A stretch of 55,102 nucleotides of DNA from IMG/VR virus record IMGVR_UViG_3300037742_000050, positions 1 through 55,102 of that record, one strand, 5' to 3'. Below the pieces are notes generated by a model. It made no database searches. It was not told where the DNA came from and worked only from the letters and a program-made list of their open reading frames with translations. The stretch is from a virus (taxonomy: Duplodnaviria > Caudoviricetes). The position numbers and the translations under genes were made by a program. This document shows, piece after piece, positions 1 to 55,102 of this stretch. The number at the start of each line of letters is the position of its first letter. The first letter of the stretch is position 1.

Positions 1-116
1 CCCCAGGGCCAGGGGTGTAGGATCTGGAGGTCGAGTGACCTCAGGTCCGAGCCGGGACCGGGGACTATGAAGGACTATGAAATATTTCAAGAGCGAGAGG
101 AGATGATTCTTGGTGT
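1..116 (+). repeat. Inverted repeat copy 1 (promoter spacer, -10, 5' leader, SD, TTG start)
   Basis: Exact reverse complement of 52672-52787; contains TAGGAT, GGACTATGAA x2 (62-81), palindrome TGAAATATTTCA (78-89), SD GAGAGGAG. Confidence 0.95.
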
Positions 117-799
117 CGACCATTGACAGGGACCTGCTTGAGAGCGTGGAAGCCACGTTCCACGCGGCAGGTGACGATGCCTGGGACGTGCCACCTACGT
201 TCCTGGTGTTCAGCCACGTCCCGGCGCGCACGGAGGACGAGAAGGGGAGAGTCGTCGCCGGTGTCGCCGGTGAGCATGTCGCCCGACTTTTCAACGACCC
301 AGTGGAGGTCATCGAGGCGATCGGGGGGACCTTGTTTCATGCACTGAGTAATCCCGACGCTTTTCCTAACCCGATGAGCCTCCTGAGACCGTCGCAAAAT
401 GATCTTAATGACTCCGGTCTCAGCGACCTCGATATGACCTCATCGAAGATCATTGGCGCTGCTTACGTCGTGGAGATGTATGCGATGCCCCCGGCCGAGT
501 ACACCAAGGCGATAGCGGCGATGACCCAGGACGAACGGAACGCGGTACGGGAGATGTACGGTCGCATTCCGATCACACACCTCACCAACAAACCGTCCGA
601 GCAGCGCGTGCTGTACGCCGTGGACACCAAGCAGTACATCCACACCCTCAGTCGCGTACGTGGCGAGGAAACCGTTCGCTACGATCAACCAACACAGCCA
701 ATGGAGATTCCTGGTCAACATCAAGGTAACCGGGACATGATCGCCACCCTTGTCGCCACCCTTGACGTGATCCTCCAGATCGAGGCGACCGCGAAATGA
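110..799 (+). CDS. Hypothetical protein, 229 aa
   Basis: TTG 7 nt after GAGAGGAG; long ORF with protein-like composition. Confidence 0.75.
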   Translation: MVSTIDRDLLESVEATFHAAGDDAWDVPPTFLVFSHVPARTEDEKGRVVAGVAGEHVARLFNDPVEVIEAIGGTLFHALSNPDAFPNPMSLLRPSQNDLNDSGLSDLDMTSSKIIGAAYVVEMYAMPPAEYTKAIAAMTQDERNAVREMYGRIPITHLTNKPSEQRVLYAVDTKQYIHTLSRVRGEETVRYDQPTQPMEIPGQHQGNRDMIATLVATLDVILQIEATAK

Positions 800-936
800 A
801 CCACGGTCCGGTCGCCACTGCCGCGCGCCGGTTTACCGTGATCCTCCTCGTGGTTACGGTTATCGCGTTCGTTAGCAAATGCAACGAGGAGAACTACCGG
901 CCGTGGCCGCAACCCTCATCGGGGTCCACGCGGTAA
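796..936 (+). CDS. Small membrane protein, 46 aa
   Basis: ATGA overlap with upstream stop; hydrophobic stretch FTVILLVVTVIAFV. Confidence 0.55.
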   Translation: MNHGPVATAARRFTVILLVVTVIAFVSKCNEENYRPWPQPSSGSTR

Positions 937-969
937 GCTGCCCCATATCGTGCTCCTCACGATGCGCTG

Positions 970-1015
970 AAACCCCTCACTTCTGTTGGTCACTCATCTC
1001 GAAGTGGGGGGTTTC
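970..1015. terminator. Stem-loop, possible terminator
   Basis: GAAACCCCTCACTTC...GAAGTGGGGGGTTTC inverted repeat. Confidence 0.55.
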
Positions 1016-1032
1016 GCCATATCCTCAGTTAC

Positions 1033-1320
1033 ATGGAAGAGACTCGTTGTCCCTGCGAGGACATGACAGACGAGCAGCTTGACGCTGCGGTTGCTCAGTT
1101 CGTTGGGGAAGGCCGCATCCCGGCCGCTCTCGGTCGGTACTGGACGCGTGGTAAAGGAGCCGCCAAGATCCGCTGGGGGACTGACGGCTCCTTCAGCCGG
1201 TGTGTGAGGCTACTTCGGCCCAAGGTGAAGAACCTTGGGATCGACATCAAGGGCTTGTGCGCGAATCTCCACAAGAGGGCAACAGGCGAATGGCCCGCCG
1301 AAAAGGGGGTTGACTCGTAA
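1033..1320 (+). CDS. Small conserved actinophage-type protein
   Basis: YWTRGKGAAKIRWGTDG...RC...GLCANLH..ATGEWP motif, recalled from actinophage proteins. Confidence 0.65.
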   Translation: MEETRCPCEDMTDEQLDAAVAQFVGEGRIPAALGRYWTRGKGAAKIRWGTDGSFSRCVRLLRPKVKNLGIDIKGLCANLHKRATGEWPAEKGVDS

Positions 1321-1570
1321 TGGGGGTGGGTCGAACTGGCCCGTCGTTCGGTTTCAGGCTGGGTGGGGGCATAGGTGGTCTACTTCGCTGATGGGGGGCG
1401 GGTAAGGTTTGGCAAGTCGGCTGGAATTGGGACGGAGAAGGCCCGGCTCGGTATGTCGTTGTGTAAGTGTGGTGGGGTGGGGGGACTCGACTTGTCGTTA
1501 CGGGGGCTGGGTTGAAAGGGAATAGGACGTCGGAAAAGACAGGGTTAGGCCCGGCTCGGTTTGTCGGTAC
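1321..1570 (-). repeat. Array A: about 7 GAC-NN-(NCC-NN)n units, candidate guide ncRNA array
   Basis: Minus strand e.g. GACAA ACCGA GCCGG GCCTA ACCCT GTCTT; plus-strand GTC anchors ending at 1345,1380,1418,1457,1496,1531,1565; no long ORF. Confidence 0.8.
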
Positions 1571-1575
1571 GTTAC

Positions 1576-1716
1576 TTAATCCCCTTCCGCTATGGCGGCC
1601 AACACGATTGCGATGACGACAACGCCCACGCCCAGCATGGTCAGTCCGGCCAATAGCAGCAGTGCTACGCCGGCCAGCGTCAGGACGATCGCGGTACCCA
1701 TTAGTTTGCCGTTCAC
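1576..1716 (-). CDS. Small membrane protein
   Basis: Almost wholly hydrophobic MGTAIVLTLAGVALLLLAGL...; start GTG 1716 or ATG 1701. Confidence 0.6.
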   Translation of the reverse strand: MNGKLMGTAIVLTLAGVALLLLAGLTMLGVGVVVIAIVLAAIAEGD

Positions 1717-1717
1717 T

Positions 1718-1819
1718 TCACGCCCCTGCGCCTGGTACGGAGCAAGAGTACAGGGCCATCGCGAAGCCGAGGATGGCGCCGAGCAGGACAGTGGCAGCGA
1801 GCCAGTGTCGGACTTGCAT
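1718..1819 (-). CDS. 33-aa membrane/secreted peptide
   Basis: MQVRHWLAATVLLGAILGFAMALYSCSVPGAGA; SD AAAGGGA upstream. Confidence 0.55.
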   Translation of the reverse strand: MQVRHWLAATVLLGAILGFAMALYSCSVPGAGA

Positions 1820-1858
1820 CTTGAGTCATCCCTTTCGTGATCGGAGACGGGTACGACT

Positions 1859-1911
1859 AGTGTACCATCCCCTCCCCGGGGGTTGCAACGGACGGCAAAC
1901 AGTCCTATACT
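1859..1911. promoter_or_regulatory. Divergent SigA-type promoters sharing palindromic -35 TTGCAA (1883-1888)
   Basis: Rightward TTGCAA-17-TATACT with ATG 7 nt later (leaderless); leftward TTGCAA-18-(TGG)TACACT. Confidence 0.75.
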
Positions 1912-1918
1912 GAGCCCC

Positions 1919-2461
1919 ATGCCCGCATCGAGAGACTACGCCTCCGAGATGGACTCGGTCCTCGCACAGTTCATCTCCCCGGAAGAGAACTACGTCCTGA
2001 GGGACGTGGCCGCCAAGGTCATCGCCTGGTGCGAGGAGCACGACCCTGCCCTCCTCGAAGGGTGGCTACGACTCCAGGCCCAGGACCTGGTATTCCATAC
2101 CCTTTCCCGCAATGAGCAGAAGGAGCGGCAGCGCAGCGAGCGGGGTACCAAGCATGCTGTGTTCGCTGCCGCGCTTGCCTCAGCGGTCAACGGCGACTAC
2201 GCCCCCGCCAAAGAGCAACTGTCCATATTGGACGCTCGGTATTCGGTTGGCGCCAAGTCGAACCGGAAGAAGTACCGGGCCATGACCCGCGAGGAAGTAT
2301 TGACCATAGCCGGCAGCTACGGCCGGATGGAAGCCCACTCTCGGGTACGGCGACTGTTCCACGAGATGGTGGCCGAACGCATCGGCGACGGGGAGACCGT
2401 GGGCGACAAGTTTGATGCCACCCAGTTGTACAGCATCCAGCGGGAACTGGGTATCGACTAA
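1919..2461 (+). CDS. Uncharacterised mostly helical protein (180 aa), candidate partner of Cas7-like gene
   Basis: Leaderless ATG; stop TAA overlaps first GACTA of array B. Confidence 0.75.
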   Translation: MPASRDYASEMDSVLAQFISPEENYVLRDVAAKVIAWCEEHDPALLEGWLRLQAQDLVFHTLSRNEQKERQRSERGTKHAVFAAALASAVNGDYAPAKEQLSILDARYSVGAKSNRKKYRAMTREEVLTIAGSYGRMEAHSRVRRLFHEMVAERIGDGETVGDKFDATQLYSIQRELGID

Positions 2462-2845
2462 CCCTTCCGATCCGTCCCAGCCTGACTATCCAACCCTACC
2501 CAATCCTGCTTCGACTAACTCGCCCGCTCCAGACCGACTAACCCCGCCCGGCTCTTCTGGCCCCACCTCAGCCGACAGGCCGCCCCTCTTCTCTCCAGGG
2601 TCGACGGACTCCACCCCGCCCGACCTATCCGACTATCCCGGCCCACTCGCCTCCATTCCACCCCTGTCCAGGTCGCCCGACCAGCCTCCCCATGTCACCT
2701 CCATACCTGCCCAAGTCGCCTGACTGGGCCGCCCTATGCCACCCTTCTCGACTGACCCACTCACGCCGTATCGACCCGTGATGACAGACCCAACCTTGCC
2801 ACCCCAGCCGACGACGACAAGCCGTCCCTTGCCCCCTCCCCCCAA
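2456..2845 (+). repeat. Array B: 12 GAC-NN-(NCC-NN)n units, candidate guide ncRNA array
   Basis: GAC anchors 2456,2484,2513,2536,2574,2603,2631,2679,2722,2750,2783,2816; 5-nt CC periodicity. Confidence 0.85.
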
Positions 2846-2879
2846 TAAACAACAACAACCGAAAGGAGAAAGAGCGCAA

Positions 2880-3590
2880 ATGTTCGAGCAGTACCGCAAC
2901 CAGGTGTGGCCCTTGGAATTCGAAGGCACCATCAAGGCCACCCGTATCTGTGGCGGCATCCCCAACGACCCTAATATCGCCAAGTCCTGGCTGGAGAAGA
3001 AGCTTGGGGTCACCGATGACGAGCAGCTTCAGCGGCTCGTACTGGAAACGATGATGCAGCGCGAGGGCACGACCCGCGACGAGGCAGTGAAGGAGGTTAT
3101 CCAGAAGACATCGGTGAACGGTTTCAAAGCCGACGAGCTTGGCCTGTACGTCGAGGGCCGGCAACTCAAGGCATGCCTGAAGGAAGCCGTGTCTGTAGCT
3201 ATCGCCTCAAAGAAGCTGGTAGCAACCGGTTGGGGGACCACTAAGAAATGGATCACCAACTATTTCCCGGAGCACGTCTTTGTTGTCGAGGACACATTGT
3301 ACCTGCTCGATCAGGACGGTAAACACATCACCGAGCGGCCAACGCCGACCCAGCGGTTCGTGTCCACGTATCGCGGCAACGCCATCAGCTACGACGAGGT
3401 GATTCCTGAGGCGTACATCAAATTCCGGGTCATCTCCGACCACCCGTTCACCGAGAAGCAATGGGCCACCCTGTGGGTCACTGCCGAACAGCAGGGACTT
3501 GGTGCCAACCGTAGTCAGGGGTACGGGCGTTTTGAGGTGGTCGCCTGGAACCAGGTCCGTGACGACACGGAGAAGGTCAAGACAAGCTGA
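2880..3590 (+). CDS. Stand-alone Cas7/RAMP-superfamily protein (236 aa)
   Basis: SD GAAAGGAG 2861-2868; LYVEGRQLKACLKEA resembles the RAMP IPGSSLKGxxR segment; C-terminal glycine loop GLGANRSQGYGRFEV. Confidence 0.8.
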   Translation: MFEQYRNQVWPLEFEGTIKATRICGGIPNDPNIAKSWLEKKLGVTDDEQLQRLVLETMMQREGTTRDEAVKEVIQKTSVNGFKADELGLYVEGRQLKACLKEAVSVAIASKKLVATGWGTTKKWITNYFPEHVFVVEDTLYLLDQDGKHITERPTPTQRFVSTYRGNAISYDEVIPEAYIKFRVISDHPFTEKQWATLWVTAEQQGLGANRSQGYGRFEVVAWNQVRDDTEKVKTS

Positions 3591-3600
3591 CTCTCAAAAG

Positions 3601-3637
3601 GGGGCACGGGACATCATGTAACGATGCTCCGTGCCCC
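3601..3637 (+). other. Hairpin between Cas7-like stop and array C (processing/stability element?)
   Basis: GGGGCACGG...CCGTGCCCC 9-bp perfect stem plus inner CATC/GATG. Confidence 0.65.
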
Positions 3638-4072
3638 GTCACGACAACCCATACCTCTCCGCTCCGTCATGACAAGCCACACCTCTTCGCCCCGTCACGA
3701 CAATCCATGACGTTCCGTCCCGTCGCGACAAGCCATACCTCTCCGCCCCGCATCGTCTGGACCATCCGATTCAGTACCCCACCTGCCCAAACCGACTTGC
3801 CCAGCCGGTCCAGCCCTGACCGACAGACCCACCCCGCCTATGTCGCACCGACGAGCCGAGCCGTCCCTGACCTGACCGACCTGACAAGCCGCGCCCTTTC
3901 CCTCCACTGACTACCCCGACAGACCGAGCCGTGCGCCGTCCGTACCACCCCAAGTGGTCGACAGTCCCAATTGGTCCGGTCCGCATCTCGCTGACTATCC
4001 CGGTCATGCCGCGCCACTCTTAGCGACAAGTCTTGCCCGCCCGGCCCGCTCTCCCCCGCACCACAGGGACAA
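3638..4072 (+). repeat. Array C: about 13 GAC-NN-(NCC-NN)n units, candidate guide ncRNA array
   Basis: GAC anchors 3643,3671,3699,3727,3760,3794,3822,3850,3883,3918,3960,3993,4025,4068; first four units nearly identical at 28-nt spacing. Confidence 0.85.
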
Positions 4073-4073
4073 G

Positions 4074-4110
4074 CGAAACCCCCTCCAGGAGCGCCCTGGA
4101 GGGGGTTTCG
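4074..4110. terminator. Strong hairpin, probably bidirectional terminator
   Basis: 16-bp perfect stem CGAAACCCCCTCCAGG/CCTGGAGGGGGTTTCG between convergent units. Confidence 0.85.
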
Positions 4111-4126
4111 TGGTACAGGTGACAGG

Positions 4127-5008
4127 TCAGCCTGGTCGACGGGCGTCCCACGACGGTAGGCGCTTGTCGTCCCGCTCGCCCTTGTTGTACTCGTTGGTGA
4201 GTACGAACGCGACCGCGTCCCGGCTCCTGTTACGCATCGTTGTGCGGAACGTGTTCGCCGCGCCGATGATGCCGGACGGGCCGCCCGGATACTTGGACAG
4301 CTTGTCGATCATGATCTTGTCGATCACCTGTTCCGCGTACCGCTCCAGCATGTGGAACAGGCCGCCGAGAATCCGGTAGTCCATCGAATCGTTCTGCCCG
4401 TTCCAGGCTTTGGTAAGGATGTCGATGGTTCGTTCCGCGACCACCGGATCGACCCGGTACATGTTCTCCAGGGTCCGGATAGCTGCGAAGCGGTACTCTC
4501 CGGGCTGCAACGTGATCGTCCAGTTCCGCTTGACGAGCATGTCGTAAATGCGCCGGGTGGCCCGGTGGCCGGCGACGAGTCGCGCCCGGAAGATGTCCAC
4601 TGGGGACGGTCGCTTCGTCGCGTTGAGCAACGTGAACAGGAATGCTTCCTGCCGCCGGGTCAGTCCATTGTAGACGTTCGCGGTGACGCGCTCATCCTCA
4701 AGTCCCTGCCGCATGAACAACTCACGACGATGCTGTCCATCGACCATGCTGTATGTGCCGTTGGGACGCCGGTTGAGGGTGACGACACCCACAGCCTGGC
4801 GGCTGAAGTTGGCGATCATCTCGTTGACACGGGCGTTGTCCAGCTTGCGCTGAACGGTCACATCCACAACGGTGTCACCGATACGGACCTCACGAACCTC
4901 GGGCTCCCCGAAGCCGAGGTCGTCAGGGTCGAGTTCAGCTTCGAATTCGACTACGGCCTCGTTCAGTGTTACCGGGGTGGCCTCGTCCTCGATGTGCTCC
5001 TCACTCAA
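4127..5008 (-). CDS. ParB/Srx-like N-terminal domain protein (DGQHR motif)
   Basis: VQR...YSMVDGQHR...EAFLFTLLN. Confidence 0.75.
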   Translation of the reverse strand: MSEEHIEDEATPVTLNEAVVEFEAELDPDDLGFGEPEVREVRIGDTVVDVTVQRKLDNARVNEMIANFSRQAVGVVTLNRRPNGTYSMVDGQHRRELFMRQGLEDERVTANVYNGLTRRQEAFLFTLLNATKRPSPVDIFRARLVAGHRATRRIYDMLVKRNWTITLQPGEYRFAAIRTLENMYRVDPVVAERTIDILTKAWNGQNDSMDYRILGGLFHMLERYAEQVIDKIMIDKLSKYPGGPSGIIGAANTFRTTMRNRSRDAVAFVLTNEYNKGERDDKRLPSWDARRPG

Positions 5009-5549
5009 GGGTTTGTGCCTCCTTCCTTCGTTTTTGCAGTTCCATGAATCGCCCTTTCATCTGGGCGATGTCTCGCATGTGCTTTGCGATGTTTTTAACG
5101 AAGGCTGCTATCTCTTCGTCGGTAAGCCCTTCATTGAGGTTCCGGACGTTCTTTGCCAGTTCGGCGTCGTCGCGGAGTCTCTCAAGTAAGGTCTGCATCG
5201 CTTGACGCTGTACATGCAGGCTCCGGAACCGTGGGTTCTGGGCCGCGAACTCCCTGATCAGGTTGTTGCCCTTGGGGGCCCCGATCTTTCCTGCCTCGAT
5301 CTGCTTGACGATACTTCGGGCGTACTCCCCGATCTCATCGCTCCGCTCTGCGGTCCGGAAAATGTACGTCACGGTAACAATCAGCCATTCCGGCATGTCG
5401 TGCAGATCGGCGAACTTACGTGCTCTCGACGGGCTGGCTGATCGTTCTTCGCTGTCCCGGAACACCTCCCATTGCAGGTAAAGGTCCCGCCACGACTTGA
5501 ATGTTTTCGGGAGGGGGGTTGGTGGTGCCCCTCTTCCTATTCCTGCCAA
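5001..5549 (-). CDS. Hypothetical helical protein
   Basis: SD AAGGAGG; overlaps both neighbours in an operon. Confidence 0.7.
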   Translation of the reverse strand: MAGIGRGAPPTPLPKTFKSWRDLYLQWEVFRDSEERSASPSRARKFADLHDMPEWLIVTVTYIFRTAERSDEIGEYARSIVKQIEAGKIGAPKGNNLIREFAAQNPRFRSLHVQRQAMQTLLERLRDDAELAKNVRNLNEGLTDEEIAAFVKNIAKHMRDIAQMKGRFMELQKRRKEAQTLE

Positions 5550-5752
5550 TCGTGCCGCACCTCCTTCTCCGGTGTCTTGAACCGGTTGACCTGTTCGGGA
5601 GGGATGCGCCAGGATGGCCGCTTACCTTCACCTGCGATGTTGACTGCGACGATCTCGCCAGCGTGGATCAGGTTGTACACGTGCGTGACTGAGCAGTTCA
5701 GTTCCCGTGCGACCTCCCGCACGGTCATCAGGTCGGTAGGTGGACGATCCAA
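5537..5752 (-). CDS. Excisionase/MerR-like helix-turn-helix protein
   Basis: LMTVREVARELNCSVTHVYNLIHAGEI...WRIP. Confidence 0.85.
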   Translation of the reverse strand: MDRPPTDLMTVREVARELNCSVTHVYNLIHAGEIVAVNIAGEGKRPSWRIPPEQVNRFKTPEKEVRHDWQE

Positions 5753-5812
5753 AGTGTTCCCTCCTTTCCGTTGATCTCACGGAAGGGTAGCATACGTTTC
5801 AAGCGTTGTAAA

Positions 5813-8395
5813 CTACGCCGGTCTCCAGGGATACCCGTTGCCGGTGATCATCGTGTTCGGGGAGTGCCTGAGCCCGATCCACTCCTGTGCGCTTGAACGT
5901 ACGAAGCCCAGTGCCTCAAGGCGTCTGGCGAACTTGCGGGGACCGATCGGTGGCCCGACCCGGTTCGCTTGGACCCAATTCTCGTACAACTGATAGATGC
6001 TGGAGTTCTTGACCGTGGCGTCCTTTTCGAGGACCAGCACCTTCTCCTCCACCACGGAATCGATGAACTGCGATACCGTGTCGTTCTCTTTGCGGTACGT
6101 GTTCCCCGCCTCGATCACCGCTTCCGGCTCAACCAGCCCCAATGGGCCCTCGAAGTCCCGCATCCCGGCGATGAGCCAGTTCAGGATACCGTCCGCCTCG
6201 GCAGTCAACTTGTCGAGAAGCTCCGGATCATCCCGCTCACCACGGAACTCCTGCTCGAACCGGATCACCTTCAACCGGTCCCAGGTGGCCGTGTCCTCCG
6301 GGTTGACCTTGGGGTGGTGGTTGGTAGCCATGAACAGCACGAACTGGGGCAACCACTCCTGCGGGGATTCGTACAGTCCCCGTGAGTTCATCTTGTCCTG
6401 GCCGGTGACCCGCTTGACAAGCTCCTCGTCCATGATCGTTGACTCGGAGGACTCCGAGGTCGCCACGAATCGGCGCCCGCGCAGGTGGTGCAGGTCCGTG
6501 GAAGGCGAGGACCCGTCCCGCTTGAACCGGAACAGGGTTGCCGAAGCAGTGGCCGCGTAGTCACCGAACGTGTGGCCCAACGATTCGATGAACTTCGATT
6601 TACCGGAGCGGGGTGGACCGGAAATGATCGCCATAGCACGCCGGTTCGGCTTCCCCCGCAACGCGTACCCGGAGATCCGCTGCAAGAACCCGCGCAACTC
6701 GGGCTCAGGCAACACCTCCTCGATGAACTTGTCCCAGTGCGGGGACTCCGCGTCGGGGGTGTAGCTCGCGTCCATCTGCTTGGTCAGCATGTACTTCGGG
6801 TGTGCCGGCAACAGCTTTGGCATGTCCCCCGGCGTCCCGAGGTCCAACACCCCGTTCTTCACGCCCACGTACCGGGGATGCTTGTCGAACTCGTCCGCTG
6901 TAACCGTTGTGTCCGGGTGGGCCCGGAAGTTTGCCACTGCTGCGTTGGTCCTCGCGTCCGAGTGCGACACCTTCGCCCACTTCGCGAGTTTCTCGCCACG
7001 CTCATCGCCGGCATCGATGAGTTGCTGTGCTTGCTCCTGAACGATGCTGGCCATCTGTGATGCCGCACGCTTTACCGGGTCAGGGTTGTGGAGGATCTCC
7101 CACCGGGAACCGTTGTACCGGGCCCATTTCTTCGCGTCGGCGACGTACTTGAAGATGTCCCCGTACAAGGCGGCCATCCGATCCCCGTTGCCAGTGTCGT
7201 GCTGTGGCTGCCAGGTAAGGTCCGGTGCCTCGGTGGCCGGCTGCCACGAATCCGGCGTCCCATCGGGCTCCGGGCGTCGTAGTTGCAGCGTGTCCGGCAA
7301 CGGGACCGACGTACGTGGCTCCCCGAAGCCCTTGCCAGCTAACGATTTCGCTGCCGCCTTCAGGTCCCCGTTATGGTGGATCAGGGCGTACACGTACCCC
7401 TTGGTATACGGGCCACCAGCCGGGATATGAGCATCCGCGTCGGAGAACATGTACAGCCGGTCCCGGTCCCCGTCACGGCCGGTGGTGGCGCTGTGCCCGT
7501 CACGGCGTTCCTTGCCGGACCGGGTCCAGTACGTTGTGATGCCTTGAGTGTGGTGGACCTGCCACCCCAGTCCCCCGAGGAGGTCGGCGTGCTCCCAGTC
7601 GGTGGCACTTTCGAACTGGTCCAGTGGTGTAGTCCCAGCGACCGGGGTCGGTACCTTGTCGTCACTGTCACGGTTATCGGCTGGTCTGAGCTTCAAGCTG
7701 GCGCTGGCGAACGCCGCGACGAGGGTCTCTACCCGGTAGCTGGGCCCGGTGGCCGAGAGGACTTCGCACGCGCGCTCAAGTCCCGCCTTCCGGTTCACCG
7801 TCCCCGGCACACGAAGCACGCGCGAGAGGTCACCGCACTGGGTGCCGTAGAACATCCCGAGTCGCTCGGCACCTTCCCCGAGGCAGCGCTGCCATCCGGT
7901 GCTCAACTCCTGGAGCGCGGACAGTTGCTCTTGGTTACCGGGGTCGAGATGGTATGGCTCGGACAACAACCAGTAGGGGTAGAACCCGCCTCCTGACCCC
8001 ACCCATAGTGTTGGTTCGGGTAGGCCGGCTTCATGGATGATCAGCTTTGCTTGATCCCAGGAGGCCGGCAGTGGCTTGGTGGTCTTGTGGCCAGGGCCCG
8101 CGATATCGATGTCCGCCCATAGTCCGGGGAAGCTGACCGAGTCGCTGTCCCTGCCCCGTCCTTCAACTACATTGTCACTGATCGTTGTAACCCGGAGATA
8201 GATACCCTCGCGGCCGAGTCGATCCAGTTCAGCGACATATTCACCGGCATCTTGGAATGCAATGTGGCTGTCCAGGGAAAACGCCCTGCCGGCCCAGTCG
8301 CCGGTGGAGCAGATATGAATGTTTCCGTGTGAATCGCCGTGTAGGTATTCAAGCCACGATCGAACAGCTTCAATATCGAATTGGCTTGATGCCAT
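5813..8395 (-). CDS. DNA primase/helicase (primase domain plus P4/D5-type SF3 helicase)
   Basis: WADID, SGGG..YW, RVLRVPGT primase motifs; Walker A GPPRSGKS; VKRVTGQD, MATNHHP. Confidence 0.9.
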   Translation of the reverse strand: MASSQFDIEAVRSWLEYLHGDSHGNIHICSTGDWAGRAFSLDSHIAFQDAGEYVAELDRLGREGIYLRVTTISDNVVEGRGRDSDSVSFPGLWADIDIAGPGHKTTKPLPASWDQAKLIIHEAGLPEPTLWVGSGGGFYPYWLLSEPYHLDPGNQEQLSALQELSTGWQRCLGEGAERLGMFYGTQCGDLSRVLRVPGTVNRKAGLERACEVLSATGPSYRVETLVAAFASASLKLRPADNRDSDDKVPTPVAGTTPLDQFESATDWEHADLLGGLGWQVHHTQGITTYWTRSGKERRDGHSATTGRDGDRDRLYMFSDADAHIPAGGPYTKGYVYALIHHNGDLKAAAKSLAGKGFGEPRTSVPLPDTLQLRRPEPDGTPDSWQPATEAPDLTWQPQHDTGNGDRMAALYGDIFKYVADAKKWARYNGSRWEILHNPDPVKRAASQMASIVQEQAQQLIDAGDERGEKLAKWAKVSHSDARTNAAVANFRAHPDTTVTADEFDKHPRYVGVKNGVLDLGTPGDMPKLLPAHPKYMLTKQMDASYTPDAESPHWDKFIEEVLPEPELRGFLQRISGYALRGKPNRRAMAIISGPPRSGKSKFIESLGHTFGDYAATASATLFRFKRDGSSPSTDLHHLRGRRFVATSESSESTIMDEELVKRVTGQDKMNSRGLYESPQEWLPQFVLFMATNHHPKVNPEDTATWDRLKVIRFEQEFRGERDDPELLDKLTAEADGILNWLIAGMRDFEGPLGLVEPEAVIEAGNTYRKENDTVSQFIDSVVEEKVLVLEKDATVKNSSIYQLYENWVQANRVGPPIGPRKFARRLEALGFVRSSAQEWIGLRHSPNTMITGNGYPWRPA

Positions 8396-8547
8396 ACGAC
8401 AACCCCTCTCGATATGTGGGCGAGTCCCCCGAGTTCTTGCGCCACACCGGAAACGTGGATCAGATCGTACGCCCTCCGCTCGGCCTTCGGTACCATCCTC
8501 TCAGGAACGGAGGACCGCACCATCCCCCGCTCCCACTCCCCAGAAAT

Positions 8548-8600
8548 AGGGGAACCCCCGAGGCTGAGTGTCTTGTCGACGCCCCTCGGGGGTTTCTCCT
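8548..8600 (-). terminator. Stem-loop after SSB-like gene
   Basis: AGGGGAACCCCCGAGG...CCTCGGGGGTTTCTCCT. Confidence 0.6.
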
Positions 8601-8612
8601 ATATGAGGACGA

Positions 8613-9404
8613 TCAGTAGCCGTACTGCTGCTGCTCCGTCTGCGGATTCGGTACTTGTTGCTGGTTGTTCTGGTGCTGCTGTTGCAGTCGCTCCAGGATT
8701 GACTGCTGCGCCGGGTTAGCACCCTGAGGCGGCAGCGGAGGCGTCTGCTGTTGATACTGCTGCTGCGGTGCTGGCCGGGACCAGGCCGGCTGCTCCTGCG
8801 GGGCCCCGTGCCACGGCGGCTGCTGCGTCGGCTGCTGGCCCCACTGCTGCTGGGGCTGCTGCTGTTGGCCGCTCCACGCTCCCTGCTGCTGGCCCCACTG
8901 CTGCTGCGGAGGAGGGCCCTGCTGCCCGTACCCCTGCTGGTACTGCTGCTGGGGCTGCGGTGCCGGAACCGTGTACTCGCGTGGCTCGGACGGCTTGAAG
9001 TCCGGGTTCGCCACACCCCACGTATTGGCCTTCTCCACGGCGGCTGCCTCATGAGTCAGCGAGATGAAGATCCACGGCGGTTGACCCATGGTCGCCTGAC
9101 CCTTGCCGATCGTACCGAGGAGCGGTCCCTGACCGATCCGCTGCCGGAACGCCTGGATCAGTCGCGACTGCCGCCACAACTGGGCCCGGTACACCTTCGG
9201 GTTGCCCTCGTCGTCAGGCATCTCCAAGGTCACCACGTCAACACTGATCGCGTCATCGACCTTGTCAGGGCGGGAGAACTTGGTCGGTGGCGCCGGATTC
9301 ACGTGCTGGATCGGCCACACGATGATCAACGTCCCAGCAAGCTGGTCCGGATTGATGTACTCGCGGGCCAGTTCACCCGGCTCTTGGAAGCTGAATGGTT
9401 CCAT
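8613..9404 (-). CDS. Probable ssDNA-binding protein with Gln/Pro-rich tail
   Basis: Beta-rich N-domain plus about 110-aa Q/P/G/W low-complexity tail; lies in replication module. Confidence 0.55.
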   Translation of the reverse strand: MEPFSFQEPGELAREYINPDQLAGTLIIVWPIQHVNPAPPTKFSRPDKVDDAISVDVVTLEMPDDEGNPKVYRAQLWRQSRLIQAFRQRIGQGPLLGTIGKGQATMGQPPWIFISLTHEAAAVEKANTWGVANPDFKPSEPREYTVPAPQPQQQYQQGYGQQGPPPQQQWGQQQGAWSGQQQQPQQQWGQQPTQQPPWHGAPQEQPAWSRPAPQQQYQQQTPPLPPQGANPAQQSILERLQQQHQNNQQQVPNPQTEQQQYGY

Positions 9405-9705
9405 CGTTCACCCACTCCTGTCTCAGTTGCCACATCTCACGTTGCCGTCTCGCTTTGTGCCGTGAAGCCTCTTGCTCGGTCATGCTGCTCACGTGATACC
9501 AGCCGCATACGTTGCACCGGTACGGGTGACTTGGTTCACCTTCTTTGTTACTGATACGTCGGGCCACTCTCATTGCCAGTTTGTAGGAGCCGAACGAATA
9601 CTTGTTGTTTACTAAACACCTCGGTCCATATTTGGCGCGTGCCACATGAGCACCCCTAATCGATTTCTGATTGCACCTTAAGGATCTCGTTGGGCTTCGG
9701 TCCAC
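9373..9705 (-). CDS. Small basic Zn-binding protein
   Basis: YRCNVCGWYH motif; true start probably downstream of ORF start. Confidence 0.55.
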   Translation of the reverse strand: MDRSPTRSLRCNQKSIRGAHVARAKYGPRCLVNNKYSFGSYKLAMRVARRISNKEGEPSHPYRCNVCGWYHVSSMTEQEASRHKARRQREMWQLRQEWVNDGTIQLPRAG

Positions 9706-10147
9706 TCAATGTGTAATCAGTTATCCCTTCCTGTTTGATAAACGACATCACCCAGTCACGGGCACCCGAATCATCTTCACGTGGGATGCCGGTGTTGTCG
9801 GCGACCTGCTGCCACAACCAGTCCGGTGCGTCGGACCGATACAGGACCCAGGCGAGCGGATCTCGTTCGTACTGCACAAGGAACTCAGTCATCTGCTTTG
9901 CATCTCCTCGATTGTCGATAACCTGCTTCCATTTGAGGGCTTCATCGACTGACTTGTGTAGCGTGACAGTTAATCCACCACACTTCGCAAGTAGTGCGTA
10001 TCTCCCTTCTCCTTGAATCCAGACCGCGTAAGACCAGATGCATTTGGCAAAAGTTCGGAAAGAGCGGTGACGAGCACTGCATTCATGGAAGCGATAGGCT
10101 GCAATCCTCTCGTTCAGTGGCTCACTGAACCTCATCGTCCTCCACAT
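9656..10147 (-). CDS. Hypothetical protein
   Basis: Fills operon gap. Confidence 0.55.
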   Translation of the reverse strand: MWRTMRFSEPLNERIAAYRFHECSARHRSFRTFAKCIWSYAVWIQGEGRYALLAKCGGLTVTLHKSVDEALKWKQVIDNRGDAKQMTEFLVQYERDPLAWVLYRSDAPDWLWQQVADNTGIPREDDSGARDWVMSFIKQEGITDYTLSGPKPNEILKVQSEID

Positions 10148-11190
10148 CCATCCACTCCGGGTCCCCGCTCCGGATCGCGGGGGTCAAAGAACGGGCACCA
10201 CACACAGTTACGTCCCGGTGACGCCTCAATCTCGATCCAGCGTTGAGGGTTGTTCACGATGTCCAGTTCCATCAGCCTCCCGGCGAGCCGGTACATGCGC
10301 TCCAGGGCCCGCTCCGCGATGCTTCGATCGTAGGGCCAGGCGTAGGCCCGCATGTCCCCGAGCCAACCATTGCGGGGCACGAACACCAGCGCGACCTCGT
10401 TGACTGGGATACCCGCGTTCTCGTACCCCAGACCGTACAGGTGGATCTGGGTGATGTAGCCCTCCGGTGGCCCCTGCGCCATGATCTTCTTCATCGCATC
10501 GGTGCCGGCCGACTTCAGGTCTACCACAGCCCCCCGTGGGATGTAGTACAGATCAGAGTGTCCCGAGATCATCGGGTCCACGTCAAGCTTCTGCTCGGTC
10601 AGCCAGTTCCGGCTCCCGGTCGCCTCCTGGTAGGCCAGGACCGCCCTCTCGGACCACGAGTGGATCGCCGTACCCACGATCGCCGGCCACGGGTCCATGC
10701 GCTTGTTCACCGTGGCGAGCCCGGCGAGCTTCATCCCAAGTCTGCGATCGCACGGATCACCTAGTTCAGACGGGCCGGGAGCCATCTGTTTCGATCTCGG
10801 GGAGTTGCGTTCGGCCCACAGGAACACGTCGGTCAGTTCGTGCTTCAGCGGGTCCTCGCCTGGTACGTCCTGAAACTCCATCGGCCGCCTATCGCAGAAT
10901 GGGTGCAAGTCAAAGCCCTCGCTTAAATGGACTTGATCCAGTCTTACACCACACCTACGACATAAACTCGCGTCCTTTGGTAGAGGGTCCGTGTCGCGGA
11001 ACGGTCTGAGATGACGTGGCCGGGGTCGCATCCCCTTGACCCGGTCCATCGGGAACGGGATGCCATGAGCCCGGATGGAGCAGTCCTCGCACTGCTGTAC
11101 CTCGATGTATTCAGGGATGGCGTAGCAACGTTTACCGCAGTCCGCGCACTTCGTCTCGTAGAGTCCAGCGAATGCGTGCTTGAGATCCAC
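10132..11190 (-). CDS. Cas4-like/RecB-family PD-(D/E)XK exonuclease with N-terminal Cys motifs
   Basis: PSELGDPCDRR, GTAIH, SGHSD...VDLKS, QIHLY, C..CPF. Confidence 0.85.
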   Translation of the reverse strand: MDLKHAFAGLYETKCADCGKRCYAIPEYIEVQQCEDCSIRAHGIPFPMDRVKGMRPRPRHLRPFRDTDPLPKDASLCRRCGVRLDQVHLSEGFDLHPFCDRRPMEFQDVPGEDPLKHELTDVFLWAERNSPRSKQMAPGPSELGDPCDRRLGMKLAGLATVNKRMDPWPAIVGTAIHSWSERAVLAYQEATGSRNWLTEQKLDVDPMISGHSDLYYIPRGAVVDLKSAGTDAMKKIMAQGPPEGYITQIHLYGLGYENAGIPVNEVALVFVPRNGWLGDMRAYAWPYDRSIAERALERMYRLAGRLMELDIVNNPQRWIEIEASPGRNCVWCPFFDPRDPERGPGVDGCGGR

Positions 11191-11469
11191 TTACTCATCC
11201 CACAGGTACTCAGCCCACCTGGTGTCCACCCATGCGGTCTTGTGGACGTAGTTGGTCACCTGTACCCGCCCCACCCACAGCTTCCCTGACCCGTCGTACA
11301 GTTCCACGTACTCGCCGGGTAGCAAGGTGTCCGAGTACGGCTCTATGTCGGAGAAGTTGACCAGTATCCCGTCGCTCGCTGTCGGCGGCACGGATTTGAC
11401 TTTCACCCGGAACTTGACGAGATGTTCGCCTGCTTCACGTACATCCCAAGACGCCCCAGATCCAAACAA
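11191..11469 (-). CDS. Hypothetical protein
   Basis: Operon position; start uncertain. Confidence 0.5.
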   Translation of the reverse strand: MFGSGASWDVREAGEHLVKFRVKVKSVPPTASDGILVNFSDIEPYSDTLLPGEYVELYDGSGKLWVGRVQVTNYVHKTAWVDTRWAEYLWDE

Positions 11470-11807
11470 TCCAGTTCACCTGCCTCGCACATCTTCTGCA
11501 CCACGAACGTGGGCTTGGCCAAGTATGAAGCCATCTCCGACGCTGGCAAATAGTTCCCGAACTCCGGTCCCAGTTCGATGACCCTGTCCAGTTGCTCGAT
11601 AATGTCCACATAGAACTGTCCTATTTGGACAGCCGAGTTGGACCAGACTCTAGTGCCCGGTTCCTCCCAACGCAACACCGTCTGCGTCGAGACGTCAAGG
11701 ATCTCAGCCAGACGCCTACGGCTCAACCGGAGAGGCGGTCGGAGTTGTCTCAGCCAACCGGTTGAAACCACGGCAAAGCCGAGGGATTCGAGATGATCGT
11801 CAGTCAC
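11403..11807 (-). CDS. XRE-like HTH DNA-binding protein
   Basis: LSRRRLAEILDVSTQTVLRWE plus second HTH-like segment. Confidence 0.75.
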   Translation of the reverse strand: MTDDHLESLGFAVVSTGWLRQLRPPLRLSRRRLAEILDVSTQTVLRWEEPGTRVWSNSAVQIGQFYVDIIEQLDRVIELGPEFGNYLPASEMASYLAKPTFVVQKMCEAGELDCLDLGRLGMYVKQANISSSSG

Positions 11808-11881
11808 ACCTCATCCTAGCGACACCCCCCGACAGTGGACTCCCAGTACAGCAAAAGGCCCCCGGCAATCCGGGGGCCCCG

Positions 11882-12142
11882 CTACTTGTGCTCGGTGACA
11901 GTGATCACCATTGCCTTGTCCTCGAACAAGATGATCAACTGGTTGGGTTTGTCCAGTTCCATCGCCGCGTAGTGACGGACAGGGCTCGCATTTAGTACCT
12001 CGATAAGCTCATCACGAGCAACGGTCTCAAGCTTCGGGACATCGATGAGCGCCTTTTTGAATCCGATCCTCCAGTCCTCAGTCATTCCTTCCCTCCTGAT
12101 CTCCATCCAAGAAACAGGGCGGCGAAAACGACCACCCCACAC
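11882..12142 (-). CDS. Hypothetical protein (likely start MTEDW)
   Basis: SD GGAGG before internal ATG; GGCCCCCGG/CCGGGGGCC hairpin follows the stop. Confidence 0.55.
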   Translation of the reverse strand: MWGGRFRRPVSWMEIRREGMTEDWRIGFKKALIDVPKLETVARDELIEVLNASPVRHYAAMELDKPNQLIILFEDKAMVITVTEHK

Positions 12143-12252
12143 AAGAGCACCTCGCCGGGACTGGCGGTGCCTTCAAGAATCCGGGTGATGATCCCCATCG
12201 AACCTCCGTACGGGAAAAGGGGCCCCGGTTACCCGGAGCCCCCAATCCGCTG

Positions 12253-13764
12253 TCAGTCCTCGACCTTGAGGATGTCGCCGTCCGGGAAGTCGATCCTCAG
12301 CCTCGACGTCGCCGTTTTTACCAACAGATCCTCGAACGTGACCTCACGGGCACCCTCCTGGGCGCCGTTCATCAGGTCCAACTGGCGCCGCAGACCGTTC
12401 GCCGAGTTCACCAGGTCGACCGTCATGATCGGTTCCTCGACGCCACCGGTACGGGTCAGCATGTACCGCAACGCCCGGCCAACAGCCTCCACATTGAACG
12501 CGGGCGGGAACCCGACGAACGCCTCAGCGACCACCTTGTAATCGATGTCACCCTGAAGGTGCTCAGGGATATGCGCCTTACAGAGCCGCTCGAACCCTTC
12601 GGCGTCAAGCTCGCCGATGTGGATCACCGCGTCCAGCCGACCTGGACGCATGACGCCCTTCTGGATCTTCTCGACGTAGTTCGTCGTGAACGCGGCCATC
12701 ACCTCGGCACCCTTGGCGCCCATCCCGTCCAGCGCGTCCAGCAGGCGGCTGATCTGGTCGACGTCACCTTCCTGCTTCGTGTCGAGATCCTCGAACCAGA
12801 GGACGGCCGGCGCGTACAACTGTGCCGTTTTCAGCGCCTCGAACAAGTCGTCCCTGCCGGGGCGCACCTGGATGAACGTGAAGCCGGCCGCAACCGCCTC
12901 CTGTGCCGTCAGGAGCCCCAGCAGCGTCTTGCCGGTGCCGAAAGGGCCCTCGATGAGCACGTGCCGCTTGATCGGCAACCCGGCACGGAGCACAGCCTGG
13001 GGATTGCGCAACGGCAGCCACAGGTGCGTCTCCACGTCGGTCAACACCTCGTTGGAATAGATCACCTTCCGGCGATCCACTGCCGTCGAAATGAAGTTCG
13101 GATGCTGGGCGCCGTCGATCGCCTTGCCCTTGTAGATGGAATGAAGCCGAAGCTCCTCCTCCAACTTCACGAAGAAGCCTTCGATGTGCTGCCGGTACTT
13201 GCGCGGCACCTCGGCGCCGATCATTCCGATGACCCCGGACTCAGGGTCGCTCGTCGCGCCGACGCTGAACGTGCAGTCCAGGATCGGCAGCCGGACCAGA
13301 CCCCACGGCACCTGGATCGTTTCCGACGTGGAGATCGGCACCGTGATGAACCGGGGCGGCTCCGGGCCGAACATGGTCATCATCGTCTGGCCGAACCCGC
13401 TGGTACCGAACACCAGTCGTAGCGTCCGCTCGAAAGCGGCAGCCACGTCGTAAGGTCGGTACGGGAACATCTTCATGATCTCGTGGGTCTGGGACTGCTG
13501 CTTCTGCCAGTCCTTCAGGAAGTCGATGGCCTTGTCGACCCGACCCTCGTACATCTCGGGCAGGATGAGTTTGTCACCCTCGAAGGTGAGCGCGTCGTCC
13601 TGCACGGTGAGGCCACCGAGGGCTGCCAGCGCGGCGAGGGTTGCCTGCCGGACCTGCTCAGTCCGGGCAGTGGCCGATTTCTTTGCCGTCGCCTCCTGGT
13701 CCACAGCGGAGATGAAGTTCTCGACGCTGAATTCGCTTACCGCTACTACGTTGTTGTCGTTGAT
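12253..13764 (-). CDS. AAA+ ATPase
   Basis: Walker A GPFGTGKT, Walker B LWFEDLD, TTN, RPGRLD arginine finger; start GTG 13704 or ATC 13764. Confidence 0.9.
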   Translation of the reverse strand: MNDNNVVAVSEFSVENFISAVDQEATAKKSATARTEQVRQATLAALAALGGLTVQDDALTFEGDKLILPEMYEGRVDKAIDFLKDWQKQQSQTHEIMKMFPYRPYDVAAAFERTLRLVFGTSGFGQTMMTMFGPEPPRFITVPISTSETIQVPWGLVRLPILDCTFSVGATSDPESGVIGMIGAEVPRKYRQHIEGFFVKLEEELRLHSIYKGKAIDGAQHPNFISTAVDRRKVIYSNEVLTDVETHLWLPLRNPQAVLRAGLPIKRHVLIEGPFGTGKTLLGLLTAQEAVAAGFTFIQVRPGRDDLFEALKTAQLYAPAVLWFEDLDTKQEGDVDQISRLLDALDGMGAKGAEVMAAFTTNYVEKIQKGVMRPGRLDAVIHIGELDAEGFERLCKAHIPEHLQGDIDYKVVAEAFVGFPPAFNVEAVGRALRYMLTRTGGVEEPIMTVDLVNSANGLRRQLDLMNGAQEGAREVTFEDLLVKTATSRLRIDFPDGDILKVED

Positions 13765-13802
13765 CGCAATGCTCCTTTCTGCTCATCCGGATGAATGTTT
13801 CG

Positions 13803-13887
13803 TGGCCGGGGCAGGACTCGAACCTGCCCCCTTCTCCAGCTTGGTACCAAGACAGGAGATGTAACTTCCCCTCGTTACTACCCGGCC
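13803..13887 (-). ncRNA. tRNA-like element with anticodon arm replaced by long hairpin
   Basis: Acceptor GGCCGGG/CCCGGCC, D stem GTAAC/GTTAC, T arm GCAGG-TTCGAGT-CCTGC; no 7-nt anticodon loop. Confidence 0.75.
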
Positions 13888-13915
13888 AGGACCGGCCCCG
13901 AAGGGCCGGGTGGTG

Positions 13916-14692
13916 CTAGTCGTTGCTGGTGACGGTGACCTCGTCGGCGAGTACCGGGCTCTCGTCCCACTCGATGTCCGCATTGGCCCAGTCAGCCTTC
14001 TCCCTCGCCTCCTCCTCGCTGTACGCGGAGACGGTGAGCCAAGCCCTCCCCTTGTTGTCGACGGTACGGCGACTCAGTTCCCAGTACCGCTGGACCGGAA
14101 GGGGTTCCAGGTTGACCCTGGCGAGCGACTCGTTGATACCGGACTCGCCGCACCAGCGGTGCTGGTTGTTGATGACCCACTGCCGGACCGTTGCCCTCAT
14201 GGCGTCGACCTCGTCCGTGATCGACTCGACGGTCTCCTCGGCTACCGGCGTCTCAGCCGGGGGCTCCGGGAGCCCTTCGATGTTGTCGAGGGTCGCGTGG
14301 TCCACGTTAACGTAATCCAGGTTATTCAGGTTGTAGCCGCTGTAGTTCGCGACCCGTTCGACCATTTCTGCAGGCGTCATGCCTGCCGGGACCTCCGCGA
14401 CCCGCTTCGTGGTGACCGTCAACTTCAGCGCGACCGTCCCACCCTTGATGGGCAGGCCGATCAGCCCCCGGAGGTGATCCACGTCGTTCCGGTTGAGGTT
14501 CATGCCGTTGCGCTGCCGGGTGATCTCGGTCTCGAACACCTTCCGGGTCATGTCCCGGTAGCGGCGGGCTGTGGTGAGCGCCTTGTCCTCCACTGCCGGC
14601 ACCTCGACGGCGGTCTCCGTTGCCAAGCTCTCGGCCGGTTCGGTCTCCGTTGCCTCGCGTACGTCATGCGGGGACTGCGTGTTCTCAGTGAT
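13916..14692 (-). CDS. Acidic hypothetical protein
   Basis: Long ORF; SD GAGAGGAG 6 nt before in-frame ATC 14692; the ORF-track 5' extension overlaps a tRNA-like element. Confidence 0.7.
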   Translation of the reverse strand: MTENTQSPHDVREATETEPAESLATETAVEVPAVEDKALTTARRYRDMTRKVFETEITRQRNGMNLNRNDVDHLRGLIGLPIKGGTVALKLTVTTKRVAEVPAGMTPAEMVERVANYSGYNLNNLDYVNVDHATLDNIEGLPEPPAETPVAEETVESITDEVDAMRATVRQWVINNQHRWCGESGINESLARVNLEPLPVQRYWELSRRTVDNKGRAWLTVSAYSEEEAREKADWANADIEWDESPVLADEVTVTSND

Positions 14693-14726
14693 CTCATGCT
14701 CCTCTCTGTCGATGGATGGTGCTGCG

Positions 14727-14823
14727 TGGAGCGGGCAGGACTCGAACCTGCATCCCTTGGGCTTAGGGCCCATGCACTGCCTGGTACTCGCGTCGCAGCG
14801 AGCGCCGCTTGTGCTACCACCCC
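14727..14823 (-). ncRNA. tRNA-like element with D-loop insertion and shortened anticodon arm
   Basis: Acceptor GGGGTGG/CCGCTCC, D stem GCAC/GTGC around extra hairpin, TGGGC-CCTAA-GCCCA, T arm GCAGG-TTCGAGT-CCTGC. Confidence 0.7.
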
Positions 14824-15026
14824 GAGATCCCCCGTTTGATCTGCTTCACATATTTTATAACAAGTACCGCCATGATCGCAATGGCCAAGGTGGGAAGTGG
14901 CCCACCCCACATCGGTAATCGCTGCGCATTCACCGCGAGCATGCGACCGGAGCGCTGGGACACGAGCGTCACGTACGTCCCGTGGTAAGAGCGATGTAGC
15001 TCTGTCTCCCGTAATCGGATAGTCAT
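14814..15026 (-). CDS. Small hypothetical membrane protein
   Basis: SD AAGGGGG; hydrophobic C-terminus. Confidence 0.4.
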   Translation of the reverse strand: MTIRLRETELHRSYHGTYVTLVSQRSGRMLAVNAQRLPMWGGPLPTLAIAIMAVLVIKYVKQIKRGISGW

Positions 15027-15578
15027 ATGTCCCCCTTTTTAAAGTCTATTGTGGACGGTGCCAGTGACCTTGCCGCATCCCTCGGGGGCTTGGGGTCACT
15101 GGCACCACTCCATGGAGTTCGGAATCCCGGTGCCCCGGTTTCCTAGGCAATGGTCGGCTCCGCTGCCTTGCGGAGAACCTCGGTGCCCCCGCGCCGGGGG
15201 GCCCTCTGAGCGCCATGCCACCCACGACACCCCTTGATGTCCGGAGGCGACTCACCCACGTTCCCAGCAGTCAGGGTCAGCTTGAGGTTGGTGGGTGAGG
15301 GTCTAATACTTCACTCCCACCAGGACTGAAGCAGTCTTGCTGCGGGCATACTTGCCCAGCATTTTCCAGTACCGGTCACGGGTTTGTTCCGTTGCCTGCA
15401 ACGGCAACCAGAATGGATCACGTCTCAAATTACTCACTCCCTCCAAATCTTTGTCGTTGGGGGTGGCGCCCAGTAAAGGGGAACTCAACCAGGACGCCAG
15501 CCCCCCAACGGGTGCGCGGTACGGAAAGGCGTGTGGCCAGACGGACGGGGAGTCTCTGACCACCTCCGGACCGCTCCG

Positions 15579-15668
15579 GGGTGAGGGCAGGAGTCGAACC
15601 TGCAACCAGAGGCCAAGGAAGCCCGGCCGGACGCTCGCCTCATTGCTCTGCCATTGAGCTACCTCACC
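15579..15668 (-). ncRNA. tRNA-like element with expanded anticodon region
   Basis: Acceptor GGTGAGG/CCTCACC, canonical TAGCTCAATGGCAGAGC D arm, T arm GCAGG-TTCGACT-CCTGC; 41-nt middle without canonical anticodon loop. Confidence 0.75.
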
Positions 15669-15812
15669 ATGAACTAGATGAACATCTTACTGAGCAGCAA
15701 TGCGTCACACATCAACCACAACACCGCTATCATCACTACGATCCCAACTCCGATGAGGAGGATCATCTCCACCTCACCGGGTCCTTGAGGCTTACGTCTA
15801 TGTGCACCCATG

Positions 15813-15886
15813 CACCGAGAGAGGGACTCGAACCCCCGTCTTCCGGTTTTGGAGACCGGACACTCTTCCCATTGAGCTATCTCGAC
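15813..15886 (-). tRNA. tRNA-Trp(CCA)
   Basis: CCGGT-CTCCAAA-ACCGG anticodon arm, GGGGG-TTCGAGT-CCCTC T arm, GTCGAGA/TCTCGGT acceptor. Confidence 0.85.
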
Positions 15887-15961
15887 AGAAGATGCCTGAG
15901 GACCAAGCGGTTGCGGAAACGTTCGGCATCCGTAACCTACGCACCGGGCATCTTGCTTATT

Positions 15962-16114
15962 TCATGTACGTCGCCTCTTCTTCGGCACGTGTTGATGGTG
16001 CTGCAATTCAAGACGTAGTTTCTTGTCCTGATAAGCGACGCCTTTTGCGTGCCGGTTGCGACCTTGATCGTGAGACTTCAACTTGGTCCGTCGAGGCTTG
16101 TAACTTTTCGCCAT
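15962..16114 (-). CDS. 50-aa highly basic protein
   Basis: MAKSYKPRRTKLK...KKRRRT; SD GGAGGTG. Confidence 0.5.
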   Translation of the reverse strand: MAKSYKPRRTKLKSHDQGRNRHAKGVAYQDKKLRLELQHHQHVPKKRRRT

Positions 16115-16469
16115 GTCTCACCTCCAATAAAGCCTTGGTGGCGTTGTCCGCGCACACTCCCCCAGTCTCCCGAGGATTTGTAGCCACCCACGCTTCAGGG
16201 CTTCCATCCCCTGTTGTCCTCGACGTACTGGAGTGCTGACCGGGGCCTGCAACAGGAAGCGAGAGGTGAGTCTCGCTAACGAGAGCAGGGGCGGCAAGCA
16301 GTGCTTCCGTCGATGGAAGTTGTGGAAAGTCTCTGTGGAGTTCTCAACAAACAAGCGTGCTTGCCTGTCCCCGCAAGCCTAGTGGAAGAGGGCTGCCTGC
16401 CTTCTGAGGATTCTCCAGTCCCCCAAACAACCCTCTCCCCGTTCCAGGTTGCGCTGTCAAGCAAGGAAG

Positions 16470-16498
16470 ACACTACCAGCCCCCGTCCGGGGGTGCAA
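16470..16498 (-). promoter_or_regulatory. Leftward promoter for tRNA/replication arm
   Basis: TTGCAC-17(CCCCGGACGGGGGCTGG)-TAGTGT. Confidence 0.6.
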
Positions 16499-16560
16499 GT
16501 CCCAGTTCGGGAGGATCATCAAACATCCCATATAGCCATATCTCCATTACCATTGCCGAC

Positions 16561-19143
16561 ATGGGACTCTCGCTCGCCGAACGGGTTGCCAGGCTGCCCG
16601 TCGACCAGCGGACAGCCTGGATCAACAGCCAACCCACCGACGTACTCACCGAAATGGCCAGAGGTGAATGGTGGTGGGTAGCTCGTCCGGAGCAGATCCC
16701 ACCACCAGGCGACTGGCTCGTGCATCTTGCACTTGCCGGGAGAGGATGGGGGAAGCTGGTCGAGGCTGGGGAACCTGTGTTGACAGCCTGCCGGTGTAAG
16801 GCTAACGTCCCCTGCATGTTGGCTTCCGACACCCCCACGGCCTGTACTGCTGGCTTCGTGAAGTTGTCCGATATCCAGATAGGTGACTACATTTATGACG
16901 AAAACGGACAACCCACCAAGGTACTAGCAACCTTCGATGCCATACCCGAAGTTGCCTACCTGTTGACCTTTTCCGATGGCGCCACGATCAAGGCCTGCGG
17001 CGACCATCAATGGGTCACCTGGGACCTGAGAGCCCGCAAAGCATTCGGTCGCACCGGTCATGAAGGTGCCAGGACCGCTGCCGACGAGTTCCCTGAGGAT
17101 TGGGCCTCGTGGCAGAAGACAGACAGATACGGCAAGCCGACTGGAATCGGCGCCACGGTACTCACGACACAGCAGATCGTGGACACCCTTACCGTCCCAG
17201 TGGGGGCACGCCGGGACCTGAACCATTGCATCCCTGTGTGCCGTCCACCAGTAACATCTACGCAGGAGCTACCTATTGATCCATGGCTCCTGGGGTACTG
17301 GTTGGGAAACGGCAGCACGGGCGCCAGTGGCCTGACATGCCACGCAGAAGATCGCCAATACGTGGAGCAGCGCTCCGGTGCCCAAATGAACTTCCGGTTC
17401 AGTGAAACTGGCGCATCCGCCCAGGGCTCGGTAAGACTCTTGATCCAAAAGCTTCGAGAGCTTGGGGTTGACCAGAAGGACCACATCCCACAGATGTACC
17501 TCTGGGCTTCGATTGAACAACGTCGGGAACTCCTGGCCGGACTCATGGACTCGGACGGGTACGGGGAGACCTCCAAGGTCGAGTTCTCGTCAATGCGCCG
17601 TGAGATCGCCGACGCAGTCATGCTTCTGGCGAGGTCATTGGGCGAGAAACCCACCATGTACCTGGGTCGCGCAAGCTTGAACGGTGCAGACATGGGCACC
17701 AGTTTTCGGGTGCAATGGCGACCGACTTTTAATCCGTTCGGCTCGCCAAGGAAGCGCGCGACCTACGTGCCTCCATCGACGCAGAAGCTTCGCAACAAGC
17801 ACCGAATGATCGTGTCTGCGGAACGGATCGATCCGGTGCCGATGCGCTGCCTCACCGTTGATTCGCCCAACTCGATGTTCCTGATCGGTGAGGCGTTGAT
17901 TCCTACGCACAACTCCCGCGCCGGTGCCGAATGGATCGTGGAGCAGACCCAGCTTCATCCGTTCGACCGGCACGGTGCACCCACGGAATGGCTCGTTATC
18001 GCCGAAACGCTTTCTGATGCCCGGACGATCTGCATGGAAGGGCCCGCTGGCATTCTTCGCGTCCTGGACCGGCGCGGCATCAAGCACCGCTACAAGCAGT
18101 CCCCGCGACCAATGGTCATCTTCCCCGACAAGACGAAGATTTACTGTGAAGGCGCCGACGACGCCGATGTCGGCCGTGGGTATAACGCTGCCGGGGGGTG
18201 GCTAGATGAAATATGCAAATGGGCCTATAGCTATGACTCCTGGTACCAGGGGATCATGCCGTCCCTACGTGCCGACCTACGCGGGGACCACCCACGAGTC
18301 TTCGCTACCACCACCCCGAAGCCGATCAAGCTACTTCAGGAGTGGGTGAAGCGCCAGGACGGCACTGTTTCAATTGTTTCCGGTAGCACCTTCGATAACC
18401 GAGCGAACCTGTCCGCGCTCGTACTGAAGGAACTCCTCACTCGGTACGAGGGCACCACCATCGGGCGACAGGAGTTGTACGGGGAACTCCTCGAAGTGAT
18501 CGAGGGTGCCCTGTTCAAGCGTTCGGACATCAACCGGAACCGGGTGGAAGAGGTACCGGAGCGCATCACTTCGATCGTGGTCGGCGTCGACCCTGGTCTT
18601 ACCGACGACGGCGATGAGATGGGTGTCGTCGTCGTCGGCCGCAACAACAAATCCAACGCCCTGTATGTCCTCGCTGACCGTTCCGTTGTCGGTGCCGGCC
18701 GGGAGGCTGCCACCCATGTATGGCGGGTTGCCGCTGAATTCGGCGCCGACTGGGTGGTGGTGGAAACGAACCTTGGTAAGCGTTGGATGACTGACGTGTT
18801 CAATGATGCTTATGTCGAACTGATGAAGGATGGCTTGTTCCCGGACAACACCAATCCACCAGTCAAGACGGTTGACGCGAAGGTGGGCAAGATGACCAGG
18901 GCTCAGCCGGTTGCGATGCGCTACGAGCAGGGCCGGGTGCATCATGTCGGCTTGTTCTCTGAGCTTGAGGATGAGATGGTTGTCTATACCGGGGAGGAGC
19001 GGGAATCGCCGAACCGGATGGACGCGCTGGTCCACGCTGCCCGCTGGTTGATGCAACAGGAGAAGCGGACGATGCGGTTCGCGTCGCCAGTGGCCATCGA
19101 TGCCCAATTCGAAAGACTCACCCAGGAACTCAACCTCACTTGA
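16561..19143 (+). CDS. terL: Terminase large subunit, intein-containing
   Basis: ARPEQ, AGRGWGK/S Walker A, WLDE Walker B, TTTP, GVDP and SPNRMDA nuclease motifs. Confidence 0.95.
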   Translation: MGLSLAERVARLPVDQRTAWINSQPTDVLTEMARGEWWWVARPEQIPPPGDWLVHLALAGRGWGKLVEAGEPVLTACRCKANVPCMLASDTPTACTAGFVKLSDIQIGDYIYDENGQPTKVLATFDAIPEVAYLLTFSDGATIKACGDHQWVTWDLRARKAFGRTGHEGARTAADEFPEDWASWQKTDRYGKPTGIGATVLTTQQIVDTLTVPVGARRDLNHCIPVCRPPVTSTQELPIDPWLLGYWLGNGSTGASGLTCHAEDRQYVEQRSGAQMNFRFSETGASAQGSVRLLIQKLRELGVDQKDHIPQMYLWASIEQRRELLAGLMDSDGYGETSKVEFSSMRREIADAVMLLARSLGEKPTMYLGRASLNGADMGTSFRVQWRPTFNPFGSPRKRATYVPPSTQKLRNKHRMIVSAERIDPVPMRCLTVDSPNSMFLIGEALIPTHNSRAGAEWIVEQTQLHPFDRHGAPTEWLVIAETLSDARTICMEGPAGILRVLDRRGIKHRYKQSPRPMVIFPDKTKIYCEGADDADVGRGYNAAGGWLDEICKWAYSYDSWYQGIMPSLRADLRGDHPRVFATTTPKPIKLLQEWVKRQDGTVSIVSGSTFDNRANLSALVLKELLTRYEGTTIGRQELYGELLEVIEGALFKRSDINRNRVEEVPERITSIVVGVDPGLTDDGDEMGVVVVGRNNKSNALYVLADRSVVGAGREAATHVWRVAAEFGADWVVVETNLGKRWMTDVFNDAYVELMKDGLFPDNTNPPVKTVDAKVGKMTRAQPVAMRYEQGRVHHVGLFSELEDEMVVYTGEERESPNRMDALVHAARWLMQQEKRTMRFASPVAIDAQFERLTQELNLT
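16756..17913 (+). mobile_element. Class 3-type intein (386 aa) with LAGLIDADG homing endonuclease
   Basis: Splits GRGWGK|S; DHQW block B, MRCLTV block F, IPTHN end; LLGYWLGNG and LAGLMDSDG motifs. Confidence 0.9.
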
Positions 19144-19198
19144 CGCGATAGGCACCTAGTGCTACGCCTTCCGGGGCATTGGCCATTACGCTGTACCC

Positions 19199-19510
19199 GT
19201 GATCAATGCCCTGGTACTGGTGGTGCTGATCCTGGCAGTAGCCAGGGTCACCCGACTCATCACCACCGATCAGGTCACGCTGCCCATTCGGACCTGGGTA
19301 GTCAACCGGTACGGTGAAGACGGGAAGGCTGCCTACTTCATTTTCTGTCCCTGGTGCGTAAGCATTTGGATCTCGGTGGTTTTCACTACGCTCACCTTCC
19401 TCGCCCAACATGGGCCCACCTGGGGGCAATGGACATGGAACGGGGTACTGGTCTCCCTGGCGGTCTCACATAGCACCGGCCTTATCGCTTCTAAGTTGGA
19501 GAACGACTGA
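19199..19510 (+). CDS. DUF1360-like membrane protein
   Basis: ARVTRLITTD...CPWCVSIW; between terminase and portal. Confidence 0.7.
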   Translation: MINALVLVVLILAVARVTRLITTDQVTLPIRTWVVNRYGEDGKAAYFIFCPWCVSIWISVVFTTLTFLAQHGPTWGQWTWNGVLVSLAVSHSTGLIASKLEND

Positions 19511-21414
19511 TGGCCTGGGGACGCAAAGAGATCGTCGCACCGGACACGCGCCCAAAGGCGCCCCGAAGCCTCGTCGCGTCGGCGGCCCGGATACGCATCT
19601 CCGAAACTTCGGCGCCATACAACCTGTGGAACTCGTACAAATTCAAGGACGAGGCGTGGCAGCGGGAGCTATGGCGGCTGTATGACATTATCGGCGAGTT
19701 CCATTTCGCCTCCAACTGGATCGGCAGCGCTGTTTCCCGAGTCCGGATCTACGTCGCCGAGGTGGACAAGCTCGGTCGCCTGGGTCCGGAGGTGGACCGC
19801 CCGGACAAGGTGGTCGCACTCGCCGACACCATCTTCGGTGGCCCGGCCGCCAAAGCTGAAGCGCTCCGGGCGATCGGTATCAACCTGACCGTGGGCGGGG
19901 AATGCTTCATTCTCGGCATCGGTGCCGATGACCCGACTTCGGACGAGTGGCACGTGGTGGCGCCATCCGAGCTACGCCGGATCATGAACTCTGAAACGGG
20001 AATGCGGGAACTGTGTTTCGGGGACCGAAAGGAACCCCGGAAACTGGTGGAGGGCAAGGACATCCTGATGCGGGTGTGGTCCCCGCATCCGCGCCAGATG
20101 AACAAGTCGGACTGCCCGGCCCGTGCCGCTCAGCCGGTGTTGCGGGAGATCGAGCAACTCACCAAGTACGTGTTCGCTCAGATCGATTCCAGGTTGTTCG
20201 GCGCCGGACTGCTACCGATTCCGAGCAACATCGACTTCCCTGAGGAAGAGGGGGTCGACACGGCGTCGGAGTCGTTGCTGAAGCGGCTCGCCGAGGCTGG
20301 CCAGGCTTCCCTGAAGGGGGAGGGTACTGCCGCGTCACTGCTCCCGATCATCATGGAGATGCCCCCGGAGAGCCTGGACAAGATCAAGTTGGTCTCGTTC
20401 GCCACGGAACTGTCCCAGCAGGCTTTGGATCTTCGCGCGGAGGCGGTGCGCCGATTCGCCTTGGCGATGGACATGCCACCGGAGGTGGTCTCCGGTACGG
20501 GCGACACGAACCACTGGTCGGCATGGCACATCGAAGAGTCAGCGGTAAAGGTTCACATCGAACCGTTGATGAGCCGCATCTGCGATGCATTGACAAAGGG
20601 CTATTTGCAACCGGCCCTGAAGGCGCTCAACGTCGACCCGGCCCGCTACACCTTCTGGTTTGACACGTCCCCGCTCACCGTCCGGCCGCAACGGCTTCAG
20701 GACACCCTGAACCTGTACGAAAAGGAGATCGTCAGCGCCGAAGCGGTGCGCAACGCCGGGAACTACCTCGAATCTGACGCACCCGACGAGCAGGAAGACC
20801 TCCGTCGCTTCGCTCGGGAACTCCTCCTCCGCGACCCGTCGATGACTTCCGTTCCCGAGATGCGATTCCTCGCCGGGCTCCCCGAATTCGCGCCACCCCC
20901 GGCACTGGACACCCCGGCACCCCCGCCACCGGCCCCGGAAACAGCGTCCGTGCCGACCCAACCGGACCCGCTGCCGGTCAATTCGACCGCGTCCACGGCT
21001 CCCGCCGGTCCGGCCCGCAACAACACCAACGCGGTCGTTGCCTCGGCCGCCATGAATGAACAGTGGATGGGCCTGGCCGTTGCCTCCGAGGCTGTCGTAC
21101 GCAACGCCCTGCGGGTCGCCGGGACCAGGCTCCTGACCCCATCGGACCGGGGACGTTGGCCCGATGTGCCCCGCCACGAACTGCACACCAGGAAGCGGCC
21201 GACCGGCACCGAACAAATCGACCGGCTTCTCACCGGGGCGTGGGAATCCCTGCCCCATCTCGTGACCTCGTTCGGGCTTGAAGTCGACGTGCGCCGACTG
21301 GAAAGTGATCTGCGGCGCTACTGCACCGTCCTGCTCGCAATGGGTGTCCCTCACGACACGTCCCGGCTGCTTGAGGTGTTGCGAACCGGGGGGCACGTAC
21401 ATGGGCCTGCTTGA
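19510..21414 (+). CDS. Portal protein
   Basis: Position, size, WQRELW...IGEF and NHWSAW motifs recalled from actinophage portals. Confidence 0.8.
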   Translation: MAWGRKEIVAPDTRPKAPRSLVASAARIRISETSAPYNLWNSYKFKDEAWQRELWRLYDIIGEFHFASNWIGSAVSRVRIYVAEVDKLGRLGPEVDRPDKVVALADTIFGGPAAKAEALRAIGINLTVGGECFILGIGADDPTSDEWHVVAPSELRRIMNSETGMRELCFGDRKEPRKLVEGKDILMRVWSPHPRQMNKSDCPARAAQPVLREIEQLTKYVFAQIDSRLFGAGLLPIPSNIDFPEEEGVDTASESLLKRLAEAGQASLKGEGTAASLLPIIMEMPPESLDKIKLVSFATELSQQALDLRAEAVRRFALAMDMPPEVVSGTGDTNHWSAWHIEESAVKVHIEPLMSRICDALTKGYLQPALKALNVDPARYTFWFDTSPLTVRPQRLQDTLNLYEKEIVSAEAVRNAGNYLESDAPDEQEDLRRFARELLLRDPSMTSVPEMRFLAGLPEFAPPPALDTPAPPPPAPETASVPTQPDPLPVNSTASTAPAGPARNNTNAVVASAAMNEQWMGLAVASEAVVRNALRVAGTRLLTPSDRGRWPDVPRHELHTRKRPTGTEQIDRLLTGAWESLPHLVTSFGLEVDVRRLESDLRRYCTVLLAMGVPHDTSRLLEVLRTGGHVHGPA

Positions 21415-22150
21415 GCTTGAGCGGCGCCTTCTCGCCCTCGTCCTTGATTGGCTGACGAGGTTCCTGAAAGCTGCTCTGGACGCCGTCCTGGCGGTTGTTC
21501 GACAGTTCGGGATACAACCCAATCCGGCCGATGTTTTCACCGCTTCACCGATCTGGAGCGAAGGCGTCGATAGGATCGTGGGTGAGCTTGAAATCGTTGC
21601 GGGAGAAGCACGTGACCGGGAGTGGCGCCTGATTCAGGGGGTGGCGGACGACATTCCCGGTCACGTCTCCGGTGACACGTTCGTCATGTCGGCGTTGGCC
21701 ACGTCGAGGAATCTGCTCGTCCGGATTCCCGACGAGGTGTACCAGGTTGTATTTGCCGAGATAACTGACGGCGTGAACGATGGGGAATCGGTCCCGGAAC
21801 TGACGGCACGGATCGAAAGAGTGCTGTCGGTCACCGGGTCGGAGCGTTGGCCGAACCGGGCCAGGGTCATTGCTATCACCGAAGCTAACCGGGCATCGAA
21901 CACTGGTGCTTTCTCGGCGGCGATGCAGGCGCAGAACCTTGAAGGGGAAGCACTGCTGAAGGAATGGGTGGCGACGAACGACAACCGGGTCCGACCCACC
22001 CATGAGAACGCCGACAGACAGCGGGTACCGCTGATGCAGCCATTCGTCGTCGGTAACTCGCTGCTGATGTATCCCGGCGATCCGGCTGGGATGGCGGAAG
22101 AAGTAGTTGGCTGCCGGTGCAGTATGACGATCCACGATTCGGAGAACTGA
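21401..22150 (+). CDS. MuF-like minor head protein
   Basis: RARVIAITE...KEWVATNDNRVRPTH...PGDP...CRC. Confidence 0.85.
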   Translation: MGLLELERRLLALVLDWLTRFLKAALDAVLAVVRQFGIQPNPADVFTASPIWSEGVDRIVGELEIVAGEARDREWRLIQGVADDIPGHVSGDTFVMSALATSRNLLVRIPDEVYQVVFAEITDGVNDGESVPELTARIERVLSVTGSERWPNRARVIAITEANRASNTGAFSAAMQAQNLEGEALLKEWVATNDNRVRPTHENADRQRVPLMQPFVVGNSLLMYPGDPAGMAEEVVGCRCSMTIHDSEN

Positions 22151-23997
22151 TGAAGAAGCGTCGTAAGAGTTGGGCTGGGCCACTGGCCTACTTCAGCATC
22201 CCTACCGGGGACCGTCGCATCTTCAGTCCCGGCGCCCTGGGCAGCCGACCGATGCCACTGCCGCTACTCTGGCAGGAACAGACCGCGAAAGCTGGGCACA
22301 GCGGCGCTGTCATTGTCGGCCGAATCCTCGCCGCCCACGAGCGCGGTGAATTCTTCTTCGGCGGGGGTGACTGGCTACCCACCGACAAGTTCCCGTACGT
22401 GGAAAAAGCTCAGGAACTGGTGTCGTTGAAGGTCGTCGGTCCCAGCGTGGACCTGGAGCCTGACCTGACCGTGTCGCTGGATACCACCCTGAACCCTGAA
22501 CGGCCGATGCTGAACTACACGCAGGCCACAATGATGGGTGCCACGTTGGTACCGATGGCCGCGTTCGGTGGTCCCCGTCTCATGATGATGGACGAACCGG
22601 ACGACGCTTTGGTTGCTTCGATCAAGGCGGCCGGCGACATCGAGGAATGGCTGGAGAACTGGGCCCCACCAGCCGGTGGTGGTTACGTACTCGACCGTTT
22701 CGTGTACGCCGATGGTTCCGAGCGGACGCTGCTGGTCCCCGAGTACGGTTTCCTTCCTGCCGCAGAGTTCGCGGTGAACCCGTCGTCGTGGCGGTCGCTA
22801 CCAATCGCGGAACGCGACGTGCCATTCGATGCTGATGACGCCGCCTTGCGAATCCTGGCGTGGGCGAAAAACGATCGGAACACTGCCTCGAAAGCCTATC
22901 TGTGGAACAACCCGCAGATCGCCGCCGCGACGAAGGACACCTTCCGGCTGCCCGTTGGTGACATTTTCGACGGGAAGCTCACCTTGATGTACCACGCGGT
23001 ATATGCCGCCGCTGCGTTGCTGTCCGGTGCCCACGGCGGTCTGCCCAACATTCCTGATTCTGAAAAAGGTCAACTTCGTAGGATCATTTCAGACATCTAC
23101 AAGAAAATGGCCGAACACTTCGGTGACCCGGAGATGCAGGCACCCTGGGACGCCAGGGCGGAGGCAGCGAAGAGGGACAAAATGAGTATCTCGACAGCGA
23201 TTGTGGCGGCTGCCGCCCCGGTGAACCCGCCTAAGGCGTGGTTCGCGAACCCCCAGTTCACCGCACCAACTCCGGTACGGGTAACCGAGGACGGTCGAGT
23301 GTTCGGGCACGCCGCCTCATGGAACTCATGTCACACCGGGTTCAGCGGGGAATGTGTGACCGCGCCACGATCCGCTTCCCAGTACGCCTACTTCATGACC
23401 GGTGAAGTACTGACTGCCGAGGGCGACTACCTGCCGGTAGGGACGATCACCATGGGTACCGGGCACGCCGATACCGCCTGGAACGCGGCGAAGGCACTGG
23501 CTCATTACGACAACACCGGGCTTCAGGTCGCCGTTGTGTGTGCCGGCGAGGACCAGTTCGGTATCTGGGTGGCCGGGTCGCTGGTGCCGGGGCTTCCGGA
23601 GGAGAAGGCAGCGGAGCTACGCCGTTCCCCCCTGTCCGGGGACTGGCGTCGGATCGGCGGTAGGATGGAACTCATCCGAGCCCTCGCTGTGAACTCGCCT
23701 GGCTTCCCGGTGGTCCGTACTGCCGGCAAGCGGGTTCAAGCTCTCGTAGCGGCTGGGATCGTGTCCCCGCTGGAGGTTGACGTGAACATCGAGCCGACCC
23801 CACTCACGGTCGCTGAGGACCGGGACCAGGTGGAGATTGATCCGGTACCGTCTGTCGACGTGGAGCAGCTTGCCAAGGAAATCCATGACAAGATCCGCTC
23901 CAGCACTGCCCGCGAGGAACGCATCTCTCTCCTGTTGGCCGTAGACCAGATGGAGCGCGGTGAGCGGCTCGACCGACTCGGGAAGCTGGAGGACTGA
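22150..23997 (+). CDS. Capsid maturation protease-like protein
   Basis: TGDRR...PLPL.WQ...GH.GA..VG, SVDL, SGDWR; precedes capsid gene. Confidence 0.7.
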   Translation: MKKRRKSWAGPLAYFSIPTGDRRIFSPGALGSRPMPLPLLWQEQTAKAGHSGAVIVGRILAAHERGEFFFGGGDWLPTDKFPYVEKAQELVSLKVVGPSVDLEPDLTVSLDTTLNPERPMLNYTQATMMGATLVPMAAFGGPRLMMMDEPDDALVASIKAAGDIEEWLENWAPPAGGGYVLDRFVYADGSERTLLVPEYGFLPAAEFAVNPSSWRSLPIAERDVPFDADDAALRILAWAKNDRNTASKAYLWNNPQIAAATKDTFRLPVGDIFDGKLTLMYHAVYAAAALLSGAHGGLPNIPDSEKGQLRRIISDIYKKMAEHFGDPEMQAPWDARAEAAKRDKMSISTAIVAAAAPVNPPKAWFANPQFTAPTPVRVTEDGRVFGHAASWNSCHTGFSGECVTAPRSASQYAYFMTGEVLTAEGDYLPVGTITMGTGHADTAWNAAKALAHYDNTGLQVAVVCAGEDQFGIWVAGSLVPGLPEEKAAELRRSPLSGDWRRIGGRMELIRALAVNSPGFPVVRTAGKRVQALVAAGIVSPLEVDVNIEPTPLTVAEDRDQVEIDPVPSVDVEQLAKEIHDKIRSSTAREERISLLLAVDQMERGERLDRLGKLED

Positions 23998-24110
23998 TGC
24001 TCCGTTTCGTGTGCCCAGACTGCAAGAACCAGGACCATGAGAAGTGTCGCGGTGGCAGCTGGTGCGACTGCCTGCACCGCAAACCGAGGGAGGGGAACGA
24101 TGGTTTGTAA
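23997..24110 (+). CDS. 37-aa Cys/His-rich peptide
   Basis: TGATG coupling; CPDC...H..C....CDC.H. Confidence 0.5.
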   Translation: MLRFVCPDCKNQDHEKCRGGSWCDCLHRKPREGNDGL

Positions 24111-24258
24111 ATCTTGCGGCGGGGGGAAATCCGCGCAACAGCAGGGCCCGTTCACTGTCACCAGCAAGACCGGTGAGACGGTGGAAGTGCAAGACGAGTT
24201 CGCTGCCAGGGTGCAGGTCGCCAAATGGGGTGGCGGCTCCTACGCTAAGAAGTCCTAA
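24100..24258 (+). CDS. Small protein (CKSCGG N-terminus)
   Basis: SD GGGAGG; coupled to next gene. Confidence 0.6.
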   Translation: MVCKSCGGGKSAQQQGPFTVTSKTGETVEVQDEFAARVQVAKWGGGSYAKKS

Positions 24259-24611
24259 TGGTACATACCCCAGGTGTGACGAAGCTGGTACGGGACAACA
24301 TCGAAAGTGTTGACTGGCCGGATTGGTACGGCGGCAATGAGAACAAGGTACACCTTGGTAAAGCCGCTGACCGCGAGGAGTACATAGAACTGCTCCGGTC
24401 CAAGCTCCTGGAGGAGACCACCGAGCTTCTTATCGCTGTGCGTGAGGAGATCCCTGAACGGATCACCGAGGAAGCCGCTGATGTCATTGAGGTAGTGAGG
24501 GCGCTCGCGACGGCGTACAACATTCCGTTGACGGCTGTGACGAATAAGCGGGTCCAGAAGCTTGCCGAACGTGGTGGCTTCTCCGCTGGCATCACCTACA
24601 ACGGACCCTGA
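24258..24611 (+). CDS. MazG-like nucleotide pyrophosphohydrolase
   Basis: KLVRDNI...KLLEETTE...EEAADVIEV...K..ERGGF. Confidence 0.85.
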   Translation: MVHTPGVTKLVRDNIESVDWPDWYGGNENKVHLGKAADREEYIELLRSKLLEETTELLIAVREEIPERITEEAADVIEVVRALATAYNIPLTAVTNKRVQKLAERGGFSAGITYNGP

Positions 24612-24694
24612 AACCATTTGTCCTGAGAGGAGGAGAGACATGATGTGGTTACTTTGGGGTGGCGAGTACATCCACCGGCTGATGCGGTGGCTGC

Positions 24695-24946
24695 ATGGAC
24701 GTTGATCGGACAGTCGCCGAAATGACCCCTCGGGTAGCTTGGTTGCTTTCACAACTCAACGACGAGGGTGTGAAATGGGATGTGGTCCTGCCTGACGGGG
24801 CGCATCTCTACTGGTGCACCGGGCACCGGCACGGGTACGGGGACCATTGCTGTTCGAACAAGAACATTCACGGCGAGGCAAAAGAGCCCGGCAGATGCAA
24901 GTGGTGTGAAAGTAAATGCCCTGGGAGGCAACAGTGCCAGACCTAA
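24695..24946 (+). CDS. Cys/His-rich hypothetical protein
   Basis: HLYWCTGH.H..HCC...CKWCESKC. Confidence 0.5.
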   Translation: MDVDRTVAEMTPRVAWLLSQLNDEGVKWDVVLPDGAHLYWCTGHRHGYGDHCCSNKNIHGEAKEPGRCKWCESKCPGRQQCQT

Positions 24947-25158
24947 ATGATCTTGAGAACCGATTCACCTACCATGCCCCGAAGCCAGGACAGGCTGACA
25001 GTTATCAAACGATCCGCCTGAAAGCTTTGCAGTTCGCGCTGCTGGTCGACCAACTTGCCCCCGAGTCACGGGAACTCAGCCTCGCCATCACGAAAATCGA
25101 AGAGGCCGTGTTCTGGGCGAACGCCGCAATCGCCCGTGACTCAGTCGGGCCTGCTTGA
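24934..25158 (+). CDS. Acb2/Tad1-like helical hairpin protein (putative nucleotide-signal sponge)
   Basis: NRFTYHAP...SRELSLAITKIEEAVFWANAAIAR; SD GGGAGG before GTG. Confidence 0.7.
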   Translation: MPDLNDLENRFTYHAPKPGQADSYQTIRLKALQFALLVDQLAPESRELSLAITKIEEAVFWANAAIARDSVGPA

Positions 25159-25267
25159 CGATCACCGAAACTATGTTCTAATCATCGGTAACAGGTACGA
25201 ACGTCGCTGGATTGGGAGCCGGACGTGACGGGCCGATTTTCGGCTACTCACGGAAGGACATCCCACG

Positions 25268-26983
25268 ATGTTCGTGATCCCCACGGATCTCACCCTTTTC
25301 TCAGCGCAGGGCCTTGAAACCCTCCGCGCCACTGCCCGCGAGGAGTACACCACTCTCTTCGCCAGCGTCAGCGCTGACACCGTCACCGATGAGCAGCTTG
25401 ACCGCCTTGAGGCGTTGAAGGCGTTCGACGCGGCAGCGAAGACGCAACTCGCCACCTTCGCTGCCGCCGCTGTCGTCGCCGACGATAAGGCTGACCGGCT
25501 CGCTGCCCTGTCCACCGATGGTGAGACTGAAGCTGGCGACGAACCGGAGGCTCCAGTACCAGCACCGGTACCGGCACCGGCTGTGGTCGAGGAACCGGGT
25601 ACGACTCTTTCGATCTCCCAGATTTCTGCCAACACCGTCGTGAGCGGCGAGGTTGTTGACGCGGAAGAGGAGCGCCCGAACTACGGCGCTCTGATTGCCG
25701 CGTCGGATGTACCGAACTTCGCCACCGGACAGGAAATGACCCTCCGCGATGTCGCCGAGGCATTCCTGGTCAAGACCCGTGGCTACGGTGGCCTTGGCCC
25801 GAAGGCTGGCCAGGTGGTGCACGGCATCGCGTCGATTGCCAGGGATTATCCGGCCGAGTTCAGCGTCAACGGCACGGACGGCGACGAAGGTGTCTTCAAC
25901 GCGGTGATTCAGGAGTCCCGGCTGCCGGGCGGCTCTCTGCTCAAGGCTGCCGAGCTTCGCCGTAAGGAGATCGAGGCGAACAGCCCGAACCGTGACTCCC
26001 TTGTTGCGGCGGCCGGCTGGTGTGCCCCTTCGGAGACGCTGTACGAAGTGTGTTTCCAGGGCACCACGGACGGTCTGGTCGACGTCCCCGAGGTCCAGGC
26101 ACGTCGTGGCGGTATCCGCTACAACCAGGGCATCACGTTCGCCACGATCTACGGCGACGGTGCGGCGAACTTCTTCAACCTGACTGAGGCTGAGGTTGCT
26201 TCGGGTACTGAGAAGACGTGTATCGAGATCACCTGCCCGACGTTCACGGATGTTCGGCTGGGTGTCACCGGTATCTGCCTTACGGGCAACATCCTCACCG
26301 CACGGGCGTACCCGGAGGCGGTGGAGACGTTCACTCGGGCGGCCCTGGTGGCTCTCGCTCATAAGATCAACTTCGAGGTCATCGCGGATATGGTCGCCGG
26401 CTCAGACGCCGTCAACCTCACCGCTGCTGCCCCGTGGGTCGATGACGCCTCAGTGGTGTCGCAGGTGCTGTCCGCCGTCGACATGGCGGTCATGGACATC
26501 AAGTACCGGATGCGCCTCCAGCAGTCGGCGACCCTTGAGGTGGTCATGCCGTTCTGGATTCTCACCCAGATGCGCGCGGACTGGATTCGTCGCAACGGGG
26601 TCAACGACCTGACTCTGGCGAACTCGGCGATCATGTCCGCGTTCGCGGCCCGTGGTGCCCGCGTCCAGTTCGTTTACGACTGGCAGGACGCTTTCTCCGG
26701 TGTGGCCACCGGTCCGGGCGCCGCTGCCGAACCGACCGCGTTCCCGACGAGCCTCGTGTTCCTCGTGTACCCGGCCGGGACGTGGGTGAAGGCAGTCCAG
26801 AACGTCATCACCATCAACAGCCTCTACGACAGCACCAAGCTCGCCACGAACCAGTACACGCACCTCTTCACTGAGGATGGCTGGGCGATGGCGAAGATGT
26901 GCGGCATCTCCCGCGTCTACACCGTGGGTATCTGCCCGAGTGGTTCGACCGGTGCTCAGCGTGAGGTTGGTTGCGCCGCCTGA
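25268..26983 (+). CDS. Major capsid protein with N-terminal scaffold-like region
   Basis: LVAAAGWCAPSE motif, size, position, followed by terminator. Confidence 0.85.
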   Translation: MFVIPTDLTLFSAQGLETLRATAREEYTTLFASVSADTVTDEQLDRLEALKAFDAAAKTQLATFAAAAVVADDKADRLAALSTDGETEAGDEPEAPVPAPVPAPAVVEEPGTTLSISQISANTVVSGEVVDAEEERPNYGALIAASDVPNFATGQEMTLRDVAEAFLVKTRGYGGLGPKAGQVVHGIASIARDYPAEFSVNGTDGDEGVFNAVIQESRLPGGSLLKAAELRRKEIEANSPNRDSLVAAAGWCAPSETLYEVCFQGTTDGLVDVPEVQARRGGIRYNQGITFATIYGDGAANFFNLTEAEVASGTEKTCIEITCPTFTDVRLGVTGICLTGNILTARAYPEAVETFTRAALVALAHKINFEVIADMVAGSDAVNLTAAAPWVDDASVVSQVLSAVDMAVMDIKYRMRLQQSATLEVVMPFWILTQMRADWIRRNGVNDLTLANSAIMSAFAARGARVQFVYDWQDAFSGVATGPGAAAEPTAFPTSLVFLVYPAGTWVKAVQNVITINSLYDSTKLATNQYTHLFTEDGWAMAKMCGISRVYTVGICPSGSTGAQREVGCAA

Positions 26984-26992
26984 CCCGCGTGA

Positions 26993-27018
26993 TGGGGGGC
27001 CTCTTCGGGGGCTCCCCA
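26993..27018 (+). terminator. Stem-loop after capsid gene
   Basis: TGGGGGGCCTC-TTCG-GGGGCTCCCCA. Confidence 0.7.
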
Positions 27019-27055
27019 CACAGGTATCCAGCGACTATCCACAAAGGACTTTGAG

Positions 27056-27361
27056 ATGGCAGCAGAGATTCGAACGATCGCGACCTCGGGCAACACCGTG
27101 GTCCGGGCGGCTCCGGGCAAGGTATACGGCTACCGGTTCCAGAACACGGCAGCGCAGACCGACAACGTTGTAACCATCTACGACAACACCACGGCAACCG
27201 GGGCGAAGATCCTGAACAGTCTCACGTTCGCCACGGCGGGTGCGGCCGGCTCTGACACCGGGCTCGTCACCTTTCCGCAACCGATCCAGTTCACGGTCGG
27301 CGTTTCGGTAGGTGTCGCTGGCACTTCGCCGAACATGGTCGGAATGCTGTTGGTGGACTGA
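27056..27361 (+). CDS. Small beta-rich virion protein, paralog 1
   Basis: MAAEIRT...TIYDNTTATG; near duplicate of next gene. Confidence 0.7.
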   Translation: MAAEIRTIATSGNTVVRAAPGKVYGYRFQNTAAQTDNVVTIYDNTTATGAKILNSLTFATAGAAGSDTGLVTFPQPIQFTVGVSVGVAGTSPNMVGMLLVD

Positions 27362-27362
27362 C

Positions 27363-27659
27363 ATGGCGGCTGAGATCCGGACCACTGCGCTGACGGCGGG
27401 TGACACCGTCGTCCGGGCGGCACCGGCGACGTTGCACGGGTACTGGTTCAAGAACCTGTCCGGTACCGCTATGACCGTCACCATCTACGACAACACCACG
27501 GCAACCGGAACGAAGATTCTCACTTCGGTTCCGGTGGCAGCCACCACCGGTGACACCGGAATGGTCATGTTCCCACACCCGATCCGAATGACCGTGGGCC
27601 TTTCAGTCAACGTCGCGGGTGCCGGAACGTTGACCGTTTCATACGTTGTCGCCGACTGA
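27363..27659 (+). CDS. Small beta-rich virion protein, paralog 2
   Basis: MAAEIRT...TIYDNTTATG. Confidence 0.7.
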   Translation: MAAEIRTTALTAGDTVVRAAPATLHGYWFKNLSGTAMTVTIYDNTTATGTKILTSVPVAATTGDTGMVMFPHPIRMTVGLSVNVAGAGTLTVSYVVAD

Positions 27660-27684
27660 CCACATAGGACGAAGGGGATAGGCC

Positions 27685-28497
27685 ATGGCGGTCATCGCCA
27701 ACTCTCGGGTGCTTGTCGAGGCACCCAGCTTGACCGCGCCCCGCTATGGCCTGTTCGCGGCGGCCAATGGTCCATTTACCCTGCCGCTACATGCGAGCGG
27801 TGGCGGTATCGAGTACGAAACCGGGCTGTGCCTCCTGCCGTACGGGTACGCCATCAACTGTGCGGAACCGGGTACGAAGACCTTCGATGAGTCAATCGAC
27901 CTGGTCACCGGCGACCCGTTCGCCGTGGTCCTCGCGAAGCAGTGCACCGCTGTCGGGATGACCCCGCAACGGTGGGCCCGGTTCCTGATGGAAGGACTGA
28001 CTGCCGGGGAACAGGCTGCCGTTGAGGCGATCTTCTCCGATGAGACGTTCGACCAGGCTCCGGGTCTTGCCAACGCAGCCGGTGTAGTGACGCTGGCTGC
28101 GGCGGCGAACGTGGTGGCCGGTATCGGTGCCCTGGAGGAGTGGCTGGCTGACCTGTACGGACCGCCAGGGGTCATTCATATCCCAGCGGTAGCCGCCCAT
28201 CAGGTCCAGTCCGGTGGCGGCCTGCGCTGGGACGGCAGCCGGTGGCGGACGGCACTGGGGAACATTGTCTCCTTCGGCAACTACAAGGGCCTGACTCCTG
28301 CCGGCGCGGCCCCGGCAGCCGGGCACACGACGTTCTACATCACCGGTCAGGTGCACATCTGGCGGGCCGGGAGCGTGTTCATGACGCCATACGAAGAGGC
28401 ATTGAATCAGGCCACGAACCAGTTGTTCGGGTACGTCGAACGGGAGTACGTCGTGGCGTATGACTGCTTCGTGGCTGGCGTGGATGTGACGCTCTGA
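27685..28497 (+). CDS. Virion structural protein (capsid-associated?)
   Basis: Position after capsid gene; SD AAGGGG. Confidence 0.6.
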   Translation: MAVIANSRVLVEAPSLTAPRYGLFAAANGPFTLPLHASGGGIEYETGLCLLPYGYAINCAEPGTKTFDESIDLVTGDPFAVVLAKQCTAVGMTPQRWARFLMEGLTAGEQAAVEAIFSDETFDQAPGLANAAGVVTLAAAANVVAGIGALEEWLADLYGPPGVIHIPAVAAHQVQSGGGLRWDGSRWRTALGNIVSFGNYKGLTPAGAAPAAGHTTFYITGQVHIWRAGSVFMTPYEEALNQATNQLFGYVEREYVVAYDCFVAGVDVTL

Positions 28498-28772
28498 TGG
28501 CGACAGTGAGCCCCGAACCGGGGAAGGTCCAGGAGATCGGCCAGCAGCTTCTGGCACTGGCCAAGGACCGGCGCCGGGATGTGGTCCTTGTACAGGAGGG
28601 TCCGGCCGGGGTTTCGTTCGAGGTTACCGACGAACTGTACGAGCGGTGGCTGGGATCACGTGGCCCTAGCCGTCCACTTGAGACAGTTGACGAAGAGGAA
28701 GTCACCGTACCGCCGAGACGTGGTCCCGGCCGTCCGCGCAAGTACCAGCCTTCACCCAACGGGAGCAACTGA
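28497..28772 (+). CDS. Small protein with AT-hook-like RRGPGRPRK
   Basis: TGATG coupling on both sides. Confidence 0.65.
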   Translation: MATVSPEPGKVQEIGQQLLALAKDRRRDVVLVQEGPAGVSFEVTDELYERWLGSRGPSRPLETVDEEEVTVPPRRGPGRPRKYQPSPNGSN

Positions 28773-29695
28773 TGGCGAGTGTGTGTTTCACCCCGTTCAA
28801 GATTCCCAGGGTGCGCGTCACCAAGCTGGACTCCTGCGGGGTTGTCGTTGAGGGCGAATGTTCGTCGGTGGCTACTGACGGCATCATTACGGTTGAAATG
28901 ACGCAGGAGCTTGAGGATCGCGAAGACTTCTTCCAGAAGAACGGCGATGGCGAGTTCTGTGTCGAGGAGACTGATTCACCGAAGCTGAAGTGGATCAACC
29001 TGACGATCACCTTCTGCAACGTCGACCCGGAACTGGTCAACATCATGACCGGCTCTCCGTTGGTCATGTCCGACGCTGATGAACCTGAGGCGATCGGCTA
29101 CCGGACCCGTACCGGAACGATCTCCACGGTCAACTTCGGCTTCGAAGGCTGGAACCGGGTGACCGGTCAGGCTGCCTGTGACGGTGCCAGCGCCGCCTAC
29201 CTGTACAACCTGTGGCCGTGGGTCGTTGAAGGTCGCATGGGTGACGTGACGTACCAGAACGGTACCGCCAACTTCCAGGTGGTCGCCCGGACGCGAGGTG
29301 GCTCCCAGTGGAGCAGCGGGCCATACTACGTGTACACGTCCGAAGCCGCCGCGACGCTCGGTGATCCGGAATTCCTGCCGGACGGTCCGGTCACCTCGAC
29401 CGACCATCATCTGATGTTCAGGACGTTCATGGCGCCACCGGACTCGGCGTGCGGCTGCACGGCCATCCCACTGGTCCTGGCCGACCCTGCCATCGCCGCG
29501 CTGGAGGTCACGGTGACATTCCCGACCGGGACGTTGCCGCTGGACATCGACTGGGGGGACTCCTCCACCACGACGCACACCACCGGTCTAACGGCGGTTC
29601 ACACCTACGCCGGTGCCGGGACGTACTTGATCACGCTGATCCCTCGTACCGAGTCCAGCCAGGGCTACCAGGTTTCGGTAACCGTCGCACCCTGA
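28772..29695 (+). CDS. Major tail protein with C-terminal PKD/Ig domain
   Basis: RVTKLDSCG...FCNVDPEL; DWGD...HTYAGAGTY PKD motif. Confidence 0.8.
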   Translation: MASVCFTPFKIPRVRVTKLDSCGVVVEGECSSVATDGIITVEMTQELEDREDFFQKNGDGEFCVEETDSPKLKWINLTITFCNVDPELVNIMTGSPLVMSDADEPEAIGYRTRTGTISTVNFGFEGWNRVTGQAACDGASAAYLYNLWPWVVEGRMGDVTYQNGTANFQVVARTRGGSQWSSGPYYVYTSEAAATLGDPEFLPDGPVTSTDHHLMFRTFMAPPDSACGCTAIPLVLADPAIAALEVTVTFPTGTLPLDIDWGDSSTTTHTTGLTAVHTYAGAGTYLITLIPRTESSQGYQVSVTVAP

Positions 29696-29707
29696 TCGGA
29701 GTCGTAA

Positions 29708-30694
29708 GTGGCTCAGCTACTTGGACCGGACGCCGGCTCGCGTCTGGTGTACGTGCTCAGCGGCGGATACATCCGGTCCGCCGCTGGGCGCACGGTCACT
29801 ATGTACACCGACGCTGCCGGTACGGTCCTCGCATTGATCAACACTTACGACGGGACTGGGGTGCCGGCAGGTCTGATCGCCGGCTCCACGGTGACAGTCG
29901 ACTCGTCGTCGCAACTACCTTTGTTCTGGTTCCCGGACAGCGTCGACACCATCTATGCGAAGGTGAACCCCTCGGGTCCGGTGACGGCGATCAACGCCGA
30001 CTACGATGCCCGTCTGGACGCTGCGACCGGGGGAGTTCCTTCGGTGACCGTGGTGACGGAAACGGCGTACGGGCAGGCTTCTGCGGTTGGGGTGGCGGCG
30101 GACTTCTCGCGCGGGGACCACACCCACGGCACCCCGGCGCTACCAACCGCAGCCGACGTGGGCTTGTCCAATGTGGACAACACCTCGGACGCGAACAAGC
30201 CAATCAGTACCGCCACCCAGACGGCACTGGACACCAAGAACACGAAGCTGGTAGTCCGCCAGTCCCGACTTACCGGTGGTGACATCGCCGTACCGAACAC
30301 CGGTGGCGCCTTTGCCCTGGTCGCTGCGACCACCATCTCCATCCCGGCAGTCGTCGGTGACTACGTCGAACTCAACTTCGACATGATGCACAACCTGACC
30401 GGGAGTAACTATCAGGACTGGTGTGTCGTGGTGACTGGCGCCATTGCGCGAGCCGCATCAAGTAACACCGCCACGCCGGGTGCCGAAGGTCAGGTCGCCC
30501 TGTATCCGGGCGCCGCCTCGTTTTCCACTGCTGCCGGGCCATTCGGGTTCGTTGTGACTGGCGGCGATCTCGATGGCGGATCGGTCACCTTCCAGTTGGC
30601 GGTGAAAACGACCGGAGTGGGTACGATCTTCCGTAGTGCCACCTATCCGATGACGCTTACCGCGAGAAACTACGGCGCCGTCGACTTCGCATAA
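29708..30694 (+). CDS. Fiber-like minor virion protein
   Basis: SRGDHTHG and DVGLSNVDNTSDANKPISTATQTAL fiber motifs. Confidence 0.7.
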   Translation: MAQLLGPDAGSRLVYVLSGGYIRSAAGRTVTMYTDAAGTVLALINTYDGTGVPAGLIAGSTVTVDSSSQLPLFWFPDSVDTIYAKVNPSGPVTAINADYDARLDAATGGVPSVTVVTETAYGQASAVGVAADFSRGDHTHGTPALPTAADVGLSNVDNTSDANKPISTATQTALDTKNTKLVVRQSRLTGGDIAVPNTGGAFALVAATTISIPAVVGDYVELNFDMMHNLTGSNYQDWCVVVTGAIARAASSNTATPGAEGQVALYPGAASFSTAAGPFGFVVTGGDLDGGSVTFQLAVKTTGVGTIFRSATYPMTLTARNYGAVDFA

Positions 30695-30706
30695 CGAGGA
30701 GGGGTC

Positions 30707-31501
30707 ATGCCTGTTCCGGCTCTGCCGGGTTTCTCCGCGTCCGGCCCCTGTGACTGGATCATCGATCCAGTCTGTGGCGCGGAGTATTGGGCGACCCTTT
30801 CGCCTGCGCTGCAAACCGCCGCGACGGACTATGCGGTGTGGACATTGTGGGCGTCGACCGGTCGCCGGTACGGGGTGTGTGAACAGCTTGTCCGGCCGTG
30901 CGTCGCCCAATGCTGCGGCCCTGACCTGTGGGGCTGGTCATGGTATGAGGGCGAGTGGTATCCGTACATCCACAACGGGGAATGGTTCAACTGCGGCTGC
31001 CTGGATCTGTGCACCTGTAGCGCCACCAACGAGATCCGACTGCCCGGCCCGGTCGCCGGGATCACCGAGATCCTCGTTGACGGGGTGGTCCTGGCGCCTG
31101 GAAACTACCGGGTCGACAACGGCAACATCCTGATCCGGCTGGACGGGGAACCGTGGCCGGCGCAGGACCTGGACGTGGACTCGGGGGTTGGCTACTTCCT
31201 GGTCACCTATGACCGGGGAATTGTCGTGCCGGCTCCACTGTCGGTGGCTGCTGGTACTTTGGCCATCGAGTTCGCGAAAGCCTGCCAGGGCCAGGATTGC
31301 CGGCTGCCGGGGAGAGCTACGAACATCTCCCGGTCGGGTGTGCAGATAACCCTCCAGAACGTGGATCAGCTTCTGGAGAACGGTTTCACCGGCATCGATG
31401 AGGTGGACACCATCATCCGAGCCCTGAACCCTCACCGGCTCACCCATCGGATGCGGGTGTACACCCCGGATCTGGAAACACCGAGGACGCGCACCCTGTG
31501 A
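30707..31501 (+). CDS. Head-to-tail adaptor
   Basis: LWASTGRRYG.C...RP, LA.EFAKAC...CRLP. Confidence 0.7.
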   Translation: MPVPALPGFSASGPCDWIIDPVCGAEYWATLSPALQTAATDYAVWTLWASTGRRYGVCEQLVRPCVAQCCGPDLWGWSWYEGEWYPYIHNGEWFNCGCLDLCTCSATNEIRLPGPVAGITEILVDGVVLAPGNYRVDNGNILIRLDGEPWPAQDLDVDSGVGYFLVTYDRGIVVPAPLSVAAGTLAIEFAKACQGQDCRLPGRATNISRSGVQITLQNVDQLLENGFTGIDEVDTIIRALNPHRLTHRMRVYTPDLETPRTRTL

Positions 31502-31655
31502 CCGCAGTGATGATCCGTGGCCGGCTCGTCGTGTCCTCGCCGTTCTGCTCAGGTGACCGCGAGGACAAGAGCTTCCGGGCCCATCCGTGGCTACCCAAGG
31601 ATGCCAGGTACCGGGAGTTCTACTGCCCGGTGTGCAAGGCGATCGGTGGTATGTG

Positions 31656-32195
31656 ATGGCCGATACGTTCTTCCTGCCACATGCGCAACGACTCCTCGAC
31701 TGCCTGTGCGTGGCCATCGATGAAACACACCCGGACGAATCAAAGCCGACCTACTGCTGCATGCGGGTCGGGGAGTCCGTCGCGCAGGACGCTGGAGCCG
31801 CGCTGGACCTGTGTTGCGCAGGGCTCGCCTACGTTCGCACCGCGCTGATCTATCCCACTGGGGCCAATGACACGTTCCCTAACCCGGAGACCGATCTGGC
31901 GCTGTCCGGCTGCGGCATCCATGCGTGGGGTATGGCGATGGAAATGGGCATCATGCGGTGTGTGCCGACCGGCACGTCGCAACTTCCGCCGTCATGCGAG
32001 GAATGGAATGCCCATGCTGCTGTCGACGGCATGGACAAGGTGTCCCTCATCAAGGCGTTGTGTTGTTTCACAGAGTTCTACGACCCCGGTGACCTGTCGG
32101 TGGGCCAGTTGGCACCTTTTGGCCCCGAGGGTGGGTGTGGTGGCAACATCTTGGGTATCACTGTCATGGTGACAAATACACTGTGCTGCCCCTAA
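31656..32195 (+). CDS. Tail terminator-like Cys-rich protein
   Basis: Position; GPEGGC.G motif. Confidence 0.55.
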   Translation: MADTFFLPHAQRLLDCLCVAIDETHPDESKPTYCCMRVGESVAQDAGAALDLCCAGLAYVRTALIYPTGANDTFPNPETDLALSGCGIHAWGMAMEMGIMRCVPTGTSQLPPSCEEWNAHAAVDGMDKVSLIKALCCFTEFYDPGDLSVGQLAPFGPEGGCGGNILGITVMVTNTLCCP

Positions 32196-32205
32196 GGAGA
32201 TCGCA

Positions 32206-32496
32206 ATGGCAAAGACCGTGACGGTACGAGCGAACCGCTCGTTCAGCACCATCAACCAAGGCGACGTGTTCACTGTTGATGAGACGGACGCCCGGATGCA
32301 GGCGTTCCTGAGGTCGGGCTACCTGACCGAGGTGCAGGGCGACGAGGCGAAGGGCGCCCGGAAGATCGACGCCATGCCGGTCGATGAGCCCGAGATCGTG
32401 TGGGACGGCAAGCCGAGCAACCGTCGTGGCACCACTGTCGCTGAAGCCGCCCCGAAGGCGACGAAGGAAACCGTCGTCGCGGAGAAAGCTTCGTAA
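32206..32496 (+). CDS. Hypothetical virion-module protein
   Basis: SD AAGGAG. Confidence 0.65.
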   Translation: MAKTVTVRANRSFSTINQGDVFTVDETDARMQAFLRSGYLTEVQGDEAKGARKIDAMPVDEPEIVWDGKPSNRRGTTVAEAAPKATKETVVAEKAS

Positions 32497-32937
32497 TTGG
32501 CCCGAGTGGAACTGGACCTGAAAGAGGTCCGGAACGCGGCGATGGGCCCGGCGATCCGGTTGGTGAGCCGGGCTTCTCGTCGTGTCGAGAACGACGCGAA
32601 ACGTACCGTCCGCGTGGACACGGGCAGGCTACGCTCGTCGCTGAACACGAAGATGACGATCCGGGTATGGGTGGTGAAGGCCCGAATCGGTACCAGGGTC
32701 AAGTACGGACTGGTCGAACATGACGGGGCGAGCAAGCACCTGATCCGCGCGGTCAGGGGCCAGTACATGAAGTTCTATTGGAAGAAAGCTGGCCGGGTGG
32801 TGTGGTTCCGGACCGTCCGGCACCCAGGGACCAAGGGGTCGTTCTATCTGACCACCCCCATGATCAAGCACCTGCCGGGACTCGGGTTCCGTGTCAAACG
32901 CATCAGAACAGCGGTCGCCCGGTCCTGGCCCGATTAG
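32497..32937 (+). CDS. HK97 gp10-like neck protein
   Basis: VDTGRLRSS...Y...VEHDG...V.HPGT. Confidence 0.75.
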   Translation: MARVELDLKEVRNAAMGPAIRLVSRASRRVENDAKRTVRVDTGRLRSSLNTKMTIRVWVVKARIGTRVKYGLVEHDGASKHLIRAVRGQYMKFYWKKAGRVVWFRTVRHPGTKGSFYLTTPMIKHLPGLGFRVKRIRTAVARSWPD

Positions 32938-32946
32938 CATGACCCC

Positions 32947-33345
32947 ATGCCAAGAAAAGCCACCCCCGTAGCTGTTGCCGCCGACGAACCGGATTTCGGT
33001 GTCGCCACCATCCTTGACCGTCAGATCAAGGTGCACCGGCTCCAGCCTGACCAACTCCTCGTTGCCGACATGATGGCCCGACGACTGCAACGCCTATCGT
33101 CGGCGGCCGGGCCGGACGGGCGGGTCCTCCCGGAGAACTGGGACAAGTTCCTCAAGGGCACCCGGACACTGCTCGACTGGATCGGTAGCCAGTTCGTCGT
33201 GACTGATGACCTCGAATGGTTCGAGGAGATGATCCTCACTCGGCAACTGGACCTCAGCGCCATCGGGCCATTGATGACCGCGATGGGTAGCGAGCAGAAA
33301 CCGGCGACAAAGTCGACCAATAGTCGGGCTCGTCGTGCGAAGTGA
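32947..33345 (+). CDS. Tail assembly chaperone-like protein 1
   Basis: Position before tape measure; basic tail. Confidence 0.55.
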   Translation: MPRKATPVAVAADEPDFGVATILDRQIKVHRLQPDQLLVADMMARRLQRLSSAAGPDGRVLPENWDKFLKGTRTLLDWIGSQFVVTDDLEWFEEMILTRQLDLSAIGPLMTAMGSEQKPATKSTNSRARRAK

Positions 33346-33902
33346 CCAATAAGGACCCGATCGCCTCTCTAGCCCCGTTCGCCATCACCATCACCTTGGC
33401 AGGCCGGGACCACACCGTTCCGCCCCACACCGCGTTGGACTGGCTGAAGGTACTTCTCCAGCCGATACCGGACCTGCTGGACGTGATCCCAGGCTTCCTG
33501 GCCGTCGAGGACCAGGTGGTCATCGAGGAGATGATCGCTGAAGGTGAGTTGACCTATGCGGAAGTCATGGAAGCCGCCCACGACGTGCTCGCTGTGTCCA
33601 CCGGCCGGGACTGGTGGTTCGTGATCAAGCTCGCCACATTCGTCAGGGTGGCATGGGACAACGTCGGTGGACTGGTCGCCCGGAATCGGCTCGATGCCGC
33701 GCAGATGAGCATCGGCGCCTGGATCGATGCCGTGTTCCACATCTGCTGCGAAATCATTGCCTCCAGCGGAAAAGAGGCGAAGCAGCATCTTGTGCGGTTC
33801 ACGTCCGAGCTTGAAGCCCCTCCCCCTGGGGAGGAAGTAGAGTTTGATGAGGCAGCGGAAGCGGAGGCATTTGAACGTGCGGTTCGCATGACGCAACACT
33901 GA
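33342..33902 (+). CDS. Tail assembly chaperone-like protein 2
   Basis: GTGA overlap; immediately before tape measure. Confidence 0.55.
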   Translation: MTNKDPIASLAPFAITITLAGRDHTVPPHTALDWLKVLLQPIPDLLDVIPGFLAVEDQVVIEEMIAEGELTYAEVMEAAHDVLAVSTGRDWWFVIKLATFVRVAWDNVGGLVARNRLDAAQMSIGAWIDAVFHICCEIIASSGKEAKQHLVRFTSELEAPPPGEEVEFDEAAEAEAFERAVRMTQH

Positions 33903-33936
33903 TCAAAAGGCCCGCGCACCCCATACCATGTGGGGC

Positions 33937-35670
33937 ATGGCTCTGGGACGCGCCTTCATCGAGGTCCACGCGGACACTCGGCCATTTGCGCGTGAACTGG
34001 GGCCCCAGGTCCGAGGAATTGTCGAAGACATCGAAAAGTCCATCGACACCAACACCTCTCGGGGTGTCGGCGACCGGGTTGCCGAGAGCATCTCGGACGG
34101 GATCGAACGTAACGGCGACAATATTTCGGCGAGTATTTCCAGATCAGTGTCACGGTCCCGGAATCGGGTAAGGATCGACGCTGATGTCGACGTTGACCGG
34201 AACCGTCTCACTCGCACATTGTCCAGGGTTGGTCAGGCGGTTCAAGAAGGTGCGACGAGAGGTTTCAATGCCCTCGGTGATTCGGTAGTCAGCGCCGCTG
34301 ATGGCCTGCAAAGACTTGTCGGTGGCCTGCTGAACGTGTCGTCGGTGAGCTTGCCGGTCGCGGTGGCGATTGTCGGTATCGCCGCACTCCTCGCGCCGCT
34401 GCTGCTGTCGGCGACGGTGGCGTTGACGGGCGCGCTGGCAAACCTGATCGGGTTGGTGCCGATCCTGGTCGCGGGACTGGGCATCACGCTGGCCGCGATT
34501 CTTCCGGTGGTTGCCGCTTTCCAAGGGTTCGGTGCCGCACTTGGCGCCGTACTGGAGAAAGATCCGGAGAAGCTTGCCGAGGCACTGAAGAACCTGACCC
34601 CAGCGGCCCGTGGGGTGGTACAGGAACTGCGCGGGGTGCTGCCGTTCTTCAGTGAGCTTCGGAAGGTGTCCCAGGAGGCATTCTTCAAGCCGCTTGCCGG
34701 CGTGCTAACCAGCGTAGTAGCTGCGGTACAGGGTCCGATGCTGAATGGCTTCCGGGCTGTCGCCGACGCCGCTGGCCGGTTCATGGCGGCGATCATCTCG
34801 ATCGGGAACACGCCCGGTTTCATCAAGTTCATGAATACGATGTTCGAGGGCGCTCGAATGACGTTTCAGATTCTTGAAGGCCCGATGGTCACCTTCCTGA
34901 ACGCATTGATGAACATGATGGTCGCCGCGACGCCGTTCTTCCTCGCGCTGATCAACGGTCTTGGGAACTTCCTGACCCGGTTCTCGAACTGGATCAATGA
35001 GTCCATTGCGGACGGTTCATTTGAGGAGTTCCTCAACAAGGCACTCGCGACCCTGGGAGACATCTGGAGTCTTATCGGCGCCGTCATCGAACTGTTCGCG
35101 GTGATGTTTGCCGACACAGAGAAAGGTGGCCGTACATTCCTGCAACTGCTCACCGAAGCCATCAGGAACCTCACCGCATTTTTCGAGTCTCCGGAAGGCC
35201 AACGAGCTTTGCAGGCGATGATCGATCTGGCTGTCGTGTTCGGGATCATGCTCATAGGTGCCGCAAATGCAGCCGCATTCCTGCTGGCGCAACTGGAGCG
35301 CGTCGCCGACGTCATCAAGTGGATCTTGCGGAACATCGGTGGCGTTGACATTGACAGGGTACGCGGTGGTGTCTCCAGGCCCAGAGGGATCGTTGGCGCC
35401 CCGTTCGCCGAGGGTGGCGTCATCGACCGACCCACCTTCGCGCTGATGGGTGAAGGATTCCGGCCCGAAGCGGTCATCCCACTCACCAACCCGCAACGTG
35501 CCCAGGAGATCGCTGACGCCACCGGTCTGACCGCCATGCTCACCGGTGGTGGAGATACGTTCATCTTCTACCTTGGCGAGGAACAAATCTACGCGAGGAT
35601 GGTGCGGGTGGCACACAGCGCACTGGACAATGCGGGCCGACAGTTGGCCGCTGGGACCAGGATGACCTGA
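33937..35670 (+). CDS. Tape measure protein (about 577 aa)
   Basis: MALGRAFIEVHADT start, Ala/Leu-rich helical body, FAEGG...GE..PEAVIPL. Confidence 0.85.
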   Translation: MALGRAFIEVHADTRPFARELGPQVRGIVEDIEKSIDTNTSRGVGDRVAESISDGIERNGDNISASISRSVSRSRNRVRIDADVDVDRNRLTRTLSRVGQAVQEGATRGFNALGDSVVSAADGLQRLVGGLLNVSSVSLPVAVAIVGIAALLAPLLLSATVALTGALANLIGLVPILVAGLGITLAAILPVVAAFQGFGAALGAVLEKDPEKLAEALKNLTPAARGVVQELRGVLPFFSELRKVSQEAFFKPLAGVLTSVVAAVQGPMLNGFRAVADAAGRFMAAIISIGNTPGFIKFMNTMFEGARMTFQILEGPMVTFLNALMNMMVAATPFFLALINGLGNFLTRFSNWINESIADGSFEEFLNKALATLGDIWSLIGAVIELFAVMFADTEKGGRTFLQLLTEAIRNLTAFFESPEGQRALQAMIDLAVVFGIMLIGAANAAAFLLAQLERVADVIKWILRNIGGVDIDRVRGGVSRPRGIVGAPFAEGGVIDRPTFALMGEGFRPEAVIPLTNPQRAQEIADATGLTAMLTGGGDTFIFYLGEEQIYARMVRVAHSALDNAGRQLAAGTRMT

Positions 35671-36521
35671 TGGCCTCAATCACCGCAACAGTCGACGCCG
35701 TCAGCGCGATGGTGTACATCGAAGTCGACTTCTCCAGCGACCCTGCGGTCACTTCGGTCCGGATCGTCCGGGTGGAAAGCCTGTCCGGTGACGAGACTGT
35801 CGTACGGGTCCATTCCTGGGTTGACGACAATGATGCTGACTGCATCGTTCTGGTGGACAGTTCCACAGCCCTGTACGACACCGAAGCACCGTTGGACATT
35901 CCGGTGTACTACCGGGTTGAAGATTGCGCTGGAGCAGCGGCCTCGGCTGACTCGGCCGAAGTGGTGGTTCCGTCCAGTGGCTGGCTGTGGCTAAAGGACC
36001 CAGTTCGCCCGTACGCCAATGTGCTCATCACACTGAAGGGCGACCCGAACCCCTGCGTACCGGTCACCGGGGTCTACTTCCAGTCGATGGGCGAGGAGGT
36101 ATACCCGGCAGGGGGCGTTCTCCAGCGGCCGGTGAACCGGCGTAACGGGATTGCGGTGGTCCGGGTCCGGCATGGCTACTCGTCCACGCTGAACCTGGCA
36201 ACCCGCACTTTCGTTGACCGCGACGCGGTACGGGACCTACTGGCCACCGGGGACGTACTGTTCCTCCAGGCACCGGCCCAGTACGGCATCGAAGAGGTGT
36301 ATGTCCATGTACCCGGTGCGCCGGGATGGCAGCGCCTCTCCTCCGATCACCGGAAGCAATGGCGCACAGTGGGTATTGCTTTCGATGAGGTGGACCGTCC
36401 AGCCGGGCTGAGCTTCGGCGTTCTGGGTGTCCGCTGGATGGACCTGTGCGACACGTACGGTACGTTCGCCAGCGCGGAGGCGGCAGGGACCACCTGGCGC
36501 GACATAATGGACGGACCCTGA
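35670..36521 (+). CDS. Distal tail / minor tail protein
   Basis: Follows tape measure; DTEAP...Y, WLKDP. Confidence 0.7.
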   Translation: MASITATVDAVSAMVYIEVDFSSDPAVTSVRIVRVESLSGDETVVRVHSWVDDNDADCIVLVDSSTALYDTEAPLDIPVYYRVEDCAGAAASADSAEVVVPSSGWLWLKDPVRPYANVLITLKGDPNPCVPVTGVYFQSMGEEVYPAGGVLQRPVNRRNGIAVVRVRHGYSSTLNLATRTFVDRDAVRDLLATGDVLFLQAPAQYGIEEVYVHVPGAPGWQRLSSDHRKQWRTVGIAFDEVDRPAGLSFGVLGVRWMDLCDTYGTFASAEAAGTTWRDIMDGP

Positions 36522-36522
36522 C

Positions 36523-37638
36523 ATGCAGACCGGTGGCCTGAACCCGACGTACCGGGCCCTGCTGGCCCGTAACCCGTCGCCGATCGTCAGAGTTGAGGTG
36601 TGGCGGGAAGGTGCCCGGATCGACCCGTTCGGTGACAACGGGTTGATGATCCTGGACGGGTCGGTCAGCGCCAGCTTGAACTCCAGGGTCACCCGGCAAC
36701 TCACCCTGTCCGTACCCCGATTCCTCACCCCTGCCGACAATGACGGTCTGTTGACCCCGTTCGGGAATCAGATCATTGTTCGTGCCGGGGTGTACGGCTA
36801 CGGCGGACTGAACCATCTGTGGACAGTGTTCCGGGGGCGGATCGCCGATGTTCATGTGGGTTCAGATCAGGTCCGGGTTCTCGCGGATGACCTGGCAGCC
36901 GAGCTTGTGAACAGTTTTCTGGAGATTCCCCGGAACTCGAATACCGGTCAACTGGTCCTCACCGAATGGCAGGATCTTGTCCGGGAGGCGTATCCGGCAG
37001 CCGATTTCGGGGTGTCGGACGATCTACCCGAGCGGATGCCGAAGATGACGTGGTCGGATTCACGGGCGGCTGCTGCTGATTCAATCGCGCAGGCCGCCGG
37101 TGCGTTCTGGTACACGCTGGGGGATGGTTCGTTTGTGTTGCGGCGGATTCCCTGGACGGTGACGCAGGTACCCCTGCTCACTTGGGAGTCCAGTGTGGAT
37201 GGTGTGTTGTTTGATGGTTCGTACACGTTGTCGCGGGAGCAGGTCTTCAACAAGATCACTGTGGTGGGTGAGGCAGCCGATGGCAGTACACCAGTGTCGG
37301 CGACCGTGTTCGACAACGAGCCGACTTCTCCCACCTACCTGTACGGTCCCTTCGGTGAGAAGGGGCGTCGGGTGGTCAGTAACGCCACCACCAACAGTGG
37401 CGCCGCTTTCCAGCTTGCCGAACGTTACCTGCGACGAGGCAGGGCGTTGACCCGGACCTGGCAGGCGTCGATCGTAGCCGATGCGGCGCTGGAGCTTGGC
37501 GACTGCGTGCAGATCGACCATCTTGATCAGACGGATATTCAGGTCGTTGAATCATTCAACATGCCATTGTCGGGCAACAATGTGATGGAGGTGTCCCTCC
37601 GGGCGCTGACCCCAGGTACCGCGCTGGAGGAGGAATAG
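36523..37638 (+). CDS. Baseplate hub-like minor tail protein
   Basis: Position; SPTY..GPFG, LELGD. Confidence 0.7.
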   Translation: MQTGGLNPTYRALLARNPSPIVRVEVWREGARIDPFGDNGLMILDGSVSASLNSRVTRQLTLSVPRFLTPADNDGLLTPFGNQIIVRAGVYGYGGLNHLWTVFRGRIADVHVGSDQVRVLADDLAAELVNSFLEIPRNSNTGQLVLTEWQDLVREAYPAADFGVSDDLPERMPKMTWSDSRAAAADSIAQAAGAFWYTLGDGSFVLRRIPWTVTQVPLLTWESSVDGVLFDGSYTLSREQVFNKITVVGEAADGSTPVSATVFDNEPTSPTYLYGPFGEKGRRVVSNATTNSGAAFQLAERYLRRGRALTRTWQASIVADAALELGDCVQIDHLDQTDIQVVESFNMPLSGNNVMEVSLRALTPGTALEEE

Positions 37639-37640
37639 AC

Positions 37641-37865
37641 ATGAGACTTGTCACTGACATCGAACAACGTCTCGGCGATCCGTTGTCCAAGCGGATCGCG
37701 ACGGTGAACGCTGTGTCCGGGACGACGGTGACGCTGAACCTTGGTGGCGGCTTAGTGGTCGCTGACTCTTATCTTGCCTCATACAGTCCAGTGGTCGGGC
37801 ACGTCGTGCTGGTATTGTTCGATGACACGTCGATCATTGTGCTCGGACGACTGATTGGTCCATGA
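37641..37865 (+). CDS. Small spike-like minor tail protein
   Basis: YLASYSPVVG..V......IVLGRL. Confidence 0.65.
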   Translation: MRLVTDIEQRLGDPLSKRIATVNAVSGTTVTLNLGGGLVVADSYLASYSPVVGHVVLVLFDDTSIIVLGRLIGP

Positions 37866-37868
37866 GAA

Positions 37869-38453
37869 ATGGTGGCATTCACGGCTTCGCAACAGCTTCC
37901 GTATGCTGAGGACACCGACCTGGTGTGCGACTCCCCGGAGATCCTTCAGCAACTCGCCGAGACGGTAGAGGCACGTCTCGGCAGCCTTGAGGATGTATAC
38001 GACACGTTGGCGTTGCGACCTACGGCGAAGATGTACACCTCCCCGCAGACGACGTACGTTCCGTTTTCATTCGTCAGTTTCGACCATGTTGATTTCGACA
38101 CGGCGAACCTGGTCGACCTGAACCGCGACAGTCTGGCGATCGTCGCGAACACCACCCCAGATCCGGGCACGATGGATGTGTGGCTGCACGGGACTTACTA
38201 CTCGGTGAATGGCGCGGGGCTGAACACTGACCTTGCTGGTGCGACGGTGTACACCACCCTGTCCGGCAGTCAGGCGGCAGGACACCAGCGGGACAATGCG
38301 TCGTTCAACAAGGGGCACGTGGTGGATGTTTTCGCCTCATCGATCGCGGCGACGATGGTGATGGCGTTGACGCCATCACAGGCAACGCCGGTGGCTACTC
38401 TGAATCTCGACATCTGCGAGCAGTACGCACTTCGGATCGGGAGCACCGCATGA
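37869..38453 (+). CDS. Minor tail protein A
   Basis: N-terminal T...LPY...LQQLAE motif shared with next two genes. Confidence 0.7.
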   Translation: MVAFTASQQLPYAEDTDLVCDSPEILQQLAETVEARLGSLEDVYDTLALRPTAKMYTSPQTTYVPFSFVSFDHVDFDTANLVDLNRDSLAIVANTTPDPGTMDVWLHGTYYSVNGAGLNTDLAGATVYTTLSGSQAAGHQRDNASFNKGHVVDVFASSIAATMVMALTPSQATPVATLNLDICEQYALRIGSTA

Positions 38454-39058
38454 AAGGGACCGACAGGTACAGCTTCCCGTTTCCCGAGCCTGAGGATTTC
38501 GGGGACGGCGCGACGCAGATCGCCGCACTCGCTGCCAAGATCAACGATGAGTTGCAGGAACGCATCAACTCCTACAACGCACTACTGGAACCAGAGACGT
38601 ACATCCGGGCAAGATCGTCGTCGATCAATTTCTTGAACTCCACACAGTACGGATCGATCACCTGGAACCAGGACGTCTACAGTTCCGGCACAATCAACCC
38701 GGTCACAACCAACGTTCTGAAAATTTCGACACCAGGCATCTACCATGCCGGGATGTTTGTATGGGTGTCCTCTGTTGGCGCGACGAACCTGAACACGTCG
38801 AGAGAGTTCATGCTGCAATTCACCGACCGGCGTGGCCCGTCCCTTGCGGACGCGGTGGATCTGCAATGGGAACAGACGACCCTGGAAGCGGCGACAGGTT
38901 GCGCAGTGACCCAGTACGCAATCTTCCCGGTGTACACCCCAGATTACGCGGGGTCGGGGCTGACTGGCTACTTCCGGCACGCCAATACATCTTCACAAAT
39001 GGCGGTTATATCGCCATCATGTATGTGGATTTCCCGACTCGGCGACTTGGCGGTATGA
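38450..39058 (+). CDS. Minor tail protein B
   Basis: T...FPFP...IAALAAKIN. Confidence 0.7.
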   Translation: MKGTDRYSFPFPEPEDFGDGATQIAALAAKINDELQERINSYNALLEPETYIRARSSSINFLNSTQYGSITWNQDVYSSGTINPVTTNVLKISTPGIYHAGMFVWVSSVGATNLNTSREFMLQFTDRRGPSLADAVDLQWEQTTLEAATGCAVTQYAIFPVYTPDYAGSGLTGYFRHANTSSQMAVISPSCMWISRLGDLAV

Positions 39059-39059
39059 C

Positions 39060-39611
39060 ATGCCCGGAACAACCAGCCTCGGGCTGCGGTACCCGTTCCC
39101 GTCAGAGACGGTGACCGCCCAGTCGTATCAGGACCTCGCCGAGGACATCGACAGTGTCCTCGACACATTGGACGCGTTGCGCACCCAGGCTCGGGTACCG
39201 GAGATGGCGATCGTGCAATGGCCCGGAGGTGGCACGTCGGTAACTCAAGGGGTCACCACCACTCTGACGTACGGCACCGAGGTAGTTGACACGGCAGGTC
39301 TGGCGAACCTGGGCGTGAACAACGACCGGTTGACGTTGTCGGCCGGGATATGGCTGATAAACGGGTGGGCAAGCATCTCGGGTGGCACCACCACCTCGGG
39401 CACCCAGCTTCAGTTTCACCTGAATGCGGCATTACATTCGTTCCACCGGATCGACAACTCCAGCTTCCCGAGCAAGGAGACCAATGGCCAGGCGTTGATA
39501 CATGTCGCGGCGGCCGGGTCTATCCTGCAAATGAACGCGGCCTGGTTCGGCACTGGCGGACCACAGACCTGGTTTGCCAGTCTTCACGCCTGGAAAGTCA
39601 GGGAGTTGTAG
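39060..39611 (+). CDS. Minor tail protein C
   Basis: T..LGLRYP...QDLAEDID. Confidence 0.7.
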   Translation: MPGTTSLGLRYPFPSETVTAQSYQDLAEDIDSVLDTLDALRTQARVPEMAIVQWPGGGTSVTQGVTTTLTYGTEVVDTAGLANLGVNNDRLTLSAGIWLINGWASISGGTTTSGTQLQFHLNAALHSFHRIDNSSFPSKETNGQALIHVAAAGSILQMNAAWFGTGGPQTWFASLHAWKVREL

Positions 39612-39630
39612 TACATCGGAGGTGGATGGG

Positions 39631-40509
39631 GTGCCACAGGAGTTCGAGGCGATCCCGTACAACGGACCAGCCGCTGCCCGTTACGGGAACTACTCGAAGC
39701 GGTACATGGTGATCCACTGCACCTCGAACGACGCCTCCCCGTACAACGAAACCCAGTACGCGAAGCGGCGCACAGACGGGGTCGGGCTGCATTTCTGCTC
39801 AGGTCCGCACACCGTGCTGCAAGGACTTGAATCGTGGTACGGGACGGGTCACGTAGGTTCGACGCAGGGCAACCGGTACGGCATCTCATGGGAGTTCGTC
39901 GGATTCACGTCGTGGCCTGCAAGTTATTGGAAGTCATGCATCGACCGGGCAGCCGCGTCGATGAGACTGCCAATGGACAAGCATCACATCCCGTACCGGT
40001 GGCTATCCGACTCGGAACTTCGCGGCGGCAACGCTCGGGGACTGGTCACCCATGAGCAGTGTTGCCGGGTTCTGGGTAGCTGCAATCACACTGACCCCGG
40101 CCCCAATTTCCCGAAACAATATTTGGTCGACGCACTGAATGGAGCAGCCGTGACCCAACCTATCTATGACCCGTTCCAGGACCCGACGTTCCGGACCCAG
40201 GCTCAGCGGGTCGACGCGCTACGTGGCATGGACCCCGAGTATCCGGTCAACTATGAGGCCACGACCTGGGACCCGGAAGACCCGACGAACATCCTTGAAG
40301 AGAACAAGCTCGCTGAAGCGATCGTGGAACTCCTCAACAAGCCGGGCGCCGATGTCGACGAGGAAGCGCTAGCTGCCGCACTCGCCGGTAATGCCGCGTT
40401 CGTGGATGCATTGGCTACCGCCGTGGCGGCGAAGCTGGGCCCATTCCCGACGATCAGTGAGATCGAAGAGGCCGCATTCCGGGCAGTGCAGCGCGGAGAA
40501 GATGAGTAG
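39631..40509 (+). CDS. Endolysin, N-acetylmuramoyl-L-alanine amidase (Amidase_2-like)
   Basis: VIHCT, H...N..GISWE, THE...HTDPGPNFP. Confidence 0.85.
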   Translation: MPQEFEAIPYNGPAAARYGNYSKRYMVIHCTSNDASPYNETQYAKRRTDGVGLHFCSGPHTVLQGLESWYGTGHVGSTQGNRYGISWEFVGFTSWPASYWKSCIDRAAASMRLPMDKHHIPYRWLSDSELRGGNARGLVTHEQCCRVLGSCNHTDPGPNFPKQYLVDALNGAAVTQPIYDPFQDPTFRTQAQRVDALRGMDPEYPVNYEATTWDPEDPTNILEENKLAEAIVELLNKPGADVDEEALAAALAGNAAFVDALATAVAAKLGPFPTISEIEEAAFRAVQRGEDE

Positions 40510-40559
40510 TTTCTGAACAACACAATTTACAATTGGTGAGATTCCTGATCTAGGGAGGT

Positions 40560-40793
40560 GTGTTGATGGATACCTGGGTCAGGAATCTCGTCATGTTAGG
40601 GGTCCTCGCTGTTTGGGGTGCGTTCATGCTGGTCAGCATGTTCGTGTTGGAGCAGGTACCCTCACCCTTTGTGTGGACAGTGCCAGGCGCTACGTATACC
40701 GTGCTGGTAGGTCGGGTACCCATCTCCTGGCAGCGCAACTTGCCACCAAGTGAATCAGGCGACCGGCAACCCGAGAGGCGACAAGAATCATGA
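40560..40793 (+). CDS. Holin-like membrane protein
   Basis: Two hydrophobic segments right after endolysin. Confidence 0.55.
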   Translation: MLMDTWVRNLVMLGVLAVWGAFMLVSMFVLEQVPSPFVWTVPGATYTVLVGRVPISWQRNLPPSESGDRQPERRQES

Positions 40794-41072
40794 CTCAGTC
40801 GTACGTTATCTGGGCACTTTTCTTCCTTTTTGTTGGAGGGTTGGCGGGCTTGGTCCTGAAGGCAATGTTCCTGCGTCGCAGGGGTCAGTGAGAGCTTCAG
40901 CGACCCCTACGGTGGGTACATACTGAGCTATGACGCTTTCGTACTTCTTCGTGATCGTGGCGTTCATCCTGGCCGCGCTCGCCATCCACCCGCCGCTGAG
41001 TAGCCGGTTTCAGCTTCTCGCAGCGGCGTTTGCCAGCTACATGCTGTCCATCCTCATTGGAGCCTGGCCTGG

Positions 41073-41621
41073 ATGACGGAGTGCCGTACCCGCTACTACT
41101 GGGCTGCGGAGTGGGAGGACCCGCTGCTGGCTCGGGAGTTGATCCCTGTGCTGGAGCCGGTGGTGGAGTCCTGGCTGCAACGCAAGCGGATCTTCGCTGA
41201 CCCGCTGCTGGTCGCTGATCCTTTCGGTCGGATCGTTCTGTCGATCACGGTGAAGACGAAGGACAGGTGGACGAACCACAACCGGGCCATGTACTTCGCC
41301 GCCGCTATCGCCGCTGCCGCCAAGGTGCGACTGAAGCAGCTTGGGGAGCCCCTGTTCCTGCCGCTGCCGCCACATACCAACCGGGGACAGGGCAGGAGGG
41401 GGCCAACGGGTCTGCGGCGCCCCTGCAAGGTTGAGGGCTGCACCAAACATGCCAAGATCCAGCGGATGTGCCAGCCTCACTACCAGAAGTGGCGATACTG
41501 GGGTGATCCCCTCGGGGGCCCATGGTTGAGAGAGGCAGGCCAGGATGGCACGGCAGGAGATCACGGTGCACCGGTTGAGTCGGTACGTGCTGCTCACGGC
41601 GCCGACCCCGACCACGGGTAA
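41073..41621 (+). CDS. Hypothetical protein with C-x4-C...C..HY Zn motif
   Basis: CKVEGC...MCQPHYQKWRYWGDP. Confidence 0.55.
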   Translation: MTECRTRYYWAAEWEDPLLARELIPVLEPVVESWLQRKRIFADPLLVADPFGRIVLSITVKTKDRWTNHNRAMYFAAAIAAAAKVRLKQLGEPLFLPLPPHTNRGQGRRGPTGLRRPCKVEGCTKHAKIQRMCQPHYQKWRYWGDPLGGPWLREAGQDGTAGDHGAPVESVRAAHGADPDHG

Positions 41622-41883
41622 CGCTGTCAACGGTCACGTCCTCACCAATGACGGGGCCACGTTCTTTGAGTTCCGGAACAACGGGGCAACGCAGCGGACG
41701 ATCGACATCCTCGTACCCCAGGACTTCGATGGGGACCTGGCGATCACTGCCCGGACGTACACGTTGCCGGCCTCCGCGACTGACACGAAGACCGGCACGT
41801 TCCCAGTACACCTGTATGGTCCCCAGTTGCTGGTGGATGTGAGCCACTCAGACGTTCGAATCTTGGCTTACTCGGTCTTGTAG
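41545..41883 (+). CDS. Beta-rich hypothetical protein
   Basis: NGH...NDG...RN motif; virion-like composition. Confidence 0.6.
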   Translation: MARQEITVHRLSRYVLLTAPTPTTGNAVNGHVLTNDGATFFEFRNNGATQRTIDILVPQDFDGDLAITARTYTLPASATDTKTGTFPVHLYGPQLLVDVSHSDVRILAYSVL

Positions 41884-42704
41884 TCAACTACGACCGGATA
41901 GCCAGCTTTCTTTAGGCGTCGGTAAATATATTCGACACCTTTTGGTGAAACAAAGGTTACTGCATCCATTTTCCATGGCTGCGCTTCTCGGCGAATCATT
42001 CGCAGATCAAATAGATCCGGATGGTTATGTTCTTGTCGAGGGCGCGGACCCTCTCCTGTTACTGCCTTACAAAAGATGCCAAGATCACGGAGCGCCCTGA
42101 TCAGGGTGGTACGACCTTTGCCTTGTAGGCCAATCATCTGAGCGACTTCACCAAGGCTGTACCACTGCCCAAGGGAGTGCATCAGGGCGTCGTAGATAAC
42201 TTCCTTAGGTGCAGCAATTGCTAGACGAGACTCGGCCAGCAACTTCTCTTGTTCCGCCTTTTCGGCTCGGTCCTCTGCCTCAAGCGCGAGGACAAGGATC
42301 TCCTTGCGACTCAATTCACGAACTAGACCTATCTCAGCTTCGCGAGTTTTGATTGCGAAGTACATTTGGGCAGCGGCAATCTCAGACTTGCGCGGATCGC
42401 CATTCATCGCAACGAGGTAGCAACCGTATCGGCTAAGTTCGAAGTCCTGACGGTCCTGAAAACCGGGGTTACTGGCGCCGGTAAGCTGAGTGACCTGCGT
42501 AAACGTGCCAGGCGTATCGGTGTCGGTCGCTCTAGCCGAAGCCATGGCGCGCTCAATAGGCTCGACAAAGGTCTGCCACCGGCTATAGCCGAGCAGCGGC
42601 ATCAACTCCCGAGCCGACCAATACTCAGAGTCATCTGTTCTTGTGCGACGGATCGCATCGAACGGTGAGGACCCGTCGTTAAGCACGGGTGTAGGATTCG
42701 ACAC
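41868..42704 (-). CDS. Antirepressor-like protein (BRO/DinD-type N-domain plus KilAC-type C-domain)
   Basis: EYWSARELMPLLGY, LSRYGCYLVAMNGDPRK..IA.AQ.YFA; APK...YD, T.VSPKG. Confidence 0.85.
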   Translation of the reverse strand: MSNPTPVLNDGSSPFDAIRRTRTDDSEYWSARELMPLLGYSRWQTFVEPIERAMASARATDTDTPGTFTQVTQLTGASNPGFQDRQDFELSRYGCYLVAMNGDPRKSEIAAAQMYFAIKTREAEIGLVRELSRKEILVLALEAEDRAEKAEQEKLLAESRLAIAAPKEVIYDALMHSLGQWYSLGEVAQMIGLQGKGRTTLIRALRDLGIFCKAVTGEGPRPRQEHNHPDLFDLRMIRREAQPWKMDAVTFVSPKGVEYIYRRLKKAGYPVVVDYKTE

Positions 42705-42952
42705 GGCAAAGCCTCCAGCCAGGTTTAGCCCGAGCCCCCGGCCGCTGCTAACGGTGCGGGGGCATTACTCGGGCAGCGTACACCTTGCTGTGGAGTCAGT
42801 ACCGCCCTCAGGGGTTCCTGGGCAGGGTGTGCGCCAGTCTTCCGGGGTCACATGGAGCTTGGTTTCCCCGCACCTGGCGCACATCCACAGCGTTTGTACG
42901 GTCTCCCCGAACTTGGTGAGGTCCCACCAGTTGCGGAGGTGGTACAGGTGCG

Positions 42953-43225
42953 TCATTGCTGAGTGCGCTTCAAGCTCCGGTCGACAGGGATGATGACTCC
43001 AGCTTCCTGAAGCGTCTTGACGAGCTTCTCCTGGTAGGCAACCAGGTCGGTGTAGCGCTGGTTCACCAGTTCATGGGTCTCATTGACCGTTTTCCGGACA
43101 CCGCTGGTGCGGATGGCGATGATGACCCCACCGACCGCTGTAATGCAGGTGGCGACGGCGGTGGCGAGGGCGGCGATCTCAGCGGCGTTCATCTTGTCAC
43201 CCGTCAGCTTCATGGTACCCGTCAA
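42953..43225 (-). CDS. Small membrane protein
   Basis: N-terminal TM then coiled segment. Confidence 0.55.
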   Translation of the reverse strand: MTGTMKLTGDKMNAAEIAALATAVATCITAVGGVIIAIRTSGVRKTVNETHELVNQRYTDLVAYQEKLVKTLQEAGVIIPVDRSLKRTQQ

Positions 43226-43331
43226 TCAACTCGTCCAGGCGGTCCCGATACTCGACCGGATCGTTCGGCATCTCCTCGATCGTACCGCTCTCTACGCCCC
43301 AGTTCAGGGCTGCGACAGCGTCCCTGCATGT

Positions 43332-43862
43332 TCACGGAACCACGCCCTTGCACCAGGTGGCAATCTCCGGGGTGTCCGGGGTCAACAGCTTGAACTGCTT
43401 GGTCTGATTGTCGCTGTCGGCGTCGGGCCCATCGTAGAAGTAGCAGGAGACAGTTTTCACTGGGTTGGCGAGGTTGACGTTCGCGGACAATTTCTCCCCT
43501 TGCCGGGCGCAGAATTCATGCTTGTAGTAGCGGCGGCTGAGGGCGTAGTCGGGTACGGAGATGGCCCGGCCGATGAGTTGCCCACCGGAGCCAAGGTCGG
43601 CGCTGAGGAGAGCGGTCATTCGGTTGATGCCAACTGCTCGTTGCTCACGGGTCAGGTAGACCTCGATATCCAGGGACATTCGGCGACAGTTGTCTTCAAC
43701 ATCAATACCGGGTTTACGGGGCCCGAACGGGATTTCCCGGTCAGACTCCGGGCTGTCGACGTAGGGGTAGATGCCGTAGGCGAGGAGTCCGGCGACTGCG
43801 AGAACCGTGCCCACCTTGATCTTTGTTACGACTGACATTTTGCTCCTTTCTTCCAGGTTCAC
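43332..43862 (-). CDS. Membrane-anchored/secreted protein
   Basis: N-terminal hydrophobic anchor; SD GAAAGGAG before MSVV. Confidence 0.6.
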   Translation of the reverse strand: MNLEERSKMSVVTKIKVGTVLAVAGLLAYGIYPYVDSPESDREIPFGPRKPGIDVEDNCRRMSLDIEVYLTREQRAVGINRMTALLSADLGSGGQLIGRAISVPDYALSRRYYKHEFCARQGEKLSANVNLANPVKTVSCYFYDGPDADSDNQTKQFKLLTPDTPEIATWCKGVVP

Positions 43863-44069
43863 AAATATGGATCAGGATGTATATATAGAGGAGTGAGCCG
43901 AACACCGCTGCCCGGAACTCATCTCCGGTGACCCTCGACTGGATCTGGACAATCGTCAGGATCAGACCGGCAGTGCTCAGCAACGAAACGATCAGCTTTA
44001 TCCTGAGCCACCTGTATCCAGTGCTGACGCGATGCCTCCGTGTCCTGGATAAACGCTTCATGCTCCGCT

Positions 44070-44405
44070 TCAGTCACCAGGCATCAAGTCGATGTCGGTA
44101 AGAGATAGAAGCCGGTTGCACCATTGTGGCTCCCAGTTGCCGAGCGGAAACGGGCCAGTGATCTTGGCCTGCCCACCGGGATTGATGCCGAGGTCACGAG
44201 ACACGAGTACGGCACCTGCATAGGAGGCTGCCTCAACGATGCACGCCCCGAGAAAACTCGGGCCGCCCGGCCTCTGCTCACTGGGCGGAGGGGACAGAGA
44301 TGGGTCGACAAACGACATCCACCACAGGAACTTCTCAGTCGCGGTGGACTCCAGTAGGCGGGCTTCGGCGAACCGTTGCGCCCGGACCTCGTCGGGAGTT
44401 GCCAT
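44070..44405 (-). CDS. Hypothetical protein (MATPDE...)
   Basis: WWMSF.DP...FLG...GINPGG. Confidence 0.55.
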   Translation of the reverse strand: MATPDEVRAQRFAEARLLESTATEKFLWWMSFVDPSLSPPPSEQRPGGPSFLGACIVEAASYAGAVLVSRDLGINPGGQAKITGPFPLGNWEPQWCNRLLSLTDIDLMPGD

Positions 44406-44406
44406 G

Positions 44407-44838
44407 TCACACCTTGAACTGGACATCACGACGACGCCGGGCCACAAGGAACAGGACCACACCGACAACGAGAACCGCCGCGCCGGACGCAAGGAGCCAG
44501 GTGGTCTTGGAGCCGGTTATCGGTAGGACTGGTGTCGGGGTTGTCGATTGGGTTGGTGAGGGCACGGTGGGGGAGACGGGGGTAGTCGATGGGGCCGAGG
44601 TGGAAGGGGTAGTCGGAAGCGTACTGGGTGGTGAGGATGGAGGAATGGTGGGAGGGGTAGTCGGAGGGGTAGTCGGAGGCGTCGAGGAAGGAGTACTGGG
44701 GGCCGACGACGATGGCGGTGTGTCTCCGTCGTAGTCGCCACCAGCGATGCCCGGAGATCCGAGCGACATGCCGACCATGACGGTACCGAGGAAGATGCCA
44801 CCGAGGCCGGCGACCTTGAGTCTGTTGAGCACGTTCAC
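44407..44838 (-). CDS. LPxTG sortase-anchored Pro/Ser/Thr-rich surface protein
   Basis: Signal peptide, PTT repeats, LPITG, TM helix, RRRR tail. Confidence 0.85.
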   Translation of the reverse strand: MNVLNRLKVAGLGGIFLGTVMVGMSLGSPGIAGGDYDGDTPPSSSAPSTPSSTPPTTPPTTPPTIPPSSPPSTLPTTPSTSAPSTTPVSPTVPSPTQSTTPTPVLPITGSKTTWLLASGAAVLVVGVVLFLVARRRRDVQFKV

Positions 44839-45882
44839 TTCCCTTTCATATTGGAAACTGACAAACGCCTATCGGAGGATACAGTCGACACTTACCTTTC
44901 GGTGACCCTGTACCTTTTGATGTTCGATAACGGCCAGGAGCCTTCATGGACAAGTGGGGCCATGCTCCCATCCTGCGAGTAAAGGTGCAGGGCGCCGTCT
45001 TCGATGAAGCCAGGTCCACGGGTGCTGCCCATGTAGGTGAAATCGATCGTCTCGGTACTTCCGTCATGAAAATCGATACGCAGTGTAAGGAGCTTGGCGT
45101 AGCTCATGCGTGGTCCTTGACGTAGGACCAGTCGATCATTCCGTACGCCCACATGACACCGAGGACTTCGCGAGCGATCCTGGCCCTGCCTTCCATGACA
45201 ACGGCGTCACCGATGATCAGAGACATCCAATAGAAGTCGCCCGATGCATAGGTATGGAAGGACACCTCGTCGCCGTCAGGCTTGTTGAACAACCGGGGGA
45301 CAGGCTCGCTGAACCCGTTGGCAATCAGGACCGGCCGTACCAAGTCAACTACGTCGATCACTATCGTCTCCTTCTCATCGAATGCCTGATACCACAACGG
45401 GGACACACTCCATGTGTCCACACTGGACAGAACTGCCGCCCGTGCCAACCGAACCGGCACAGGATGTTCCTCATCCGTTCCCCTTCATGGCCTAGCCTGC
45501 GATGCTGTTTTCAGTACCCGAGGAGACTCCCCGGTTGGCGATGGACCCGGCACCCGCCACTGAGGCTCCGGGTCCGTCAGCAGATTCGCTACGGCGACGA
45601 TTATGCCAATAGCGATCAGCGTCACGGCGATCAGCATTGCCCATCTACGGAGCACAATTGCTCCCCTGAATCGCGCTGCCGACACCGATACCGATGATCA
45701 GGAATACCACAGCGACCCACATGACCCGAGCAATCACTCTTCCTGCTCCTTCCCGGTTGATTCCTCGGCTTCCCGGTCTTGGGTGGCCGCCGACGCCCGG
45801 AGCAGGTTGGTAATCGCGAGCAGCCTAGATGCGGTCTCCTCCAGGAGTTCCGCCGCTGCCCTGAGTCCTTCCTGGTTCACGA

Positions 45883-46791
45883 TCAGTCACCGTCCTCGTC
45901 GCCGCTGTTCCAGTCCTCGATCGGATCGAACCCGGCCATCAGCGCCATCGCCATTGTCGGGCAGTAGTGGCCGCTGCTGGTCTTGTGGTAGTCCCAGGCA
46001 CCATCAAACTTGTACCGTTCGAAGGCACCTTCACATTCATTCGAGCAGGAGAACCTGACCCGTCGAGGGAACACCTCGATCTCGGTAATCTCATGGTTGT
46101 CGACGATGTCGTTAAACAACACCATCAGAAGCTCGGTCGGCCGGATATCAAGCCGCCGATCCCACAACCACTGCTTCAGGTACTTGTTCGGGTCCGGGGT
46201 CCGCTGCACCTGGGGTGCGGGTAGCCGCAGCGGTGCGCCATGCTGCGGAAGCACCACAGCCGGGCCGGTGAACACTTCAGCAGGTAGCCCGGTACGGGGC
46301 AGGCACACGCACTGGTTGCAGCAGGCGTGCCCAAGAAGAACACGGATGATCTCGGTGACGATCGTGATGGCCTTGACGATCCGGATGGCATCTTCCACGC
46401 ACGGGTGTAGGACGTTGTGTGGACACATCCGGTACATGAGACCGTTGTCCTCGTTGTAGTAGCGTGGCCAGTCATCCCATGGACCCTTGGTCGGGTTGTG
46501 GATGGCACACGGGTTGGATGCGCACTTGTCCAGGCTGTGATGATCGATGGTCTGCCCAGATTCAAGCGTCGTGGTTTCCATGTCCCCCCTTTCTTCGTCT
46601 CGTTTCTTATCAAGTAGTTGATGTAGCTGGTCCGCTATCTGGGCTCGCCGGATCGCGATGTCCGCCTTCATGGCACCTTCGTGAAGTTCCTTTATGGCTG
46701 TCACCCAGTCCGTTTCTGAACCCCATTTCAATGGCTTAACCTTGAAACGTTCGCCTCCTACGTTCATATGATCTCCGGGTGGTAGGGGCAC
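45883..46791 (-). CDS. Cys/His-rich hypothetical protein
   Basis: Long ORF in operon; H...C...C.IH and RMCPH...HP motifs. Confidence 0.6.
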   Translation of the reverse strand: MPLPPGDHMNVGGERFKVKPLKWGSETDWVTAIKELHEGAMKADIAIRRAQIADQLHQLLDKKRDEERGDMETTTLESGQTIDHHSLDKCASNPCAIHNPTKGPWDDWPRYYNEDNGLMYRMCPHNVLHPCVEDAIRIVKAITIVTEIIRVLLGHACCNQCVCLPRTGLPAEVFTGPAVVLPQHGAPLRLPAPQVQRTPDPNKYLKQWLWDRRLDIRPTELLMVLFNDIVDNHEITEIEVFPRRVRFSCSNECEGAFERYKFDGAWDYHKTSSGHYCPTMAMALMAGFDPIEDWNSGDEDGD

Positions 46792-46949
46792 ACGTCGGAC
46801 ATGTGCTCACCGATGCGCACGTGCCGCCATCCATCCCGCTTGGCCATGTTCAGGAGCCGGACGTACTCGGCCTGGTCAACGAACTGCGCGTTGAAGATCC
46901 GGGCGCATTCAGGCATTTCACAAGTGATCTGAAGTGTTTTCACCTTCAT
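46764..46949 (-). CDS. Small Zn-finger protein
   Basis: C...C...GW...DVCPYH. Confidence 0.6.
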   Translation of the reverse strand: MKVKTLQITCEMPECARIFNAQFVDQAEYVRLLNMAKRDGWRHVRIGEHMSDVCPYHPEII

Positions 46950-47532
46950 CGATTTCGCCTTTCAGATACGTCCCGTACCCCGCCAAATTCAGCAGGTCCA
47001 GACGCGGGCCAAGCCGCATGAAGCTGTAGAACCTGTCCGGGTCCTCCTCCGCACGAACCCGGAAGGTGACCATGTTGTACATGTTCCCCACCTTGTTCTG
47101 CTCGTCCTCCAGTACCGCCAACTGATGCAGCGGGTCCAGCTTGTGGCCCGGACGGAGGACGTGCTGCGTCGCGGCGATCGTGTCGGTGTCGTACAGGAGC
47201 TTGTAGGCCAGGCCGGCGCGCATCACGGTCAGGAACCGGCCGGCGTTACGTTGCCCGTACCCCTTTGTCTTGATGACGAGGAGCCCGTAGTCGGCCTGCT
47301 TGCGGTACTGCTGGACGTCGGTCTCCCGCATCCACGGGCCGATGTGGAGTGCCCTGGTAGCAGCTTTCACCTCCACCATGAGCTTCGGGTGAAGTTCGAT
47401 GTCGCCGATGTCGTACTTTCCGGCAGGGGGGAGCCGCCGAGCGGTGGGCCAGTACGTCTCTCGCGCGTAGTCTGTGACCCACCCCTCGGCGTTGGTGCCA
47501 GCAATCTTGGGCTTGTTCACCACGAGCGGCAT
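46918..47532 (-). CDS. Holliday junction resolvase-like PD-(D/E)XK nuclease
   Basis: K..GT.AE...DIGDI...VEVKA...W..E. Confidence 0.75.
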   Translation of the reverse strand: MPLVVNKPKIAGTNAEGWVTDYARETYWPTARRLPPAGKYDIGDIELHPKLMVEVKAATRALHIGPWMRETDVQQYRKQADYGLLVIKTKGYGQRNAGRFLTVMRAGLAYKLLYDTDTIAATQHVLRPGHKLDPLHQLAVLEDEQNKVGNMYNMVTFRVRAEEDPDRFYSFMRLGPRLDLLNLAGYGTYLKGEIDEGENTSDHL

Positions 47533-47855
47533 TCCTTGATGTAGTCGCGGAAGCTCATTTCCTTGAAGTCGGTCATCTCGGTACCCCAACGAACCATGCC
47601 GTACTGGGTATCGATCTCGATGATCGGACCTTCGCCCGGAGTACCCGAGATGCCGTAGCCGGTCGACCCGTCAATATCGTTCCGGATCATCGCGGAGAAA
47701 ATGATCCGGGCCAGGTACATGGCATCGTCCCAGCGTTCCTCACGGCTGAGGGCTTCACGGACCACGTCGGGCAGGCTGTGACCGCTGCTGTGGGTGTACA
47801 GGTACACGCCGGGTTGCGAGAAGCTGTGGACGTGCACGTTCGCTCGGTTACCCAT
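47517..47855 (-). CDS. Hypothetical protein (MGNRANV...YLYTH)
   Basis: TGATG coupling; RWDD..YLARI...GYGI. Confidence 0.65.
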   Translation of the reverse strand: MGNRANVHVHSFSQPGVYLYTHSSGHSLPDVVREALSREERWDDAMYLARIIFSAMIRNDIDGSTGYGISGTPGEGPIIEIDTQYGMVRWGTEMTDFKEMSFRDYIKECRSW

Positions 47856-48172
47856 CACCAGTCTCCCGCGAAGGCGTAGAGGAGCCGGCGCCAGAAGCCC
47901 CGCTTCTTCTCCTCGTGCGGGCAGCGGTACCCCGGCTTCATCTGCCTCAGGTACCTCTTCTCGTACTCGGCATGGGGCACGCTGATGAGGGACCGGTTCA
48001 TGCCGTAGAACCAACGCTCCAACTCCTCGATGTCGGGATACAACTCCAGGAGCGCCTCGTGCTTGGTGGCCGCCTCGGTGCCCTCCATGACGGTCACAAC
48101 GCAACCGCACGATTCGAGGACGATCCACTGCCGGCGTTCCCGGTTCAGTTCGTGTGGGGCCGCGTAAGCCAC
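47855..48172 (-). CDS. Hypothetical protein
   Basis: Operon packing. Confidence 0.55.
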   Translation of the reverse strand: MAYAAPHELNRERRQWIVLESCGCVVTVMEGTEAATKHEALLELYPDIEELERWFYGMNRSLISVPHAEYEKRYLRQMKPGYRCPHEEKKRGFWRRLLYAFAGDW

Positions 48173-48531
48173 TGCTTCACCGCCTTCCAGAACGAGCGGC
48201 GACCGATCTTGCGGGCCTGAACCCGGCCACCCTTGATGGTGGTGGCGAGTTCCCCTTCGAAGTACCGGACCCGTTCCATCTGGTCCGTGGCGGCCTGGCC
48301 ACGGTTGGCGAGTTCCTCAAGCTGGGACACCAGGTCCACAGCCAAGCCTTCCTGGCCTTTACTGAGGTAGCGAATCATGGTGACGGCCGCCTCAGGGTCG
48401 TCGGTGACATAGCCTTCGTCACCCATGAATCGGATACCGAGCATCTTGGCCACCTGGTAATGCTCCCGGTTTTTTCGGGCACATTCCTCGTGGCCGCAAT
48501 TGGACCATTTGGCAATCTCTTCCTGGTTCAA
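48145..48531 (-). CDS. Hypothetical protein
   Basis: SD AAGGAGG; operon packing. Confidence 0.6.
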   Translation of the reverse strand: MNQEEIAKWSNCGHEECARKNREHYQVAKMLGIRFMGDEGYVTDDPEAAVTMIRYLSKGQEGLAVDLVSQLEELANRGQAATDQMERVRYFEGELATTIKGGRVQARKIGRRSFWKAVKQWLTRPHTN

Positions 48532-48715
48532 CGCTCCTCCTTTCGTACCTTGATTCCCCGGACCCCTTTCAACATGACGTCCATGCCAAGAATGCTGGCC
48601 CGGAGTCGGTCGATTTCGTTGACGGTCATAGTGTTCGCGTATTCAGCCGCTTCCACCCAGTCGTCACGGATCACTGCGAGGAGGATGTCGGACTCCACGA
48701 AGTTGGTGTCTCCCA

Positions 48716-49078
48716 TCAGCCCTCGAAATGGTTGATGAGCTTCACTGTCTGGTAGCGGGTGTACAGGTCCGGGTTGGTAGCCCGGATCAGGTCCACGTCG
48801 ATGACATCGACCTCTTTCTTCCGGGTGTAGAACTTCGCCTGGTCCGGTTCGTCTTCCTTGAAGTTGGTGGTGTTGAACTGGGCGATCGGCTTGCGTTCGA
48901 AGGCAAGCTCGCCGTTGACGGTGCCGTGTTCGGCGTCGCCGAGGAGCTTGGCGATCTGCCCTTTCAGGTCGTCTTCGATCTTCGCCCAGCCGAGGCGTGC
49001 CTTGGTGGCCTCGTTGAGGCGTCGGAGCAGGTCAACGTACTGGTCCAGGGCAACCTGGTCCGCTTCTGGTTTCGTCAA
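48716..49078 (-). CDS. Hypothetical protein
   Basis: SD GAAAGGAGG before TTG 49078; promoter upstream. Confidence 0.65.
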   Translation of the reverse strand: MTKPEADQVALDQYVDLLRRLNEATKARLGWAKIEDDLKGQIAKLLGDAEHGTVNGELAFERKPIAQFNTTNFKEDEPDQAKFYTRKKEVDVIDVDLIRATNPDLYTRYQTVKLINHFEG

Positions 49079-49103
49079 GGGTTCCCCTCCTTTCATTACG
49101 CAC

Positions 49104-49133
49104 ATCATACAGCCCCTGGGGGGGAGGGGGCAA
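49104..49133 (-). promoter_or_regulatory. SigA-type promoter with C-run/G-run spacer
   Basis: TTGCCC-18-TATGAT. Confidence 0.7.
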
Positions 49134-49149
49134 GCAGGGATAGGTCACT

Positions 49150-49587
49150 TCACCACTGGGCAACAGCGGTGCACTGAATCATCTTCGTCGGATCGCCGGT
49201 CATATCCGAAGGAATCGGATGATCATCCTGCCACGCTTGACACTTGATCTGAGAAACAGACTCCGTCTTCGGATCGATCACCCCGGCACTGATCGTGAAC
49301 ACATACCCCTGGGTCGCGAAGCCGTCACGACTGAAATAGCCGCCCTTTTCGTACGCGGTACCCCTGTTGCTGAACAGGTCCCAGCGGAAAAACAGGTCAG
49401 GGTCTCGCTGACCGACCGGAACCCACGTCACCGACCAGCCGATCGAACGGTACTTGCTCCGGTCGTAGTAATCAGGCTTGTCCCCTTCATCGTCACCCTG
49501 AACCCAAATGCCGGCGACCACGAGCGTGAGGACCAAGGTAATAAGCTTGTACCGGAACGGGACCAGACTCTTCGTCCTGGCGGTCAC
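49150..49587 (-). CDS. Membrane-anchored/secreted protein
   Basis: N-terminal TM; beta-rich domain with Cys pair. Confidence 0.6.
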   Translation of the reverse strand: MTARTKSLVPFRYKLITLVLTLVVAGIWVQGDDEGDKPDYYDRSKYRSIGWSVTWVPVGQRDPDLFFRWDLFSNRGTAYEKGGYFSRDGFATQGYVFTISAGVIDPKTESVSQIKCQAWQDDHPIPSDMTGDPTKMIQCTAVAQW

Positions 49588-50063
49588 CAGGTCAGCACCT
49601 CCTCGCGGCAGTCGTGCTGCACCTGATCGGCGAGGGTGCGGAACTGGTCAGCGATCTCCTCGCGCCATGGGATCATCTCCGCGCGGGCAGCCGGCGCCAT
49701 CGGGTTCTTGTCGTTGTCGATCGAGGTGTCGTACTCGAACCCGGCAAGGATCTCCTCGAACCGGGCGTTGAACTCGGCGAGGGAGGTCCGTTGCATATCC
49801 GCCAACGCGTTATGGATTTCGATGCCCCCGTCAATCAACCAAATCTCCCCGGTGTCCTGCATCTCGTCCTGGGCCTGCCGCAGTTCGTCGGCGTAGCCTT
49901 CGTCCGCGCCACGGTGCTCCTCTGGTGGTGTCACCGTCGACATCGACACACGTCCCTGGACGTATGCCACCGGGGGGGTCCGAGCCGCCAGCCTGGACAG
50001 GTAATCCCAGGTACGGTCAACCCATTCCTTCGCCACGTAATACATGTAGAGCAATGTAGTCAC
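49584..50063 (-). CDS. Acidic hypothetical protein
   Basis: Operon packing after whiB; start uncertain. Confidence 0.55.
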   Translation of the reverse strand: MTTLLYMYYVAKEWVDRTWDYLSRLAARTPPVAYVQGRVSMSTVTPPEEHRGADEGYADELRQAQDEMQDTGEIWLIDGGIEIHNALADMQRTSLAEFNARFEEILAGFEYDTSIDNDKNPMAPAARAEMIPWREEIADQFRTLADQVQHDCREEVLTW

Positions 50064-50383
50064 AACGCTCTCCTCTCTCGATATGGGTGCGTGCAACGGC
50101 TTGCACAGGTTCCGTTGAGACATCGTTTGATGGCTCGCCGCTGCCTCTCGTCCAAGCCTCCCCAGATTCCGTACCGTTGGTTCTCTCTCAGCGAATACTC
50201 CAGGCACTCTGTCTTAAATTGACAGCCACGACATATCCGCTTCGCCGGTTCACCATCGAAGTTCCTGGCCTTAACTCTGTCCATGTCGGGAGGGAACCAG
50301 GACACATCGGCAGGCGGGTCGGCGCACCCCCGTTCCGGACTGGTGAGCCATGCCGGCTCCCTCACGCTGAGCGGCGAAGCCAT
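50060..50383 (-). CDS. whiB: WhiB-family transcription factor
   Basis: C...WFP...AKRICRGC....C...GIWGG..ERQR. Confidence 0.92.
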   Translation of the reverse strand: MASPLSVREPAWLTSPERGCADPPADVSWFPPDMDRVKARNFDGEPAKRICRGCQFKTECLEYSLRENQRYGIWGGLDERQRRAIKRCLNGTCASRCTHPYRERRAL

Positions 50384-51124
50384 TCAGCTATTCCTTTCCG
50401 TAGATCATTGAGAGTGGCGGTTTCGACAGTGACACCATGCGGCAGGAACCGGTGGATGGGCAAGGTTTCAATGTCGGTTGCCCGGCGATCGAGGAGTTCC
50501 TTGGTGCGTCGCGGGGTCCAGACCAGCGCCCCTTTGTCGAGGGATTCGAGGAGGTCCCGGCCGTTGATGCGGGCTGCGACTTTGATCGTTTCGTACTTGA
50601 GGCGGGTGTCAGGGTCGATCACGGTAGTTCCCGCAACATTTCTCCTCGTGCTCCCTTGCGGTGTCCCTGATGAACTGGTCCAAGGCTTGTTGCCGCTTGC
50701 GGGCATCTTCCACAAGAGCGATCAAGTTGCCCTTGTAGCGGGCAATCTCTTCATCCTGTCCTCGCCAGTGGCCGATGGTGTATCCCAGCCCACAGGCCGA
50801 GATGAGCCCGCCAATGTAAACGCCAATGTAGAGGAGCCAGGACAGCCCGGACGGGGTCACTGTCCACCGGTCCGTGTGACCCAGCCTTGGATGGGCTGTT
50901 TGGTGGATTCGAGGATGCCGTTGAAGTCTTCGTCGTCGGCGGGCAGCCCGGCGCGGCGCTTGATGAGCCGGTACCGATCCTGGTCGACCTGGTAGGGCTT
51001 GTAGTCGTTGAGCTTCAGCCAGTACTGCGGAAACTGTAACTGCATGTCCGTTTTTCCCCTTTCTCGATGGGTTGCTTCGCGGGTGCAGGGAGGTCGCTCA
51101 CCTACACCCACGAAGGTGCACTCC

Positions 51125-51155
51125 ATCATAACCCCCAGGGGGGGAGGGGGGTCAA
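51125..51155 (-). promoter_or_regulatory. Promoter-like element with C-run/G-run spacer
   Basis: TTGACC-19-TATGAT. Confidence 0.55.
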
Positions 51156-51421
51156 GCGGCTACGGGAGGGTTTTGCTTCGACACCTCATCCATCAGCCGC
51201 GAAACCGTCGTAGCAGTCAAATTGAACCTGTCGGCCAACTGGCGCCGGGTCAGGTTGTTGCCGTTGCGGTACCGGTGGAGAGCCTGCCGACGCGCGGATG
51301 CCACCTCTGGCATGGTCGACTGCATCCAATCCATGACAGAGTTCCACGCCTCGAACTGCTCATCATCGGGCAACTGTTCGATGCGGACGAAGACCTCTTG
51401 CAACTCCTGCACGGGGCTCAC
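51152..51421 (-). CDS. HTH DNA-binding protein
   Basis: LTRRQLADRFNLTATTVSRL. Confidence 0.75.
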   Translation of the reverse strand: MSPVQELQEVFVRIEQLPDDEQFEAWNSVMDWMQSTMPEVASARRQALHRYRNGNNLTRRQLADRFNLTATTVSRLMDEVSKQNPPVAA

Positions 51422-51607
51422 CGGCTCACCTCTTCCTTGGTCGGATTGTTGGTCAGTCTACCTCCTCCCCCGTCCAGGGGAACTCGAAACTCCGACCTCA
51501 TGCCATCACAGACCAGTAGATCCATAAAGCGACGGCCACCACTACGAGGAGTACAAAAAGGACAACCAATGAAACCTCGTTGGGTGGTTCATCATCGTTG
51601 CGGTGGC

Positions 51608-51853
51608 TCATCGGGTCACCATCAACGTGAAGATGACAGCGACCCCACCAATGATCAGAACCTTGCCCGGAGTGGTGGCCCACAACCTCTTCACGAAGAA
51701 GGCAAGGATCAATGCGCCGACGAGAAGCGGGAAACGGACCAAAATATCCGCGATGGTAACCCCGGCATCACCGACATCGTTCTGATCAATGTCCCCTGGA
51801 TTGGGGATCGGAATAGCTGGCGGTTGAATGTCCTGCCACCAGGCGCGAATCAA
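51608..51853 (-). CDS. Small membrane protein
   Basis: Two TM segments; SD GAGGAGG. Confidence 0.6.
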   Translation of the reverse strand: MIRAWWQDIQPPAIPIPNPGDIDQNDVGDAGVTIADILVRFPLLVGALILAFFVKRLWATTPGKVLIIGGVAVIFTLMVTR

Positions 51854-51866
51854 CGAAACCTCCTCC

Positions 51867-52157
51867 TCAGATACGGCGCGGCACGTCGTCCGCGTTCGGG
51901 TTGAGCACTTCCATGCCGATCTCCTCCCCCAGGGCCTCCAGGCGCTTGTACAGAACCAGCGCGCATATAAGACAGAGCAGTATGCCGCCGCGTGTGCTGT
52001 ACGCCTCTAGCTGGGTCGGGCCCACCCAGATTCGCTGGGTGCAGCCGTCGCAGTGCTTGATGGTGTGCTCGATCGACGGTACCGGCACCGGTGTCGAGAA
52101 CGTGGGCAGGCCAGTGGTATCCACCGGCACGCACGCGAACACTGCTCCCTCTGTCAT
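51867..52157 (-). CDS. Small Zn-finger protein
   Basis: CDGC...CLIC. Confidence 0.6.
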   Translation of the reverse strand: MTEGAVFACVPVDTTGLPTFSTPVPVPSIEHTIKHCDGCTQRIWVGPTQLEAYSTRGGILLCLICALVLYKRLEALGEEIGMEVLNPNADDVPRRI

Positions 52158-52678
52158 AGCCGAAAGCCGTCCAGGCTAGTCCTGGTGGCCAGCAGCGCGT
52201 CGTAGGCGTCCGAGCTACACACCTCGACTACAAGTGCAGCCAGGATGATCACCATCATGACCGGGCTCGCGCCGGGCATCGCGATCGCCTGACCGATGGA
52301 CGCGGACACCTCCAGCATCCCTCGAACCTTGTCGCCGGGATGCCGATCGACTATAACCTTGGCTGTTGCCAGGGCCTTGTACAGCGCCTCCATTATCTCG
52401 TCCTGCTGACGCTGAAGCTCAACCGAGTGCTGCTGCTGGTACGCGTTGGCCGCCTGCTCCCGGCCAGCCAGCGCGATGTTCGCCGCGACCTGCCCGACCT
52501 CTTCCGCGACCCCCAGGTCGATCGGCAGCCCGTTGTGTTCGTCCTGCGCGCCTGGGTTGGCTGCGTCCCAGCGGACGCCTTCCGTGATCGCCGACCTGAG
52601 CGCGTCGTGGAAGTTGCTGGCCGCCCCGTACGAAGTGAAGAAGGCAGCCTCCATGACATCACAGCGCTTACACACCAA
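52154..52678 (-). CDS. Hypothetical protein, first gene behind inverted repeat copy 2
   Basis: Same SD and TTG start as gene at 110. Confidence 0.7.
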   Translation of the reverse strand: MVCKRCDVMEAAFFTSYGAASNFHDALRSAITEGVRWDAANPGAQDEHNGLPIDLGVAEEVGQVAANIALAGREQAANAYQQQHSVELQRQQDEIMEALYKALATAKVIVDRHPGDKVRGMLEVSASIGQAIAMPGASPVMMVIILAALVVEVCSSDAYDALLATRTSLDGFRL

Positions 52679-52787
52679 GAATCATCTCCTCTCGCTCTTG
52701 AAATATTTCATAGTCCTTCATAGTCCCCGGTCCCGGCTCGGACCTGAGGTCACTCGACCTCCAGATCCTACACCCCTGGCCCTGGGG
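52672..52787 (-). repeat. Inverted repeat copy 2, within promoter TTGCCC-17-TAGGAT
   Basis: Reverse complement of 1-116; -35 at 52788-52793. Confidence 0.95.
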
Positions 52788-53035
52788 GGGCAAGCTTCTC
52801 TTCAGAGAACATTGTGGGTTAGCAAAAGTAGTAAGTGACCCAGAAGCCTCTGACCAGGGACTAATGTATGTGTCCACTATTTTTTTTTAGTTTGAGGTAA
52901 AGATGGAAGGTAATAGGAAGGTAGGTATAGGGGTTCCCCTGGAGGGGGGTGGGATGCAGGGTAGCTTAGTAGATTAGATGCCACACAACCGCGACACTTT
53001 TCGGCGTAAAAATAGTGAGTTTATGAACTAAGCGA

Positions 53036-53572
53036 ATGGGATTCTGCTCCGTCCCTGCTCAGAGCCTTGATTCTCTCCACTTGCTGTGTGCTATGTTTCC
53101 ACTTGTGACACAGAGGCTCGGTCCGAGGGACCGCCGCAACTCCCGTCCCGGCTTACTCCGCGCGTACCTGGAAACGGGCAGGGGGGAGATTTACCCGTAC
53201 GACGAGTGGGCCGATGGCGTCTGGCGCCGGGCCCGCCAGGGCGAGGACTTCGATGTGAAGGTGGCCTCATTCCGTGGCACCTTGTACAACTGGGCGCGGC
53301 GCTGGGACGCGAAGATCCATTTTGATACCCCGGTCGATGGCATCTCGCTCGACTTCATGATCGAACCGTTGGGGGAATGGCAGCGCGCGACCAGATGGTG
53401 CTGGTACTACAACCCGCAGGAGGTCACCGGAAGGTTCACCCCACGCACCACCGACATCCCAATCTTCTGTCCCCCTGGTGACCCGAACCGGGAACGGGAC
53501 GAGGAGATATGGCTGAAGGTCCGGGCGTGGGCCCACGAGAACGGCATGGACTACTGGAACCGTCAGCCCTGA
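53036..53572 (+). CDS. Hypothetical protein
   Basis: YPYDEWADG.W...GEDF motif; start likely internal. Confidence 0.6.
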   Translation: MGFCSVPAQSLDSLHLLCAMFPLVTQRLGPRDRRNSRPGLLRAYLETGRGEIYPYDEWADGVWRRARQGEDFDVKVASFRGTLYNWARRWDAKIHFDTPVDGISLDFMIEPLGEWQRATRWCWYYNPQEVTGRFTPRTTDIPIFCPPGDPNRERDEEIWLKVRAWAHENGMDYWNRQP

Positions 53573-54150
53573 GGGGAAGGTAGCTTCGCCTCAAGCTCCC
53601 GCACCTGCTGCTCCACCTGCTGCCGGGCCCGGAGGCTGACCACAGCCTCCTCTTCGGGTTCCTCGGCGGCAGCTTTGGGCGCGTCGAGCATCCGGTACAG
53701 CTTCATGATCCGGTCGAGGGTGCGTAGTCCTAGCTCCATGAACCGGGGGTCCTGGCGTTGCTCCAGTTCCCCGCGCTCGATCTCCGCTTCAGTGATCTTC
53801 CACAGCCACTCCAGGCGGGTGATCAACTGGCCGCGTACCATCGGCTGCTGCTCCCGAACCTGATCATCGGTCAACTCGTGAGCAAGGACCGGCAGCGTCG
53901 TCCCAGCGGGAACCTGGGGAGGCAGGGGGAACAGTTCCATAGCAACATGCATATCAACATGCACAGAATCCCGCAGCGACCAGAAAGCCTGAACCCCTGC
54001 CCCCCGGCATTCAAATTTGCCACCACACGGAACTACATATTGAAGAGGAGATCCATTTATACATGTAAATGTATAAGTGTGGGTTGGTGGGTTGTCCGCC
54101 CTTTTCCCTGTTGCTGTAACGTTTTCACGTTTGCCTGGCGGGCGGATCAT
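53563..54150 (-). CDS. Possible terminase small subunit-like helical protein (true start probably near 53940-53962)
   Basis: RLE.LW...LDRIMKLYRMLDAP resembles actinophage TerS-like C-termini; weak call. Confidence 0.4.
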   Translation of the reverse strand: MIRPPGKRENVTATGKRADNPPTHTYTFTCINGSPLQYVVPCGGKFECRGAGVQAFWSLRDSVHVDMHVAMELFPLPPQVPAGTTLPVLAHELTDDQVREQQPMVRGQLITRLEWLWKITEAEIERGELEQRQDPRFMELGLRTLDRIMKLYRMLDAPKAAAEEPEEEAVVSLRARQQVEQQVRELEAKLPSPQG

Positions 54151-54352
54151 GGGTCATGGGTCATCATGGGATCATGGGATCATGATCATCCATCGATGGT
54201 CATGATCATAGGGGTATGGCCATATGGTCTACCCCCCATCATGGGGTAGGTCCCTATCCCCGTATCGGGTACCTGGGGTACCTGGGTATCCCAGGCTATC
54301 CCACTTGGGGGTATGGCCCTAGGGTCTAAGGCCCTCCCTGGGGTCATGATCC
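54145..54352. repeat. Low-complexity (G)ATCATGG/GTCATGG repeats and short palindromes
   Basis: Many CATG-centred units, GGGTACC x2, TACCCC...GGGGTA. Confidence 0.7.
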
Positions 54353-54367
54353 AGTTGTCAACGCCGT

Positions 54368-54431
54368 TGTGACCCTCGTCACATGTGGGCTATGTCACAT
54401 GTCCCTGGGAGAGGGTGTGACGTAGCTCACA
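54368..54431. promoter_or_regulatory. Three Crp/GlxR-type boxes
   Basis: TGTGA-CCCTCG-TCACA (54368), TGTGG-GCTATG-TCACA (54384), TGTGA-CGTAGC-TCACA (54416). Confidence 0.7.
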
Positions 54432-54799
54432 GAAGTTCCTCAGTGGCCGGTCTTGCCAGCGTTTCCGCTGGTCACAGCCTCGCCATCCATGCTACCACCA
54501 AGAGGACTACCCGAATGCTGACCGAAAGGATGAGGGAATGCGGTACGAAAAGGGGAGCTTCCCAGGGGGAGGGGGTGTACACTTGAGGTACGGCAAGGGG
54601 ATGGGGACCAAGCCGCAGGGAGATTGAGAACTACATAGCGACGGACTCAAGCGGTGAGGCAAAGCGCGATGATCCTGGCAGGCGATGCCAGGGGAGCGGC
54701 ACACCGGAGAGGGCAAGTGGACCTTGAAGCTTGGATCATGACCGCTGGGGAGGGTCGTTGGTCCTAGCCGCAAGGGGCGGCCAGACAAGGGGAACTGTG

Positions 54800-54961
54800 A
54801 TGTTTGAGATCACCAAGTACGACGGCAACACTGACAAGCTGCGCGTGGTGGCCGAGGTCAACGACGCAGACGCGGCGAGGTACCTGGCGGACTCCGAGAA
54901 CGCCCGACGTGAGACGGGTAGCTCGGACCACTACTCGGTGCGTGAGGCGCGAGCGATCTAG
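54800..54961 (+). CDS. Small hypothetical protein (MFEITKYD...)
   Basis: SD AAGGGG upstream. Confidence 0.55.
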   Translation: MFEITKYDGNTDKLRVVAEVNDADAARYLADSENARRETGSSDHYSVREARAI

Positions 54962-55102
54962 TGACCATGATCCGGGAGGGGGTGCGGGGGCGCCCCTCCC
55001 GTGGTCATGGCTACTTGACCAAGTGGCTGGGGTTGGTTAGGTAAGGCTCCTAACAAACTCCAAGGTCAACTTTAAAGGGGAACGAAGTGGCGACTGTACG
55101 CA

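What the first reader, a model, noticed from the sequence alone, without database searches (positions are those of the whole stretch)
2456..2845. Array B unit lengths follow a 5n+3 rule
Seen: anchor spacings are 28,29,23,38,29,28,48,43,28,33,33; nine of eleven equal 5n+3. Example: GACTA ACC CT TCC GA TCC GT CCC AG CCT / GACTA TCC AA CCC TA CCC AA TCC TG. Array C gives 28,28,28,33,34,28,28,33 and so on. A period of 5 is incompatible with codon structure and differs from the 6-nt Cas7 step of class 1 CRISPR complexes. Inference: guides of variable length, quantised by subunit number.
Basis: seen in the sequence. Interest (0 to 1): 0.85.

Follow-up and report, generated by a model that had tools for sequence, protein, structure and literature searches.

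The report
Phage VIPR guide-RNA array
The odd 5n+3 spacing is real: this stretch is an array of short guide RNAs built from five-letter repeats, sitting next to a small CRISPR-like protein in a phage, a kind of system first described in 2026 that phages appear to use to silence rival phages.

Summary
Even so, 9 of 11 spacings in one mod-5 class was reached in 0 of 2000 random placements of 20 anchors. The rule recurs in 133 independent arrays from other phages.

Each unit is GAC plus m pentamers of the form NN-x-C-C. This gives a sharp 4.75-nt Fourier peak, not a 5.0 peak.

The ORF downstream (2880-3590) folds like Cas7-family RAMPs. It is a distant homolog of the phiSUSP1 Vipr protein (hhalign E 5.3e-5). 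The ORF upstream (1919-2461) is a conserved partner.

This matches VIPR systems (bioRxiv 10.64898/2026.04.26.720920): a minimal RAMP, an accessory gene, and flanking pentanucleotide-repeat guide RNAs whose NN dinucleotides read DNA while skipping every third base.

In relatives, four units match conserved, in-frame sites of other phages' vipr genes under that code, one at 24 of 24 bases.

Still open: the transcribed strand, processing at GAC, and the targets of this window's own units. The C-based scaffold and the tail-less, GAC-punctuated layout may be a variant.

The parts
1883..1911 (+). Promoter-like site TTGCAA-17-TATACT, just upstream of the ATG at 1919
   Evidence: Consensus scan, 9 of 12 matches. 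This is a pattern match only; function is not shown.
1919..2461 (+). Conserved partner gene (180 aa), candidate Vap accessory protein
   Evidence: Homologs at 23-31% identity lie directly upstream of the array and vipr in 47 loci. The AlphaFold model is mostly helical (pLDDT 89, pTM 0.57). There is no significant PDB fold match and no Pfam, PHROG, PADLOC or NCBIfam family. No similarity to the 146-aa gene next to phiSUSP1 vipr was found.
2456..2845 (+). Array B: 12 back-to-back units, each GAC plus 4-9 pentamers NN-x-C-C. Unit starts are 2456, 2484, 2513, 2536, 2574, 2603, 2631, 2679, 2722, 2750, 2783 and 2816. The first GAC is the last codon of the upstream gene.
   Evidence: C makes up 190 of 390 bases. 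The Fourier peak at 4.75 nt has power 9.48. The unit parse is printed.
2863..2868 (+). Ribosome-binding site AAGGAG, 11 nt before the vipr ATG, inside an A-rich spacer (2846-2879)
   Evidence: Read directly from the sequence.
2880..3590 (+). vipr: minimal RAMP protein (236 aa) with the G-rich loop GLGANRSQGYG at residues 206-216
   Evidence: AlphaFold pLDDT 74, pTM 0.70. Foldseek gave 54 PDB matches at E <= 1e-3; every match listed is a chain of a type III or type VII CRISPR effector complex (best 8z4l_F, E 6.8e-6, TM 0.43-0.53). All 11 weak PADLOC hits are RAMP families. hhalign against the phiSUSP1 Vipr family gave E 0.0013 and E 5.3e-5, probability 66.7%, with 120 sequences on each side. 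It is the only copy in the window.
3610..4070 (+). Array C: the same grammar. It includes four 28-nt units at 3633-3750 that are still 78% alike.
   Evidence: TRF period 28 x 4.2. Fourier 4.75-nt power 6.64. Autocorrelation z is 6.4 at lag 5, 6.8 at lag 28 and 5.1 at lag 33. Chain 10 of 13, reached in 0 of 2000 random placements.
4074..4110 (.). Perfect 16-nt inverted repeat with a 5-nt loop, between the array C operon and a convergent ParB-like gene. Probably a two-way terminator.
   Evidence: the repeat finder I14, 100% complementary. The terminator role is inferred.
1281..1585 (-). Array A: a possible degenerate third array, C-rich on the minus strand. Its units resemble units of array C.
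   Evidence: Strong GC skew. Inverted matches to array C at 74-89% (I1, I2, I5, I6, I9, I10). Periodicity is not significant (best power 3.2 at 4.9 nt, below the 95th percentile of 3.66). GAC spacings are 34, 35, 39, 39, 38, 35.

Best explanation
Array B is a guide-RNA (vrRNA) array of a VIPR system carried by a siphovirus-like phage, probably of an actinomycete.

The locus is: vap-like gene (1919-2461), array B, vipr (2880-3590), array C, hairpin.

Each unit is GAC followed by m pentamers. Two positions of each pentamer (NN) are free. The last position is almost always C, and the one before it usually is.

By analogy with the solved phiSUSP1 complex, one Vipr protomer would bind each pentamer. 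It would hold the fixed trinucleotide and present the NN dinucleotide.

The NN string reads double-stranded DNA with every third base skipped. It therefore follows codon positions 1 and 2 and ignores wobble. Binding would silence genes of competing phages, including their vipr genes.

Shown here:
- the grammar and its conservation;
- the RAMP fold and its homology to Vipr;
- the fixed orientation of the arrays relative to vipr;
- code-obeying matches of relatives' units to vipr genes.

Inferred:
- transcription of the vipr-sense (C-rich) strand;
- cutting or punctuation at GAC;
- one protomer per pentamer;
- silencing as the outcome;
- that this window's own units are active guides.
For: Grammar.
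- A matrix built on 550 CGACT anchors from non-window arrays has C at +8, +13, +18, +23, +28 and +33 in 95, 92, 88, 86, 81 and 77% of cases. Positions +9/+10, +14/+15 and so on are near-uniform, although the arrays are 49% C overall.
- The spacing rule is given.

Association with the genes.
- A C-rich array abuts the vipr start in 59 of 87 loci that have at least 400 nt upstream.
- After removing duplicates this is 50 of 75, against 1 of 75 with a G-rich array.
- A motif-only scan of IMG/VR found 58 stretches. Of the 34 in a C-skewed context, 24 hold g1 or g2 in the held stretch and 3 more hold vipr elsewhere in the record. Of the 24 non-skewed hits, none holds g1 or g2 in the held stretch.

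Protein.
-.
- The homo-oligomer model scored 0.63 against a best control of 0.00. Runs agree in at least 57% of contacts and partner pLDDT is at least 74. The calibration mark was reached by 20 of 30 pairs solved as one chain and by 1 of 23 single chains. Contacts are head-to-tail. This pass may reflect remembered Cas7 filaments.

Code.
- Among 261 guides with at least 7 NN, perfect sites under skips of 0, 1, 2 and 3 bases were found for 1, 7, 1 and 1 guides. Shuffled-order controls gave 0, 2, 0 and 3. Twelve further skip-1 shuffles gave 0 to 4.
- Four of the seven skip-1 guides hit one in-frame vipr site each, in 19, 21, 33 and 46 loci. In each case NN falls on codon positions 1 and 2.
- The L042 unit matches at all 12 NN (24 of 24 bases), and the next unit does not continue the match.

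Not coding.
- Indels between close array pairs are 16, 8, 1; 28; and 11, 1, 9, 73, 7, 84, 5, 10. Only 2 of these 12 are multiples of 3.

Literature.
- VIPR architecture, code and types.
- One protomer per repeat.
- Non-canonical repeat motifs.
Against: - No RNA data exist for this phage, so expression, strand and RNA ends are untested.
- No convincing target was found for any unit of this window. Short units hit at chance level. The 9-NN unit gave 18 IMG/VR stretches that collapse to 3 independent sites, about what chance predicts.
- With guides of at least 8 NN and up to 1 mismatch allowed, real and shuffled guides score alike (10 against 7 of 261). The code evidence therefore rests on four guides. 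They cover two regions of vipr and are not fully independent.
- The fixed trinucleotide is x-C-C, not the GGY of the characterised systems. The window's units have 4-9 repeats, not 9-16. There is no structured 3' tail.
- Homology to phiSUSP1 Vipr is distant: probability 18% with small alignments and 67% with large ones. Foldseek TM scores are only 0.43-0.53.
- Indels between relatives are not multiples of 5 either.
Confidence: 0.85

Rival explanations
1. It is a VIPR system, but the guide RNAs are transcribed from the opposite, G-rich strand. Units would then read as m pentamers G-G/A-S-N-N followed by GUC. This is close to the NNNGG or NNNNG repeats listed in the VIPR preprint, and the fixed part would sit at the 3' end, as in phiSUSP1.
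For: - All characterised VIPR scaffolds named in the text I read are G-based: GGY, NNNGG, YNNNG and NNNNG.
- Vipr reads the two guanines specifically in the solved complex.
- On the antisense strand the invariant base is G, and the fixed GUC follows the repeats, as a tail would (derived).
- Double-stranded DNA targets are the same for either strand, so the target matches do not decide between them (reasoning).
Against: - In 50 of 75 distinct loci the array abuts vipr with its C-rich strand in the vipr sense, against 1 of 75 the other way. The last CGAC lies a median of 43 nt before the vipr start, followed by a ribosome-binding site. This leaves little room for a separate promoter, so the sense strand of the array is probably transcribed as the vipr leader.
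- In phiSUSP1 the repeats lie on the same strand as vipr.
- In the hhalign alignment, the phiSUSP1 G-loop residues that read G1 and G2 (D177, W178) align to Ala and Asn/Ser in this family. The Arg that contacts the pyrimidine Y3 (R179) aligns to the invariant R211. That fits a scaffold whose third base, an invariant C, lies just 5' of NN.
- On the antisense strand that position would mostly be G, which the described pocket excludes.
- Non-canonical motifs ending in C (GAC/NN, CAC/NN) are reported.
Confidence: 0.2
2. It is a C-rich, G-poor untranslated spacer that works at the RNA level without guiding anything. Examples would be a Rho loading (rut) region that sets transcriptional polarity, or a sponge for an RNA-binding protein. 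The periodicity would be a by-product of slippage in short repeats.
For: - C makes up 49% and G 17% of array B.
- The region lies between co-oriented genes, with the C-rich strand in the sense direction.
- A local CCTGA x 4.2 microsatellite lies in array C.
- That C-rich, G-poor RNA is the classic Rho substrate is recalled knowledge, not tested here.
Against: - It does not explain the near-invariant C every 5 nt together with near-uniform NN positions.
- It does not explain the GAC punctuation and 5n+3/5n+4 spacing kept across phages whose neighbouring protein is only 35-53% identical.
- It does not explain the link to a RAMP gene.
- It does not explain the 24 of 24 code-obeying match to vipr genes.
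Confidence: 0.04
3. It is a protein-coding, proline-rich segment. This could be a linker, a separate Pro-rich ORF, or an N-terminal extension of the downstream protein.
For: - One frame is open from 2412 to 2723 and again from 2736 into the downstream gene.
- In L017 and L011 one frame is open across the whole array, from an ATG just after the upstream stop codon to a stop at the vipr ATG (read).
- 84 of 146 arrays have a fully open frame, against 63.6 expected from mononucleotide shuffles.
- Period-3 power in B is 1.57 (16 of 500 shuffles reach it).
- A real Pro/Thr-rich coding stretch with similar words exists at 44460-44760 on the minus strand.
Against: - Only 2 of 12 indels between close relatives are multiples of 3, and one is a clean 28-nt unit.
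- The anchor occurs in all three frames within one open frame (read).
- The dominant period is 4.75 nt, not 3.
- Stop codons are rare in any 49% C sequence.
- A strong ribosome-binding site precedes the ATG at 2880, which is where the homologs start.
Confidence: 0.02
4. It is an array of double-stranded DNA binding sites, such as iterons of a replication origin or a partition site. A D5-type primase-helicase and a ParB-like gene lie nearby.
For: - The primase-helicase lies at 5813-8395 on the minus strand.
- A ParB-like ORF lies at 4127-5008 on the minus strand.
- Direct repeats of 28 nt are present.
Against: - The primase and ParB-like genes are shared with only 4-5 of the related loci, whereas the arrays travel with g1 and g2.
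- Strand orientation relative to vipr is fixed at 50 to 1, which a duplex binding site does not require.
- A 5-bp step with free NN positions is not iteron-like.
- The code matches to vipr genes remain unexplained.
Confidence: 0.02

Closest known systems
VIPR type II, Escherichia phage phiSUSP1 (bioRxiv 10.64898/2026.04.26.720920 and 10.64898/2026.04.26.720927)
   Same: - A phage-borne two-gene locus: a small RAMP plus an accessory gene.
- Long flanking intergenic regions made of pentanucleotide repeats, each with a fixed trinucleotide and a free NN.
- Repeats on the same strand as vipr in phiSUSP1.
- A 1-nt-skip, wobble-aligned code.
- Guides aimed at other VIPR systems.
- Distant protein homology (E 5.3e-5).
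   Different: - The fixed trinucleotide is x-C-C with an invariant last C, not GGY.
- The G-loop residues that read the guanines are replaced.
- Units have 4-9 repeats in the window and mostly 5-10 in relatives, not 9-16.
- Units are joined by a bare GAC instead of a structured tail of about 40 nt.
- The protein is 236 aa, not 195 aa.
- The accessory gene shows no detectable similarity to the 146-aa gene next to phiSUSP1 vipr.
'Staggered' vrRNA arrays and the NNNGG / YNNNG / NNNNG repeat variants of other VIPR types (same preprint: methods and the fig. S18 legend)
   Same: - Units lie back to back, so the end of one marks the start of the next.
- Only one or two fixed bases per pentamer.
- Read on the other strand, this family would be NNNGG-like or NNNNG-like.
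   Different: I could read only the text and the legends. The figures, the taxa and data S4 were not visible. I therefore cannot tell whether this actinomycete-phage clade is one of the seven types, or on which strand such arrays were called. 'Actino' and 'Streptomyces' occur 0 times in the main text.
Non-canonical VIPR-like arrays found by entropy periodicity (bioRxiv 10.64898/2026.10.21.760802)
   Same: Arrays with a 5-nt period next to Vipr-like folds, with fixed trinucleotides other than GGY. Examples given include GAC/NN and CAC/NN, which also end in C.
   Different: The passages I read name GAC/NN, CAC/NN, WGT/NN and TGH/NN as examples. None is x-C-C/NN. They describe about 10 repeats and mention no GAC punctuation. 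Fig. S10 was not visible.
Cas7 backbone filaments of class 1 CRISPR effectors (Csm3, Cmr4, type VII Cas7)
   Same: - The best structural matches of the 236-aa protein.
- A G-rich loop.
- Predicted head-to-tail oligomer.
- Guide length set by the number of subunits.
   Different: - The step is 5 nt with sequence-specific scaffold bases, not a 6-nt step that is independent of sequence.
- No CRISPR repeat-spacer array was found by the repeat scans, and no other cas gene among the ORFs I scanned.
- The guide information is non-contiguous.
Type IV-B Csf complex (PMC7937560; I saw only the start of the abstract in search listings)
   Same: A Cas7-like filament assembled on non-CRISPR RNA.
   Different: There the RNA is heterogeneous and a Cas11 filament takes part. 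Here the RNA is a dedicated periodic array.

Membership tests
VIPR system | A Vipr protein: a minimal RAMP with an RRM core and a glycine-rich loop | tested here: met
   - Every Foldseek match listed is a chain of a type III or type VII CRISPR effector complex. 54 matches have E <= 1e-3; the best is E 6.8e-6.
- GLGANRSQGYG lies at residues 206-216, and G206, G208, R211, G214 and G216 are invariant in 24 sequences.
- hhalign against the phiSUSP1 Vipr family gave E 5.3e-5 and probability 66.7% over 141 columns.
- The thumb was not examined separately.
VIPR system | A minimal locus of vipr plus one accessory (vap) gene, mostly in viruses or proviruses, without a CRISPR array | tested here: met
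   - The 180-aa gene lies upstream of vipr in 47 related loci.
- The window is a phage with terminase, portal, capsid and tail genes.
- 9 of the 10 genome hits are actinomycetes.
- The repeat scans found no repeat-spacer array.
- Which of vap1-6 the gene is, if any, could not be tested.
VIPR system | Intergenic arrays of tandem pentanucleotides flanking vipr, each with a conserved trinucleotide and a hypervariable NN | tested here: met
   The period and the free NN positions are shown. The arrays abut vipr in 50 of 75 distinct loci. The conserved trinucleotide is x-C-C on the vipr-sense strand.
VIPR system | Canonical GGY/NN (YNNGG) repeat consensus | tested here: not met
   On the vipr-sense strand the pentamer is N-N-S-Y-C. 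On the other strand it is G-R-S-N-N. The preprints allow 'a related consensus' and non-canonical motifs.
VIPR system | 9-16 repeats followed by an invariable structured 3' tail (type II architecture) | tested here: not met
   The window's units have 4-9 pentamers and are joined by GAC only. This is closer to the 'staggered' arrays known to me only from a figure legend.
VIPR system | NN dinucleotides specify DNA targets with a 1-nt skip, and the skipped base falls on codon wobble positions | tested here: met
   - Met for relatives' units. Four guides hit in-frame vipr sites in 19 to 46 loci, one at 24 of 24 bases.
- Skip 1 gave 7 guides with perfect sites, against 1 each for skips 0, 2 and 3.
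- Inconclusive for this window's own units.
VIPR system | vrRNAs are expressed and co-purify with Vipr; one protomer per repeat | not testable with these tools
   No RNA run holds the stretch. The homo-oligomer model passes (0.63 against 0.00), but that is a prediction made without RNA.
Class 1 CRISPR-Cas | A repeat-spacer array with a 6-nt Cas7 step and several cas genes | tested here: not met
   The period is 5 nt with 3-nt punctuation. No 25-40-nt repeats alternating with unique spacers were found. Only one RAMP gene is present in the window.

The most novel reading that the evidence does not exclude
This actinomycete-phage clade may be a VIPR variant not yet described.

Its guides would be transcribed with vipr from the C-rich strand. 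They would use a pyrimidine-only scaffold (x-C-C/NN). The two guanine-reading G-loop residues of phiSUSP1 Vipr are lost, and only the pyrimidine-contacting arginine is kept.

Guides would be tail-less and packed back to back, separated by a bare GAC, in arrays of 0.2 to about 2 kb.

All four guides with identified targets are complementary to the coding strand of vipr. They could therefore pair with rival vipr mRNA as well as with DNA. One of them (in L089) also matches its own phage's vipr at 14 of 16 bases, which hints at autoregulation. The first preprint reports that it found no self-targeting.
Probability: 0.4. Interest if true: 0.75.

Novelty: new member of a known kind. Interest (0 to 1): 0.6.

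Why it matters
VIPR was described only in 2026 preprints and characterised in Escherichia and Pseudomonas phages. This window and about 130 related loci indicate that the same non-contiguous code operates in a large clade of phages and prophages. By the 9 of 10 genome hits that are actinomycetes, these are mostly actinomycete elements from soil and sediment.

In this clade the guides are aimed at the most conserved codons of rival vipr genes. The window's own vipr differs at exactly those sites (3-7 mismatches), as expected in an arms race.

The clade also offers a natural experiment on how a RAMP reads its scaffold. The fixed bases are C rather than GG, and the guanine-reading residues are replaced.

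Finally, it gives a simple rule for finding such arrays from sequence alone: GAC plus 5m, seen as a Fourier peak near 4.75-4.8 nt.

Tried and rejected
- Megablast of 1-8000 against phages: no match.
- Rfam on 1-6000 at E <= 1: no match.
- The search for related loci with single proteins (g2, g1, primase) in IMG/VR: nothing. It worked only with the alignment A1.
- Fourier power at exactly period 5 in B: below the shuffles, which is misleading.
- Folding the sequence on a 19-nt lattice: it only restates the 4.75-nt period, and lag 19 is not special.
- Pro-rich coding reading: rejected on indel lengths.
- Rho/rut, G-quadruplex or i-motif, iteron, type III toxin-antitoxin RNA and RNA anti-CRISPR ideas: considered, then dropped once the RAMP and the code matches appeared.
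- Fold search for the 180-aa protein: no match with E <= 0.001. Pfam on 29 family members: only single chance-level hits.
- Pfam on the 24 vipr family members: nothing consistent.
- Sequencing runs: no RNA holder listed. Laying contigs of three DNA runs only re-found the source assembly and short unrelated pieces.
- Targets of the window's own units: none convincing.
- Foreign guides against the window: 4 of 484 with a site at up to 1 mismatch, against 7 for shuffled controls, so nothing.
- Guides of at least 8 NN at up to 1 mismatch: real 10 against shuffled 7 of 261, so there is no bulk excess.
- Supplementary files and figures of the preprints could not be seen. They may already show this clade, its repeat logo and its strand.
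Full report
**What is at the coordinates.**

Region 2456-2845 is a 390-nt stretch with 190 C, 68 A, 66 G and 66 T. It lies between two ORFs on the + strand:
- ORF 1919-2461. Its last codon is the first GAC of the array.
- ORF 2880-3590, which is preceded by AAGGAG at 2863-2868.

The window is a whole IMG/VR virus record of 55,102 bp, estimated to be 93% complete. It carries terminase, portal, major head, major tail and tape-measure genes. It also carries a D5-type primase-helicase.

A second C-rich array (C, about 3610-4070) follows ORF 2880-3590. It ends at a perfect 16-nt inverted repeat at 4074-4110. A weaker one (A, 1281-1585) is C-rich on the minus strand.

**Checking the observation.**

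I tested whether the freedom to pick anchors explains the 5n+3 rule. It does not.
- The best chain through any GACs has 9 of 11 steps in class 3 mod 5.
- That was reached in 0 of 2000 random placements of 20 anchors (mean best 3.99, maximum 8).
- It was reached in 0 of 500 dinucleotide shuffles.
- Array C gives 10 of 13, also 0 of 2000.

Fourier power at exactly 5.0 nt is below the shuffles in B (0.18 against a mean of 0.66). The cause is that every unit adds 3 nt and shifts the phase. The coherent period is therefore (5m+3)/(m+1), about 4.75 nt.
- Power at 4.75 nt is 9.48 in B and 6.64 in C. The 99th percentiles of shuffle maxima are 3.79 and 3.74.
- Autocorrelation peaks at lags 5, 10, 28, 33, 38, 43 and 48.
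- In the whole window, all 26 sliding windows with power above 4.0 fall in arrays B and C.

Written out, each unit is GAC followed by pentamers such as TAACC CTTCC GATCC GTCCC. The C fraction by pentamer phase is 0.39, 0.21, 0.37, 0.71, 0.84.

**Relatives.**

The 236-aa product of ORF 2880-3590 has 284 homologs in the large protein collection. With an alignment of 24 of them (A1) I fetched:
- 80 metagenome loci;
- 39 IMG/VR loci;
- 10 genome loci, of which 9 are actinomycetes such as Nocardiopsis, Streptomyces, Actinomadura and Streptosporangium.

All are 23-53% identical to the window's protein.

The same kind of array is present in these loci.
- 63 of 121 loci have a strongly C/G-skewed region with power above 5 and a period of 4.6-5.0 nt. 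Of 85 such skewed high-power regions, 83 have that period.
- A C-rich array abuts the start of the homolog in 59 of 87 loci with enough upstream sequence. After removing duplicates this is 50 of 75, against 1 of 75 with a G-rich array.
- In 133 non-window arrays (57.8 kb kept after removing near-duplicates), consecutive CGACT spacings peak at 28/29, 33/34, 38/39, 43/44, 48/49 and 53. Mod-5 counts are 51, 28, 37, 148, 104.
- The genome loci give 6, 4, 2, 20, 18.
- A matrix on 550 anchors shows C at +8, +13, +18, +23, +28 and +33 in 95 to 77% of cases. The two positions after each lattice C are near-uniform.

A motif-first scan of IMG/VR gave 58 stretches.
- Of the 34 in a C-skewed context, 24 hold the upstream or downstream gene in the held stretch. 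Three more hold the RAMP gene elsewhere in the record. Seven have none; those seven records are 5-69% complete.
- Of the 24 non-skewed hits, none has either gene in the held stretch. Their whole records were not searched.

**Not coding.**

In some relatives one frame is open across the whole array (read). Open frames are somewhat more frequent than mononucleotide shuffles predict (84 against 63.6 of 146).

Against coding:
- Indels between closely related arrays are 16, 8, 1; 28; and 11, 1, 9, 73, 7, 84, 5, 10. Only 2 of these 12 are multiples of 3.
- The anchor occurs in all three frames.
- The dominant period is not 3.

**The neighbouring proteins.**

The AlphaFold model of the 236-aa protein has pLDDT 74 and pTM 0.70.
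- It matches 54 PDB chains at E <= 1e-3. Every match listed is a chain of a type III or type VII CRISPR effector complex, including a crystal structure of Csm3. The best is 8z4l_F (E 6.8e-6, TM 0.43-0.53).
- All 11 weak PADLOC hits are RAMP families.
- The family keeps a G-rich loop, GLGANRSQGYG in the window.
- A three-copy model predicts head-to-tail contacts. The score is 0.63 against a best control of 0.00. Runs agree in at least 57% of contacts, and partner pLDDT is at least 74. The calibration mark was reached by 20 of 30 pairs solved as one chain and by 1 of 23 single chains. This may reflect remembered Cas7 filaments.

The 180-aa upstream protein has homologs upstream of the array in 47 loci. 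Its model is mostly helical. It has no fold or family match.

**Comparison with what is known.**

A literature search led to bioRxiv 10.64898/2026.04.26.720920. I read its abstract, Results, Discussion, three Methods sections and several figure legends. It describes VIPR systems as follows:
- a minimal RAMP (Vipr) and an accessory gene (vap);
- long flanking intergenic regions encoding vrRNAs of 9-16 YNNGG repeats plus a 3' tail;
- NN dinucleotides that read double-stranded DNA with a 1-nt skip aligned to codon wobble;
- targets in competing phages, including other VIPR systems;

Three further preprints bear on this:
- 10.64898/2026.04.26.720927 (abstract and one section) shows one protomer per repeat. 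It names the residues that read G1 (D177), G2 (W178, R138) and Y3 (R179).
- 10.64898/2026.10.21.760802 (passages) reports non-canonical motifs such as GAC/NN and CAC/NN.
- 10.64898/2026.10.15.759431 (abstract only) reports solo vrRNAs that target relatives' VIPR systems.

I fetched phiSUSP1. Its GGT-NN repeats lie on the same strand as its 195-aa Vipr.

Profile comparison of the window's family with the phiSUSP1 family gave E 0.0013 with 24 against 26 sequences. With 120 against 120 sequences it gave E 5.3e-5 and probability 66.7% over 141 columns. The G-loops are aligned in both.

**Testing the code.**

I parsed units from all held arrays and masked the arrays in a 1.39-Mb database of held loci.

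For 261 guides with at least 7 NN, perfect sites under skips of 0, 1, 2 and 3 were found for 1, 7, 1 and 1 guides. Shuffled-order controls gave 0, 2, 0 and 3. Twelve more skip-1 shuffles gave 0 to 4.

Four of the seven skip-1 guides each hit one site inside the RAMP gene in many loci: 19, 21, 33 and 46. All hits are in frame, with the skipped base on wobble.
- The sites are nucleotide offsets 81 and 93, covering the conserved P-x-D...A..W segment.
- The other sites are offsets 438/441 and 459, covering QRFVHTFRG.

Including the dinucleotide right after GAC, the L042 unit matches at 12 of 12 NN (24 bases). The following unit does not continue the match. In this case the GAC-to-GAC unit is the guide.

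A 5-nt lattice matching a 3-nt lattice cannot arise from sequence homology. In bulk, however, guides of at least 8 NN at up to 1 mismatch do not exceed controls (10 against 7 of 261). The evidence therefore rests on these four guides, which cover two regions of the gene.

The window's own RAMP gene has 3-7 mismatches to these four guides. No convincing target was found for the window's own short units.

**Which strand.**

Double-stranded DNA targets are the same whichever strand is transcribed, so the matches do not decide this. I favour the C-rich strand, in the vipr sense, for four reasons.
- Orientation is fixed at 50 to 1. The last anchor lies a median of 43 nt before the start codon, followed by a ribosome-binding site. 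The gene is therefore probably transcribed through the array.
- phiSUSP1 has the same co-orientation.
- In the alignment, D177 and W178 of phiSUSP1 Vipr correspond to Ala and Asn/Ser here. R179 corresponds to the invariant R211. This fits a scaffold whose only invariant base is a pyrimidine just 5' of NN.
- Motifs ending in C are reported elsewhere.

The alternative is a G-based reading on the other strand. That would be close to the NNNGG or NNNNG repeats in the preprint. I give it about 0.2.

**Verdict.**

The thing itself is a member of a kind described in 2026 preprints.

It differs from the characterised members in its scaffold bases, its short tail-less units joined by GAC, its accessory gene and its G-loop residues. 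I could not see the preprints' figures or supplements. I therefore cannot say whether this clade is already among the seven types, and I file it as a new member. The variant reading is the novel case.

Noticed in passing
L089:5921-5963 and L089:6094-6113: One unit of this relative's upstream array matches its own vipr gene under the 1-nt-skip code at 7 of 8 NN (14 of 16 bases). The first VIPR preprint reports no self-targeting at 80% NN match or better. This might be autoregulation, or a side effect of aiming at a site conserved in rivals.
   Followed up: partly
window 44460-44760 (minus strand): A C-rich stretch that is real coding sequence: a Pro/Thr/Ser-rich segment containing CCGACTACCCCTCC repeats (TRF 12-nt x 2.4 at 44651-44679), followed by a hydrophobic segment. 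It shares words with the arrays. No sliding window there exceeded power 4.0 in the 4.4-5.25-nt band.
   Followed up: partly
window 1851-1867: An imperfect palindrome GGTACGACTAGTGTACC, containing CGACTA, lies just upstream of the promoter-like site at 1883-1911. It could be an operator for the vap-vipr operon.
   Followed up: no
L002 (Microcystis phage Mae-JY09, PP395641.1) 3423-4708 and 4702-5108: This cyanophage has a vipr homolog (31% identity) directly abutting a 179-aa gene, with no array between them. A C-rich stretch downstream of vipr shows a weak 4.75-nt signal (power 5.02). All of its genes are annotated as hypothetical.
   Followed up: partly
L193 (G005:C1:96595-97302, minus strand): A distant vipr-like match (E 2.5e-18) lies inside a 453-aa open frame in a 108-kb virus record that also has a motif-positive C-rich array. 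It may be a fused or extended form.
   Followed up: no
window 4127-5008 (minus) and 10132-11190 (minus): A ParB-like ORF converges on the VIPR operon. Further on there is an exonuclease with a weak match to a Cas4-domain exonuclease family (E 1.7e-6).
   Followed up: no
window 54144-54209: A run of GGATCATG-type 8-nt repeats (about 5 copies, overlapping period-6 and period-17 calls) lies near the right end of the record, in a G-rich region.
   Followed up: no
L005-L008, L083, L112, L125: Arrays in relatives reach 1.0-2.1 kb. Some loci carry four or five separate arrays within 4 kb (for example L112 at about 5080-5900 and 7440-8980), so these phages devote a sizeable share of their early region to guides.
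   Followed up: partly
L044:5609-6246 against L046:6747-7412: Two arrays that are 94.7% identical differ by one clean 28-nt indel holding exactly one unit (TGCTGCACGTTCCTGTTCCGACTAGCCC). This suggests that guides are gained or lost one unit at a time.
   Followed up: partly
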